Source: Thecamonas trahens ATCC 50062 (Eukaryota > Protista > Apusomonadida). From it: a DNA stretch of 63,434 nucleotides. The notes beneath the pieces were generated by a model, which saw only the letters and a program-made list of their open reading frames with translations, had not been told where the DNA came from and did not search any database. Both the position numbers and the translations under genes were made by a program. Below, one piece after another: positions 1-63,434 of this stretch. The first letter of the stretch is position 1, and every line of letters starts with the position of its first letter. The DNA is taken from contig NW_013657679.1 of the NCBI RefSeq assembly GCF_000142905.1, forward strand, positions 510,114 through 573,547. The letters are read 5' to 3'.

Positions 1-1126
1 CGTTGCGCGGCGGGGTGCGCGGCTCGTCGCCGTGGGTGGCGACGGCGTCCGAGGGGTGCGGCGGCGGGAGGCCAGGAGCAGCGGCGTCGCCGGCCGGCGG
101 CTCGTCGGGCGGCGCACCCTCGGAGACAAGGTAGACGTCGATGGGGCCCTGGGAGGACGAGAGGAACATGTTGAAGCGGCGCGAAGGCCACTCCATGCCC
201 TCATCCGGGTCCGGCACTTCGAGCTTGGAGCCCGGCGGGGCCTTGATGGCGATGACGGTCTGGTCCTCAAAGTCGGGGAGAAGGCGGACGTCTGCGTGTG
301 TGACGTACGCAGTCTTATCGTGAGCGGTACGCTCGACCAGGTCGCGGAGGATGTCCTGGACGCGGTGGATGTGCTGGGAGAGGATGGCGTCCGAGACCTC
401 GAGGTCGTCGAGCTGGCTCTGCAGTGAGCTCAATTCCGACGAGGCGACCCCGGAGGAGGCGGCGGCGCGGGAGGCGCGGGAGCGGGAAGACCGGTGGTCG
501 CCCGAGCCCGAGCCCGAGTCCGAGTCGAGAGTCGCGGTCGAGTTCCACTGGATCTGGTTCTTGGACTTTTTGACTAGGAGGCCGATGCCCTCGAGCACGT
601 TGGTGATGTCGTAGATCCGGCGCTTCTTGACGTCGAGGATGCGGACGGCCTCGTTGAGGTCGAGCAAGCCGCCCTCGGCCGACCGGAGCAGGTCGCAAAA
701 CTCGCGGGTCAGGTTGCCGAGCGACGAGTTTGCGCGCCCGCCGCCACGAGCGGCCGACGACTTGGAGCCGCGGCTGGCGGAGCGCGGCGGTCCGGCCTGC
801 GCCGACAGTGGCGCCGAGGCCGGCGTGCCGCGCGCCGCCGCTGCTGGAGCTGACATCGCCGCTGCTGGACTGGCTGCCGGAGAGCCGGGCCGCGCCGACG
901 AGCGCTCCAAGGCCTCGTCGCCGGGCTCGACCCGCCGCCGGCTGCGCTTGGAGCGCTTGGACTTGCGGGCGGGCGCGTCGCGCGGTTCAGCGCCGCGCAG
1001 CTCCTGCGGCGGTGCCACCTCCATGCCCGGTGGCAGCCGCGGCAGCATGTCCTCCGCAAGCACTGTGCCGCCCTTGGCGCGCTTGCGCTTGCGCGTCGAC
1101 GACGACGGCGACGCGGCGGCGAGCAT
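1..1126 (-). CDS. E2F: E2F family transcription factor (3'-partial, runs off window start)
   Basis: Manual translation from ATG 1126 (absent from the ORF track because there is no stop in the window). Winged-helix motif SLGNLTREFCDLLRSAEGGLLDLNEAVRILDVKKRRIYDITNVLEGIGLLVKKSKNQIQW, then marked-box-like AYVTHADVR...QTVIAIKAPPGSKLEVPDP...GPIDVYLV. Confidence 0.95.
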   Translation of the reverse strand, partial: MLAAASPSSSTRKRKRAKGGTVLAEDMLPRLPPGMEVAPPQELRGAEPRDAPARKSKRSKRSRRRVEPGDEALERSSARPGSPAASPAAAMSAPAAAARGTPASAPLSAQAGPPRSASRGSKSSAARGGGRANSSLGNLTREFCDLLRSAEGGLLDLNEAVRILDVKKRRIYDITNVLEGIGLLVKKSKNQIQWNSTATLDSDSGSGSGDHRSSRSRASRAAASSGVASSELSSLQSQLDDLEVSDAILSQHIHRVQDILRDLVERTAHDKTAYVTHADVRLLPDFEDQTVIAIKAPPGSKLEVPDPDEGMEWPSRRFNMFLSSSQGPIDVYLVSEGAPPDEPPAGDAAAPGLPPPHPSDAVATHGDEPRTPPRN

Positions 1127-1701
1127 GGCCAAGGAATCTGCAGTATTGGCTGGTGGCGCGAGGGGGGCGAGGGGGGGGCGGCGGTGGGGTGAGGGAGCGG
1201 GGGGGAAGACAAGACGCAAGGGGGGGAGAGGGGATGGAGAGGCGGGCAACGGGGAGGGGAAGGGCAGGCAGCAGGGGGAGGGAGGGAGGCGGGCATGGTG
1301 GCGGCAGGGGCGCAGGGAGTCGGCGGGCGAATGAGCCGCAGAGAGGGGAAAGAGCATTTTTTTGCGCAGGCGCGGGGAGGGCGACGGGGAGGGGGGCGTA
1401 CCCATGGGAGACGGGCCCGGCGGGGGTCAGTCGGCGGGCACGAGGAGAAAGGTATTCACTGGGTCTCGCCGGGGTGTGGTGGCGGGGTGGACTGGGGACG
1501 GTGGTGGGGGTACAAGCGCGTGGAGAGTGGCTGCTTGCCGCGTGGCTGGCGAGGCGGGGTTGGCCCGGGCGTGCGGTGGGGGGCGACGAGCGACGAGCGA
1601 CGAGCGGTGACCGACGGCCGGTGGCCGACGGGCGGGCGGCCAAGGACGAGGCCGAGGCCGAGGCCGTCGCCGACGGGCATTGGATACTTGTCGCGAGCGG
1701 A

Positions 1702-3174
1702 ATGGACGAGGCCAGTGCGGTGCGTGCGACGGGCGGGGATGCCGAGGAGGCACCTGGTGGAGCCGCGGGTGAGGCTGGGGCTGTGGGCGGAACCGGGGCT
1801 GTCGTGGGTGCTGTGACGGGTGCTGAAGCGGGCGGACCAAACGGGGGCGCAGACGCCGGCGCGGCTACTAGCGCGGGTGCGGGTGCCGTGGTGGCGGGTG
1901 CCGTGGAGGGTGCTCCCGAGAGTGCTGCGCATGCTGGGGTTGCGGTCGGTGGTGCGGTCGAAAGTGCGGCGACTGCTGCGCCTGCAGCGGGCGGCGCTGC
2001 CGGGACTGCTGGTGGAGCGGGGATGGGCTTGCCAGCCGGAGCCAGCGGGCAGGGCAAGACGGAGCAGAGCGCGGCTGGAGGAGCGATGGTCGAGGAGGGA
2101 GTGCCTGTGCGCGGCGGAATGACCGGCGAGGGCGGCGCCGCGGCGCCGCGGCGGGCTGACGGCGGGAGCGGCGAGGGCGGAGGCGAGGGCGGCGAGGGAC
2201 CGGCCGGCGCGGCGGCCAAGGCCAACGAGCCGTACGAGTGGATCATCCCGATGCTGGTTGTGGAACCGAATCCGCACGGTCCAGTGGCAATCGACACGGC
2301 CAAGCGCAAGACGGCGGGCCAGATCAAGGTCGAGGGCGAGGCCAAGTGTGCAGCGTGGTGCCGTCTCGGGTACCGGCTAGCGCGGGCGACGCATGGCGTG
2401 GCCAAGGGCTCGTGGTACTGCGAGCTGGCGGTGCTTGAGCCCAAAGCCGAGCACGTCCGCGAGGCGCCGCATCATCCGGGCGTCCGCGTTGGGTGGGCCA
2501 ACCACCGAGCCGAGATCAACGCGCCGGTCGGCTACGACCGGTTCGGCTACGCGGTGCGGTCGCGCGACGGCGCCAAGTTCAACAAGGCCCGCGGCGAGGC
2601 GTATGGCAAGCCGTTTGGTCCCGGTGACGTCGTCGGCCTCGCCATCCACCTTCCGGAGGATTCCAAGCCGTACGAGCCGCCCGAGGTTCGCGAGCTCCGT
2701 GTCCGGTCGTGGACCGCGCCTAAGATGCCTAAGCCGCGCGAGCCCGAGCCGCATCCGGCCTCGTACATCGAGTATTTCCTCAACGGCGTCTCGCTGGGGA
2801 AGGCCTTTACCGACGTCCTCTCCACCACCTACTATCCTGCGGTCTCGCTGTACATGGGCGCGTCGGCAGAGTTCCGATTCCACCCCAACGCCTTTAGCCA
2901 CACTCCGCCGGCAGGCTTTGCGCCGCTGTCGGAGCTCGAGACGGTGCGCCCGCCGACGCCCGAGCCTGAGCCCGAGCCGGCCGTCACCGACGCCGGAGCG
3001 CCGGTGGCTATGGACGCCACCGCGCCAGCTGAAGGTGGCGACGTTGACGTCGCGGTTCCGGCCAAGAAGCAAAAGCTGCTGGACGAGAGCGGCGCCGTGA
3101 CCGCAACCACGACCGCCACTGCACCCGGCCACGATGATGAGTCTGGGCTGGCGGTGATGGAGACAACGCAATGA
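1702..3174 (+). CDS. ASH2L: ASH2L/Bre2-like SPRY-domain COMPASS subunit
   Basis: GYRLARATHGVAKGSWYCE, RVGWA, NAPVGYDRFGYAVRSRDGAKF, YGKPFGPGDVVGLAIHLP and YYPAVSLY match the ASH2L SPRY domain. ATG at 1702 is in frame with ORF 730..3174. Ala/Gly-rich N-terminus. Confidence 0.9.
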   Translation: MDEASAVRATGGDAEEAPGGAAGEAGAVGGTGAVVGAVTGAEAGGPNGGADAGAATSAGAGAVVAGAVEGAPESAAHAGVAVGGAVESAATAAPAAGGAAGTAGGAGMGLPAGASGQGKTEQSAAGGAMVEEGVPVRGGMTGEGGAAAPRRADGGSGEGGGEGGEGPAGAAAKANEPYEWIIPMLVVEPNPHGPVAIDTAKRKTAGQIKVEGEAKCAAWCRLGYRLARATHGVAKGSWYCELAVLEPKAEHVREAPHHPGVRVGWANHRAEINAPVGYDRFGYAVRSRDGAKFNKARGEAYGKPFGPGDVVGLAIHLPEDSKPYEPPEVRELRVRSWTAPKMPKPREPEPHPASYIEYFLNGVSLGKAFTDVLSTTYYPAVSLYMGASAEFRFHPNAFSHTPPAGFAPLSELETVRPPTPEPEPEPAVTDAGAPVAMDATAPAEGGDVDVAVPAKKQKLLDESGAVTATTTATAPGHDDESGLAVMETTQ

Positions 3175-3228
3175 ATGATTTGGGTGGAAGAAGGAGAGTG
3201 CACAGTGTGATCGCCACGGCGGGGCTAC

Positions 3229-4194
3229 CTACCGCGGCGGCGGCGACGGCGACGGGGCGTCGAGGGAGATCGAGGCCGCAGACCGCGAGGTGAACATGTT
3301 GGCGAGGAGATCGGCGGCACCCGAGCTGGCGTTGCGGTACAGCCGCATGCGGAGTGGCATGACGCCCGGCGACGGCACGCCGTCCTCAGTCTCCTCGTCG
3401 AGCGAGGCGAGGACGGCAGCAGTGGTCTTGGGCGTCGACGGGCCGGCCGCACCCTCGCGTACAAACGCAGGGAGGAGTGCCGGGTTGAATGAGCAATCTT
3501 TGTGGGCGTGGGCGTCGAGGACGCCGGCCTTGCCGACCCACGCGCAGCCGTGCGAGTAGAAAGGGCAGACGGTGTCCTCATCGTCGATGACGTTGGCCAC
3601 AATGAGATCGGCGTGCAAGTTGTCGGGCGTGAGCGCCGCGCGGTCCATCGGACACGACTCGGCGTGCTGGAGCCATGTGAGAATGCACGAGGTGCAAAAG
3701 GTGTGTCCACACGGCGCACGGAGTGGGCCCTGGAACACGTCGCAACAGATGGGGCATGTAAAGTGCTTGGCCACCCACTCGGCCCGCACAAACTTGCGCG
3801 GCAGCGCCGGGACGTCGTTCTCCGAGTCGGGTGGCAGCGGCTTGGCCTTTTTGCGTGCCGGCTCGCTCCGTTCACTCTGGCGCGTTGCGCGCGTCGTTCG
3901 CGTCCTTGTGTTGCGCGTCGCTCGTGTCCTTGTGGTGCGTGTCGCTGCCCGTCGCGAGCGGGTACTACGGGTCGGGCGCGACGGCTCGGCTAGCCCACTC
4001 CCGCTCCCAGACTCGATGGCGGTCAGGTCCACCACCTGTAGGCTTGAGCTGCCGCTTCCTGAGTTGATGAGCTCGTATGTAGCAGACTCACTCTGCCCGG
4101 CCCACGACGCCGACTCGGACTCGGCATCGAGCCACTCGTCGGGGGCGCTGACAATGGTCATTCGCGCCGCCGTCCGCTGACTTCGGCGTGGCAT
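3229..4194 (-). CDS. C3HC4 RING finger protein with TRAF-type zinc finger (putative E3 ligase)
   Basis: CPICCDVFQGPLRAPCGHTFCTSCILTWLQHAESCPMDR followed by CPFYSHGCAWVG...HAHKDCSF. First ATG at 4194; start uncertain. Confidence 0.88.
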   Translation of the reverse strand: MPRRSQRTAARMTIVSAPDEWLDAESESASWAGQSESATYELINSGSGSSSLQVVDLTAIESGSGSGLAEPSRPTRSTRSRRAATRTTRTRATRNTRTRTTRATRQSERSEPARKKAKPLPPDSENDVPALPRKFVRAEWVAKHFTCPICCDVFQGPLRAPCGHTFCTSCILTWLQHAESCPMDRAALTPDNLHADLIVANVIDDEDTVCPFYSHGCAWVGKAGVLDAHAHKDCSFNPALLPAFVREGAAGPSTPKTTAAVLASLDEETEDGVPSPGVMPLRMRLYRNASSGAADLLANMFTSRSAASISLDAPSPSPPPR

Positions 4195-4758
4195 GGCTTC
4201 ACGACAGAGGACGCAAGCACTTCGACGGACCACTCCAGTGGCTGCCTCTGTGCGCTGCAGAGACGAGTCTTGCCGGTGTCGCCGACTTGCCGACGAGTCG
4301 CACTAGCAGGCGAGACGAACTTGTAGGCGCGAAAGTTTGAACTGCGCTGAGAAGGAAAAGAAGAAAGGGTGAGGGGGGGGGCACACATCAAGTACGGGAG
4401 TGCGAGGAAGGGAAGAGAGAGGAGAAGAGCTGGAGGAAGGATATAGCATGACGGAGAGAGGGGATCAGAAGAGAATCGGAAGAGGGTCAGAGCATGTGGT
4501 AGGATGGCGTGTTGTCCAACGTGATGCCGGTGACATAGTTAAGATGGGGCGCTTTTTCTGTGATCGGCGAATCTGAGCTAGGGGAGTGGCCACACACCGA
4601 GAGATAAAGAGGTTGTGTGGGAAAGGAAGAGTGCCCCACCACCAAGTGTAGGCGCTCTGACTGTAGGAGGCACAGGTTGCTGATGTGGGACGTGGTACCG
4701 CTCAAGGCGATCATACCATGACTTTACAGTCTGCGGCGTCAAACAGGAACAGCTGGAA

Positions 4759-6026
4759 TTAGATGGTGACGCGGGCACCGCCCTGCTGGAGCGAGGACTC
4801 GGCAGCGTTGAGGATGCTGACAACCTTGTGGCCAAAGTGGCCATCGGAGCGCATATCGGCGGACGGGGTGCGGATGGCGTTGACAAACTCGGTCATCTGG
4901 GCGCCGAGCGGCTCGACCTTGTCGATGTGCGGCATGAAGACGTCACCCTTGCGGGCGGAGAACATGTAGTCGGTAAAGTGGCCCGAGTCGACGACGTCGC
5001 CGGCCTCCTGGAGCTCGTCGGGGCCCTTGAAGAAGACCTTGACGGGGTGGTTGATGGCGGTGTCCTCAAAGACGACGCGGCCCTTGGAGCCAACGACGAC
5101 GATCTCGCGCTCCTTGTTCGGGTCCATCCACGAGGCGTGGACGTGGGCGATGACCGGCGAGTCCTTGAAGCCCATGGTGACAAAGACGACGTCGGCGAGG
5201 TCCGAGCCCGGGAGGAGCGACGAGCCGGTGCACGAGACCCACTCGACGTCGGTGCCGGCGAGGAGGTAGAGGAAGACCGAGATGTCGTGGGTGGCGAGGT
5301 CCCACAGCGCCGAGACGTCCTGACGGACCGGGCCGAGGTTCGTCCGCTTGGCGTACACGTAGTGGGTGTCACCGACGTCGTGAGTGTCGACCATGGCCTT
5401 CATCTTGGCCACCGACGAGTTGAAGAGGAAGGTGTGCCCAACGAGGAGGCGGACCGAGTTGGCCTCGGCGGCCGCAACAAGCTCCTTGCACTCTTCCACG
5501 GAGACCGCAAGCGGCTTCTCCATGAGCACATGCTTGCCAGCGTTGAGAATCTGCATGCCAACCCCATGGTGGTACTCTGCGGGGTGTGGGTGGTGCGGGT
5601 GGTGAGTGAGTGGTGAGCAGTTGCCCGAGGAGAAAAAGGACGGAAAAACGAACGAGCAAATCGCTGCCCACAATCCACACCCTTGCTGGCCGCGGGGGTT
5701 GGCCGCCGGCATAGGCGCTATCCCTGGGGGAAGGGCTTGCTCCCACACGCAAGAACGGAAAGGGTACGGCTGCAGTAGCGTGCTCACGTACTCGCGGGAA
5801 CGACGATGACCACAGCCTCGAGCTCGGGCACCGCAAGCAGGTCGTCAACAGACGAGAAGGCCGGAACGCCAGGGAAACGGGCCTTGGCCTTCTCCAGCGT
5901 CGGCGGGTGCATATCGCACATGCCGACAAGGTTCGTCAGCGGGTTCTCCGACGTGAGGCGAACGTAGTTCTTGCCCCAGTAGCCCACTCCGACCACGGCG
6001 ATGTTCACAGGGTTCTCGGCCGCCAT
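4759..6026 (-). CDS. Gfo/Idh/MocA family NAD(P)-dependent oxidoreductase (2 exons: 6026-5792, 5576-4759)
   Basis: NIAVVGVGYWG Rossmann motif, GKHVLMEKPLA and WDLATHDIS. Intron 5791-5577 (GTACGT...CAG) joins VVPA-K-YHH in frame. Confidence 0.92.
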
Positions 6027-6453
6027 TGTTTTCTGGTTGATAAGTTGAGAGTTGCCCGCCGAGCCTGCTGTGCTGTTGCCAAGCCAAATTTCACGCCGCC
6101 CGCCCGCCCGCCCGTCCGCCCGTCCGCCCGAACGACCACCGGCCGGCAGAAGCCGCACCCATGTGTCTGTCTCTCTGTGTGTGATGCATCGGACCTGGTC
6201 ATTCGCGCATTGCACGGGCAGCGATGTGATCGAACTCGTCGCCAGCCGTCATCAGCCTTTTCGCCAAGCCGTCGCCAGCTACAATTGCTCTGCCCACCTT
6301 CTTGCCACCTCCTCTTCCGTGACTCGATCTCTTTCGATGGCCCGGTGCAGGCTGTCCAAGTAGGCCGAGGAGACCGAGGAGACCCAGCAGATCGAGCCTG
6401 CCGAGCGCGTCCGACTCTTACGGTCCACTACCTGACTCACAGATCGGATCGGG

Positions 6454-7149
6454 ATGCGGCTGCTGACGCACAACCTGATGACGTGCAACGTGGGTGCGTG
6501 CCAGACGGCTGGAACCAACTACCCGCTGCGCATTGTGGCCGAGGAGATGCAGCAGTCTGAGCGCGAGTTCTCGCCCGCCTTTGTCGCCCGTATGCTTGCC
6601 CGCCTGGACTGGTCGGGCATCACCGCGGCTGCCGAGGACGTACGTACTCCTGCCGGTGTCGGCAGACCGGGTGTGGGAGAAGGGCAGTGGCGGGAAGGGA
6701 GAAGAGAGGAAGGTGCCTATGCGTGCGTGTGTAAGAAGGGGGGGGGGCGAGTGAGCGTGTATGCGGGTATGAGGGAGCGTATGCATGTACCCCCTCCCCT
6801 GCCTCCACCCCATCCTGGCTTCCATCCATGGCTCCCGGGAGAGCGAAGGGGGGGGGGGGGGGGGGCGGAGGGACAGGGGCAAGGGGGGCTTGGCATGGCG
6901 ATGGCAGAGGAGATGCGGTAGGAGTGACTCACCAGGGGGAGGTGCCTATGCGTGTAGCTGTCGTTCGAGGGCATTCCCGCCGAGATGCCCGAGGGTGCCG
7001 CCGACGACGACGAGTTTCTGCGCAAGCTGCACTCGCTGCTGCTGGAGATGGAGGTTGTTACCGGCTCGCTCGTCTGCCCGCACTGCGAGCGCAAGTACCC
7101 CATCGACAAGACCATTGTCAACATGGTCCTGCGTGAGGACGAGGTCTAG
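6454..7149 (+). CDS. TRM112: Trm112 methyltransferase activator subunit (2 exons: 6454-6639, 6958-7149)
   Basis: MRLLTHNLMTC...YPLRI...LDW, then FLRKLHSLLLEMEVVTGSLVCPHCERKYPI...NMVLREDEV*. Intron 6640-6957 (GTACGT...GACTCAC...TAG), phase 0. Confidence 0.95.
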
Positions 7150-7285
7150 CCCGCGCTGATGCGGCTGCCGCGCCTTGCCCTGTAAACCCCTCCTCTCAGC
7201 CCACGCCCGTCACCTCTGCCTCCGCCTCCGCCTCCACCAACACACCTCTCTCCTCTCTCCTCTCGCTCACACCCTACCTACCATC

Positions 7286-7912
7286 ATGGCATCGCCCTTC
7301 TCCACCACCGCCTCGGCCTCGTCCGCAGCGCTCATCCTCTGCGACTTCCAGGCTGGCATCATCGGCTCGGTTCTCGGCGAGGGCGAGCACGAAGCCGTGG
7401 CCAACGGGGCTAAGCTGCTGGCCAAGGCCCGCGCCGTCGGCATGCCGGTCTTCTACGTCGTCGTCCGCTTCCGCGAGGGCCACCCGGAAGTCGCCGCCTC
7501 CAACAAGATGTTCTCTGGCCTCGCCGCGCCCAAGGCCGACGGCTCGCCCAACACCTTCCTTGTCGAGTCGGACCCGTCGGCGGGCATTGTCGACGCCGTC
7601 GCCCCGCTCCCATCCGAGCCCGTTGTCGTCAAGCGCCGCGTCGGCGCCTTCTCCACCACAGACTTGCGGACCCTGCTCTCTGCAGCCGGCGTCGACTCGC
7701 TTGTCCTAGCCGGCTTCTCCACCTCGGGCGTCATTCTCTCCACCGTCCGCGCTGCCGCCGACATGGACTATCGCATCGTCGTCGCTGCCGACGCCTGCGG
7801 CGACCGCTCCGACACCGTCCACTCGGTCCTCTGTGACTCGGTCTTTGCACGTCAGGCCGACGTCGGCGTCACCGACGACGTCATCGCCTGGATGGACTCG
7901 CGCGCCGAGTAA
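7286..7912 (+). CDS. Isochorismatase-like (cysteine hydrolase fold) protein
   Basis: ALILCDFQ, EPVVVKRRVGAFSTTDL, LVLAGFSTSGVILSTVRAAADMDYRIVVAADACGD. Intronless. Confidence 0.92.
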   Translation: MASPFSTTASASSAALILCDFQAGIIGSVLGEGEHEAVANGAKLLAKARAVGMPVFYVVVRFREGHPEVAASNKMFSGLAAPKADGSPNTFLVESDPSAGIVDAVAPLPSEPVVVKRRVGAFSTTDLRTLLSAAGVDSLVLAGFSTSGVILSTVRAAADMDYRIVVAADACGDRSDTVHSVLCDSVFARQADVGVTDDVIAWMDSRAE

Positions 7913-7997
7913 TCGTTCGTTTACACCACAGAAACACACGTACCAAAGCCCGTCTCCCCACCCTCCACCACCGTCTCCCTGCCCACCACGCATCTGC

Positions 7998-8688
7998 TCA
8001 CGCCACGTTGTCAAGCGCAGCCTTGGCGTTCTCCATGTCCGCCAGAAAGCTGTAAAACTGCTCCAGCGTCAGCTCCATGTGCACGCACTCATCCAAGCCA
8101 CCACGATTGAGCGTCAGCCGCAGCTGCAGGAACGATCGTCCCACCTTTTGCAGCTCCGACGACGATGCCGTGACTGCCCCCATCGCCCTCGCCCTCGTGA
8201 TTGTGAGTATGGATGGCTCTTCCTCTTCTGCTCTCGCTCTCCTCCCCCTTTTCCATCTCTGCCGTACCGCCAAACTTCCAATCCATGTCGACAAGCTCGT
8301 TGACCGAGACCGAGGTGGCGACGACGGCGGCGGTGAGCGCGTCCTTGTGGGCGGTCCACAGGGCAGTGAGGACCTGGGCGAGCTCGGTGGGCAGGCCCAG
8401 GGCGGCAAGGTCGTCTGAGACCTGGGCGGCGGTGAGGTGGCCACGGACAGCACCACGGTAGAATACCCGCATCATGGTTGTGGCGTCGCGGACCGTTGCC
8501 TCGGGAAGGCCGAGTGAGCCAGCCAGCATGGCCGTGTCGCCCTTGAAGTCGATGCGCCCGGTGTGCGTGAGCCAGCCCACCACCACCCCGCCGAGGTCGC
8601 CGACATGCGCCTCGGACAGCGACGCCACAGTCTGCACAGACTGCAGGAACTCGGACGAGACCTCCTTTGCAAACGAGTATGTGCCCAT
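7998..8688 (-). CDS. COMMD7: COMM domain protein, COMMD7-like (2 exons: 8688-8268, 8173-7998)
   Basis: LVDMDWKFG|VTASSSELQKVGRSFLQLRL...MELTLEQFYSFLADME. Intron 8267-8174 (GTACGG...TACTCAC...CAG), phase 1. Confidence 0.9.
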
Positions 8689-8805
8689 CTTGTGCCCTGC
8701 CCCCGCTTCCTCTGGTATACTCGAGTGTTGTCCCCTCAAAACTCCCTCCGCTCCCCCCAACTCGCGTGACACTCTCTGGCGGTCATAGTCGGTCTCCTCC
8801 TGTAA

Positions 8806-11800
8806 TCAGATGTTATCAAGCTCGAGCCCACCAGGCATGTCCAGAGCGATAAAGTCGGAAGCATCGGCTCGGCCGCCCTTGTCGGCCACAATCGACGTCG
8901 CAGTCTCAAACGCGTGGAGAAAGGCATGGGCGGCATTGTGCAGGCCGTCGTCGTCGGCCACGTCCATCATCTCGGTATCCATGGTCTTGGCAAAGAGGAT
9001 CCGCCGGTGCGCCGCGGCGACGTACGTCGCGTTGCGCTCGCACCAAAGGAGGTACACATCTCTGCCAAAGCCGTGGCAAGCGACGGCGACGAGGCTGACG
9101 ACGGCGACGATGGTGGCGACGGAAAACGCTGTCGTCGGCGTCCCGCTGCTGCGCTCAGCATACGCGCCGGTTCCGATGAGTAGAATGGCACAGAGGACGA
9201 CCGAGAGCCGGACGTCGAGGTCGTTGTACAGCGGGAAGTAATACGGTTGGCGCGTGCCCACAAAGTACAGCGCGGCGACAAAGATGCCAAAGAGTAATGC
9301 AATCTGCACCAGCTGTTGCCGAGAGAGGAAGGTGGTGACCACCACAATCGCAAGTCGCTTGCACAGTGAGAGCACCTCGCCGTAGTAGTGGTGCCGCCGG
9401 AAGTTGCGGTAGAGCGAGCCAAACCGGAGCGTCGTCGTCAGCTCGAACAGCACCGTCCGCTTGCGAACGAGCATCATTGCAAAGTACAGCGGGAGGCCAA
9501 GGACAAAGCCAAAGATGGCAACGATGCCGAGCGGAAAGATGCGCCACCATTTAGCGTCGAAACACTTGACGCCAACGTCCGAGTCGAGGACAATTGAGCC
9601 GTCAGGAAGGATCACGCAGTCAAAGAGCGCCAGCGCGGCGCGCGCAATCGGAATGTAGAGCACCGGTGCGAGCGTAAAGATGACAGAGTCGACAAGCGAC
9701 CGCAGAGGGATTTGTCCGGTCCCGCCAAACAGCGGGATGTGGACAAAGTGCGCTGCCAGCCGAAGCGCGAGATTGACCAAAAGTGCAATGCCGAGCATGG
9801 CGATCGGCGTCGCAACGGAGACCACATACAGCGTGTGATACGTTGCAACAGCGCATTCGGCCGCCACAAGCTGCGGGTTGACCGAAAATGCGCCAAAGAT
9901 CGAGAGCACCGCGCTCGACGCCGAGTCCCACGCAAAGTTGGCCGAGCCGAGAATGTCCACAACCTGAAAGGCCACCACAATCATGCCGAGCGAGACCGGA
10001 AGCGTCCGCTGCCGAAAAAGGACCAGAAGGAGCTGTCGCGCACGCTGCTCCGACGTCACCGAGCCTGAGCATGCCAACGTGTACGCCTCGTTGACCTTGG
10101 TGACCCGCGTCACGGACCACGCCACAAACAATCCTCCCAGACTTGCCACTACAATCAGGATGGCCATGCCCGAGACAAAAACCGAGTTGGCAGACTTGGG
10201 GCACGTCGCACACTCGGTGTCCGACAACGAGTAGAAGCCATTCTGGCACGTCCCGCAGAGAAAGCCGGTGTATCCGTCGCGGCACCGGCCGTTGCCAAGA
10301 CACCCGGCTCGGGTGCACTCCAGGAACCGGCCTGAGCCCGCCGGGTGTTCGTAGAAGCCCGGCAGTGACTGGGGATGACTCAGCCCACCGAGGCAAGTCG
10401 CGCCGCGCGGACAGCTCTCGCACGGCGCGTTGGCCCGATGCCCTCGACTCGTCAGCCACGTCCCGACCACACAGGTGCAGTTCCGCCAGCTCGACGACGC
10501 CTCGGGCGCGTTCGTCAGCCCCGGACACTGTGTGCACTCGGTCACCGTGCTCGTCACGTTGCGGCCGTACGTCCCCTCCTCGCATGCAACGCATTGCGAG
10601 CCGGCAACCTTAAAACCCGGCGGACAGTCGACGTCGACAACAACCGAAAATGGCGAGCCTGGAAGCTCCTCACCGAAGAGCGAGATATCCATCGAATACG
10701 CTTGCGCTACAGTGAACTGGACCGAAATGACCACCTGCGTCGGCGAGCCCGACACTATCAAAGTCATCAAATCGGTCACTGCAGGCGTAAACAAGACTGA
10801 GACTTGCGACGCAGGCATTGGATACATCGCAGGCGTTCCGTCGGCAAACGCCAGGTCCACCACAAACTCTGTCCGCTCAGCAGTTTGGCCGTGGAGAAAA
10901 GCCGCATTCAGCAACGCAGATTGGCTCGCTGCCGGCTGCTTGTTGAGAAACGACCCAATGTATCCGTTGTCTAGTTTTGTGCCAAACACAATGTCCAGCC
11001 CGCCGTGTCCATCAACGTCCACCAGGTTCATAGCGCTGACTGTTACGTCTTGCCGCACCACTGTCGAGCTCCACACTGAGCCATCGCCAGCCACGTTTTC
11101 AAGCCACGCCAGTCCGGTCGTCACTTCTCGGAAGAGGACCACGTCTGAATCGCCGTCACCGTCCACATCAGTCACCCTCAATCCGACACTGCCAAACGCC
11201 GACGGTTCGATCACCGACGTGTTCCACACGGTCGCGCTTCCATCAACGTTGGTGTGGAGGAGAATTTGGGCAGAGATGAAGCTACCCGAGACGAGGTCGA
11301 CAAACCCATCAGCGTCCAGGTCTCCAGAGCTCACCGCAGTCACGAGGTTGAGACCGCTCGCCACGTTGACGCTAGTCCACGTGCTGCCATCGCCGTTGTT
11401 GAGCCAGGCCTGAACGCCATCGTCGGTGCCGAGAGCCGCAAACAAGTCCACGTCTCCATCATTGTTCAGGTCGGCCACTTTCAGCGCTGAAATGCGAATA
11501 CTGGTCGAGACGGTGGCCTGGCTCCAGCTTGAGCCGCTACCAGCGTTAAAAAAGACAGCAGCGATCGGATCACTCGCCCCAGCCACCACGTCCAACTCTC
11601 CATCGCCGTCGATGTCCACCACCTCGAGCGCAACAGTCGCCCCAAAACTGGCGTTGAAGGTCTGGAGCGGCGAAAAGACAGACCCGAGATTCTCGAGCCA
11701 TCCAACTGCCACGCCAATACCCACAACAAGGTCGACATCGCCATCTCCGTCCAAGTCTCCCGCCGCCACTCCCACTACGTTGTTGTCGCTCAGGATCGGC

Positions 11801-12057
11801 ACCACCTCGGCCTGAGTCCCTGCATCCGCCAATCGGATCCACATCAGGCCTACCACCGACGCCACCACGACGTCGGTCACTCCATCGCCATCAACATCGG
11901 CGCCTACAATCGCCCGCGTACGACCGCCAAACCCGCTCGCTAGCTCCGCCTCTTTGGCGAACAACGTCGCTGGCGCAGATCCCGCCTCGACGCCTAGTGC
12001 TGCCAGTAGAACAACGGCAGTACAGACTGCCATCATGCATACTGATTTCTGTGTCAT
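8806..12057 (-). CDS. Receptor-like membrane protein: signal peptide, FG-GAP/VCBS repeats, Ig/filamin-like module, Cys-rich repeats, multi-pass TM region
   Basis: Hydrophobic N-terminus; about 7 DxDGDGxxDxV repeats; GSPFSV filamin-like motif; CPPGF/CEEGTY/CPRGATC repeats; many hydrophobic segments and an RFGSLY motif in the C-terminal half. 1083 aa, intronless. Confidence 0.85.
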   Translation of the reverse strand: MTQKSVCMMAVCTAVVLLAALGVEAGSAPATLFAKEAELASGFGGRTRAIVGADVDGDGVTDVVVASVVGLMWIRLADAGTQAEVVPILSDNNVVGVAAGDLDGDGDVDLVVGIGVAVGWLENLGSVFSPLQTFNASFGATVALEVVDIDGDGELDVVAGASDPIAAVFFNAGSGSSWSQATVSTSIRISALKVADLNNDGDVDLFAALGTDDGVQAWLNNGDGSTWTSVNVASGLNLVTAVSSGDLDADGFVDLVSGSFISAQILLHTNVDGSATVWNTSVIEPSAFGSVGLRVTDVDGDGDSDVVLFREVTTGLAWLENVAGDGSVWSSTVVRQDVTVSAMNLVDVDGHGGLDIVFGTKLDNGYIGSFLNKQPAASQSALLNAAFLHGQTAERTEFVVDLAFADGTPAMYPMPASQVSVLFTPAVTDLMTLIVSGSPTQVVISVQFTVAQAYSMDISLFGEELPGSPFSVVVDVDCPPGFKVAGSQCVACEEGTYGRNVTSTVTECTQCPGLTNAPEASSSWRNCTCVVGTWLTSRGHRANAPCESCPRGATCLGGLSHPQSLPGFYEHPAGSGRFLECTRAGCLGNGRCRDGYTGFLCGTCQNGFYSLSDTECATCPKSANSVFVSGMAILIVVASLGGLFVAWSVTRVTKVNEAYTLACSGSVTSEQRARQLLLVLFRQRTLPVSLGMIVVAFQVVDILGSANFAWDSASSAVLSIFGAFSVNPQLVAAECAVATYHTLYVVSVATPIAMLGIALLVNLALRLAAHFVHIPLFGGTGQIPLRSLVDSVIFTLAPVLYIPIARAALALFDCVILPDGSIVLDSDVGVKCFDAKWWRIFPLGIVAIFGFVLGLPLYFAMMLVRKRTVLFELTTTLRFGSLYRNFRRHHYYGEVLSLCKRLAIVVVTTFLSRQQLVQIALLFGIFVAALYFVGTRQPYYFPLYNDLDVRLSVVLCAILLIGTGAYAERSSGTPTTAFSVATIVAVVSLVAVACHGFGRDVYLLWCERNATYVAAAHRRILFAKTMDTEMMDVADDDGLHNAAHAFLHAFETATSIVADKGGRADASDFIALDMPGGLELDNI

Positions 12058-12625
12058 AGTTGCACCGCTTGCAACCTCTGTACTCTGTCGGATAAACGCA
12101 CCTCACGGGTGAGTCCTCAGCAGCCGCATATTGGATTCAGCGTCTGCCAGCCGAAATTGACAGGGACCAACCGATCCACAGCCTTCCCCTCCCCCCCCCC
12201 TCCTTCCCCCTCCTCCCCCTCCTCCTCCCTCCCTTCTTCATTCCCCCCTCCTCTCTCCCCCCCCTCTCTCCCTTCCCTTCCCCTATTCCTCTTCTTTCCC
12301 CGTCCTCCAACTGCAGTACCACGTACACGTGAACAAGCGCCTCTCCCCCACGAGACAGTTGTGTCCAGCCCCCCCCCCCCCCTGCACCACGCAAATAGCA
12401 TATTTATTCGTTGATGTCATCCACCCCTCCCCCCCCCCCCCCCTCCCCCCCTTCCCTGTCCAAAAATATTTTAACGTCAATACTTGCACCCCCCATCGCA
12501 AGTCGCGCATTGGCTCGCCAACTGTGCCCTCTCCACCACCGTTCTGCGACTCGGCTTGCCGACTTGACCCGCACCCTCTCACCGTCACCTTGGGCCGAGG
12601 AGATCTGAGCACACTCGTCTCTGCT

Positions 12626-13998
12626 ATGGAGTCCGCCACACAGGTTGCGAGCCCCGGACGGAACGACGGCCGCCTCAAGCGGCGCAGGTCGGCGTTGTCG
12701 TTGGCCCCGCTTGGCGCCGCCCTGCCGGCCGGTCCTAGCGGCGGAGATGGTTCTGCAGCCACGGCGACCGCTGACTCGGGAGCCACGACCAGCACAGGGA
12801 AGGCCAACACCATGGCGCCGCAGCCCGACACGCTCGTTGTCGGCCTCTCGCCACTCTCGGCCGCCGACGCCGCCGCCAAGCTCCTCGGCCTACACAAGGT
12901 CTACCATACGGCGCCGGCCCACGCCGATGCCAACGACGACGCCACAGCCGCGGGTGCCGGACCTGCCAAGCGGCGCAAGTTCACGGCGCGGCCTGCGCTG
13001 CCGATCCAAGCGCGGGCGCTGGCGACCTCGACGTCGGACGAGGACTCGTCGGACGACGACGAGAATGTGTATGGGTCGGCGACGGCGGCGGCGGCGGCGG
13101 CGGCGGCGGCAGCGGAGATCCGCCCGGGCTCGCGCTCGTTTGCGCACTCGTCCGAGCCTCCACTGTTCGGGGTGAGCCTCGCAGCTGATACCCGGCACTC
13201 CAAGTCTGCGCTGCTGCAGCGGCCCAACGTGACGCTGCGTGAGGGCGTCGAGCTCTTGCCGCCTGCCGAGGTGCCCAAGTGCCAGCCCGAGGACGTCGCG
13301 GCGCTGCTGACCAAGCACGAGCGCAAGGCCGCTGCCAAGCTCTACCGCAAGCACATCCGCAAGATCCGTCGCCGGAACAACGATATGTCGGCCAAGTGTG
13401 CGTCGGCGCGCGCCGCCGCCGCTTCGGCCGCCGCTTCGGCCGCCGCTTCGGCCGCCGCTTCGGCCGCTGCAGTCGTCACCGCCTCCCGTGCCCTCGCTGA
13501 TGAGGCCGCGGCGTCGACTGTCGACACCGCTACACTCAGCCGGGCCCGCAAGGCCTCGCGCGTTCGCCGCCGTGTCTCGTCTGACGACGACGAATCTGAG
13601 TCGGATGATGACGACGACGTTCCCGCCGCTGCCAAGCGCGGCAAGGGCCTCCACGGCGCTCGCACTGCCAGGCACCCCCCACTGCCTCGGCCGGCTCCGC
13701 CTCGGGCGGTCTTACCCCGGCCGCTGAAGCCGCCCTCGCCATGCCGCCTGTTCCGGTCCCGGCCTCGCCGCCGGCCTTTTGCGGCTCGCCGAGCGACGAG
13801 CCGCCGCTGCTCTTCACCCTCGACCAAGTCTCCAACCTCATGGACCGCATGCTCGCCGACTACGACTACAAGCTCCGGGCCCAGTATTCCGAGCTCGCCC
13901 ACGACCGCATCCAGGAGCGCTTCCAGTTCCTCTCCGAGTTTAACCGCGAGCTGCACGTCAACCGCTACGCCTCCTCGGTCCCATCGTACATCAACTGA
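12626..13998 (+). CDS. AKIRIN: Akirin homolog (apparent frameshift near 13675-13680)
   Basis: N-terminal LKRRRS...PAKRRKF NLS-like motifs. The C-terminus, in another frame, reads LFTLDQVSNLMDRML...LRAQYSELAHDRIQERFQFLSEFNRE...YASSVPSYIN*, paralleling Akirin LFTxRQV...SYVS. One extra C in the C6 run joins the frames. Confidence 0.8.
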
Positions 13999-14149
13999 TC
14001 GCCCCCCACCACCCTACCCTACCACCCATTTTACCAACCTGCCTCAATCTCTAAACCTCCACCATCCTCATCACCAGCTCCGTCTCCTCCCGCCCCGCCT
14101 CTACGCCTTCTTTGTCTCGTTCTACAAGGCCTACCCGCCAGTACAACTT

Positions 14150-14413
14150 NNNNNNNNNNNNNNNNNNNNNNNNNNNNNNNNNNNNNNNNNNNNNNNNNNN
14201 NNNNNNNNNNNNNNNNNNNNNNNNNNNNNNNNNNNNNNNNNNNNNNNNNNNNNNNNNNNNNNNNNNNNNNNNNNNNNNNNNNNNNNNNNNNNNNNNNNNN
14301 NNNNNNNNNNNNNNNNNNNNNNNNNNNNNNNNNNNNNNNNNNNNNNNNNNNNNNNNNNNNNNNNNNNNNNNNNNNNNNNNNNNNNNNNNNNNNNNNNNNN
14401 NNNNNNNNNNNNN
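14150..14413. other. Assembly gap
   Basis: N run. Confidence 1.
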
Positions 14414-14497
14414 TCTCCCCCCACCACCACCTCACCTCACCCTCACCACTCTCCCCACCCTCCACCACTCCATGGCTACGGCTGCCCACACCGTACC

Positions 14498-17400
14498 ATG
14501 GCCCCTCCGGACCCCCCCGCTGTCTACACAGTGCGGGCATCTGCAGGCGGGGCCGTCTCCACCAAGCGCGCCGCGTCGTCAGCGGTGGCCTCGGCCGCCG
14601 GCACCGTCACCCTCACCCCACCGGCCCTCGCTGGCGCACACACCTTCCTCCTCGCCCCTCTCTCACTCCGCGTCCCGCCGCTGCTTGACTCGGCTGCAGA
14701 GCTTGATGCTGTCCTCGACGCCCATCCGGATGCCCAGCTCGTGGTGGTCCATGTTGACGCCTCGGCGCCCGACCCGGTCGAGTCAGAGCTTGTCGTCCAT
14801 CCGGCCTGCAGCTCGCTCGTGGGCCCCGATACCATTGTCCGTGCTCACCTCGACGACGTGCTGCTCGTCGAGCTTGTTCTTCGTGACGCCTTTCGTGCTC
14901 CTGCGCCGGTGGCCTCGGCCTCGGCGGCTGGCATAGTGGTCTCGGCGGCGCCAGCCACCCCACTGATCTCGGCTCTGGCCACTCACCGCGCCTCCCGCGC
15001 ATCGAATGGGTTGCAGCCTCGGAGACACTGGCTCCGACACACGGTGAGGGCATGCTACTCCTACGTCTCGTGGCTGATGTCTCGGGCGACTTTGAGATCT
15101 TTGCCACCATCGGAGGCGTCCCGCTCGCCACGCCACCCGTCGTTGTCTCCATCGTTCCTGGCCCGCTCTCGCCGCCGCACTGTGCGTTCTGGATGCTCGA
15201 GGCTGCTGATGAAGTCACTGCTGGGAGCCAGGTCCTTGTCGCTGCCCGCGCCACAGACGCTGCCGGCAATGTCTTCTCGCCACTCGCCCAGCACCCGCGA
15301 GTCGCCGCCGAGGTCCTTGGCCGCCTTGAAGTCTCTGCCACTACCACCGCGCGCAACGGCCGGAGCCAGTCGCTCGTTGCAGTCCCGCTCTCGCCATCGT
15401 CCGACTTTGCCAAGCAGCATCCGCAGACCTTTGTCTTTGCTCTGACTCCGACGCTGGCCGGCACCCTCACGCTCTCGGCGCGCATCGACAAGGCCCAGGC
15501 TGCTGTGGAGCCGCCGACGACCGTCTCCATCGTGGCTGACAAGGCTGTTCCCTGCTCCGGCAGCGTCGTCGGCGACGGCCTCGCCGCCGCCGTCGTCAAC
15601 CGGGTGGCTTCGGTCGAGCTCGCCCTCCACGACCGCTTCGGAAACGTCGCGCCTTTGCCGAGCGACACCCCGCTCCCGCTCGCCATCACCTTTTCTCCGC
15701 TCCGGTCTGCCACCCTTCCGCCGCTCCCACCTCTAGCCGTTCGTACCGTCGCCTCGGTCGATACTCTCACCGCCTCTCGCCGGACAGACCGCAGCTCAGT
15801 CGAGGTTTGCGTCGAGCGCTCGCCAAACGCCTCTACCGTTCTCCTCGCCTACCGCTGCCTTGCTGCTGGCGAGTTTGAGGTCGAGCTTGTGCTCGGAGGC
15901 ATCCCAATGTTTGCCACGCCGCTTGTTGTCGAACTGGCTGTCGCGCCCGAGTCGCTCCGGTTCCGCTCGGCCTCGCTTGCAGCCCGCGCTTCGCCGGCCC
16001 CGCTCTCGCCGAAGCGCGGAGCGTCAGTCCCGCTGCTGGCGGCCGACCCCTCGCCGTACGCACTCGACTTTGAGCCTGCGCTCTCGTTTGCCGCCCTCGA
16101 CAATCTCGGCCCCCAACTCGCGGGCGCTGTTGTCGCCGTCGAGCTCCCGTTTGTTGATGCCTTTGGCAACAAGCTCGACGCCGAGCTTCCGGCCTCATGG
16201 GCTGTGGCCCAAGTCGCAATACTCGATGACACCATGAACCGGCTCGACAGGGTCTCGTTTGGTCTCGCCGACCGCTGCCTCCTTGTCAAGTTTGCACGCG
16301 CTGCTGCCGGCAGCATCAAGGCTCACCTCGAAGTCGTGCTCTCCTCGGGCATTGTACTCCGCCACACCTTTGCGCTCCGAGTGGTGGCTGGCGCCTTGGA
16401 TCCGAGCCACTGCGTCGTCGCTACCGCTAGTTCGGCTCCGCAAACGGTGGTCCTCTCGCTGGGCGACGCCTTTGGCAACGCGCTGGCGGTAGAGGCCGAC
16501 GGCGAGCTGCGCGCATCGCTGATGAAGCGCCTCCACGCCACCCTCCCTGCGCCGCTCCGACTCTCACCTTGGGCCCCCACCTCGGTGCCAGGTGTCCTCG
16601 CCGCCTCATACCGCCTTGCCGAGTCGCCAGCCACGCTTCCAGACGCGCCTGAGCTTGGCCTTCATATCGACGGCGTACCCGCAGTTGGCTCGCCGCTGGC
16701 CATCGCGCTCGCCGCCGCAAGCCTCGACCCTGCTGCGTCGCTGTTCCAGCTCGCACCGCAGCCACCCGAGCTCGTGGCTGGTCAAACAGTGAGCTTTGAG
16801 CTTAGCGGACTTGACACCGCCGGCAACGTCGCCGACGTGGCGGCGCCAGCCTACGGCGTCGCCATCAAGGTCGAGTGCCCGGACGGTTCAAGCTTGCAGC
16901 CTCAGCTTCAGGCCGGCGCTGTGTACGGCCGCGCCGAGGGCCACTTCACCACAGCTGTAGCCGGCCGCTACGCTGTCCACGCCAGTGTTGAAGGTGTGCC
17001 GCTTCCAGACTCGCCGCTCGTGCTCGACGTGGTGCCGGCGCCCGTCCATCGCATGATCTGGGCGCTGCCGGCCGACGTAGCCAGCGGTGGCCTGCCCGCC
17101 GGCGACGAGCTTGTTGTGGTCGCCACCTTTCGCGACACCTTTGACAACGAGCTGCCAGACGCAAGCAGCGTCAGCGTCGCGGGCACGCTCATCGCGATGG
17201 AGGATGGCTCCGAGGTTGGCGGGTAAGCGCGAGCATTGACGGGCCGCGACTCGTCATCCGCGCCACAGTCAACAGCATGGGCCGTTACGCGGTAGTGGTG
17301 GTTGTCGATGGCATCTCCCCCCACGACGGCCTCCATACACTGCCGTTTGTGGTCACAGCCGGAGCGCCATCTGCCGAGCACTTTGTCCTCTTTGGCCGCC

Positions 17401-18941
17401 CACCAGCTGGCACCATGGTGGCCGGTGAGGTTTTTGAGCTGCGGTTCACCGCTAACGACGCGTCCGGCAACGCGCTGCCTGGGCTCGCCAATGGCCAGCT
17501 CGCCTTTGAGTTTGTTGACGACGACGAGAACGATGCCGACTCGGCCGAGCTTGTGGAGCTGCCGGTGGGTGGCGACGTCGGCCCGGGCGCGTACCTTCTC
17601 CGGGCCTCGCCGCGCATCGCGTCCGACTACCAGGTCTCAGTCCTGGTCGGCGGGCGAACGGTGGTGCCGGCATGCCAGGTGGCCGTAAGCGTCCGTGCTG
17701 GCGCGCCCGACCCTTCCCGTGGCCGAATCCTCCGCAACTGGCCGGCTGGACAGGAGCTCGAGGCCGGTGCGCCGTGGTCGGTGGCCATTCTGGTCTGCGA
17801 CAAGTTTGACAACCCGGTCTCGATGCCCGACTCGGCGCTGGTGCTCGAGGCGGCCGACTCGGTGAGCGCGACACCGCTCGACGTGGCGCACACACTTCAG
17901 GCCAAGCGAGTCGGGGGCCAACCGGCGTACGTCGTCAATGCCACCTTTGTGGCTGCAGGTGGCTACACACTCAACATCCGGCTCGGCGCCGGCGGTCCAA
18001 TCGTGGCCGGCGCCACCTTTGTCGTCAACGTCGTTCCGCAGACCGAGCCCGAGTGGGGCAACTCGGAGCTCTTGAGCTCGCCGGCGTACCCGGAAGGCAT
18101 CCCGCTTGGCCATCCGGTGCCGGTGCCAGAGATGGAGGTGCCTGTCTTCCTCGGCGAGGAGCACAGCTATGTGTTCCAGCTCTACGATGCGTACTACAAC
18201 GTGCTCGAAGATTACAGCTGCAGCGAGACGGTGTTGAGCCGAGTCGTCGACATGTCGCTCGGGTCCGCGACCAGGGTTGTGGCTGTTGTCGAAGACGGCG
18301 TGCTCACTGTTGTGGTCCGGTTCGACGTCGCAGGCCCAACGTTCATCCGGCTGACTGCATGCAAGACCGACACACCGCTGGTCGACGAGGCCTACTCGGT
18401 CGGCATCGACTGGGCCAAGATGGTCGGCGAGATCCGGACCATGATCACCGAAGGCGACGTGCCAGCCAAGATGAAGGGCGTGGTCAAGGCCTACCAAATC
18501 ATGGACGACTACCCGGACGAGTCGCAGGTTGCCGAGCTCTATCGACTCATCACCGAGGCCTACGACTTTCTCGCCATCTGGACCTATGGCGCTGGCATTA
18601 TGGGTGATCGCCTCAAGGACCGCGGTGAACCCGAGGTTCTTGTCCAGTGCGTCAAGTCGCTCGTTGCCCGTGCGGCCGAGATGAAAAAGTCAACTCTCCA
18701 GCTCGTCTCGTACGTCATCGAAAACTACCTCGCCGCGCCTGTTGCTCTCCAGCAGCTGACCGAGGCTGAGGCGCGCAAGCTCGCGTCCAAGCTCAAGCGC
18801 TACACCATCCGCGTCCACCCCGATAAGGCCCGTTCACTCGGCATCGACGACCCCACCATCATGTCCGAGGTCTTTAACCGCGTCAACCTGACCAAGGACA
18901 CCATCAAGATGACCATCGATGCTGGCAAGTTCCGCAAGTAA
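14498..18941 (+). CDS. Filamin/Ig-like repeat protein with C-terminal J-domain-like region (two frame breaks, near 14958-14961 and 17221-17223)
   Basis: Repeated D(A/R)(A/F)GN, GxYxVxV and GSP(L/F) filamin-like motifs across ORFs 15052..17226 and 17277..18941. C-terminal KLKRYTIRVHPDK...SEVFNRVNLTKDTI. Joining the three segments is inferred. Confidence 0.75.
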
Positions 18942-19110
18942 ACCTGATGCCCCGCCTTGCCCCGCCTGTCTGTCCTTTCCTCGCCCGGGAATGTCCCGCC
19001 ATGGCTCGCTCTCGCCTTGCACCACTCCACTCCCCCCCCCCCCCCCCACACACACACAGGCACACCTTTTAAAGTGGTGCACCTGGTGGGCTGACGCAAG
19101 CGGGCTGGCC

Positions 19111-22100
19111 ATGGACGCCTTGATAGCGGTAGGTTGCCTGGCGTGGCCGGGCGGCGTGTCTCGTCTGGGAGGGGTTAGCGAGCGAGCGAGTGAGCGAGAC
19201 AGACAGACAGACTGGCAGACAGACAGACAGACAGACAGTGCGAGAAGAAGGGAGGGAGGGAGAGGGAGAGAGAGAGAGGAGCACGGCGAGACTCACCCAG
19301 ATAGGCTCGTGCGGGAGACGATGCACAGCTGGCGCGCGACTCGGCTATCTTTGTCCGGACGGGGGCCGAGGTGTGTGGGCTGATCCAGGACCGGCGGTAT
19401 CTGTGGTCTGCGTACAAGGACTGTGTCGTGGGCTCGGAGCTGGCATCGTTCTTCCTCACCTTTGCGCTGGCAAGCAGCCGTGAGGAGGCAGTTGCGCTCG
19501 GCGATGCGCTCATCGAGCTTGGAGTCCTCAAGCATGTGCTCGGACGGCACACGTTCAAGGACAAGTACTTGTTCTACGAGTTTGACGACCGCGCCATCGC
19601 CGCGCTGCGGAGCTCGATTCGCGACATCCTGTCCGACGTGGAGACCGCGGCACGACCGTCAGTCCTAGGCGCGGCAGTGTCTGCACGAGTCCGCGGGGAT
19701 GACAAAGGACTGCCGGCCGCAAGCATCGATGTTGGCCGAGGCGCTCTGCGGCGCGCCGGACCCAGCTCGGGCGGAGCGCGATCGCGGGCGGCGTCGGTGC
19801 TTCCGGAGCCTTCGGCGTCGAGCACTCGCATCGCCCAGGTTGAGCTGCTGGCCGACTTGTACGTGGAGCAAAAGGTGTTTGTTGAGGCTGCCAAGCTGTA
19901 CGCCTATGCGTTATCGTTGCGCCTGAGCATGGCGGGCGACGGCGCCGAGAGCAATAGCTCCGGCGAGCTGCACGCGGTCCAGCTGGGCGTGATGGCACAG
20001 CGGCGGCTCCTTGTTCGGCTATTTTTTGTCGAGTTTGCATACCTGCAGCACATGGCGGGCACGATGAGCTCGAAGGATGCGCGCGATCCGAGCTCGCGCA
20101 AGCGGCTGAAGGCGTTCCGCGCCCGGGCGTTTGCGGCGTTTGAGTCGCTCACTGTGAGCGGCAAGGCGTCAAGCAAGCGCGGCGTGAGCAAAGGCAAAGG
20201 CAAAGGCAAGAGCGATGGTGATGACGACGGCTCTGCAGCAGCGCTGTCCAAGTGTGCCGAGGCTGTGCGGGCAATGGCGCGGTCGCGCGAAGCGCTGAGA
20301 CTCTCGCGGCTCAACGCGATGATCATGCTCGAGTCGGGCGGATCAGCGTCGGATATTTCAATTTACTGCGCAGACACGGTCATCAGCATTTTCTCGGACA
20401 TGGTCCGTGGGGCGGTGATGGAGCTTGGCCCGCCGCCGAGTGCGTATGCGCTCGCAGTGGTCGGTGATCTGGCCTGCCGCAACGTGGCGCTTTACCCGCG
20501 GCTGGACTTTGCGGTGGTGATGGAGGACGACAGCGACGAGGCATCGGCGTACTTTCACACGCTCTCCACCCTTGTCTTTCTCAAGGTCATTGGGCTGGGC
20601 GAGACACAGGTCCAGGTCTTTGGCACACAGCGCAACGAGTTTGGCTGCTCGTTCGGCCTCTTCACGCCGGTCCACTTTCCCAACGAGGCGCTGGGCACGC
20701 CGCTCAAGCTGGCTTCACTTTTCCTCACCGGTTCGACATTTGGCGGTGGGAGTGGGCCTGGCGGACCTGGACCAGGAAGCCCCGATGCGCGACGGTCGCC
20801 GTTGATCTCGCCTTCGCCGGCGTCGCCACCGGCGTCGGAGCTCTCGTTCTCGGTCCCGTGCATTCCGCCGGGTGCGGTTGATTATTCGGTCTTCTGCCGC
20901 GCGTTTTACCCGATGCGACTGGTAGCTGGCGAGTCGAACCTCTTGGCGCAGTTTCGGGCGTTGGTTGACACAGTGCTTGGCTGCCCGCTGCAAGACATGT
21001 CGTACTCTGCGCTGCGGAGCGCGCCGCTGCGACCCGTGACGCCGGTGGCGGCGCGCGCAGACGACGAGATGTTTGTCACTGGCTCGGTGGTGCGGCATGT
21101 GCTGGCGACGGCGATGATCCGCGAAGCGGTGCACGCTTTTGATGCACGCCGTAACGCAGCGTCGGGCGCTGTTTCGGTTCCATACCTCCACGCGCGGCCG
21201 CTGGTGTGGGACCTACTCCAAGGTCTCATTCACGGCCTCGCATTCTACTTTGAGGTCGATGAGGTCGACTCGTGCTGGATGGCGGTAGAGCAGCTAACCT
21301 CGCAGGGGGTGCTCTCGCCGCAGCTCTCGGGCGAGCTGATGGCGGCACTCTCGTTTGTGTACGTGCTGCGGCTGAAGCTGGCGCAGCACTATGGATGTGG
21401 GCGCGAGCTTGCGACGTCGCCGGTGCTCAAGCGGGCACATGCCCAGCGGGTTGGCAACTGCGAGTGCGGCGGATGGAGTGAGGCATCGGGCTGCCGGCTC
21501 GCTGACGCGCCGCTCCTCTCTCACTCGCCGGTCTACGAGCTGTCGGCTAGCGAGGCCGAGGCGCTCGAGCACGCACTCCGACTCGGTCTTGCGCTCGCGT
21601 CTGAGCTGGAGCGGCTTGTCTCGGGCGTGCTCCCATACTCGACGCCGCTGTTGGGCCACACGCTCGAGCCAGCGCTGGAGGCGAGCTCACTTGGCGGGCA
21701 GCTGATGACAGCACAGGGCCTGGAGATCATGCATGCCTTTTCGTCGGCAGCGAGAGTGTACGACGCTGTGGCCACCGAGATTTGCGACGGTGTTGAGACG
21801 CTGCTCCCTGTCGAGATGGCGGCACTGCAAGGATGGGTGGCATGGCGGCGTGGGCGTGCCGAGCTGGCGAAGCTGGCCGATGGCCTGGCAGCCCCTGACA
21901 CCGCGGTGGCACATCTCAGCACTGCGCTGCAGTGGCTCGCAGACATCGAGCGGCTTTCAGGCGACCCGGCCAAGGATGTGGCACTGTACGGCGCCAACGC
22001 CGGAGCCGAGAGCTCGGGTGGAAGCGCAGCGACGTGGCTGGTGTGGTCGCTGATGGGTTTGTACTCGCGGCCTGCCATTGGGTACGCGCGGGCACTGGTC

Positions 22101-23459
22101 CTGGTGCATGTCGGCATGGCGTACGGGTATGGCGGGTGGCGTGGACACCAGCGTGCAGCGCTCAAGGAAGCGCTTGCAGTGCTGACCTCGCTGGACCAGG
22201 GCTCGGTGTCTGCGGCGGCGCGGACGTACTCTGCGGTCGGGCTCCAGCGGGCGCTGGTGACTGTGTATGGTGAGCTGGGACGGGTCGAGCTGTGCGGCAA
22301 GTCGCTGGCGCTGGCGTCGTCGTACCTGACGTCTGCGCTCAACCGGCTGCGAGCTTCCTCGCTCCGGGTCTCGTGCCCATCGCCGCATGCTGCAACAGGG
22401 GTAGAGGCCTACGGCATGTCGTTCTCGGAGGCGTCGGCGGCGGCTGGGCTGGCGCCGTTTGTAGACGCGCACCTCTCGCTGCTGTTCGGCACCATGTCGG
22501 AGCTGATGGTGGCACGTGGTGACCTGTCTGCGGGCAAGGACTACGTGGCGCGCGGCATCGAGGTGCAGGAGCACCATTTGCGGCGCGACGGGGTGCCGCA
22601 CGCAGCGCTCGGCGAGCACTACATGCAGATGGGCCGGATTCTGGCACGGTCGCACATGCACTCGGAAGCACTGGACTGGTTCGGGTGGGCCATGCACGTG
22701 TTTGAGCGGGTGTACGGAGCTGTGCTCGCGTTGCGCGGGCCCGAGGCGACGGCGACTGCGATGTGTGCGTTGGCGTCGCCCCCGGGTGCGTCGCGGGCAG
22801 CGGTGGCGATGGGCGAGGTGCACGCTGCACTGGCGGACACGCTCTATCAACTGGGCTACTTTGACATGGCTGAGCTCCACTACGGATACGTGGTGCGGCT
22901 GGCAGAGGCGGCCAAAGAGGAGGCAGGCGGCGGAGCGTTTGTGTCGTCGGTGCGCTCGCGACTGGCGCTTGCAGCGGCCAAGGCGCGCGAGGCGATCGGC
23001 GCGATCTGCAACATCCAGGAGCGGTTCAGCCTGGCGGCCGAGGCGTATGCAATGGCGCTGGCGGCGTACGACCAGGTGCTGAGCGAGTCGGCGGCTGCCG
23101 AGGCAGCCAACCAGGACGAGCCGTGGAAGGCAGGTGGCTCCGTCCGCGGGCGTCCCGCAACAACCGGGAGCACCGGCTCGGGCGGCTCGAGCTCGACATC
23201 TGCGGCGTCGTCGTCCGCAGGCGGGCGGGTGAGCCGCGACGAGGAGGCGCGCCGGCGGGCCGAGGTCGAGCTGGACGCCGGACGGTGCCGGTTTAACGCC
23301 GGGTTTGTGGCCAAGGCGCTCAGCCATGCCGAAGAGGCGGTGAGCTACTTTGAGGGCGCGCATGCAATCTTTGCGCGGGTGCTTGGCGCAACCCACCCCG
23401 ATACGGTGCTTGCGAGGGCGGAGAGCAAGCGGCAGACCGAGAAAGCGGCGGCGAGCTGA
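19111..23459 (+). CDS. DEP domain + DUF294/GlnD-like nucleotidyltransferase-fold domain + TPR-like repeats (2 exons: 19111-19128, 19329-23459)
   Basis: DEP: IQDRRYLWSAYKDCVVGSEL...SREEAVALGDALIELGVLKHV...FKDKYLFYEF. NTase-like: LGPPPSAYALAVVGDLACRNVALYPRLDF. TPR-like helices end in RVLGATHPDT. Intron 19129-19328 (GTAGGT...GACTCAC...CAG) inferred; an alternative in-frame acceptor exists at 19304. Confidence 0.8.
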
Positions 23460-23488
23460 TCAATCAGCTCAACACAGCGCATGGTGGC

Positions 23489-24397
23489 CTACGACTCGTG
23501 ATAAAAGGCATGAAGAGTGCGGAATTCGATCTCCTTAGAGTCTGCGACGTTCTCGTAGACTGGCGGCGGCAGCATGTACAGGCGATCCATCCACGAGCCA
23601 AACGCGTCGACGACCTTTGGCTTGACGTCAAAGAGCAGTGACCACTCGAGCGGGAGCGCAATGGAGGCCTCGACGCAGGCGTAGGCGACGGCGCCTGCGG
23701 CGATCTCGTGCGGGGCGAGGCAGAGGCAGACCCGGGTCAAATGCGCGTCGTTGGCGACGCGGATGGCGTTGGATGCAAGGTCTGAGCGAAGGGCGGCAGC
23801 GGCGGCGTCGTTAGCAGCGACGCGGTCGGGCAACGGCGGGACAGAGCTCGGACCAGGCTCAGCTTCGACCTTGCCGGGCATGAGATCGAGCATGTTGAGC
23901 ATGTTGAGGATGAACTTGTGCGGGAGGACGACGACTGGGACAAAGCCCGAGGCGCGGAGCAGCTCGCGCTCGGCGTGGGCGACGCGCGAGCCGAGCTTGC
24001 GGAACTTTTGGCAGAAGAGATCAAGCGAGTGCGGTGACTCCTTGTCGCCGGTCACGCACGCCTGGAGCAGATGGTGCATGACCTGGACGACGTCGGGCAG
24101 GTCGGCGGGCGGCGACTCGGGCTGCATCTTGGAGGCGGCAAGGAGGGCGGCCGGGGCGGCGAACCAGACCTCGATGTCGGTGTATGCCGAGACCGAGTAC
24201 AGACGATGGAGCAGAGCCATGGCAGTGACGGTAGTGAGCGGCGGCAGATGCAGCAGCGGGCCGGCGGCGGCAACCAGCATGGCCCCGTACCGCACCAGGT
24301 GGTGGTCGAGCCACGACATGGTGCCCGGTTCGGGCGGCGGGCCCTCGTCCTCCAGTCGCCGCTGCGGCAGCCAGACCTCGGCGTGGAGGTCTTCCAT
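23489..24397 (-). CDS. Cyclin, cyclin L-like (transcriptional cyclin family)
   Basis: LLHLPPLTTVTAMALLHRLY, AALLAASKM, AERELLRASGF...LPHKFILNML, ANDAHLTRVCLCLAPHEIAAGAV, LEWSLLFDV. Confidence 0.85.
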   Translation of the reverse strand: MEDLHAEVWLPQRRLEDEGPPPEPGTMSWLDHHLVRYGAMLVAAAGPLLHLPPLTTVTAMALLHRLYSVSAYTDIEVWFAAPAALLAASKMQPESPPADLPDVVQVMHHLLQACVTGDKESPHSLDLFCQKFRKLGSRVAHAERELLRASGFVPVVVLPHKFILNMLNMLDLMPGKVEAEPGPSSVPPLPDRVAANDAAAAALRSDLASNAIRVANDAHLTRVCLCLAPHEIAAGAVAYACVEASIALPLEWSLLFDVKPKVVDAFGSWMDRLYMLPPPVYENVADSKEIEFRTLHAFYHES

Positions 24398-24493
24398 GAT
24401 CGGGGAGTCGGCTGGGAGGGGTGTGGGGCTAGGTGGAGTGCCAAGGCGGCAGTGGTGGCGGCAGTGGTGGCGACTGGGCGCGTCATCGGTGGC

Positions 24494-24547
24494 CATTGGC
24501 ATTGGCTTTGGCATTGGCTTTGGCATTGGCATTGGCATTGGCATTGG
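24494..24547. repeat. (GGCWTT)n hexamer repeat in divergent intergenic region
   Basis: About 9 units of GGCATT/GGCTTT. Confidence 0.85.
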
Positions 24548-24624
24548 GAGGGCGGTGGGCAGCCAGCCGGACAGGCGGTGAGCCGACAGGCGGTACGACT
24601 CGACTCGACCCGGCTCGACAGGCT

Positions 24625-25194
24625 ATGGCAGCAAGCCCAGGATACGAGGCCACGACCGCGGCCGATGCCAGGTTGAGCAGCGATCAGGTGGCGCATCTCG
24701 AAGGTGTGGCACAGATCGTGTTCCCGGTGTGCGCCGAGCCGCTCGAGGCGCTGCAGCGGTGCACCGATGGCGGAGACGGGACCGATGCAAGGTCTGGAAG
24801 CGGCGCAGGCTGCGATGCCGAGCTGCAAGCCTTTCGTGCTTGCTCCGAGATGTGTGTGACGAGCACGATGGCGCTCCGCCGCGGATGTGGGGCTGAGATG
24901 GCGGCGTTCTTTGCGGCGTGGGACGCGCCGAGCGTGAGCATCGGCTCGGACAAGCTGCTCTCGATCGAGTACCGGAGCGCCGATCGGACGGACGCGGCAG
25001 CAGCAGCAGCGGTAGCATGCCACGACGCACAGCTGGCGGCGTTGGCGGCCGAGTCGGGGGCGGTGGCAGGCAGCGCGACGGCCGGCTCACTCGAGCCGGG
25101 CGCCCGTGCCGCCTTTGTCCGCTCGCTCCTTGCCGCCATGAAGCGTGCAGGCTGGGGGAGGAGCGGGGGCGGGGGCGGAACAGCAAACACTTGA
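24625..25194 (+). CDS. Twin CX9C (CHCH-like) protein, possibly mitochondrial intermembrane space
   Basis: C-AEPLEALQR-C and C-DAELQAFRA-C, each with exactly 9 intervening residues. ATG at 24625. Confidence 0.65.
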   Translation: MAASPGYEATTAADARLSSDQVAHLEGVAQIVFPVCAEPLEALQRCTDGGDGTDARSGSGAGCDAELQAFRACSEMCVTSTMALRRGCGAEMAAFFAAWDAPSVSIGSDKLLSIEYRSADRTDAAAAAAVACHDAQLAALAAESGAVAGSATAGSLEPGARAAFVRSLLAAMKRAGWGRSGGGGGTANT

Positions 25195-25207
25195 GCCATG
25201 CCAGGGC

Positions 25208-25810
25208 ATGCAGGGGCAGGCGGAAGTGGGCTTGCCAGTCTGCGGGCGGCGCTGCGTGCTGCGGGCGCGCTGCGGAGTGCGGGCGAGGTCGGCCGGGTCC
25301 GGAAGTGGCTCCGCGACGTGGCCGCTCGCGGCGCCGGGCGGAGCGATGCGGACGAGCAGCGAGGGCGAGGGTCATGTGCTCGGCGCCGAACCAGATGCTG
25401 TGCTGTATCCAGGCTACGAGACGGCTGCGGCGGCGATGGCTGACGCAGGTGCGGGCGATCGGACGGTGGCTGTTCTTGCGGCGGCCGGCAGCGAGGTGGC
25501 GGTGCGGCGGGTGGTGGCGACGATGGACGCGGCGTTGCGGCGGAACGAGGCGCGGCCGGCCGCAGTGCCTGCGGCGGCGCCGCGCAAGGCGCGATCGCGG
25601 CGGATGCACGCGGCGGAGGCTGCGGTGAACGCTGCGGTGCTAGATGCAGTGGCAGCGATCAACCGGACCGCCGGCTTGCGCATCCCGTCGCCACTGGTCT
25701 CGCGCCCGCCGCCGCGGACGTCCAAGTCGCACCGGCTTCGGACGCGGCGGGCTAACAAAGCGGCGACGCGGGCGGCGATCAAACAGTTTCTACAGCGCGA
25801 GCTGACATGA
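25208..25810 (+). CDS. Hypothetical protein
   Basis: About 200-codon ORF filling the space between two genes, with a basic C-terminus. No recognised domain; start uncertain. Confidence 0.45.
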   Translation: MQGQAEVGLPVCGRRCVLRARCGVRARSAGSGSGSATWPLAAPGGAMRTSSEGEGHVLGAEPDAVLYPGYETAAAAMADAGAGDRTVAVLAAAGSEVAVRRVVATMDAALRRNEARPAAVPAAAPRKARSRRMHAAEAAVNAAVLDAVAAINRTAGLRIPSPLVSRPPPRTSKSHRLRTRRANKAATRAAIKQFLQRELT

Positions 25811-25822
25811 TGAGCAGCCATT

Positions 25823-26374
25823 TTACAGGAGTGTGCAACCCTTCTTCTTGGACGAGCTCGACGGGGTGTCGTCGTCGCCGCCGCCGCCGCGGGACGATCG
25901 GATGCGCCGGACAATGGTCTCGAAAATGAGCGTGACATTGGTGTCGGTCTTGGCCGACGACTCGACGTAGTCGGCGTCCCAGAGCTTGGCCTTGGCCTCG
26001 CCGTCTTCCGAGGTCACCACACGGTCGGCCTCGAGATCGATCTTGTTGGCAACGAGCGTGATACACACGGCCCGGTCCTCCAGCGAGCGCTCGATGCGCT
26101 GCCGGATCTCGTCCACGTGTTCAAATGATGCCTGGTTCGTCACATCGTAGACAAGGATAAAGCCCTCGCCGGACTTCATGTACGCGTCGAGCATCGAAGA
26201 GTACCCCTCCTGCCCCGCCGTGTCGAGGATGTCCAGCATGCATGCCTCGTCGTCCACCACCAGCGGCTTTGAGTACGAGTCCTCGATGGTTGGATCGTAC
26301 CGCGCCACAAACTTGCCTTTGATGAATCGGACCGTCAGCGCCGACTTGCCCACTGAGCCGGAGCCCAGCACCGT
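25823..26374 (-). CDS. Ras/Rap-family small GTPase (5' exon missing, probably in gap)
   Basis: VLGSGSVGKS, YDPTIEDSY, DTAGQE, NKID, SAK and polybasic KKKGCTLL CAAX. A CAG acceptor at 26377-26375 precedes TVLG; the first few codons are not visible. Confidence 0.93.
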   Translation of the reverse strand, partial: TVLGSGSVGKSALTVRFIKGKFVARYDPTIEDSYSKPLVVDDEACMLDILDTAGQEGYSSMLDAYMKSGEGFILVYDVTNQASFEHVDEIRQRIERSLEDRAVCITLVANKIDLEADRVVTSEDGEAKAKLWDADYVESSAKTDTNVTLIFETIVRRIRSSRGGGGDDDTPSSSSKKKGCTLL

Positions 26375-26480
26375 CTGTTGTGCGGCGGCGGCCAGCAAGA
26401 GGGATAAAGCCCGGTCCAGAATGGAGCGGCCATTCCCCACCATCGATACGCGCCAGCACCATCACCATCACCAGCACCAA

Positions 26481-26522
26481 GACCAGGACCAGGACCAGGA
26501 CCAGGACCAGGACCAGGACCAG

Positions 26523-26564
<42 letters not shown>
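26481..26564. repeat. (GACCAG)n then (GAC)n microsatellites at gap edge
   Basis: Directly visible. Confidence 0.9.
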
Positions 26565-27339
26565 NNNNNNNNNNNNNNNNNNNNNNNNNNNNNNNNNNNN
26601 NNNNNNNNNNNNNNNNNNNNNNNNNNNNNNNNNNNNNNNNNNNNNNNNNNNNNNNNNNNNNNNNNNNNNNNNNNNNNNNNNNNNNNNNNNNNNNNNNNNN
26701 NNNNNNNNNNNNNNNNNNNNNNNNNNNNNNNNNNNNNNNNNNNNNNNNNNNNNNNNNNNNNNNNNNNNNNNNNNNNNNNNNNNNNNNNNNNNNNNNNNNN
26801 NNNNNNNNNNNNNNNNNNNNNNNNNNNNNNNNNNNNNNNNNNNNNNNNNNNNNNNNNNNNNNNNNNNNNNNNNNNNNNNNNNNNNNNNNNNNNNNNNNNN
26901 NNNNNNNNNNNNNNNNNNNNNNNNNNNNNNNNNNNNNNNNNNNNNNNNNNNNNNNNNNNNNNNNNNNNNNNNNNNNNNNNNNNNNNNNNNNNNNNNNNNN
27001 NNNNNNNNNNNNNNNNNNNNNNNNNNNNNNNNNNNNNNNNNNNNNNNNNNNNNNNNNNNNNNNNNNNNNNNNNNNNNNNNNNNNNNNNNNNNNNNNNNNN
27101 NNNNNNNNNNNNNNNNNNNNNNNNNNNNNNNNNNNNNNNNNNNNNNNNNNNNNNNNNNNNNNNNNNNNNNNNNNNNNNNNNNNNNNNNNNNNNNNNNNNN
27201 NNNNNNNNNNNNNNNNNNNNNNNNNNNNNNNNNNNNNNNNNNNNNNNNNNNNNNNNNNNNNNNNNNNNNNNNNNNNNNNNNNNNNNNNNNNNNNNNNNNN
27301 NNNNNNNNNNNNNNNNNNNNNNNNNNNNNNNNNNNNNNN
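26565..27339. other. Assembly gap
   Basis: N run. Confidence 1.
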
Positions 27340-27341
27340 GG

Positions 27342-27397
27342 TGAGAGAGAGAGAGAGAGAGAGAGAGAGTGTGTGTGTGTGTGTATGTGCGTGTGTG
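27342..27397. repeat. (GA)n(GT)n microsatellite at gap edge
   Basis: Directly visible. Confidence 0.9.
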
Positions 27398-27853
27398 CAG
27401 GGTGCGGGGTGCAGGGTGGTGGTACAAGGTGGTGCGGGTAGTGTCGGCTGTGGCTGGTGTCTGGACTGTGTATGCTGCGTCGGGCTGATCATCCCTCCGA
27501 CACAGCGGGGGAGGGGGACGGGGGACGGGAAGGGAGCGGGGGAGGGGGGAGGGGGGAGGGGGGGAGGGGTAGGAGGGGGCGGGGGGGAGGGACGAGGGGG
27601 TGGGGGCCGGGTGAGGGAGGGTGGCAGAATGGTGGGCCGTACACTGATGGAGAAGAGACGTCTGTCAGTGTGGGGAGAGTCAGCCGAGGTGGGCGGAGGC
27701 GGTGGCAGTGGCGGTGGCGGTGGCAGTGGCGGTGGGCGGGCGAGGCAGAGGCAGCTGACGGCGCAATTGTTCAATCGAGACCATAGGACTGTCGGACCGC
27801 CGGACCGTTGGACTGTCGGACTGTCAGGAGATGGGTTGATACTGGCGGGGCGC

Positions 27854-30070
27854 TCAGAACTCGATGGGCAGGCCATGGGTGTTGAGGTACCAGCCGAGGG
27901 CGGCGACGGCGCCCGAGGCGGCGACGAGCTGGAAGGTGTACTCGGTAGCGTAAAAGGCGAGCGCAGCGACTTCGCCGATCGAGTTGATCTTGAAGCCGTT
28001 GCGCCAGACGCCGCCGTGGATGGCGTTGTGGGCAAAGAGCTCCATGGGGTTGCTGAGCACGACCGAGGGGTTGGCGACAGCGTCCGGGTTCTGAATGTCG
28101 TGGACGAGGATGGCGGCCATGACGGCGTTGGAGGTCTCCTGGTAGAAGACCTCCATGGCGGCAAAGAAGCGGAAGCCGCCGTACGCGGCGGCGAAGGACT
28201 TGTTGTCGACAACGGACTTGGTGGCGGTCGAAGGGGCAACGTGCTTGGAGACCGGGGTGTTCATCTCGGTGCGGGCGACGACAGCGCGGGCCTGCTGGAT
28301 GGTCTTGGCGAGGGCGTAGTTGGGGCCCTGCGCGGTGACGACGCCGTCGCAAATGGCGTACTCGGTGCCGTCGTCGCCGACAAAGAGCGGGAGCGCGTTG
28401 GAGACGAGCTTCTTGCCAAAGGTGAGGCCGCGGACGAGGCGCTGCCACATCGGGGCGTTGGCCTCGTTGGCGGCGGCGGCGGCGCGGGCCTCCTTAGGAA
28501 TGACGTAGGTGAGAGTCGGGGTGCAGAGGTAGGCGAGGCGAAGGTTGAGGCCCTCGTCGAGGAGCGAGGCGACGATGGCGTCCATGGCAAGCGAGACCTG
28601 GACGTGGAGTGCGCCGTGGAGGTAGGCGTACGAGCCGATGGTGAGCTCGCGCTTGGAGAACTCGGCGTTGATCCAGTTGCGGATCTCAGGCGTCTGGGTG
28701 AAGAGGTTGCAGCCTGCGGCGGCGGCGAGCTCGCCTTCGTCGGCGCACTCGGACGCCGGCCGCGAGAGCGGGTAAAACATGCGACCGGGCGAGTTGCGGG
28801 CGATGGAGAAGAGGCGCTTCCAGATGCCCGGGCGGTCAAGATCGATGGCGATGATGTTGGCGCCCATAGCCATGAGCTGGAGGAGCGGGCCCATGGCCGA
28901 GCCGGCGCCGAGGAGGACAAAGTACTTGTCAGAGAGATCCATCCACTCGGGGTTGTCGGCGACGGCCTCGATGGCCTCGGCGGCGTCGGCCTCGATGGTC
29001 CCGGCCTCGACCCACTTGCGGAGCTGGTCCTTGAGCGCCTGTCCACTCAGCGTCCCGGTCTTGTACGGGACCTCGAGGACGCCGGAGCCCTTGGGCGCCT
29101 CGCCCTCGACCACACCGGTGTAGAACGAGTCGGCAAAGCGGCCGTCCATGGCCTCGGCCAGGGTGAAGGTCTGCCCGTCGCGCACAAACTCAAACGTCGA
29201 GTGAGCGCGGCGGAGGAGGGCCTTGGAGATGGAGACCGCAGACTTCTTCGACTTGCAGCAGAGCTGGACCATGCGGAGCAGGTGCTGCGGGTACGAGAAG
29301 CGCCAGCCGCGGTCGCCGCGGATGGCCGCCGCCGCCTCCGCGTCCTGCACCTCGACCGCTGTCGAGAAAATGTCCTTGCACGCCGCCGTCGTCGACCGCT
29401 TGCCCTTGGCATCCTGCGGGAAGAGGAGGCCAGCCGGCGCAGGCGCGGGCTTACCAAAGTTGGCGCGCTTCTTGAACTGACCCTTGCGCTGCTTCTGCAT
29501 GTGGCCAAACATGATCGGGCCGCCCGGCACGTAGAGCGCGAGCAGCGCAAGCGAGATGTAGTACACCGGCACGAGCGTCGGGTCGGCCTTGGTCGTCTTG
29601 AGCGTCGACCAGACCTGGATGAGCTCGCCCGAGATGCCGGTCGGGTACAGGATCATAAACAGCGAGTACCGCGCCCAGAACAGCGCGTACGGCACCTTGT
29701 TCATCGGAAGGTACAGGTTGACGGCGTAGAACGCGTACCGCGGCACCTCCACCAGCGACCACGAGCCGACCATGAGCCACAGCGACCAGTGCTTCTGTGC
29801 CGCAGGGAACGCGTTGGTGTAGCCCCACAGCAGCACAATGCGCGACGCAACCTGCATGGCAGTCGTCACCACCGGCGAGCGCACAAAGCCGATGAGCGAG
29901 TGCACCACCTCGAGCAGCGCCATCGTCTGCGCCACCTTGAGCGCACCCTCGATAACCGGCCACGCCTCCTCGGCCGTCTTGTCCTCAGTCCAGGCCGTCA
30001 CCAGGAGCACAAGCGTGTATGCCCACGCCACCATGGCGATCACATTGTACAGAAACAGGTACGCTGTGTG

Positions 30071-30106
<36 letters not shown>

Positions 30107-30267
30107 TGTGTGTGTTTGTGAGAGTGTGTGAAAAAAAGGAGGAAGGCAACCAGAGGACGGTGTACAGAGTAGCGAGGGGGTGCAGGGGGGTGGCTGGGGG
30201 AGGAAGGTGAAGGGGAGGGGGGGGTGTGGGGGTGTGGGGTGTGTGTGGGGGGTGGCGTACGCTTCAT
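27854..30267 (-). CDS. Very-long-chain 3-hydroxyacyl-CoA dehydratase (HACD/PTPLA/Phs1) fused to an uncharacterised Rossmann/SDR-like domain (2 exons: 30267-30261, 30063-27854)
   Basis: 7-nt first exon ATGAAGC and intron 30260-30064 (GTACGC...CAG) give MKPYLFLYN. PTPLA motifs LLEVVHSLIGFVRSP, QVASR, WSLVEVPRYAFY, WARYSLFMILYPTGISGEL, HMQKQRK. About 520 further residues with LLGAGSAMGP and QGPNYALAK. Confidence 0.92.
30065..30130. repeat. Imperfect (GT)n microsatellite inside HACD intron
   Basis: Directly visible, adjacent to the 3' splice site. Confidence 0.9.
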
Positions 30268-30431
30268 GGTTGAGTGTGGGTTGAGTGTGGGCTACAGTGG
30301 GTCGCTGGTGGTAGTGGGAGCGGCGGGCGGAGGCGCGGGGACGTGGAAGGCGCGGGGGGCAGTCGGTCCGAGTTCCACCCATTTTCATCTTCACTGGCCG
30401 GATCTTACTCGGGTCCTAGTTGGGTCTGGCG

Positions 30432-31523
30432 CTAGCCCTTGGCGGCCTTAGAGTTGACGAGGACGTACTCGGTGGGTGCGGTCCCAAGCGTGATGACGTC
30501 CTTGGCGCGGAGCTCGTAGTACTTGGCCGGCGGGACGCGGTCGCCATTGACAAACGTGCCGCCGGCCGAGTTGAGGTCAATGATGTACGGTTTGACGGTG
30601 GTGCGGATGACATCCGGCGCGTCACCGGCCTTGGTCACCCTCACTCGGCGGTGCTGGAGGACCGCGTGCTGTGGCGCGACGGTCTGGTGGCCGACGACAA
30701 CGTGCGCGACCCGCGGATCCGAGCCGACCAGAAAGTGCGACTGCGAGCAGACGTAGAGCGGCGCGGTAGCGCCATCATTGTCGCCGTCGTCGTCAAAGAC
30801 AAAGAGCACCCACTTTTTCTTGGGCACAGCCGCATCGTCCGGCTCGACGTACTTTAGCACCACGCCGTTGACCGTGTTGCTCTCGGCCGCCAGCAGGCCG
30901 GACGTGGCCAGATTGGGCTTGACCGCAGCGGCCTTGTCGCCCTCTCCGCCGTTGCCACCCGGGCGTACCTCGTTCTGGGACGGAAGCGGTCCGCCGCCAC
31001 CCCAGTGCGCCCGCAGCGCCTCGCGGGCCTCGGCCTCGCTCACCTGATCAACCCGATCGGCGTCGCGCTCCCTTGACCGCGATCGAGACCGCCCGCCTCC
31101 TGACTTGCTCACCTCGGCAGACGCCGAGCCGCTACCAACTCGCCGCCGCCGCCGCCGCCTGCTGCCCGAGCTGCGGACTCTGTGCCGGCGGGATCTGTGC
31201 GTGTGCGAGCGGCGGGAGCGCGCCCGCGAGCTCGAGTGCGGCTCGGCCCCGGATCCCACCCCAGATCCCCGACCTTCGCCTGTACCCGAGGCCTCAGCCG
31301 ATGAGCTCCGCCGCCGCCTGCGACTGTTCCGCGACCTGCTGTCCTCGCTCTTCCCGCTCCGCCTCCGCCTGCCGTCCTTATCCCGGTGGCGACTGCTCCG
31401 GCTGCTCCGGCTGCTCCGGCTGCTCCGGCTGCTTCGACTGCTCCGGCTGCTCCGCCCCGGCTCGCCGCCCTTGGCCTCGAGAACCTCGTGTCCGAGGCCG
31501 GCCGACTCTGCCATGGCTGCCAT
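30432..31523 (-). CDS. SNIP1: SNIP1/Pml1-like FHA domain protein (RES complex)
   Basis: RS-rich N-terminus; [74 protein letters not shown]...EYVL. Confidence 0.92.
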
Positions 31524-31854
31524 GCCCGACCCTGCCGCGGTGCGGTGGAGCGTGTGGTGTAGCGAGAGAACACAGACCGAAGACCAAGGTCGAGAGGCTG
31601 CTGTCAAAGAGCATGTGCGGTGGCAGTGCGACACTCGCCACTACCCCCCCCCCCCCCCCCCGCCGGCCATCGGTCGCCTTGCACCAACCACCGACAGACA
31701 GCCGACGGCCGACGGCCGACCGACGGCCAGCGGCGACCCCTCCACCTTTCCACCAGAGGCCACCCTCACCCCACTCCTGCACACACATCTACTCCCCCTC
31801 CCCCCCTCCCCCAACCCCAACCCTCTACTCCCCCTACCCCCCACACCCATCGTC

Positions 31855-33297
31855 ATGTCTTCCCCTGACCGTTCAGCACCCGTGGCCGTTCCCGGCGGGG
31901 CGTGGCGTTCGTCGCAAGATTTTCCGTCGTCTGTGGCCTCACCTCCGGGTGGGGCAAGCCCACCAGGACGGCGGGCGTGGCCATCGTCGCCGTCAAAGCA
32001 GGGCTCGCGGAATGGCGAGTCCCGCGGTTGGCGCGACATGCCGCGCAACGAGCCGCGTGACCGTGAGAGAGCCCGTGACGGCCGCTCTGGGGGCGGCCGC
32101 TCCCGGTCGGCCCGCGACAGAGACCGCGGCTCGCGCCGTCGTGGCGACAGAGACCGCGGCGGGAACGACGGCGGCGGCGGCGACAAGCGCCGGTATGGCG
32201 GCCGCGGCTACGGCCGCGACAGAGATCGCAGCTTCCACTCGGTCTCCAACGGCGGCATGTCTGCAGGCTTCCTCTACGACCTTGTCGAGCGGCTCAACGA
32301 GCGCCCGGCGCCTTCGCCCGTCACCTCCGGCCCGTACTCGTACTCACACGAGGCCATTGCCACTTTTTTCTCGCCGCTCGCGGCCTTTCCAGGCTCGGCC
32401 CTCGACGACCCGACTGTCGCCAATCTGTTCCAGGAGCGTGCCCGCGGGCCCGAGTCGTCCAAGGAAATTGAATGGGCCGGCCCGCCGCCGCGGACCCGCC
32501 GCGGCGACGACGGCGACGACGCTCTGCGGGTGAATACCCAAAATGCATGGGGTTCGCGCTCGGCCGTCCAAGAGACGCCGACGCCCACAGCTGACGCCGC
32601 CGACGACGACGGCTGGGAGGTTGTGGGCGCCAAGACCGCACGCAAGAAGGAGGAGCGCGCCGCCGAGCGCGCCGCCGAGCGCGCCGCCGAGCGCGCCGCC
32701 GAGCTTGCCCGCGCCGCGCCCGAGCCGCTGGTTACCGGCTCGCGCCTCGCGGCCGCTGCCGTCGCCGCTACCTCGCCCACCATGACCGGCTCCTCGCCGC
32801 CAACCGTCTCGGTCGAGACGAGTCTCTCGTCGTCGCCGCCGTCCGTCGCCGCCATCGCCGCTTCGGGCGCTCTACCCTCCCCGGCCGCCCTCGGCTCGCC
32901 GGCCTTTGCCGCCGCCGCTGCCGGCAACTTCCACCCTGCGCTTGCCCCGGCCAGCTACCACTCGCTCCAGTGGCGGTACGTTGACCCATCGGGCAACGTC
33001 CAGGGGCCGTTCCCGTCGTCGCGCATGCATGACTGGGCCGAGGCCGGTGCCTTTAACGCCGTCGACGACCTGCAGCTGCAGCGTTGCGACAACGGCGCCT
33101 CTGCCTTCCTCTCCCAGCTCATGTACGAGCGCAAGACGCCGTTCAACCCTCAGCACCCCATCTACCACCTCCACACCCAGGCGGCGATCCAGGCCAAGGC
33201 GCAGGCTCAGGCGCAGGCACTTGCCCAGGCGCAGGCTCAGGCGCAGGCTCAGGCGCAGGCGCAGGCTCAGGCGCAGGCGCAGGCTCAGGCTCAGGCG

Positions 33298-33341
<44 letters not shown>

Positions 33342-34753
33342 CGCGCTCATGCAGCACCAGGCGCAGCAGCGCCAGGCGCAGCAGCTCCAGGCGCAGCAGC
33401 AGGCTGCCCAGCAGGCACTCCTCCGTGCGCAGCAAGTCAAGCAGCAGGCCAAGGCCGAGGCAGCCGCCGCCCGCGAGCAGGCCCAGCGTCGTGCCGATGA
33501 AGAGCGCGTCCGCGCCGCCGCCAAGACCTCGTCAGGCCGCGAGTCGGGCTCGGCCTGGGCAACTGCCGACGCCGAGCGCCAGAAGCGTCAGGCCGCAGTC
33601 AACCTCCGCCACGCGCAGGCGCAGGCCAAGGCGCAGGCCAAGGCGCAGGCTCAGGCGCAGGCTCGTGCGCAAGCTCAAGCGCAGGCTCAGGCGCAGCAGC
33701 AAGCCCGAGTCGCCGCTGCTGCCATCAAAGCTGAGCCGGCCATGACTTTTGCCGAGATCCAGGAGCAGCAGGCGGCTTGGGAGGCCCAGCGCCGTGCCCA
33801 GGCCGAGGCCGAGGCTGCCCGCAAGCGCGAGGAGGACCGCCTTCACAAGAAGCTGGGTTGGAAGGGCGGTGCTGGTGCGCAGCGCAGCGGGAGCGGCCTC
33901 TCGCTCCGCGAAATCCAGGAGCAGCAGGCGGCCATCGACGCCGCACGGGCGGCCAAGGCGCGCCCGGTCAAGACCGGCATGTTTGGCCGGGCCGGGCCGA
34001 CGCCCGCTGCGGGCTCGGGGCGGCGCAACAAGTCGCTCCTGGAGATCCAGGCCGAGCAGGAGGCGCTCGAGGCGAAGCGCGCCGAGGCGACCCGTCGCCA
34101 GGCCTCCGCCCGCGCTGCGGCCCGGCCAGCCCCGGTTGCGGGCGCCCCCCGGCTACGGCTCGGCCGGCGCCGTGGCCAAGTTCCACTCGATCCGCGCCAT
34201 GCTCGATTGATAGTTAAGGAGGTAAGTCGTTTNNNNNNNNNNNNNNNNNNNNNNNNNNNNNNNNNNNNNNNNNNNNNNNNNNNNNNNNNNNNNNNNNNNN
34301 NNNNNNNNNNNNNNNNNNNNNNNNNNNNNNNNNNNNNNNNNNNNNNNNNNNNNNNNNNNNNNNNNNNNNNNNNNNNNNNNNNNNNNNNNNNNNNNNNNNN
34401 NNNNNNNTTGCCGCCGCCGGGCGGGACCGGACGGGCGCTCCGGCTCCGGCGGTTGGGCTAGCACCGCCGCCGCGCCCAAGAAGGACCCACTCGACGATCT
34501 TGACCGCCCTTCGCCTGCCACCCTCAACTGGTTCGCCGGGCAGATGCGCCGGCTGACCGGTGACGACAGCACCGACATTCTCAACACGCTGTGGTCAATC
34601 GAGACGCCTGCCCAGATGCGGGAGATTCTTGTGGCCGCCGTCGGGCAAGACGGCGCCCCGCTCGCCAAGCAGCTCATCAAGCGTCGGACCAAGGACCGCA
34701 AGTCGATCGTCTCGCTCGGCTCGGCGACGTCGGCCCGCAAGCAGCGCCGGTAA
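31855..34753 (+). CDS. GYF domain protein, GIGYF/Smy2-like (interrupted by gap 34233-34407)
   Basis: [28 protein letters not shown] (GYF domain), YSYSHEAI (4E-binding-like), AQ repeats and SL(R/L)EIQ motifs. A C-terminal helical segment after the gap ends at TAA 34753. Confidence 0.8.
33196..33340 (+). repeat. Coding (GCKCAG)n repeat encoding poly-AQ
   Basis: GCGCAG/GCTCAG units inside the GYF gene. Confidence 0.9.
34233..34407. other. Assembly gap
   Basis: N run. Confidence 1.
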
Positions 34754-34784
34754 AGGATGTTTAACGCATGGTCATATGCCGTCG

Positions 34785-37065
34785 TCAGTCACGCTTGTGG
34801 TGCTTGGAGCGGATGACGACCACGCCGCGCGCCCGGAACTTGCGGACGAGCGCAATCGAGACATGTTGCGAGCCGTAGATGTCGAGCGACCGCAGATGCG
34901 GCGCGGTGTCGTAAAGAACCGCCAGCGGTGCGTCGGTGATGCTGGCGCATCCGGCGATCGAGAGCGAGCGCAGGTGCGGGAGGTCGGCAAAGACGACAAG
35001 CGCTGCCTGGTCGGTGATCGCCGTGTTGGAGCAGTCGAGGTGCCGCAACCGGCTCGCAGCCCGGTGCAGCGCAAGGAGCCCCGTGTCGTCGAGCGACGTC
35101 CGCGCCACGTCGACGTCACGGAGGAGGGCACCGGTGGCAAAGACCCGGCTCAGCGCCGGGGACGTCACCTCGCCGGCGCCCGACACGTCGACGTGCTGCA
35201 CATTGGGGCAACAGTCGGCAAGTGCGTCGAGCACAGCGTCAGCGAGCGCGGGCATGCCCGCGACCACAAACGACGAGAGGAGCGGGCCGGCGGTGGCCGC
35301 CAGCCGCGCGAGGCTCGCGCAGGTTAGCAGCGAGCATCCCGAGGCGTTAAAGTCGATGCGAGCCGAGGTCCGCGGCATGTGCGCTACAAACGCACGGAGC
35401 GCAGCGTCGGTAAGCTGCGTGCACCATGCCATGTTGAGCCGCGCGAGCGCCACAATGCCAGGCCCGAGCAGCGCCTCGATGCCCGAGTCGGTCACAGTTT
35501 CGTTGCCCGAGATGTCGAGCGCGGTGAGTGACGCCGCGTGACTGCCGAGCGCGGCGAGGCCACGGTCGCTCAGCGAGCTATCGGCAGCGACGAGGGTGGT
35601 CAAATGCGGGCACGACGAGGCAATGGTGATGTACGCGGCGTCGGTGAGCTTGGTCGCTCCGCGCAGGTCGAGGCTGACCATGCCCGGTCGCAGGAGCGGG
35701 ACGAGGCTTGAGTCGTCGAGCCGGCCGTTGTCGAGCATCTCGGCGAGGAGGAACGGGACGTCGACGTCAGCGACGTGCTTGAGCCTGTGGGCCATGCGGT
35801 CGCGCGGCCCGGTGAGCTCCTTGGAGGCCTCGAGAAGTGCAGTGTCCATGTTGAGCGCGGCGTTGACGTTGGCCAACGACGAGGCCGGAATCCGCGGCGG
35901 GAGGTGCCGTGCGTTTGGCGATGCAATCGATGCCCGCCGCGCAATCGGCGATGGCATCTCATTGCGGAGGTGTGGGAACATGCGCGCTGCTGCGGCGGAG
36001 GCCTGTGGCGGAGAGCCTGGCGGCGTGCTGGCAGGTGCCACCGACTCGACTGACCGTGACGGCCGGAGCGACCTGCTAGATTCGCTCGGAGGGACGTCGA
36101 CGTTGCTGCTATCGTCGACAACCACAATGCCGTCGAGGTTGTCGGCCGAGGCAGCGGCTGCCGAATCAGACGCTGCCGTCGACTTGGATGATGACGTCGC
36201 CGCTGTCGATGCCGTCGACTGCTCACTCGAGTCCGAGCCCGAGTCCGTGCCTGAGCCCGAACCGTTTGACGGCGCAGTGACGACCGCAACCGGCACGAGG
36301 CCGGCGTCGCCGCCACCGTCACTACTGCTGGCCTTGGCCTTTGCCGCGACATCAGCCGGGTCGCGGACGCTCTCGACCCGCACAAGCTTGCCACAGTTGG
36401 GTGCAGCAGTAAAGTACGGGACACCGTCGACCGAGCCGCTATGCTTGCCGCGTGGGCGATCGAGCTCGAGTCCGACCCACACGCCGGGCGCAAAGTCGGT
36501 AAAGCCGACAAACCGGACCGTGCCCAGGTTTCCGTCGCGGTCTGCGGCACGCGAGCCGAGCGCAACCTTTGACTGGGCCTGCTTCAGCTGAGGGAGCGAG
36601 GGCAAGCCGACGGCGGCGAGCCGTTGGGCGATGTGTGGCGGGATCCGTGCGCGGACGGCCGGCGAGAGCGGTTGGGTTCCAAAGTCTGAGGCCATGGACG
36701 ACGTGCGCGAGAGCTGCGGCGTCATCGGCGTCATCGGTGTCGATGCCTCGGCCGAGATCATGCCCGGGCGCACAAACTTGGCGTGCTTGGACTTGGCGGC
36801 AAAGTAGGCCACGCCGTCGACCGAGCCGTCGCCTGACCCGACCCTGGCGTCCATCTCCAGTCCGACCCACACCTCGCCAGCCTGACCAAACTCTGTCTCG
36901 CCCACAAACCGCACCGATCCCGTATTTCCGTGCTGTGGCCGTTACAAGTGAGTGGTGTGGTGTGTGTGTGGTGGGGAGGGGGAGGGGAGGGGGAGGGGAG
37001 GGGGAGGTGGTGGGAGTGTGGCGTACTCTGTCGGCCACTCTGTCGCCCACCGACCACGTCTCCAT
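34785..37065 (-). CDS. Tandem CAP-Gly domains + leucine-rich repeats (AMN1/FBXL-like) (2 exons: 37065-37027, 36932-34785)
   Basis: Two VRFVGxTxF...WVGLE.D...G...GSVDGV.YF motifs and C-terminal LDxSGxxxVTD LRRs. Intron 37026-36933 (GTACGC...CACTCAC...CAG), phase 0. Confidence 0.9.
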
Positions 37066-37103
37066 GGCCAGCAGGGGGTGAGCAGGGGGTGGGCAGGGGA
37101 AAT

Positions 37104-37352
37104 NNNNNNNNNNNNNNNNNNNNNNNNNNNNNNNNNNNNNNNNNNNNNNNNNNNNNNNNNNNNNNNNNNNNNNNNNNNNNNNNNNNNNNNNNNNNNNNNN
37201 NNNNNNNNNNNNNNNNNNNNNNNNNNNNNNNNNNNNNNNNNNNNNNNNNNNNNNNNNNNNNNNNNNNNNNNNNNNNNNNNNNNNNNNNNNNNNNNNNNNN
37301 NNNNNNNNNNNNNNNNNNNNNNNNNNNNNNNNNNNNNNNNNNNNNNNNNNNN
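37104..37352. other. Assembly gap
   Basis: N run. Confidence 1.
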
Positions 37353-37431
37353 AAAGCGGTAGACGGTGGTGGGGTGGGGGTGGTGGTGGTGGTGGAGTGG
37401 TATGCGGTGTGGGTGTGCGGGAGTGGCAGGT

Positions 37432-37513
37432 GGGGCGGTGAGCGGTGGGCGGTGAGCGGTGGGCGGTGGGCGGTGAGCGGTGGGCGGTGAGCGGTGAGCG
37501 GTGAGCGGTGGGC
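37432..37513. repeat. (GCGGTGR)n heptamer repeat in divergent intergenic region
   Basis: About 11 units of GCGGTGA/GCGGTGG. Confidence 0.85.
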
Positions 37514-37668
37514 GAAGTGCAGTCCTCAATTTGGGCAGTCACAGTTGGTAAGACTGGGGTGCAGCCACTGCTGCAGCGTGGCAGTTAGTTAAGCGAGAAG
37601 CCGGACGGGGGAGAGTGGGAGTAGGCTACTTCTCTCTCTTCGCAGCTACACTCCACACCCCCAGCACA

Positions 37669-38185
37669 ATGGCTACTGATACTACCTGGGAGACACCCAA
37701 GACCTACCTGTTTGCTGCAGATGGCTCCGAGCCGTCCAAGAGGGTACGTCACACGGACTTTAAGCACTTGGCACGCGGCGGGGCGCATGCCTCCTCCTCC
37801 CACCGCTACTCACCCCATCCACCCGTATGATGGCATGTAGGCGCTGACGTACCTGCTCGGGATGACCCGCCCGGGCGTGGATTCTGTCCATGTGGTGACG
37901 GTCACTGCTGACGACGCTGCGCCCGAAGAGCTCCAGTCGCTCGTCCATCACTACGTCCTCCAGCTGTGCGAGGCCAACATCGACGTCGAGCATGTCGAGC
38001 GCCACTCGGATGCGCCGGCAAAGGAGCTGTGTGCCGTCGCCGAGTCTGGCACGTACCACATGATGGTCATGGGCTCGCGCGGGCTGGGCAAGATCAAGTC
38101 CAAGCTCCTCGGCTCGGTCTCCGACTACTGCGTCCGCCACGCCTCCATTCCGGTCTGTATCGTCCGCGCTCCGCCCAAGGCATAA
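37669..38185 (+). CDS. Universal stress protein A family (2 exons: 37669-37743, 37841-38185)
   Basis: YLFAADGSEPSKR|ALTY..., MMVMGSRGLGKIKSKLLGSVSDYCVRHASIPVCIVR. Intron 37744-37840 (GTACGT...TACTCAC...TAG). Confidence 0.95.
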
Positions 38186-38228
38186 GGTGCATCGAGTGCA
38201 CCGGCTCCAGCCGAGTAAATGAGCATCT

Positions 38229-39848
38229 TTATCTCCCCCGCGGCGAGACCGCTGGCGAAGTGCCCGAGAGCGCTGTCGCGTTGAGCACGTCGTCGAGCTC
38301 GATCTGCGCATGCTGCTCGGCCTCGAGCGCACGCAGCTTGTCGAGAATGTCGGCCCACTCGGTGTCAAGCTCGACGAGGAGCCGCTGGCCGCACGGCCCC
38401 AGCGCCTCAATGCGCTTACGCGCCTCGATGTACTGCGCAAACAGGTGCTCGCGCTCGCGCTCCAGCGACAGGATCTTGGAAGACAGCTCGCCAATGATCC
38501 GCTGGAGCTTGGCGTTACTCGATGAGCACCTCTCCAGCGTCGCCACATCCTGCGCCAGGTTGGCCCGCTGCTTGCGGACGCGCAGAGCCTCCTGCTCCTG
38601 ACCCACCATCTGGACTCGCGCTTCGGCCGCAAAGATGGTCATCGAGACCTGAAGGTAAGACCGCGCAAGCAGGAGCGCCACAAGATAGAGGCCTTCGGCG
38701 GCGGCGTCGTCGACACCCACTGCCGTCGCCGACCGCAGCGCCACCAGCGCGTTCTCGCTCGCTATCCGGAGCGATGCTGCCTGCACAGCCGACAGCGCTA
38801 CACTGCCAGTGCCATCTTGGCTTGCGCTGCCGGCCCTGAGCTCGCGCGCCACAGCGGCGTGCGCCGCTTCCAGCACCGCCGACCGCGCCTGCGATGCGTG
38901 GATGTCGACTTGGAGCTGGTGTAGCTGCGCCACAAGCGCTGCAATCGACGCCTGGGCTATCGCAGCCTCGGCCTCCAGCGCCTCTGTCCGGCGCGACTCG
39001 GCTGCCCGAGCCGACAATAGTGCGTTCGCCAGGCTGTCCGCGCGGCTTGCCTGCGAGCTCCGCGAGGCCACTTCGGCCTGGGCTTGGGTAGCCGAGCTCG
39101 CCGAGTGCATGCGGCGGAGCACCGGACGCAGCGACTTGCGCACCGCCCGTGCGCCGTCGACCTCGCGCATCAAAGGCCCCAGCCCGTCTACCAGCCCGCG
39201 CCGCGCCTCGGCAACGGCGGCGTAGACATGGGCCTCCTGATTGGCGAGCTCCCTCGACCAGTCGCACGCTTCGCGCTCAACCTCGAACGCTACCGCGCCG
39301 GCGTATGCTTGGCGTGCCACTGCCAGCTGGTCGTCTAGTCTTTCGTTGTCGACCAGATCTCCACTGGAGGTGGCCGCAGCTGCTGCCGCGCCCAGCTTGT
39401 CTTCAGCCGCCAGTGTCGATGCCAGCGCCGTGCGGGCCAGAGCCTTCGCCGGATGACCAACATCGACCTCGTTCCATGCCGCCACCAGTGCCTCCACCAA
39501 GACAGCAATCGGATGGTCTGGCTCGCGCGCCGTCAGCACCGCCTCAGCCCGCACTCTGATCTCCTCGTCCAACCACGCAGGCGCCGCAGTCGAGGAGTCA
39601 GACGAGCGACGTTCGGTGCGAATACTGCCGCCAATCGCCTCCGCCACTGGCTATGCCACAAGGTCTGCCATCGTCTCTGGCGGCGGCGGACCAAACGACG
39701 CAGCTGTGGCCGCCAGAGCGGCTGTGGCCGCGTCTGCGGCTTCTGCGGCCTCGGCCGCCGCCGCTGCCGTCTGCGACGCCAGGCCGTTCATCGGCGGGCG
39801 ATCCAGCACTGCTTCCACCAGATCGACAGGTGAAGGCATTGGCTCCAT
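38229..39848 (-). CDS. Hypothetical coiled-coil protein with in-frame TAG at 39653-39651
   Basis: ORFs 39651..40109 and 38229..39647 share a frame and are separated only by TAG-CCA. Ala/Glu/Leu-rich heptad-like sequence; start uncertain. Confidence 0.6.
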
Positions 39849-40297
39849 CGTCGAGTGGCCATGGCCATGGGTGTCACGCGTTGCGGGCATGACCGGCTGG
39901 TGCGGGCGCGGCAAGTGCCAGAACGTGTGCCCGTGAGCAGGCGAAGCGGGCGGTGGACGGACCCACTGTTGCCAAGCCCAGGCAGGGTGTGGGCTACTCC
40001 ACATGGGCAGGCGTACAAGTGAGTGAGCGTGTGAGTGTGTGAGTGTGTGTGTGTGTGAGAGTGTGTGTGTGTGTTTGTCTGTGTGGAGTGTAGCTATGTA
40101 TGGCCCCATGGCCTGTCATCCATCCATACTGCCCCTGACCCAGTTGCCTCGCCAGTTCCGCAGTCGCTGCGGTGGCTGGCGACGGGCAACCGACACGAGA
40201 CAGAGACCATTCAACCACCACCACTGCCCTCCACGGCCGTCGACGTTCGCCTCGAACCACACACCGCATACACACCACTGTCTCTGTGGTGGCAAGC

Positions 40298-42235
40298 ATG
40301 CCGGCAAAGAAGGTCAAGGGCAAGGGCAAGGGCAAGGGCAATGGCAGGCGCAAGAAGGACAAGGGCAAGGAGCTGCCGGCCTCAGTCCCAGCCTCGGTCC
40401 TCGTCTCGTCGGACGTGTACAACCATCGTAGGCTCAAGGCCAAGGGCAAGGGCTCGTCGGTCCCGTTCCTTCTCCGCTGGGACCGCGATGTGCCGTACCA
40501 ACACGTCTCGCGCCGCGCTCTCGACGCTGTCATCACCGATGTCTTCAACCGCTTTGTCAAACTAGGCTGCGCAGACATCTCCGAGGCGCTCTCCACTTAC
40601 GTCGAGGCGCTTGTTGGATCGGGCGAGGCGCGGGTTTATGCGCTGTACAACTTCTTCCACGCCTGCTACACCTACCACACTGCCGCATCGCGTGCAGGCG
40701 CCCAGGCCGAGCTCGACTACCTCGCCGATGCCGCCGACGACGACGACGACGGCGAGGGCAAGAAGCTGTCCAAGCTGGCGACGTTTATGGCCAACCTAGC
40801 GTCATGCGGCTACAAGGTCTCGGACCTTAACATTCGCCTCGAGGGCGTTGGCCCCGAGTGCTATCTGGTCTCCAAGGGTCCCACCGGCGAGCCGTACGGT
40901 GCCGTGCCGGACTTTCTTCGCACCTCGGAGGAGAAGATCTACAACAAGGAGCTCGACTACGAGGTCGTTTCCACCCTCATCAAGGCGCTCTTTCTGCAAA
41001 AGGCGCACTTTGAGAAGAGCGCCAAGCGCGAGATGTCCATGACCAGGTTCTTCGGCTCGTACCTGGCCAAGAAGTTTGTGCGCGAGCCGCGGCTCGTTGT
41101 CGATTGGGCGTACAACGTTGTGTACTGGGCCGACCACTACCGCGGCTCGCCACAGGAGACCGATCCCACTGCGCCGTGCGCGCTCTTTCTCGACACTCTC
41201 TACCAAGAGACCGTCCATCTCGCGCTCGCCGGCATCGAGGCCGAGTCGTACGCCGCGCCCGAGCCCGCGCCCGGCCCCGTGCCGGCACCAGAATCCGGGC
41301 TCGAGTCGGATGCCGAGCCCGAGTCGCAGCCGGCCTCCGACGCGGCCTCCGACGCCGGCGACGGACAGGCTTTGTTGGCTGGCTCGCCGTCGTCGACGCT
41401 GCGCAAGTCGAACACCGAGCGGGCGATGGAAGTCGCCAAGGACGTCTTCTCTATCATCACTGTGGCTGAGAAGGAAGAGACCGAGAGGCTGGCGGCCGAG
41501 GCCGCGGCTGCGGCTGCAGCAGCACTGGCGGAGCCCGAGCAAGTTGTGCTCGAGGTGCCAGAGGAGCAGGTCGCCGAGCTCCGCGAGACTTGCCAGCTAG
41601 GCGAGGTGGAGGCTGTACAGGCAGTGCTGCGGCGGATGCACACGGCGCTTGACGCGGCGGCACAGGCGCAGGGCACTGTCTCCGAGACCAGCCACTCGAT
41701 GGGTGAGATCTTGCGCGGGGCGGTGAACCGGGCCGACGCTACCACCGGACTGACTGCGCTCCATGCAGCGGCGCGGTCGGGCTCGCCCGACATTGTCCAC
41801 CAGCTGCTGGTCATCGGCGCGCGAGTCTCTGCCGCAGCCCTCAACGGCTTCACCCCGCTTCACGTTGCGGCCTACCACGGGTTTGACGACGTGGTTCGGC
41901 TCCTCCTCGAGGCTGGAGCCGACCCGAACGCCATCGACCTCGACGGCCTCACCGCACTGCACCTCGCCGCCGGGCGCTCGCAGCTCACCGTCGCCGTCTT
42001 TCTGGACACGAGCTCGGCGTGGTATCCTTCGCTCGACGTCAACTGCACGACGCACGCGGGGTGGACGCCGCTGTTCATGGCGGCGCTGGCCGGGCACGCG
42101 CCAGTGGTGGAACTCCTGCTCTCGGCCGGCGCCGACAGGGGCGTCAAGTCGCAGATGGGGCGGACGGCGCTCGACTACGGCGCGCGGTTCGACGAGGTCA
42201 AGGAGCTCCTCGAGCAGCCGACAGGAAACGAGTAG
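40298..42235 (+). CDS. Ankyrin repeat protein with N-terminal TSNAXIP1-like helical region
   Basis: Ankyrin repeats TGLTALHAAA, NGFTPLHVAA, DGLTALHLAA, AGWTPLFMAA, GRTALD. Segment FFGSYLAKKF...VVDWAYNVVY...CALFLDTL recalls TSNAXIP1 (weaker call). Confidence 0.88.
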   Translation: MPAKKVKGKGKGKGNGRRKKDKGKELPASVPASVLVSSDVYNHRRLKAKGKGSSVPFLLRWDRDVPYQHVSRRALDAVITDVFNRFVKLGCADISEALSTYVEALVGSGEARVYALYNFFHACYTYHTAASRAGAQAELDYLADAADDDDDGEGKKLSKLATFMANLASCGYKVSDLNIRLEGVGPECYLVSKGPTGEPYGAVPDFLRTSEEKIYNKELDYEVVSTLIKALFLQKAHFEKSAKREMSMTRFFGSYLAKKFVREPRLVVDWAYNVVYWADHYRGSPQETDPTAPCALFLDTLYQETVHLALAGIEAESYAAPEPAPGPVPAPESGLESDAEPESQPASDAASDAGDGQALLAGSPSSTLRKSNTERAMEVAKDVFSIITVAEKEETERLAAEAAAAAAAALAEPEQVVLEVPEEQVAELRETCQLGEVEAVQAVLRRMHTALDAAAQAQGTVSETSHSMGEILRGAVNRADATTGLTALHAAARSGSPDIVHQLLVIGARVSAAALNGFTPLHVAAYHGFDDVVRLLLEAGADPNAIDLDGLTALHLAAGRSQLTVAVFLDTSSAWYPSLDVNCTTHAGWTPLFMAALAGHAPVVELLLSAGADRGVKSQMGRTALDYGARFDEVKELLEQPTGNE

Positions 42236-42298
42236 GCAAAGAAGGTTGGTAAGGTGTGTGGGGGGTTGTGTGTTCAATGCGACTCTTGTGTGCGCCAG

Positions 42299-43369
42299 CT
42301 AGCAACACTTTTTCTTGGACGAAGAGCCCGACGACGAGGCACCGGCCAGCGAGCCCTCGTCGTCGAGGCGAAAAGCCTCGTCGTCCTCGACCGAGATGCC
42401 CGGATTGGAGTTGAGAACCTTGTAGATGAGGAACTTCATAGCCTTGTCGACGTTGATTGCGTCCTTGGCTGAGGTCTCGAACCAGTCCACAAACCCGTTG
42501 TCGCGAACAAACTGATCAATCTCTTCGCGTGGAACCGGGCGCGGCTCGAGATCGCACTTGTTGGCGACGAGGATACACGGGACGGGGTCGCCGTTGGGCA
42601 GATGGACCTTGGAGTCGAGGTCGGCCTTCCACTTTTTGGCCGCCTCGAACGTTCTCCGCTCTGTTATATCAAAGGCGATGACGCACGCTGCAGACTCTTT
42701 GTAGTACACCCTTGTCATGACTCCGAACCGCTCCTGCCCGGCAATGTCCCACAGCTGCAGCCGCACCGTCGTCTTCTCGTCGAGGTCAACCACCTTGAGC
42801 GCAAAGTCCACCCCAATCGTGTACCGGTACTTGTACGAGAACACATTGTCCACGTACCGCCGGATGAGCGCAGTCTTGCCTACTCTCCCGTCCGCGCCCC
42901 ACAGCCCCGCGCCCCTCTCTCCGTGAGCCATGCCCTCTCCATCACCTCCCTGCCCCGCACTTGCGCCTCGCCGCCCCTGCCACCGCCAAAAAGGAAGCCA
43001 CCACCCGCACAAGCCGCCCTCGTCCGCGCTCCACACACCGCCTGCCTGGCCCCGCCCCACCACCCCCGGACGTCTTCCATGCCCACACCGAGCACGGGAC
43101 CGGGAAGCAGTCCGGTGCCGTCCGGAGCACGACGGGGCCCCGCGCGCATCGCTCCGTCGAGCGAGCCGTGCACGTCACACGCGCGAGGCCATCGTCGTCG
43201 CGAAGGGCATGGGGCGGCGGACACCGGCAAGGGCCGAGAGAGGGTAGCAGCGGACAGGAGGGGGGGACACAAGCCAAGGTAAGAGGAGGAACATCCTCGG
43301 TGGCGGGTGTATGCATGACGTACCTACGCCTGCTTCGCCTACAAACAGGATCTTGAACAGGAACTCCAT
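42299..43369 (-). CDS. RAB32: Rab32/38-like small GTPase (2 exons: 43369-43324, 42879-42299)
   Basis: FLFKILFVGEAGVG|KT, TIGVDFALK, WDIAGQERFG (Rab32/38/7L1 signature), KVHLPNGDPVPCILVANKCD, WFETSAK, C-terminal CC. Intron 43323-42880 (GTACGT...TAG). Confidence 0.92.
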
Positions 43370-43617
43370 GCCTCCCGGTCGACCTGGGCGCCCAACGTCG
43401 ACTCTGCGGTGTGAATTGGCGGAGGGGCGGCGAGCGACGGGTGGTCGTCGCCACCGCCCAACTTGGCATATGCCTCAAATTTAGCAGCTCTTGATAGCTG
43501 ACGGGCATGGCAAGGCACATGGGACCGGATCAACAGCCCAACAGCATGGCCCATGCGTCACACAGCCTGCAGTGGGAAGGGGGGGGGGGGGGGGGGGGGG
43601 ATTGTCAATGTCCTCTC

Positions 43618-43740
43618 NNNNNNNNNNNNNNNNNNNNNNNNNNNNNNNNNNNNNNNNNNNNNNNNNNNNNNNNNNNNNNNNNNNNNNNNNNNNNNNNNNN
43701 NNNNNNNNNNNNNNNNNNNNNNNNNNNNNNNNNNNNNNNN
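43618..43740. other. Assembly gap
   Basis: N run. Confidence 1.
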
Positions 43741-43917
43741 AGGGGGGGGGAGTTGTCAATGTCCTCTCCGATCCACCCATCCACTCGTTGCTGAAGCGCC
43801 CTCGAGCCATCTCCTCGGTGGAGAGGGCACTCACTGGCAGCCGTGGGTGCCGTGGGCGGCTGCGGCTGCCTCTCAATGGCTCTCACTGCACTCTCTCGCC
43901 ACTTCCCCGGACGGGCC

Positions 43918-46900
43918 ATGCCGGACAACGACGTGGCACTGTTTGATGCCCTGGAGACGGTACGCCTAAGCACAACACCCACATGTTTCCCTATCTCTTT
44001 CCCCTCTCTCCATCCCCCCCCCCCCACACACACACTCCCTGTGGATGCACATGTGGCGGCGACCCGTGGCCCACATGCTTGCCGCGGCCAGGCCTGTGGC
44101 TGCGTGAGTTTTTCGTGGGAAACCGGCGAGCAGGCGACAGGCGCTGGCGGTGAGGGAGCGCGACTTACAGGGGGCGAGGGCGCTGGCGTTTGGGGGCGGG
44201 ACGGACGGGGCGGTGACAGGGGGTGGAAGTGTGGTACCCTGAGGCGGTGAGCGGATATGCGCGAGGCACGGTGGTGGGCGTAGAGGGCGAGGGCGCCGAG
44301 GCGGTGTTTGCGGTGGCGCCGGCCGACGGCGGGGAGGAGCTGAGCCTTGCGGCCGGGCAGGTGTATCCGCTCAACCCGGCGAGCCAGGATGGGGCAGAGG
44401 ACAACACGCAGCTGATGTACCTCCACGAGCCGCATCTCGTGCACAACTTGCGGGAGCGGTACGCGCAGGACAACATCTACACTTTTACGGCGTACATTCT
44501 GCTGGCAATCAACCCGTACAAGACGCTCGACATCTACACGCCCGAAATCATGGAGACGTACCGCGGCAAGTCGATTGGGCTCATGCCGCCGTCGGTCTTT
44601 GCCATTGCTGACCGCGCGTACCGGTCGATGAAGACGAGCAAGATGTCGCAGTCAATCCTGGTCTCCGGCGAGTCGGGCGCCGGCAAGACCGAGACCTGCA
44701 AGATTGTCATGCGGTATCTGGCGGCAGTGGGTGGCGACCTCAATCTGGGCGGCGTGATTGAGACGCGGATTGTGGAGGCTAACCCCCTGCTCGAGTCGTT
44801 TGGCAATGCCAAGACAACGCGCAACCACAACTCTTCGCGGTTCGGCAAGTTTACCGAGATCCACTTTGATGGCAACGCTCGCGTTGTCGGCGCCGCCATC
44901 TCGACGTACTTGCTGGAAAAGTCGCGCATTGTCCACCAGAACCCATCGGAGCGCAACTACCACATCTTCTACCAGCTCTGCGGCGGAGCTCCGGCCGAGA
45001 TGCGCGACGAGCTCGGTCTCGGCCCTGCTTCCGAGTACTACTATCTCAACCGGTCCGAGTGCAAGCCGATTCCGGCGTTTCCGGAAGATTCGTCGTACGC
45101 GCGGACGGTGGCGTCGATGACTTGCGTCGGCATGTCGCCCGAGGAGCAGCTCGATGTGTTCAAGGTTGTTGCCGGTGTCCTCCACCTCGGCAACATCCGG
45201 ATCGGGCCCAAGAAGCGCGGCGACGGCTCGGAAGTTGCCGCCGACGACCCGGCGCTGGCGGCGGCGGCCCAGTACCTTGGCACCTCACCGGTGGCGCTCT
45301 CGGAACGGATTGTTGGGCGGATGATGAAGGTACGCGGAAAGAAGGAGTCATTCCGCATTCCGCTGTCGGAGGAGGAGGCCAAGCACGCGCGCGACGCACT
45401 GGCCAAGGCCATCTACTCGGCTATGTTTGATTGGATTGTGCAGCGGATCAACCTCTCGCTCCCGTTCGACTCGTCAGCGGCGTACATTGGCGTCCTCGAC
45501 ATCGCTGGCTTTGAGTTTTTCGAGGTCAACTCGTTTGAGCAGTTCTGCATCAACTACGCCAACGAGAAGCTGCAGCAGCACTTTAACGAGCAAATTCTCG
45601 ACCAGGAGCAGCAGCTCTACACCAAGGAGGGCATCCGGTACAAGGAGATTGCCTTTCGCGACAACCAGGACATCATCGACCTCATCGAGCTCCCCAAGGG
45701 CGGTGTCGTATCTATCCTCGACGAGCAGTGCCGTCTGCCGCAGGCCTCGGACGTCCGTTTTACTCAGGCCATCCACGCTGCCCACGACGCCCACCCGCGC
45801 ATGCTCGATCCCCGCAAGTTCAAGACTCCCTCTGGAAAGCGGCACCAGGCCGACGAGGCCTTTGTCATCCGCCACTTTGCCGGCGACGTCTGCTACTCCA
45901 CCGACGGCTTCCTCGACAAGAATCACGATGCGCTCCATCCGGACCTCCTTGATCTTGTCACCTCGTCGTCGGTCCCGTTCATCGCCAACTCGATTTTCAA
46001 GCCACCCGAGCCCGAGCCGACACCCGAGGCGGTGCCTGCCGACGGCGGTGACGGCCCGTCAGCTGCGCCGCGCAAACGGGCTGGGACTGCCAAGAAGACC
46101 CGCTCGCTGACCGTCGGTGGCAAGTTCCGCAAGCAAATGCTCCAGCTCATGGACCGGCTACATGAGACATCATCCAACTTTATCCGCTGCATCAAGCCCA
46201 ACTCGGAGCAGGTGCCGGCCAAGTTTGACACTGTCTCGATCATCCACCAGCTCCGCTGCGCCGGTATGCTCGAGGCGCTGCTGCTGATGCAAACTGGGTA
46301 TCCGACTCGCTGCAAGTTTACCGAGCTCTGTGCCCTGTACAAGCATCTCATGCCGCCGGCGCTGGCTCGCCTCGAGCCTGCAGTCTTTTGCGAGGCGCTC
46401 CTGTTTGCCCTCGAGCTCGACCGCCGCGACTTTCAGCTCGGCCTCACTCAAGTCTTCTTTCGCGCCGGCAAGATGGCTTTCCTCGACCGCATCATGTCGT
46501 CCGACGAGGGCATTGCCGAAGAGATTGTGGCCAAGGTCCAAGTCTGGCTTCACAAGAAGCGCATGTTGCGGCTGCAGTACGCCACACTCGCCATCAACCG
46601 CATCAAGGGCGGCGTTGCGCGGCTCCGCGCCCGCAAGCGCCTCATCGCCGCCTCCTCGGCCGTCCACGTCCTCGCCACCGGTGCGCTGGCCAAGCTGGGC
46701 CCGCTTCGCACCTTTGTCGCGGCGCGGACCATCCAGTCGGTCTACCGCGGTTACGCCGCCCGCCGCAAGTACCTCGCCACCCGCCGCGCTGCCACTCTGC
46801 TGCAAAAGTACGTCCGTACCTTCTTGGTCTACAAGTCGCACTACGCCGCCCGCGCCAAGCTCAAAGCTGCGCGCATTGCCTCCATCCGCGACAACGCTGC

Positions 46901-48581
46901 TGCCGCCCGGGCTGCTGCCCGCGAGAAAGCACGCGCCACCCGTGTGGCCGCCCGCGAGCAGGCTCGCAAGGACGCCAAGCTCCAGCGCGAGGCCCGCGCC
47001 TCGGCGCTCGCCTCGCAGATGAAGGCCGAACAGGAGCGCCGCGAGCGCGAAGAGTCGCGGTTCAAGAAGCAATTTGCCGCGCTCGAGGCCGAGGCCAACG
47101 CCGCACTCGCTTCCGCGCAGTCAGCCGCCGCCGCCGAGATCGCCGCCGCCGAGGACGCGCTTGCCGACAAGGAAACAGTGCTGGCGTCGACCAAGACCGA
47201 GCTCAGCTCGACTCGCGACTCGCTGGCCGAGACGCAGGCCGCACTCGCTGCGGCCGAGTCGGACAAGCGCCAGCTCGACGGCGCGCTCAGGGCCAAGATC
47301 GCCGAGGCCGAGGCCAGCGCAGCAGACCTTGCTGATGCACAAGCCGAAATTGCGCGGCTGGTTGCCCTTCTTGCCGCCAGCGAGTCAGCCAAGGCCGGGG
47401 CTGAGGCCGAGGTTGCACGGCTCACGCCGTTTGAGGCTGCTGCCGCCCGGTCGGCGTCACGGGTTGCCGAGCTCGAGGCCGAGCTCGACGAGGCCAACGA
47501 CAAGATCAAGTCGACCAAGCGGAGCCTGAGCCAGACCAAGGCTGCACTTGACGAGACCCAGGGCGAGCTGGAGGACGCACAGCGGGCAGCGGCAACGTTG
47601 ACCAAGGACCAGCTGACCCGGTTGCAGCGCGAACTCGCGGACGCCCGTGACGAGGCCGAGACGGCGCAGCTTGCGCTCTCGGCGCTTGAGACCGAATCGC
47701 GCGCTAAGATTGCGAGCCTCGAGTCAGCGGTGGCCACTCTTGAGGCTAGCGCGCGATCGGCCGAGGGCCGGGCTGCCGGACTGAGCGAAGAGTCCGAGGC
47801 AGCCGCAAACAAGATCCGCAAACTCGAGCGCAAACTCGCCAGCGCGCGGAGTGAGGCCGAGGAGGCACACGATGCGCTCGAGGCGGCCGAGGCGGCAGCG
47901 TCGGGTCGCGAGCGTCGACTCCGCGCCACCATCGCCGACCTGGAGGCCAACACCGGAGCGTCTGAGGAGGAGCTTGACGAGCTGCGGGCGCTCTACGAGG
48001 GCAAGCTCTCGGCGCTGACCGCCAAACTGCTCAACGAGGAGTCGCTGAGGACGTCGGCCGAGACCAAGCTGGTGCGCATCGAAGCCGAAGCCGAGGCCAA
48101 CGCCGACGACCAGGCCAACGCCGAGCGCAAGGTCATGCGTCTCGAGCGCAAGGTCAAACGGCTGACGACGCAGGTCGACGATCTCGAAGAGGATCTCGCA
48201 ACCGAGCGCGCGGCCCGTCGCACCGCCGAGTCGGCCCTCCGGCGCGCCAAGTCTGGCCGCAGTGCCAACAACGATGCGTACGCGTCGCGCCGCGCCACCG
48301 CGCGCATGTCAACCTCGCTCGACACCGGAATTACCGCCGCTGGTGCCGGTGACTTTTCCACCGCCCTCGATCTCGGCACCGGCAATCTCACCCTCGACAC
48401 CCCAACCGAGGCAACCAACGGTCACGCCAGGGCGCATGCAGCTGCTCCGGTCAGCGCCGCCGTCGACGACTCGGTCCTCGTCCCCAACGCCACCTTTGAT
48501 GCCTCGGCCTTTGCCCTTGACATCTCGGGCATCACCCTCGACACCAGCCTCGATACCTCGGGCATCGGGCTTGATGCGTAG
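43918..48581 (+). CDS. Myosin heavy chain, class VI-like motor with IQ motifs and long coiled-coil tail (2 exons: 43918-43959, 44220-48581)
   Basis: GESGAGKT, NHNSSRFGKF, DIAGFE, FIRCIKPN; myosin-VI-like MSQSILVSG, FCEALLFAL and post-converter LDRIMSSD...KVQVWL; IQSVYRGYAAR. Intron 43960-44219 (GTACGC...CAG). Confidence 0.93.
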
Positions 48582-48973
48582 CAGTAACCACCATCATAGT
48601 TGTCGTAGCAGAGAATCGTAGGCAGTTTGTAGACAAGAAGTAGTGGTCTCAACAGCAGCACCTGTCGTTTTCACAGCACCCGTTTTCGTCAGCAACGAAG
48701 CCAGCCACCACCAAACCCCTCCCCCCCTCCGTCCCCCCCCTCCCCCCCCCCCCCCCCCACCCACCGGCCCAAGGGCAACCCACCACCCCACCACCACCAC
48801 AGTCCTCTCTCACTGGCGCAGCCCCCCGCCATGGACTTTACAGCCAACGAGGAGCTGACCCTCAGTACGCCATCCCCACCCCCTTCCCACCCCCCGCACC
48901 TCCCCTACCCCCAGTCGGTTGCCCCCCCCCTTCGCCCCCCTCTGTCTCCCCGACCGTTTTTTGAGGCCACTAA

Positions 48974-49073
48974 NNNNNNNNNNNNNNNNNNNNNNNNNNN
49001 NNNNNNNNNNNNNNNNNNNNNNNNNNNNNNNNNNNNNNNNNNNNNNNNNNNNNNNNNNNNNNNNNNNNNNNNN
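48974..49073. other. Assembly gap
   Basis: N run. Confidence 1.
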
Positions 49074-49105
49074 TCTCACCCCACACCCAACCACCCGAAC
49101 CCCCC

Positions 49106-50731
49106 ATGAGCGCCAAACGGAGCAAGGACGAGGCGTCCGGCTTCGGGGCGGTGCCCGGAGGCCCACAAGCCGAGGTGGTGTGGCGGGCCGAGGTGCCCGT
49201 GGTGGAACCGACCCGGCCGACAGGCAAGATGAAGGACAAGGAGCTCAACGCGGTGCTTGCCGGGCACGGTAAGGTGCTGGGTGGCCCCATCTCGGACATG
49301 GTGACCTGGGACCTTGGCGCGGTGGCCACAGGCTTGCTGGAGGGCGGGCCCGAGCTGCCCAACATGCCGCAGGCTGTCGCCGAGGCTGCCAATGTGCTGC
49401 TGGCCGGCGCCATGCCCGGCGGCCCGCCCCAACGCATCTCCGAGTACACCGGGTCCAACCGGTGGAAGCTCGCGGCGCGCAAGGTGCTCGAGGCTGTGGA
49501 GGCCGGTGGCAAGCGCGAGGGCCTGTGCGTCGGTGGCCCGCCGCAGCCGGAGCTGGTCTTTGGTGTTGCGCTGGACGACCTGCTCCAGCGCGAGGGCGGG
49601 CGCATCCCGTACGTCATTGCGCTCGCGTTGGACTACCTCGCCCGCGACGACTATGCCTCGTGTAAGCTGACTGGCATCTTCCGGCTCTCTGGCGCCACCT
49701 CGGATGTCGAGCTGTTGGTGGAGACCTTTAACTGGGGCCGTGCCGACGTCAACCTCGACGCGATCACCAACGATCCCATTGCGGTCGCCGCCCTCATTAA
49801 GCTTTTCCTTCGCCAGCTCCCTGAGCCGCTCATCACCTACGAGTGCAACCCGGTGTTCCTTGGCCTCGCGGCCAACCCGACCGTTGACACGGTTGCCGAC
49901 GCCATCCGCGCTCTCCCGCAGACCAACGCCGAGCTCCTCCTTCAGATCTGCACCTTCCTCAACATTGTTTCCACCTTTGCCGACGTCAACAAGATGGCGT
50001 CCCACAACCTTGCTATTGTTGTGGGACCCAACATTCTTCGTCTGCCCAACGTTTCGCCGCTGGAGGAGATCGCTATGTCGTCCAAGGTCTCGACCATCTC
50101 GCAGTTTATGATCGAGTATGCGTACGACCTCGCCCACGCCACAGACTGTCCCAATGCCGATCGCATCTACTACGACCAGTTGTATCCGCCCGAGGTCTCT
50201 GCCGAGGCCACGTCCAAGCTCGCGTCAACGCTCGCTGGGCTGGACTCTTCATCCGATGGCGACGACGACGACGTTGGCGCCAGCGCCGCAGCCGATGTTG
50301 CCGAAGCTGCACCGGCTGTCGAAGCCGGCGTCGATGCTGAGACCGAGGCTTCCGAGGCACCGGTTGCTGACGTGCTGGAGTTGACGGAGGAGTCGGCCAA
50401 GCCGACGAGACAGGCAAAGGTGTCTGACGGCGGGTTTGGATCCGGCATCGGGCTCGTGGCAGCGGCAGCGGGCGCGGCGGCGGCTGTTGCCGACGACAGC
50501 GGCGCGGGTTCGTCGGACGCGATTGCTGCCAGCGACAGCGAGTATGGTGCCGCCGATATCACCCCCACAGGGCTGGCCACGCCCCGCGAGGTCATCGAGG
50601 CGCTTCGGGCCGACGGCGTGCCAGTCTACACTGGCGCCGAGAGCGAGAGCGAGATCCCGTCGCCGCCTGCAGACGATCCACCGACCGAGGCCATGCGCAT
50701 TGTTGTCGAAAAGATGGCAGAGTCGGAGTAA
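49106..50731 (+). CDS. RhoGAP domain protein
   Basis: VFGVALDDL, GIFRLSG (arginine finger), AVAALIKLFLRQLPEPLIT, NKMASHNLAIVVGPNILR; acidic tail. Confidence 0.93.
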   Translation: MSAKRSKDEASGFGAVPGGPQAEVVWRAEVPVVEPTRPTGKMKDKELNAVLAGHGKVLGGPISDMVTWDLGAVATGLLEGGPELPNMPQAVAEAANVLLAGAMPGGPPQRISEYTGSNRWKLAARKVLEAVEAGGKREGLCVGGPPQPELVFGVALDDLLQREGGRIPYVIALALDYLARDDYASCKLTGIFRLSGATSDVELLVETFNWGRADVNLDAITNDPIAVAALIKLFLRQLPEPLITYECNPVFLGLAANPTVDTVADAIRALPQTNAELLLQICTFLNIVSTFADVNKMASHNLAIVVGPNILRLPNVSPLEEIAMSSKVSTISQFMIEYAYDLAHATDCPNADRIYYDQLYPPEVSAEATSKLASTLAGLDSSSDGDDDDVGASAAADVAEAAPAVEAGVDAETEASEAPVADVLELTEESAKPTRQAKVSDGGFGSGIGLVAAAAGAAAAVADDSGAGSSDAIAASDSEYGAADITPTGLATPREVIEALRADGVPVYTGAESESEIPSPPADDPPTEAMRIVVEKMAESE

Positions 50732-50757
50732 AATCGGCCAGCAAACCAACCGAGCTG

Positions 50758-53447
50758 CTACAGCTCTGCGTCCGAGATGGCGGTGCCTGGGCGAGTAAAA
50801 GCGTCCGGTGACGCAGGTGTTGTGGTGAGGTCGGGCCGGACGGGCCGGATCGACTCTGCACCAGCAATCGAGGTGGTGAGATTGTGGCAGTCGAGGACGG
50901 TGCCGGCCACAGCGGTACGCGCGGCGTCCCACTTGTCGGCGCGGGTGTAGACGAGGACGTAGGCGTGAGGCGAGATGACGTCAACCTCGGGCTCGGCAAG
51001 CAGCGACGCGTACTCGTCGTTGAGGTTGTACCAGTAGGTGTCGGCGAGCGAACGGACGTACGAGGTGTAGTGGCCGCCACCAAACGGTCCGCGATGCAGG
51101 CCGACGCCGGTGAGCATGTACGAGCCATCGCTAGCACCATCGAGGACAAGGCTGGCTAGCGGATACCGTACGGTGTCCGTCTTTTTGCGCAGCGCACACG
51201 AGCCAGCGAACCGCGAGAGTGCGACAAAGAGCACTGTGGGCAGTGATTCGATGGTTGTTGTCCGCTCGCACGGGCGTGGGCCGTCGCAGCCGGCACACAT
51301 CACGTTGTCGACCACCTCGGGCTTGAGGTAGGCGGCAAAACAATCGTCGACCAGATCCCACGACGGCGGCGATCATCAGGATCGTCATCAGTAGCATCCG
51401 GGATCGGGAGTGTGAGCCAGGAGAACGGCTCGCGAACCGTCCGCGACTCGCCACACGTCGTGCACTGCCACGAGTGATACAGAACGCCGAGTGTGGCATC
51501 GGCAACAAGCGAAGGATGTGCGTCACGGACGGCATCGAGAGTGGCATCGTTCTCTTGGGCAGATGCAAGCTCAAAGACATCATCAGCAGTCGATGTTGCT
51601 GTCTCCAACGCGTCGAGGAGGAACGAGAGCAGATCGTGGACGTCCTCTTGAGCCCATTTGCCAAACCTGGTCGGTGGCAAGGCGTCGTGCACGGCCTTGG
51701 GCTCGAGCGGGGTAGCCGCGTCGGGCATCCACACGTCAGCAAGGAGCTTGCGAAAGGCCATGAGGACTTTGCCGGCCTCAAGCACAGTGGCGATGCGCTC
51801 CATTTCAGGCGAGAGCGAGACTCGGACTGGGCGCAGCTCTCGGGGATCGGCGGTGGGACTGCGCTGACGCTCAGGGCTGGTGCCGGGTTCTGGCTCGGGC
51901 TCGGACTCGTGCTCGTGCTCGGGCTTGGCACTGGCCTCGGATGAAGCCTCAGTCTCTGGCGTTGTTGTGGCTTCAGTAGGCACGTACCGAACAGTGGTAA
52001 GCGAGCCAACCGAGGCAACCATGGCAGTGCAGAGCTCAAGGTCGGAGCGGACAAGGACCTCGCGATTCGAGTCGAGAGCGGCGGCAAGGGTAAAGGAGGC
52101 AAGGGCGCGCTCCCAGTCACCGGCGTCGCGGAAGGCGGCAGCCTGCTCGGCGCGGGTGCGGGCGAGGGCAGCGACTTGCTCACGGAGGCCACGCGGCGAG
52201 GCATCTGACGGTGCAAAGAGACCATCGCGTGGCGAGACAAGAAACGGGAGGTTGAACAGAAGCTCGAGGCCTGTGTTGAGGTAACAGGTGTTGCCCATGT
52301 TCTCGAGGCCGCGGACTCCGCGCGGGGTGATGGCGACTGTGCCGCGCGTAGACTCAAACATGGCGGCCTGCAGCTGGGCGTCCTCAGCGCGTGACATGCA
52401 GAAGAACGAGCAAAATCCCGGGTGGAAGACGTCGTCTGGGTTGGCGTCCTTGGTGCACTCGACCGAGGCGCAGACGGTCCAGGCGATGTCGGTGCCGGGG
52501 GCGGCGACCGAGGATAGGTCAAGCTTGGGCGGAGGACGATGGCGCTTGCGGCGATGACGGAGCGAGTGTGTGCTGGAGAAGCGCTCAGCAGCAGCAGTCG
52601 CGTCCTCACGGGCGGCAGCACGGGCGGTGGCCGAGTTGGCGATGGCGAGCCGCGAGAGCGACGGGTTCGGCTCGACTGGCGGTGGCGGCGAGAGGCGCAG
52701 TTTGAGCGGTGTCGTACTGTCGGGTGCGGGCCAGCCCGAGGCCGAACCAGCCATCTCGGCGCTTTCATCGTCGCTTCCTGCGTCGCGCCAGGCGTCCCAG
52801 TCGCGCGGCGGGCGCTTACGGCGCGGCGGGGTGACCGGCACGTCGTCGCCGCCCGAGGACGAGGCGTTGGGCGAGTGCAAGTTGTCTGTGGTCGAGACCC
52901 TCGCCACGGCGTCGGGTGCGAGGTTCTCAAGCAGGTTGGTGTACTCGAGGTACATGCCGTTACCCTTTGAGCCGAACCAGGAGCGGAAGCGATCAAGGAC
53001 GCGGTTGGCGTTGCCTGCGCCGAGAGTCTCCCACGAAAGGTTGTCGATGGCCTCGATGGTCGCAGCCGGCGTACCGGTAGAGAGCAACCAGGCACGGATG
53101 GGCAAGATGTCCTCGGACATGCGCGGCTTCTCGGCCGAGAGCGGCGACGGACGGTGCTCAAAGGTGGAGCGCGAGGCAGCCATGCGATGGATGGGGTTGT
53201 GGGCCCATGGCGCGGGCTCAACACTGCCTGGACTTCCATCAGCAGAAGCCGACGACGGCGGCGACGACGGTGGCAGAGACGACGGCGGCGAGAAGGAGCT
53301 GGCTCCAGCAGAGGCAGGCGGTGTCTCGGGCGGTGAGTCTGCGGAGGCGTGGTGGAGGTCGACCGGGTGGCCGCAGACGCAGGCGGCGGCGTTGGTGATC
53401 TGTCCCACGTAGGCGCCACAGGGGCAGGCGAAGCATGCACCGGCCAT
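50758..53447 (-). CDS. Ubiquitin-specific protease (peptidase C19); apparent frameshift near 51355-51375
   Basis: Cys box GLENMGNTCYLN and QEDVHDLL in ORF 51300..53867; His box GLHRGPFGGGHYTSYVR...WYNLNDE and AYVLVY in ORF 50758..51315. The frames differ by one base. Confidence 0.88.
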
Positions 53448-53691
53448 ACAGGCGAGTGTGTGACGCGGAGAGGTGGAGAGGAAGAAGCGTGGAGTTGTGT
53501 GGAGTGGGGTGTCTGTGGCGGTGGCTGTACCTGTATGGCTGTACCTGTGGCGGTGGCTGTGGTGTGTGTGTGGGGGGGGTGGTGAATGGAAGGTGCCAGG
53601 CGACAGGCGACCGGACGGCGCGATGCGGGGAAGGAGGAGGCGGAGGAGGAGGAGGAGGAGGAGGAAGGGACGGGATCGGGAGGGAGGGGGA

Positions 53692-53791
53692 NNNNNNNNN
53701 NNNNNNNNNNNNNNNNNNNNNNNNNNNNNNNNNNNNNNNNNNNNNNNNNNNNNNNNNNNNNNNNNNNNNNNNNNNNNNNNNNNNNNNNNNN
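53692..53791. other. Assembly gap
   Basis: N run. Confidence 1.
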
Positions 53792-54266
53792 TTCGTGAAG
53801 GGTATGTCTGGAAGCGCGATGCATCCCCGGAGTCGATTCCCCCGATCATCAAGTAGGTTTTCCACATATATTTTGGGAATCTACCATGTCTTCATCATCG
53901 CGAAAGAGCGTATCGGATTGGATTACATCATAGGAATTCAACACACACCATCGAATCCGACCAGGTTTTGCATCGGTAGAGGCGCCCTAGGTTCACCCGA
54001 CTGCGCTCGACGCGCCCAGAGAGCTTGACGATTCTTCGATAACGCGAGGCCTAAACCAGCAGGTCCACGAGTTAGACACAGGAAGCGGGCGGGGGGGGGG
54101 GAGGGGGGACTGAATGGCTTGAGATTGCGATGGGCAGGCATCTGGGAGGTGGCCGGGTGTGCTGTCGGCTGACAGGCCTTGGTCATCGGTGCCAGGGTGT
54201 CAGCGTGGTGGTCATCGCGGACGTGGACCACCTGACGCCAGACGGCAGGAGACGGTAGGAGAGACC

Positions 54267-55337
54267 ATGTCGCGTGACTCGGTGTTCTCTCTGACAGAGG
54301 TGGCCGATGTGGGCGAAGGCGAGGGCAGGCCACTGCCACGGCCGTCGGTGTACACGGCGGCTCTGCTGAGGGAGGCGTTTATGGCGGCGGCGGCGAGCGG
54401 AGGCGACAAGGCCGGGTCTGACAACGGAGGCGCCGGCGGCGGAGGCGGAGGCGCTGGCGCTGGTGGGAGTGGCGGCGGTGGTGGCGTTGTTGGGACCGGG
54501 ATGGTGGCGGGGGCGGGAACGGCAGTGGCGGGGCCGGTGGAGACCAGCGATGGCAGAGCGGTTGCTCCGCCGCCGGACGGGAAGGGCGAGCTGCTTCTGC
54601 CGGTTCGCGACCTGCCGCTGGCGCTCAAGCTTGTCGGATACATGGACGCTGAGATCCGCGGCATCGTTGCTGCGTATCCGGAGCGGTTGGGAAGGCTGGC
54701 GGCAGATCTGACCAGCAAGGCGGAGTCGGGCGCCGGTGATGATGGCGGGCAGGCTGGCTTGGCAGCGAGTACGTTGTCTGTACCGGAGGCGTCCCCGCGG
54801 CGGCTGGTGGTTCCAGGCATGGGCGAGCTTCGCGACCTGAACAACTCGTGGATGCACTTGCTGGCGGAGCGGAAGCAGGCGCAGCGCGACGGCAGCGGGT
54901 CGCCACCGCTGATCAGCGGCCCACATAGCCCTCGAAGCCCACGGAGCCCGCAGAGTCCGCAGTCACCAGGCTCGCCAAGCTCGCCGCCGCATACAGCCCG
55001 GCAGCGAGGGAGGCGGTCGCGGGCGCCTTCGATCAGCGTCGACAATCCGCTGACCTTTGCCGAGTTTTGCCAGTTTGCCTCGGGCTCAATCGCGCCATCT
55101 CTCTCGTCCGACTCTGTTCTGGAAGCCTTCCGGGTCTTCTCGTCGGCGACGCAAGAGGCCGGGCTTGTCCGCAAGCGCGAGCTGAAGAAGCATCTTGTGC
55201 ACCGGCTCGCGGGCACGTTTTCGGCCGCCGAAATCGAGGAGGTCCTCTCGGAGTTTTGCCCAAACGCTTCTGACTATTTTGACTACGAGGCCTTTACGAC
55301 CGCGCTCTTTGATGCCGATCCGTATCCGACGAGCTGA
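54267..55337 (+). CDS. Divergent EF-hand (calmodulin/myosin light chain-like) protein
   Basis: LTFAEFCQF, VLEAFRVFS...AGLVRKRELKKHL...FSAAEIEEVL...FDYEAF; N-terminal LLREAF/DLPLALKLVG lobe split by low-complexity inserts. Confidence 0.75.
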   Translation: MSRDSVFSLTEVADVGEGEGRPLPRPSVYTAALLREAFMAAAASGGDKAGSDNGGAGGGGGGAGAGGSGGGGGVVGTGMVAGAGTAVAGPVETSDGRAVAPPPDGKGELLLPVRDLPLALKLVGYMDAEIRGIVAAYPERLGRLAADLTSKAESGAGDDGGQAGLAASTLSVPEASPRRLVVPGMGELRDLNNSWMHLLAERKQAQRDGSGSPPLISGPHSPRSPRSPQSPQSPGSPSSPPHTARQRGRRSRAPSISVDNPLTFAEFCQFASGSIAPSLSSDSVLEAFRVFSSATQEAGLVRKRELKKHLVHRLAGTFSAAEIEEVLSEFCPNASDYFDYEAFTTALFDADPYPTS

Positions 55338-55903
55338 CGGACCGGGCGCGGCGTGGTCTGCCTTGAACGCACGCGCACATGAGTGCGGCTGATGGGATGG
55401 AGCGTAGAAGCGTCCTGCCTCGTGGACCAGTAGCCACCCAGCCCAGGCCGTGGCCCGTCCCGGGTGCCAGCCAATTAATTGCCATGCGTCGTACGTGTGC
55501 CGAGTGACGCAAAAAGACAGGTTTCTGCCACATTTCCAGGGAGAGGGCATGGCAGGGCAGGGCAGGGCATGGCAGGGCAGGGCAGTGGTATCCGGGTAAT
55601 AGGGTGACTATTTTGACTACGAGGCCTTTACGACCGCGCTCTTTGATGCCGATCCGTATCCGACGAGCTGACGGACCGGGCGCGGCGTGGTCTGCCTTGA
55701 ACGCACGCGCACATGAGTGCGGCTGATGGGATGGAGCGTAGAAGCGTCCTGCCTCGTGGACCAGTAGCCACCCAGCCCAGGCCGTGGCCCGTCCCGGGTG
55801 CCAGCCAATTAATTGCCATGCGTCGTACGTGTGCCGAGTGACGCAAAAAGACAGGTTTCTGCCACATTTCCAGGGAGAGGGCATGGCAGGGCAGGGCAGG
55901 GCA
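55271..55903. repeat. About 300-bp near-perfect tandem duplication (copies start at 55271 and 55605)
   Basis: TGACTATTTTGACTACGAGG...GAGAGGGCATGGCAGGGCAG appears twice at a 334-bp offset, each copy ending in a (GGCAG)n array. Confidence 0.95.
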
Positions 55904-55935
55904 GGGCAGGGCAGGGCAGGGCAGGGCAGGGCAGG
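55885..55935. repeat. (GGCAG)n pentamer tandem repeat
   Basis: About 10 consecutive GGCAG units; a shorter array lies at about 55551-55585. Confidence 0.9.
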
Positions 55936-55973
55936 GTGGAGTAGACTCGACTCCCGTGGACAGACAGGCAAGG

Positions 55974-58900
55974 ATGTCACGGAGTGGACGGCTAAGTGCG
56001 GTCCCGACCAAGGTTGCGGCTGTGGCACCGTTTGGAGTGGCGGTGGAGGCTGTCCCCGCTCGCCTGCTGGAGGGCAGGACGGGGGTGGCCATGGTGGTCC
56101 ACGAGGCGCTGACGGCTCTTGCCGGCGCAGACATGTCCAACTCGGACGCCTTTGACTGTGTCGGCTCCCGCCTCACCGCTCTGCGTACAAAGTTGTTTAC
56201 AGATCCTCCGCCGCATGGACTAGTCTCGTTGCGCATGCTGCCGCGTACGTGGTGGGGGGAAGAGGGAGCAAGGGAGGGGAGGGGAGCGGCCAGCGACTTC
56301 TGACTCACGGCGAGCGAATGGGCGGGGGCGATGGGGGTGACAGACACGGCTGGGCCTGCGCAGCTCATGGGGGTAGTGCGAGTGTATATGGACGAGTTGC
56401 CGCTGCCGCTGGTGCCTGCTGAGCACTATGAGCTGGTGATGAAGCTGTGCGAAGAGCCTGCGTCGCCGCTGCGGACGGTCAAGCTGCGGACGGTGCTGGC
56501 GACGATCATGTCGTGGCAGGGCCGGCAGCTTCTCAAGGCGGTGGCCCAGGTGCTAGCACATGTGTGGCAGCAGTCGCGGGCGGTGACAGCCAAGGCAATG
56601 ATGGACGCGCTCGGCTGGGGCCTCATCCGGCCGTCGGCAGAGGCGACACGCGACCAGGTCCGGCGGAACAGGCGCGGGCGAAGCTTTGTTCGCACCCTCA
56701 TCGACGAGTATGTCCACGATCCGACGGTCTTTGCGCCACTCGACGCCGATCCAGTCTCGCCGTATGTGGCGCTGGCGGTGGTGAGCGCAGGCAATGCGCT
56801 CGAGCTCGGCACGCCGCTGCTTGTGGTAGGGACACCGGGCCAGCTCGCGGCGCGCGAGATCGAGGGCGAGGTCCGCGGCGAGGACGCTGCCGGCGACATT
56901 CACATGGTGGCCAAGTCCGACGTAACGCTTGCGTGGGAGTCGCACCAGCCAAAGGTTGTTGCCGAGGCCGCGGCGCTTGCAGCCGAGGCGATGCAGCAGC
57001 AGCAGCGGGCGCGGGCGGCGTCGCGCTCCAAGCGCGAGTCGATTTCGCGGCGCAGGTCACAGCGGCGCTCGGTTCGGCTCTCGGGCCTTCCCACCGGGCG
57101 GAGCAGCGAGGGTGGCGGCAGGTCGGCCAAGTCGTCGCCGCGGCGGCGGAAGAAGAAGAAGCTCGGCATAGAGGTGACGGCTGTGCCTATGGACGACATG
57201 TTTCTGGTAGACAAGAGTGTAATGGACAAGCTCTCGCTCAAGCTGGAGAACGAGACCATGCTTCGCGAGGCGCTCGAGGTGCGCGTCAAGGAGCTTGAAG
57301 AGCAGGTCGGCAAGTACGCCGACGTCATCGAGCTGCTCTCGGACCGGCTGACGGTGCTGGAGGACGGCCCGCTTGTGGGCTCGTCGTCGTCGCCGTCGCT
57401 CGACGACTCGGGCTCTGTCCTCGACCTTCCTCCGGTCTTTATCTCGTCGGCCGACAGCGGTGGCGGCGGCTCTGCGCTGCTGGTGTACTACAACGACGCA
57501 CCGCACACGCTCGCGGTCTCCGAGTCGGACACGGCCGGCGATGTGGTGGCGCGGTTTGTGGCTCAGCACTCGCTCCCGGGCGATGCAGCGCAGTACCGGC
57601 TGTACCAGCGCGAGGTCGACGGCGAGGTCGAGGCGCATTTGCGCAACTTTGAGGTCCCGCTCCGGCTAGTGCAAGAGTGGGAGAATACCGGGCGTGACCG
57701 GGTGCTCCAGCTCGCGGCCATCGACGAGCTTGAACGGTCCGAGTTCAACACCTCGTCGGCGGTGGTCCGACTTGGCGACGATGGCAATGCAGTGCTGTCG
57801 CCGGCGGTGAAGCGTGGGCGTGCGTCGTCGATTTCGGCGGGAGCGTCGAAAAACGCCAAGCGGCGGTCGATTGCGGAGCGCAAGCGCGAGGCCGAGGCGC
57901 TGAAGGAGGTGGCGCGGAGTGGACCGCGGCCAGGAGTCAAGGTCTCGATGGACGACTTTGACCTCATCAAGGTCCTGGGCAAAGGCACGTTTGGCAAGGT
58001 CTTCCTCGTCCGCAAAAAGGGTAGCGAGACGGTGTACGCCATGAAGTCGATTTCCAAGGGACTCATCATCAAGCAGAAGCAAGTGGCCAACACCATTGCG
58101 GAACGGCATGTGCTGCAACGGACGGATCACCCGTTCCTCCTCCACCTGTACTACTCGTTCCAGACCAAGGACAAGCTCTACTTTGTCTTTGACTACGTTT
58201 CGGGCGGCGAGGTCTTCTTCCACCTCGACCGCGAAGTCAAGTTTGACGAGGCACGGGTCAAGTTCTACGCGGCGGAGTTGACGCTCGCGCTCGGCTATCT
58301 GCACTCGCTTAACATTGCGTACCGCGACCTCAAGCCGGAAAACGTGCTCATCAAGTCGTCTGGCCACATCTGCCTCGCCGACTTTGGCCTGTGCAAGGAG
58401 AACGTGACGTCGGATGACGAGCTGCTGGAGATGTGCGGGACGGAAGAGTACGTGGCGCCCGAGATGATTTTGCGGGTCGGCTACGGCATGCGGGCCGACT
58501 GGTGGGCGCTCGGCATCCTGGTCTACGAGATGCTTGTGGGCGAGCCGCCGTTCCAGCACGATGACCGGAAGGAAACGTTCCGGCTCATTCTCCACCACGA
58601 GCTGCCCCTGGACCCGACTCTGTTCTCGGAGCAAGCCGCGGCCTTTGTGGGCTCTCTCCTTGAGCGGTCACCCAACTACCGCCTCGGCGGCAAGGGTGGC
58701 GACGTTGACGAGGTCACTGCTCACCCGTGGTACGCCGACATCGACTTTGACGCGCTGCTCCGACTCGAGGTGAGCCCGCCGTGGGTGCCCAACGTTGCCG
58801 GCGACGACGACACCTCGATGTTCGACGAGGAGTTTACTTCGATGCGGGTCTCGGACTCGCCACCGCTGCAGGCGCATTTGCTGGCGGGTGTCATGGATCC

Positions 58901-58985
58901 GTTCATGCGGCGGGCGTCGTTCGACTACTCGGCCGGGCGGACGCCACCGATTCCGCGCGGGAACTCGCCGCTGGGCAAGTCGTGA
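55974..58985 (+). CDS. AGC-family Ser/Thr kinase (Akt/SGK/S6K-like) with N-terminal degenerate RhoGAP-like, coiled-coil and RA/ubiquitin-like regions (2 exons: 55974-56244, 56344-58985)
   Basis: FDLIKVLGKGTFGKV, YAMK, YRDLKPEN, DFGLCKE, APE, DWWALG and AGC C-tail FDEEFT. Intron 56245-56343 (GTACGT...GACTCAC...CAG), phase 1. Confidence 0.92.
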
Positions 58986-58987
58986 GC

Positions 58988-61363
58988 TTAGAACGCCATG
59001 TATTCGCCCGACGAAGAAGCCGAAGAGCCGTCATCCAAGCCCGGCCCGTCGTCAGAGCCAGCCGGCGGGCGCGGGGTGATGTGCGGCGAGCCGGACGAGT
59101 TTGACGAGTGCTGGCCGTCGAGTGCGGCCGGCTCGGCAGGCGCAAGCGCCGGGACCGAGTCGGAGGCGAGTCCGAGCGAGGCGTCGAAGGCAGTCACGTC
59201 CGAGACTGCTGCGCCCGGCGACGGAAGGGTTCCGGAGCCGCGGCGACGGGTGAGGGTACCGGCCCGGTCGCGGCGGAGCTGGAGTACCACCTCATGGTAG
59301 TAGAGGCTTGCGTCGGGCGATGCAGGAGGAGAGCCGGAGAGCAGGTCCGAGACGCAGACGGAGCCAAACTGTGGGTGTCGGAAGGGCCACGGCAGGAGGG
59401 CCTTAAAGGCGTCGGTGACAAGGACAGAGTTGGGCGGGGCGAGGGTGAGGAGGCGGGCGGCGTGGTCGACGGCGGCACCAAAGGCGGTGTAGCGCTTGGC
59501 GGGACCAAAGGCGCCGGCGACGACGAGGTCGTGGTGGAGGGCAAAAGCCAGCTCGGTCGGCCGCCCGCCCGTTGACGCCAGCAGCGGCGCCAGCTTGGGA
59601 TGGGTGCCCAGCGAGGCGGCAAAGTCGCGGACGAGGAGCGCGGCAGTGAGGGCGCCCGAGGCCGATAGAGTCGGCGATGCGCGGAAGAATGGCGGGCCCC
59701 AGACGGCGACCAGATCGCCGGAGCCGACAGTGGCAACCACGCCGCCAGTTGCCCAAATAATGTCTGACACGCCCGAAGTCCAGACGTCCACAAAGGTGGC
59801 AAGCGCGTCGGGAGTGGCCAGAAGCGTCGACGAGAGCGAGGAGGCGTTGGCGAGGGCGCAGGTGAGGACGGCGACCTTGGCTTCTTGCGGCGCAAGGAGC
59901 GAGGCACGCTCGGGTGCAGTGAGGAGCTCGCGAACGATGTCGACGGAGAACCAGGTGGAGAGGCGGTTCCACTCGCCGGAGCTGTTGACGATGCGGGTGG
60001 AGATGGCGTCGACGTAGCGGTCAAGCACCTCGAGATCAAAGGTGCCAAACTCATCGCCAGAGACCTTGGAGGCGATGCAGAGGCCGACATACGCCGAGCC
60101 CTCCCCGCACACCGGCTGGGCCTCGTACGAGTGCGAAAAGGCGGATCGGAACTTGGCGAGCACCGGCTCGACGTCAAAGCGGGCGAGCGACTCGAGGTGC
60201 GACATGAAAAAGTCGTGGACCGAGTACTCGACCGGCGAGATAGCGGCCTCGGGCTGCGACGCGCCCGGCTCGAGCGTCCGCGAGTCATGGACGAGCGAGC
60301 CGGAGAGGATGACTTTGTAGTGGAGCGTGTTGAGCGAGTCGCCCTGAAAGGTAAAGGCTAGGACCATGTTGGCGATGGGGACGGCGGCGAGGAGGATGTC
60401 GGTGGCGGCCTGCAGGCCGTCGGAGAGGACCGGGAGCTTGAGAGCGTCGGACATTGACTTGGAGACCATGTGCTTGCGGCGGAGCGTGGCGATGGACGCC
60501 AGGTGGTTGTCGAGCTCCTCGACCCAAATGCGGAGCAGGGCCTTGGCCTGCAGGATCTCGGCCTCGACGAGCGCGGCCGAGAAAGAGAAGGCGACCATGC
60601 CAAACGACTCGCCGGCGACGTCGATGACCTGGCCAAGGAGGGTGAGCGGCGTGCCGGTCGGCGTCTCGCCGCGGTCGACGTACAGTTCGCCGTCGCCGAG
60701 GCGCATGGTGGCGGCGTAGACATCGGCGACCGGGACCGGCCACCAGACCGAGACGTCGGCAACCTCGGGATCGATGGGGATGCACGCTTCGGGATCAAAG
60801 CGGCCGTGTGGCGGGGTGGCGGTCGCGCCGGGAGCCGAGTACACAAAGGAAAACGAGGAGAGGACCAGCTGCTCGTTGTAGGTCCGCAGGTGCGCGGCCG
60901 AGGCGCCGAGATAGTGGCAGGCGAGACCGACCACGGTCCGAAGAATGTGGCGCAGCGGCATGCGCTTGTTGATGGCCTCCTCGATGGCGCGATCGGTGAG
61001 CTCGTTGAGCTGGACCAGGCGGACCATAAACTCGAGCTCGGCCTCGAGCTGACTCGCCCGGTCAACAGGGGTGAGGCTGGGCGAGGAGGGTGAGGTGGGC
61101 GAGGTGGGTGTGTTGAGGGTGGCATTCCGGAGCGAGGGCAGAGCCGCAACCACAACTTCAGACACCGATCCCCCTGCGGCCTCGTCCTTCCCGCCGTCGT
61201 CGCCATCAACCAGTGGCTCGGCTTCAATCCGCGGCGAGTCGGCTGGCGAGTGGCGCGACTTGCGCTCGCGGTCGTTGGCCCGGACGGGTAGCGGCGGGAG
61301 GATGGGCGCCAGGGACTCGCCCGAGCTGCCTGGTGCCGTCTGTGTGGACTGACGACAGCCCAT
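58988..61363 (-). CDS. Class III adenylate/guanylate cyclase-like protein, catalytically degenerate; N-terminal MGC acylation-like motif
   Basis: IIWATGGVV...AVWGPPF, FALHHDLVVAGAFG, YTAFGAAVDHAARL, NSVLVT align with the cyclase homology domain. Start MGCRQS at 61363. Confidence 0.75.
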   Translation of the reverse strand: MGCRQSTQTAPGSSGESLAPILPPLPVRANDRERKSRHSPADSPRIEAEPLVDGDDGGKDEAAGGSVSEVVVAALPSLRNATLNTPTSPTSPSSPSLTPVDRASQLEAELEFMVRLVQLNELTDRAIEEAINKRMPLRHILRTVVGLACHYLGASAAHLRTYNEQLVLSSFSFVYSAPGATATPPHGRFDPEACIPIDPEVADVSVWWPVPVADVYAATMRLGDGELYVDRGETPTGTPLTLLGQVIDVAGESFGMVAFSFSAALVEAEILQAKALLRIWVEELDNHLASIATLRRKHMVSKSMSDALKLPVLSDGLQAATDILLAAVPIANMVLAFTFQGDSLNTLHYKVILSGSLVHDSRTLEPGASQPEAAISPVEYSVHDFFMSHLESLARFDVEPVLAKFRSAFSHSYEAQPVCGEGSAYVGLCIASKVSGDEFGTFDLEVLDRYVDAISTRIVNSSGEWNRLSTWFSVDIVRELLTAPERASLLAPQEAKVAVLTCALANASSLSSTLLATPDALATFVDVWTSGVSDIIWATGGVVATVGSGDLVAVWGPPFFRASPTLSASGALTAALLVRDFAASLGTHPKLAPLLASTGGRPTELAFALHHDLVVAGAFGPAKRYTAFGAAVDHAARLLTLAPPNSVLVTDAFKALLPWPFRHPQFGSVCVSDLLSGSPPASPDASLYYHEVVLQLRRDRAGTLTRRRGSGTLPSPGAAVSDVTAFDASLGLASDSVPALAPAEPAALDGQHSSNSSGSPHITPRPPAGSDDGPGLDDGSSASSSGEYMAF

Positions 61364-61766
61364 GTGTGTGTGAGGGGAAAGTGAATGTGTGGTGGTGGTG
61401 TGTGCGGTGGTGGGGTGGTGGTGGGGTGGTGGTGGGGTGGCGGCGTCGACAGGTCGGTGATCGCCACGGGACGGGCGCACGGCCAGAGCCAAGTCCGACT
61501 GATGGATGGATGGATGGAGGGATGGATGCAAGGATGGTGGCCGGGACTGGGTGGGATGAGGAAGCGGAACGGAGTGGGCGCACGGAGGTACATGGTACAT
61601 GGTTGCTGGATCAAGTGGTCTCCGGCGCACCATCGGTTGCGCACCCCGAGTCGCAGCACGGGTTGCAGCACGGGTTGCAGCAGATGCGGCCCGAGACTCC
61701 AGGCGGCAGCTGCGGGCTCAAGCCACTCGTCGACAGTTAGGGCGAGGCGGCGAGAAGAGGCAGGAC

Positions 61767-63194
61767 ATGCTCGAGTCGCTCCCGACCGAGCTGGTGCTGC
61801 TGGTGCTGGAGTGGTGCGGACCGGTCGAGGTGGCGCGGGTAGGACGGACGTGCTCGCGGCTGCGGGCCATTGCCCGCGATGCGCTGCTGTGGGGCCGGAT
61901 CCTGCAGGGCATGATTCCGCGAGCGACCGGGGTGGCGGTGGATGCCGAGCTGGGCCCGCTCGACGAGCTGTGTGGCAGCATGGTGCGTGCGCGGCGACGG
62001 GCGTGGTACTACGGTATGCTGCGGTCAGGAGGGCGCAAGCCGGCCATGTATGCGGACGAGATCGACGACGACGACGAGGTGCTGCGGCTGGCGGACGCGC
62101 ACACCAACGTGGTGGGAACGGCACGGCTTGGCTCCATCAGCCACGTTGAGGTGGTGGGTCGACAGGTGGTGCTCGGCGCCGAGGCGGTCCATGTGGCCGA
62201 TCTGGACACGGGCAAGTGCCGCAAGGTCGGTGCGCACTTTTCCGAGATGAACTCGATGGCGCTGTGGGGCGACGAGGGTGTGGTGTCGGCCGGCGCCGAT
62301 GGGCGAGTCTGCTTTACTGTTCTCGGGAGCGATGACGGGCCAAGCCACGGCTGGTCGGCGGCGTGCAGTGACGACTGGCTCCGGCGGGTTGTGCCTGTGG
62401 GTGGGAGGGCGGTGGCGTCGTCGCGGGCCAAGGAGCTGTTTGTACTTGACGCCGAGACTGGGGCGGTGACGGATGCCACAGCACAGCTGGATTCGATGGC
62501 ATGGACACTCGCCGAGTTTGAGCCGCAGACCGTGGCGTGTGGCTCGGCGGACGGCACAGTTGCAGTGTGGGATCTGCGGGCGTCCCTGGCTCAAGGCCCA
62601 GCGGCGGTGGCCAAGGTCTGCTCCGACATGGTCTCGTGCCTTGTGGAGATGGAGAACGGGTGCGTGGTGGCGGGCGGCTTTGACGGCAGCCTCGTGACGC
62701 TCGATCCACGGGCACTGACAGCCGGGCCGTGTGCGGTGCTGCGGTCGCACTCGGCGCGTGTGCTGCAAGTAGAGGCGTATGCAGGAGGAGTTATCTCGTG
62801 CGCAGCCGATTGCAGCCTGCTGCGATGGGACGGTGAGAGCACGAGGCCGAGCGTGGGATTTGAGACTCCTGGGGCGCGCGGGTGGCAGGCTGACGACGGA
62901 GACGAGGGCGTGGGCGCGGCGGCGATGGCGTCCTCGCGCCCGCTGTTTGCACAGGCGTTTGCGGTAGCGGCGGACGCGGGTGTGGTGGTCGCCAACGCCG
63001 CCAACTCGCCGCAGGTCGGCGTGTACTCGGCGGCGACAGGCCACCTCCTGCACAAGGTTGGATCGCGCGGCCCGATGGCGCGGACCACGCTGCCAGCGGC
63101 CAACGACGACGTGCTGGTGACAGTGACGAGCATGTTTGTGGTGGCGTACGACGTGGCAGGCATGGTCGCCGAGTCGGTGCTTGGTGTGAAATGA
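61767..63194 (+). CDS. F-box/WD40 repeat protein
   Basis: F-box LESLPTELVLLVLEWC...VGRTCSRLRAIARDALLW; WD repeats VSAGADGRV, CGSADGTVAVWDLR, AGGFDGSL, SCAADCSLLRWD. Confidence 0.92.
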   Translation: MLESLPTELVLLVLEWCGPVEVARVGRTCSRLRAIARDALLWGRILQGMIPRATGVAVDAELGPLDELCGSMVRARRRAWYYGMLRSGGRKPAMYADEIDDDDEVLRLADAHTNVVGTARLGSISHVEVVGRQVVLGAEAVHVADLDTGKCRKVGAHFSEMNSMALWGDEGVVSAGADGRVCFTVLGSDDGPSHGWSAACSDDWLRRVVPVGGRAVASSRAKELFVLDAETGAVTDATAQLDSMAWTLAEFEPQTVACGSADGTVAVWDLRASLAQGPAAVAKVCSDMVSCLVEMENGCVVAGGFDGSLVTLDPRALTAGPCAVLRSHSARVLQVEAYAGGVISCAADCSLLRWDGESTRPSVGFETPGARGWQADDGDEGVGAAAMASSRPLFAQAFAVAADAGVVVANAANSPQVGVYSAATGHLLHKVGSRGPMARTTLPAANDDVLVTVTSMFVVAYDVAGMVAESVLGVK

Positions 63195-63263
63195 AAGCGC
63201 GTGCGCGCGTGTGTGTGTGTGTGTGTTTGGCGGTGATGAGGTGAGCGGAGCGAGCGCCTGTTT

Positions 63264-63434
63264 TCAGAAGGCTGTGCGCGCGTCGGTACCCCAGCTAGAG
63301 CCGTTGGCGGCGCTGGGCGAGGCCGACCGCTTTGGCGAAAGGGCCATGTACGCTGGAGTCTGCAGGGCCGACGGGATGCCGCCGCGCGGAGACTCGAGGA
63401 GAAAGACGGCCCCGAGGTTGAGCGGCTGGCGGCG
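63264..63434 (-). CDS. 3' end of an unidentified gene (partial)
   Basis: Open frame RRQPLNLGAVFLLESPRGG...DARTAF ends at TGA 63266-63264 and converges on the F-box gene. Confidence 0.5.
   Translation of the reverse strand, partial: RRQPLNLGAVFLLESPRGGIPSALQTPAYMALSPKRSASPSAANGSSWGTDARTAF

What the first reader, a model, noticed from the sequence alone, without database searches (positions are those of the whole stretch)
27854..30267. Fatty-acid elongase dehydratase (HACD/Phs1) fused to an uncharacterised SDR-like oxidoreductase: candidate bifunctional elongation enzyme
Seen: an intact HACD domain with the catalytic Tyr/Glu in LYPTGISGE continues in frame into about 520 more residues. These carry a glycine-rich dinucleotide-binding motif (FVLLGAGSAMGP, ~28887-28920), an acidic residue ending the next strand (IIAIDL), a YxxxK motif (QGPNYALAK, ~28304-28318), an SDR-like VAPSTAT strand and a hydrophobic C-terminus. 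Known: HACD is normally a stand-alone ~220-aa ER protein acting between the ketoacyl-CoA reductase (an SDR) and the enoyl-CoA reductase. Inference: the fused domain is an unassigned NAD(H)-dependent reductase, more likely keto- than enoyl-type given YxxxK, channelled with the dehydratase. The fusion would assign a lipid-elongation role to a family I recall only as bacterial/protist hypothetical proteins (unverified).
Basis: partly seen in the sequence, partly recalled or inferred. Interest (0 to 1): 0.82.

Follow-up and report, generated by a model that had tools for sequence, protein, structure and literature searches.

The report
Fatty-acid dehydratase fused to unnamed reductase
The only fatty-acid-elongation dehydratase gene of the protist Thecamonas trahens is fused to a 520-residue domain with a reductase-type (SDR) fold that belongs to a large unnamed family; the same fusion occurs across most eukaryotic supergroups, which ties that family to fatty-acid elongation.

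Summary
One reading frame on the minus strand (27854-30063, plus a 7-base first exon at 30261-30267) encodes an intact HACD/PTPLA dehydratase followed by about 520 residues (domain X here) with no Pfam, NCBIfam or PDB sequence match. The junction is coding: dN/dS is 0.21 against an intronless marine relative. HACD-X proteins occur in diatoms, a haptophyte, a pelagophyte, a chlorarachniophyte, Arcella and a choanoflagellate. Dinoflagellates carry the reverse order, X-HACD. Free-standing X occurs in Carpediemonas and in at least 599 bacterial species, including many Acinetobacter.

AlphaFold (pLDDT 88) gives X an SDR/Rossmann core (Z 15-16.7 to ketoreductases and the yeast FAS ketoreductase region). 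It also has a family-specific helical N-subdomain and a C-terminal anchor helix. Tyr385 is invariant, Lys389 is 97% conserved, and Thr/Ser follows strand 5 in 98% of members. Asp210 predicts NAD(H).

The SDR-fold reading is supported. The reaction is not settled. My best guess (0.42) is 3-oxoacyl-CoA/3-hydroxyacyl-CoA interconversion next to HACD. A canonical KAR is also present, so X is not a replacement for a missing KAR. No clear canonical TECR was found, so enoyl reduction remains a serious rival. I found no paper describing this domain.

Earlier notes of this scan on other pieces of this genome had named the organism; I confirmed that here.

The parts
30261..30267 (-). Proposed exon 1: ATG AAG C (Met-Lys plus the first base of codon 3), preceded by ACC
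   Evidence: Sequence read. The relative P0002 starts MKAYLFLYNV. Length arithmetic gives 738 aa, the same as P0002. This is inferred; no RNA data were available.
30064..30260 (-). Proposed 197-base intron, GTACGC...CACAG, mostly (CA)n/(CAAA) microsatellite
   Evidence: the KAR gene of the same genome has donor GTACGT and acceptor CAG. Inferred.
27854..30063 (-). Exon 2: rest of the HACD-X coding sequence including the stop codon (27854-27856)
   Evidence: Open frame. The public gene call P0001 (726 aa, from the internal Met) is 100% identical.
29471..30063 (-). HACD (PTPLA) module: first transmembrane helix YLFLYNVIAMVAWAYTLVLLV, then the Pfam PTPLA match (29471-29929)
   Evidence: Pfam E 4.2e-46. 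A family profile hits C. elegans HACD hpo-8 (22of_B) at E 1.3e-52. It is the only PTPLA locus in the genome.
29624..29650 (-). HACD catalytic motif LYPTGISGE (Tyr and Glu seven residues apart)
   Evidence: for coordinates. The equivalents, Y142/E149 of CeHACD and Y149/E156 of yeast Phs1, are catalytic (PMC13464631).
29429..29506 (-). Junction between the last HACD helix and X (GHMQKQRKGQFKKRANFGKPAPAPAG)
   Evidence: dN/dS 0.21 over 55 codons against L137. Free-standing X proteins start just after it.
28940..29443 (-). X N-terminal subdomain (X residues 10-177): four long helices plus small hairpins. It carries the GxxFP..GxRSTT motif, W56, R57, invariant Y60, W153 and E160.
   Evidence: Models (pLDDT >90 here; pLDDT 93). 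Alone it has no fold match (best Z 5.6). Conservation.
27986..28939 (-). X catalytic core (X residues 178-495): SDR/Rossmann fold with an insertion of about 60 residues between strand 5 and the Tyr helix
   Evidence: classical SDRs give Z 15-16, about 225 residues aligned at rmsd about 3 A over model residues 175-495; yeast FAS alpha 2uv8_A gives Z 16.7 with 307 aligned. One search gives the Foldseek hits.
28886..28921 (-). Glycine-rich dinucleotide-binding loop FVLLGAGSAMGP after strand 1 (G188 100%, A189 96%, G194 87%, P195 97%)
28841..28843 (-). Asp210 at the end of strand 2, the predicted NAD(H) over NADP(H) determinant
   Evidence: Asp in 115 of 137 members; the others have Ala/Ser/Gly there, with Arg at the next one to three positions in the variants listed (ARGS, ATRR, ARCG, GRRN). 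The cofactor preference is inferred from the general SDR rule.
28514..28522 (-). Thr317-Pro318-Thr319 directly after strand 5, the candidate equivalent of the SDR catalytic Ser
   Evidence: Thr/Ser 98%, Pro 96%, Thr/Ser 93%. Placement comes from the order of secondary-structure elements, not from a residue-level superposition.
28304..28318 (-). Tyr385-x3-Lys389 at the N-terminus of the helix before strand 6 (QGPNYALAK)
   Evidence: Tyr in 137 of 137 members, Lys in 133 of 137. Topology.
28220..28240 (-). VAPSTAT after strand 6, the counterpart of the SDR 'PG...T' segment (P413 96%, T417 98%, S419 99%)
27857..27985 (-). C-terminal amphipathic helix plus a moderately hydrophobic helix (X residues 496-538), the probable membrane anchor
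   Evidence: Helices 495-510 and 512-532. Homologues have strongly hydrophobic tails. In X-HACD proteins this helix runs straight into HACD helix 1.

Best explanation
The gene encodes one ER-membrane protein with two catalytic modules.

The first 200 or so residues are a complete six-helix 3-hydroxyacyl-CoA dehydratase (HACD/Phs1), the only one in the genome. [quoted passage not shown]

The remaining 520 or so residues (X) form a cytosolic oxidoreductase held at the membrane surface by its last helix. X has an SDR-type Rossmann core that binds NAD(H), a Thr/Ser-Tyr-Lys catalytic set, and a family-specific helical cap.

The most likely reaction is interconversion of 3-oxoacyl-CoA and (3R)-3-hydroxyacyl-CoA. 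That is the step adjacent to HACD: step 2 of elongation, or the same two steps run backwards as in peroxisomal multifunctional enzyme 2. The intermediate would pass directly between the two active sites.

Shown here: the fusion, its conservation, the fold, the conserved residues, and the functional link to HACD. Inferred: cofactor, substrate and direction.
For: Fusion and coding continuity.

Functional link to HACD:
- PTPLA is the only recurrent fusion partner among the homologues scanned. P0245 additionally carries a polycystin-channel domain.
- The best 150 cluster representatives comprise 31 HACD-X, 12 X-HACD and 107 free X.
- The X-HACD proteins form one clade (support 99) nested among HACD-X proteins, so the two domains were joined at least twice.
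- In both orders X sits immediately next to a membrane helix.

Fold: the model has pLDDT 88.3 and pTM 0.87. Foldseek's best hits are fungal FAS alpha chains including the 'ketoacyl reductase domain and 4 helical bundle' entry, followed by classical SDRs. VIA gives Z 16.7 to 2uv8_A and Z 15-16 to many ketoreductases and FabG-type enzymes.

Active site: Tyr385 100%, Lys389 97%, Thr/Ser317 98%, Asp297 97% and Gly188 100% over 137 bacterial and eukaryotic members.

Real cofactor site: where Asp210 is lost, Arg follows it, which is the usual NAD-to-NADP switch.

The window's copy is not degenerate. It deviates at 8 of 86 conserved columns, against a family median of 6.

Tyr-x3-Lys with an upstream Ser/Thr is the signature of carbonyl/alcohol SDRs. 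SDR-type enoyl reductases use other spacings. This last point is established knowledge of the SDR superfamily, not tested here.
Against: - The genome has an intact canonical KAR (G000:C19; L127:733-1533 plus an upstream exon). Its relatives are named very-long-chain 3-oxoacyl-CoA reductase at about 50% identity. A second ketoreductase is therefore not obviously needed.
- No clear canonical TECR was found. TECR_N (PF21696) has no hit, and all three Steroid_dh paralogues are nearer to SRD5A than to C. elegans TECR. This fits an enoyl-reductase role for X.
- In animals HACD forms its stable complex with TECR, not with KAR (PMC13464631).
- The elongation KAR uses NADPH, whereas X looks NAD(H)-specific.
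- Bacteria with free X have neither ELO nor HACD, and no conserved gene neighbourhood points to a substrate.
- There is no sequence-profile similarity to the KAR family (hhalign probability 0.5%).
- Residue equivalences with SDR catalytic residues rest on the order of secondary-structure elements, not on a superposition.
Confidence: 0.42

Rival explanations
1. X is the trans-2-enoyl-CoA reductase of the elongation cycle (step 4). Fused to HACD, it would take over the dehydratase's product, as TECR does in animals. In Thecamonas it would stand in for a missing TECR.
For: - No TECR_N domain in the genome.
- The three Steroid_dh paralogues match SRD5A-type proteins better than C. elegans TECR: L004 gives 2.7e-20 against 4e-8, L003 gives 6.5e-53 against 1.4e-6, and L005 gives no TECR hit. 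Atlas neighbours of L004 are SRD5A clusters.
- A canonical KAR is present, so step 2 is already covered.
- HACD pairs physically with the enoyl reductase in C. elegans and human (PMC13464631).
- Peroxisomal 2,4-dienoyl-CoA reductase is among the top structural matches (4fc6_A, Z 15.8).
Against: - The conserved Thr/Ser-Tyr-x3-Lys set is typical of carbonyl reductases. Known SDR-type enoyl reductases (FabI, FabL, FabV, InhA) have Tyr-x6/8-Lys spacing and no catalytic Ser (established knowledge, not tested here).
- A diatom transcriptome study lists KCR, HACD and TER together (PMC8401676), so X-bearing diatoms apparently keep a TECR.
- The assembly is fragmentary (131 contigs with gaps), so absence of TECR is not proven.
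- L004 might do TECR's job.
Confidence: 0.22
2. X is an oxidoreductase for another lipid carbonyl or thioester, for example a fatty aldehyde, an acyl-CoA reduced to an alcohol, or a long-chain keto or hydroxy lipid. It would act on products of elongation rather than within the cycle.
For: - Free X is common in bacteria that lack the ELO/HACD system. These include Acinetobacter, Marinobacter, Chloroflexus and Myxococcus. That several of these are known wax-ester or unusual-lipid producers is my own knowledge, not tested.
- Structural matches include the thioester-reducing SDRs malonyl-CoA reductase (Z about 15) and, more weakly by Foldseek, the carboxylic acid reductase R domain.
- The genome already has a KAR.
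Against: - Fusion exclusively with HACD, in both orders and in many supergroups, argues for a step that shares an intermediate with HACD.
- No bacterial neighbourhood links X to wax-ester or alcohol genes.
Confidence: 0.2
3. X binds a dinucleotide but is not a catalyst. It would act as a redox sensor or as a scaffold that organises the elongase complex around HACD.
For: Other elongase subunits carry non-catalytic cytosolic domains: the CS domain of HACD3 and the ubiquitin-like domain of TECR (my own knowledge; PF21696 does exist). No activity has been shown for any member.
Against: - Tyr385 is invariant and Lys389, Thr/Ser317 and Asp297 are near-invariant across bacteria and eukaryotes.
- Free-standing bacterial members have no elongase to organise.
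- dN/dS for X is 0.38.
Confidence: 0.08
4. Two separate neighbouring genes, or an intron, are read through by chance in GC-rich DNA, so there is no fusion protein.
For: The window is about 65% GC, where long spurious open frames are common (one search shows many). No RNA data exist for this locus.
Against: - The junction is under purifying selection in frame (dN/dS 0.21).
- The intronless relative has one 738-codon ORF.
- Complete transcripts of 735-781 residues from other species span both domains.
- 124 of 299 retrieved homologues are HACD-X.
Confidence: 0.02

Closest known systems
HACD / Phs1 / PAS2 3-hydroxyacyl-CoA dehydratases (Pfam PF04387, PTPLA)
   Same: The N-terminal module is a full member. 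It gives a full-length Pfam match, has the LYPxGxxGE Tyr/Glu motif, and its hydrophobic helices are in the expected places. It is the only copy in the genome.
   Different: Model-organism HACDs stop after the sixth helix (HACD3 instead has an N-terminal CS domain). This protein continues into a 520-residue oxidoreductase-like domain.
Classical SDR ketoreductases: FabG, and the elongase KAR (HSD17B12 / Ifa38 / KCR1)
   Same: Same Rossmann-type fold (Z 15-16). X has a glycine-rich loop after strand 1, Tyr-x3-Lys at the start of the helix before strand 6, and a hydroxyl residue after strand 5.
   Different: There is no detectable sequence or profile similarity (no Pfam adh_short or KR hit; hhalign probability 0.5% against the KAR family). 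X has an extra 170-residue helical subdomain and an insertion of about 60 residues before the Tyr helix. It has Asp instead of a basic residue after strand 2, and its anchor is C-terminal rather than N-terminal. The genome has its own canonical KAR.
Ketoreductase region of fungal type I fatty acid synthase alpha chain (2uv8_A, 6u5v_A, 9d4a)
   Same: It is the best Foldseek and VIA match and covers the most residues (307, model 9-514). It also combines an SDR core with adjoining helices.
   Different: Z 16.7 is tied with plain SDRs. The N-subdomain alone does not find FAS (best Z 5.6 to unrelated helical proteins). Identity is 10-12%. The FAS ketoreductase uses NADPH and ACP-bound substrates.
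Peroxisomal multifunctional enzyme type 2 (HSD17B4 / Fox2)
   Same: One polypeptide joins an NAD-dependent SDR acting on (3R)-hydroxyacyl-CoA to the enzyme that interconverts (3R)-hydroxyacyl-CoA and trans-2-enoyl-CoA. This is the same pair of reactions proposed here.
   Different: In MFE-2 the hydratase is a soluble hot-dog fold, not a membrane HACD, and the protein is peroxisomal and catabolic. The resemblance is one of logic, not of homology.
TECR / Tsc13 trans-2-enoyl-CoA reductase
   Same: It is a physical partner of HACD in animals and the next enzyme in the cycle. X could play the same positional role.
   Different: TECR is a polytopic Steroid_dh-family membrane protein with a ubiquitin-like N-domain. 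X has an unrelated fold.

Membership tests
HACD / PTPLA (PF04387) | Profile match above the curated cut-off over the whole domain | tested here: met
   157 bits against a cut-off of 27, profile positions 1-161 of 162. A family profile matches C. elegans HACD at E 1.3e-52.
HACD / PTPLA (PF04387) | Catalytic Tyr and Glu seven residues apart in the fifth helix | tested here: met
   LYPTGISGE at 29624-29650. Role of these residues from PMC13464631.
HACD / PTPLA (PF04387) | Dehydratase activity on (3R)-3-hydroxyacyl-CoA | not testable with these tools
   Needs an enzyme assay or complementation of yeast phs1.
SDR superfamily (fold level) | Rossmann-type alpha/beta fold with the SDR strand order | tested here: met
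   Model pLDDT 88.3. More than 40 SDR structures match at Z 14.7-16.0 with about 215-238 residues aligned at rmsd about 3 A.
SDR superfamily (fold level) | Glycine-rich dinucleotide loop after strand 1 | tested here: met
   G188 100%, A189 96%, G194 87%, P195 97%, directly after strand 183-187.
SDR superfamily (fold level) | Tyr-x3-Lys at the start of the helix preceding strand 6 | tested here: met
   Tyr385 in 137 of 137 members and Lys389 in 133 of 137. The helix spans 383-402 and is followed by strand 407-411.
SDR superfamily (fold level) | Catalytic Ser (or Thr) at the end of strand 5 | tested here: inconclusive
   Thr/Ser317 (98%) and Thr/Ser319 (93%) follow strand 310-316. About 60 inserted residues separate them from the Tyr, and no residue-level superposition was available.
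SDR superfamily (sequence families adh_short PF00106 / KR PF08659) | Match to a curated SDR sequence profile | tested here: not met
   No Pfam hit even at E 10. No NCBIfam hit. No PDB sequence hit with either the sequence or a profile. hhalign against the KAR family gives probability 0.5%.
Elongase 3-ketoacyl-CoA reductase (KAR / HSD17B12 / Ifa38) | Orthology to the KAR clade | tested here: not met
   The KAR orthologue of this genome is a different gene (L127). X shows no sequence similarity to it.
Elongase 3-ketoacyl-CoA reductase (KAR / HSD17B12 / Ifa38) | NADPH-dependent reduction of 3-oxoacyl-CoA | not testable with these tools
   Needs an assay. Asp210 suggests NAD(H) rather than NADPH (inference).
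FAS/PKS-type ketoreductase (structural plus catalytic subdomain) | N-terminal structural subdomain homologous to that of FAS/PKS ketoreductases | tested here: inconclusive
   The whole model aligns over 9-514 to yeast FAS alpha (307 residues) and over 31-504 to PlmKR1. The subdomain modelled alone finds nothing above Z 5.6.
TECR / Steroid_dh (PF02544) | Steroid_dh membrane domain | tested here: not met
   No PF02544 match in the protein.

The most novel reading that the evidence does not exclude
X is an ancient, previously unrecognised class of membrane-associated NAD(H)-dependent acyl-CoA oxidoreductase. It would have been part of the elongase of early eukaryotes and was lost from animals, fungi and land plants, which is why it was never studied. 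In protists it would supply a second, NADH-driven reductive step (keto or enoyl) hard-wired to HACD. Its bacterial relatives, including those of Acinetobacter, would carry out the same reaction on free acyl-CoA.
Probability: 0.3. Interest if true: 0.8.

Novelty: new variant of a known kind. Interest (0 to 1): 0.66.

Why it matters
The four-enzyme elongation cycle (ELO, KAR, HACD, TECR) is treated as universal in eukaryotes. This work shows that in much of eukaryotic diversity the dehydratase carries a fifth, oxidoreductase-like module that no database names. The groups concerned are diatoms, haptophytes, pelagophytes, chlorarachniophytes, dinoflagellates, amoebae, a choanoflagellate and an apusomonad. 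[quoted passage not shown]

The two independent fusions give a testable functional context to a family of about 1,800 sequence clusters. That family also occurs in at least 599 bacterial species, including many Acinetobacter species. If X is a reductase of the cycle, pathway reconstructions and engineering of algal lipid synthesis are missing a component. If it runs the steps backwards, it would be a membrane-bound counterpart of multifunctional enzyme 2.

Tried and rejected
- **Sequence-family assignment of X failed.** Pfam at E 10, NCBIfam, and PDB searches with the sequence and with a profile found nothing.
- **hhalign against a KAR-family alignment found nothing.** Probability was 0.5%, so I could not map catalytic residues by profile alignment.
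- **Bacterial gene neighbourhoods gave no clue.**
  - Two look-ups and clustering of neighbours in 80 loci were run.
  - A Pfam scan of adjacent same-strand genes found only unrelated neighbours: ferredoxin-reductase-like, EamA, alpha/beta hydrolase, STAS, LysR and YkuD.
  - No neighbour is conserved across phyla. A phaC-phasin pair 2 kb away in Marinobacter mobilis was not seen in the other loci examined.
- **The N-terminal subdomain modelled alone has no significant fold match**. I therefore dropped the idea that it independently proves a FAS/PKS-type ketoreductase architecture.
- **'X replaces a missing KAR' is rejected.** A canonical KAR is present and intact.
- **'The window's copy is degenerating' is rejected.** It deviates from the family at W394A, D320L, N410H, R390T and others, but 8 deviations in 86 conserved columns is ordinary for the family.
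- **An ELO gene in a 681-residue open frame (L007) is not another fusion.** Only the ELO domain is recognisable.
- **Five literature searches found no description of the fusion or of the X family**.
- **The first Atlas query failed** because the service was busy. A bacterial member later returned only 'hypothetical protein' clusters without Pfam.
- **The IQ-TREE search did not finish in time**. The tree cited is FastTree with SH-like support and a midpoint root, so it gives no direction of transfer.
Full report
**What is in the sequence**

On the minus strand an open frame runs from 30394 to the stop at 27854-27856. Pfam finds one domain, PTPLA/HACD (PF04387), at E 4.2e-46 over profile positions 1-161 of 162. 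This corresponds to 29471-29929.

The HACD helix-1 motif YLFLYN begins right after a (CA)n tract ending in CAG at 30064. Upstream, ACC ATG AAG C|GTACGC lies at 30261-30267. Reading ATGAAGC as exon 1 and 30064-30260 as an intron gives Met-Lys-Pro-Tyr-Leu-Phe-Leu-Tyr-Asn. The coding length is then 7 + 2210 = 2217 bases, or 738 codons plus stop.

A 72%-identical, intronless relative from a marine metagenome (P0002, locus L137) begins MKAYLFLYNV and is also 738 residues. The KAR gene of the same genome has the same donor type, G|GTACGT, and a CAG acceptor.

The public gene call (P0001, 726 residues) starts at an internal Met and misses the first helix residues.

**The fusion is real**

After the last HACD helix the frame continues for about 540 residues. 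Against L137, dN/dS is 0.20 for HACD, 0.21 for the 55-codon junction and 0.38 for the rest. The junction is therefore translated in this frame.

The word-based protein search with the C-terminal 538 residues found 1119 proteins. Most of the best 120 are 630-785 residues long and carry PF04387. They include complete MMETSP/EukProt transcripts and genome-derived proteins of diatoms (Mayamaea, Cyclotella, Chaetoceros, Seminavis, Nitzschia) and of Arcella.

The exhaustive search found 1798 clusters at E up to 0.001, of which 477 are below 1e-30. Further named HACD-X members come from these species:
- the choanoflagellate Salpingoeca urceolata (complete transcript)
- the haptophyte Prymnesium parvum
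- the chlorarachniophyte Amorphochlora
- a pelagophyte

**The reverse order also exists**

Several proteins of 700-790 residues have X first and PTPLA last (P0122 from a dinoflagellate, P0125, P0131, P0132, P0141, P0146, P0158, P0167). Among the best 150 representatives I count 31 HACD-X, 12 X-HACD and 107 X alone, of which 78 look full-length.

PTPLA is the only recurrent fusion partner. One protein, P0245, also carries a polycystin-channel domain.

In a FastTree tree of 140 X domains, all known bacterial sequences fall in one half and all known eukaryotic sequences in the other. Nine of the ten X-HACD proteins in the tree form one clade (support 99) nested among HACD-X proteins. The two domains were therefore joined at least twice.

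In X-HACD proteins the last helix of X runs directly into HACD helix 1 (...LYFLSLVVNFYLGLYN...). In HACD-X proteins X ends in its own hydrophobic helix. In both orders the catalytic part of X is tethered right at the membrane, on the side where HACD's N- and C-termini lie.

**Free-standing X**

Free X occurs in the metamonad Carpediemonas, in Marinobacter mobilis and in Acinetobacter rudis. They include many Acinetobacter (among them A. baylyi, A. pittii and A. lwoffii), Myxococcus and Pyxidicoccus, Nanopelagicales and other Actinomycetota, and Chloroflexus and Chloroploca.

These are called 'hypothetical protein' and have no Pfam family. The ESM Atlas neighbours of the Marinobacter protein are likewise unannotated. 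The gene is mostly on its own, and no neighbour is conserved across phyla.

**Fold**

AlphaFold2 with a 30-sequence alignment gave mean pLDDT 88.3 and pTM 0.87.

Foldseek's best PDB hits are fungal FAS alpha chains (E 1.8e-4), including the entry described as 'ketoacyl reductase domain and 4 helical bundle'. Classical SDRs follow.

The Foldseek-independent VIA search gave these matches:
- yeast FAS alpha 2uv8_A: Z 16.7, 307 residues aligned, model 9-514
- more than 40 classical SDRs: Z 14.7-16.0, about 215-238 residues aligned, rmsd about 3 A, model about 175-495. They include gluconate 5-dehydrogenases, FabG-type 3-oxoacyl-ACP reductases, carbonyl reductases and peroxisomal dienoyl-CoA reductase.
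- a PKS ketoreductase and mycobacterial FAS: Z about 15

These Z values are tied. The safe statement is 'SDR fold'.

The first 170 residues, modelled alone (pLDDT 93), find nothing above Z 5.6. They form a family-specific helical subdomain.

**Active-site logic**

The order of elements in the model is as follows:
- strand 1 (183-187), then the glycine-rich loop
- strand 2 (205-209), then Asp210
- strand 3
- strand 4 (276-280)
- a helix (287-305)
- strand 5 (310-316), then Thr-Pro-Thr
- an insertion of about 60 residues
- a helix (383-402) starting with Asn384-Tyr385...Lys389
- strand 6 (407-411), then Ala-Pro-Ser-Thr-x-Thr

This is the SDR order, with the Tyr-x3-Lys and the hydroxyl residue in the expected places.

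Conservation over 137 diverse members:

| Residue | Conservation |
|---|---|
| Gly188 | 100% |
| Tyr385 | 100% |
| Lys389 | 97% (Gln in a small subclade) |
| Thr/Ser317 | 98% |
| Pro318 | 96% |
| Thr/Ser319 | 93% |
| Asp297 | 97% |
| Tyr283 | 97% |
| Tyr60 (N-subdomain) | 100% |

Asp210 is present in 84% of members. Where it is absent, Ala, Ser or Gly takes its place; in the variants listed, Arg follows within one to three positions (ARGS, ATRR, ARCG, GRRN). This is the usual signature of a switch from NAD to NADP, and it argues that the site really binds a dinucleotide.

The window's protein deviates from the consensus at 8 of 86 conserved columns, against a family median of 6. It is not decaying.

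There is no detectable sequence-profile relationship to curated SDR families or to KAR. The residue equivalences above are therefore inferred from topology, not from a superposition.

**The rest of the pathway in this genome**

The genome is Thecamonas trahens ATCC 50062. A neighbour-independent gene product (P0427) is 100% identical to a protein of that name, which confirms earlier notes of this scan.
- It has one PTPLA locus and one X locus, which are the same gene.
- It has at least eleven ELO loci.
- It has an intact canonical KAR: exon 1 with the membrane helix, then WAVVTGASDGIGK..., Ser-Tyr-Lys present, and relatives named very-long-chain 3-oxoacyl-CoA reductase at about 50% identity.

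I found no clear TECR.
- The TECR_N profile has no hit.
- L003 is SRD5A1/2-like, L005 is SRD5A-like in its C-terminal half and has no TECR hit, and L006 is DUF1295.
- L004 matches a bacterial SRD5A (2.7e-20) better than C. elegans TECR (4e-8), and its Atlas neighbours are SRD5A clusters.

The assembly has 131 contigs with gaps, so this absence is not proof. A diatom study lists KCR, HACD and TER together (PMC8401676).

**Interpretation**

Shown:
- a conserved bifunctional architecture
- an SDR-fold, dinucleotide-binding, probably catalytic domain
- a functional link to HACD through two independent fusions

Inferred: the reaction.

The Thr/Ser-Tyr-x3-Lys pattern favours carbonyl/alcohol chemistry. 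The only carbonyl/alcohol intermediate next to HACD is the 3-oxo/3-hydroxyacyl-CoA pair. I therefore put 3-oxoacyl-CoA reduction, or the reverse dehydrogenation, first (0.42). Asp210 suggests NAD(H). That would make X either an NADH-driven alternative to the NADPH-dependent KAR, or the dehydrogenase half of a membrane-bound analogue of multifunctional enzyme 2.

The presence of KAR, the apparent lack of TECR and the known HACD-TECR partnership in animals (PMC13464631) keep enoyl reduction as a serious rival (0.22). Because bacteria carry free X, a broader lipid-carbonyl or thioester reductase role also stays open (0.20).

**Novelty**

The sequences are public. Some are auto-named 'very-long-chain (3R)-3-hydroxyacyl-CoA dehydratase'. 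The C-terminal domain has no family name, and five full-text searches found no paper describing it or the fusion. I class it as a new variant of a known kind: a divergent SDR-fold family, and a new architecture of HACD.

Noticed in passing
window 26570-27330 (approx.): A run of N (assembly gap) lies about 500 bases downstream of the gene's stop codon. Acidic and His-rich low-complexity coding sequence (DQDQ..., DDDD) flanks the gap on the plus strand at 26178 onward.
   Followed up: no
window 30064-30160: A long (CA)n/(CAAA)n microsatellite fills the proposed first intron of the HACD-X gene. The public gene call skips the first exon and starts at an internal Met, losing about 12 N-terminal residues, including the start of helix 1 (YLFLYN).
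   Followed up: partly
window 30432-31634 (-): The upstream neighbour on the same strand is an SR/RS-rich protein with a C-terminal FHA-like domain (SNIP1-like). It ends 165 bases before the HACD-X start codon. Another first-stage note (s1-754643) covers it.
   Followed up: no
window 31105-34461 (+): A long open frame contains a GYF-like motif ([28 protein letters not shown]) and very long (QA)n and Gln/Ala-rich coiled-coil-like tracts. It is interrupted by an N gap near its end.
   Followed up: no
G000:C19:10600-11800 (L127:733-1830, -): This is the canonical elongase 3-ketoacyl-CoA reductase gene of Thecamonas. It has two exons, with an intron (GTACGT...CAG) inside the codon for the first Val of the WAVVTG motif. 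The six-frame search sees only exon 2.
   Followed up: yes
G000 (L003, L004, L005, L006): The genome has two SRD5A-like paralogues (L003, L004), a third Steroid_dh gene that is probably a polyprenal reductase (L005), and one DUF1295 gene (L006). It has no TECR_N domain and no paralogue whose best match is TECR. Either TECR lies in an assembly gap or step 4 of elongation is done by something else in this organism.
   Followed up: partly
G000:C18:454722-458817 and other contigs (L007-L014): There are at least eleven ELO-family loci in a 28.7 Mb genome, two of them about 2.6 kb apart on opposite strands on contig 18. This is an unusually large elongase set for a small heterotrophic flagellate.
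   Followed up: no
L015:13848-16097 (Marinobacter mobilis): The bacterial X gene lies about 2 kb from a PHA synthase (PhaC) and phasin pair on the opposite strand. This was not seen in the other bacterial loci examined, so it is probably coincidence. It is worth a look if X proves to make (R)-3-hydroxyacyl-CoA.
   Followed up: partly
P0225, P0263: A small subclade of free-standing X proteins has Gln instead of the conserved Lys (YALAQ). These are possibly inactive or mechanistically altered paralogues.
   Followed up: no
P0245 (1381 aa): One predicted protein combines a polycystin/ion-transport channel domain, a weak PTPLA match and X. It may be a gene-model merger or a further fusion.
   Followed up: no
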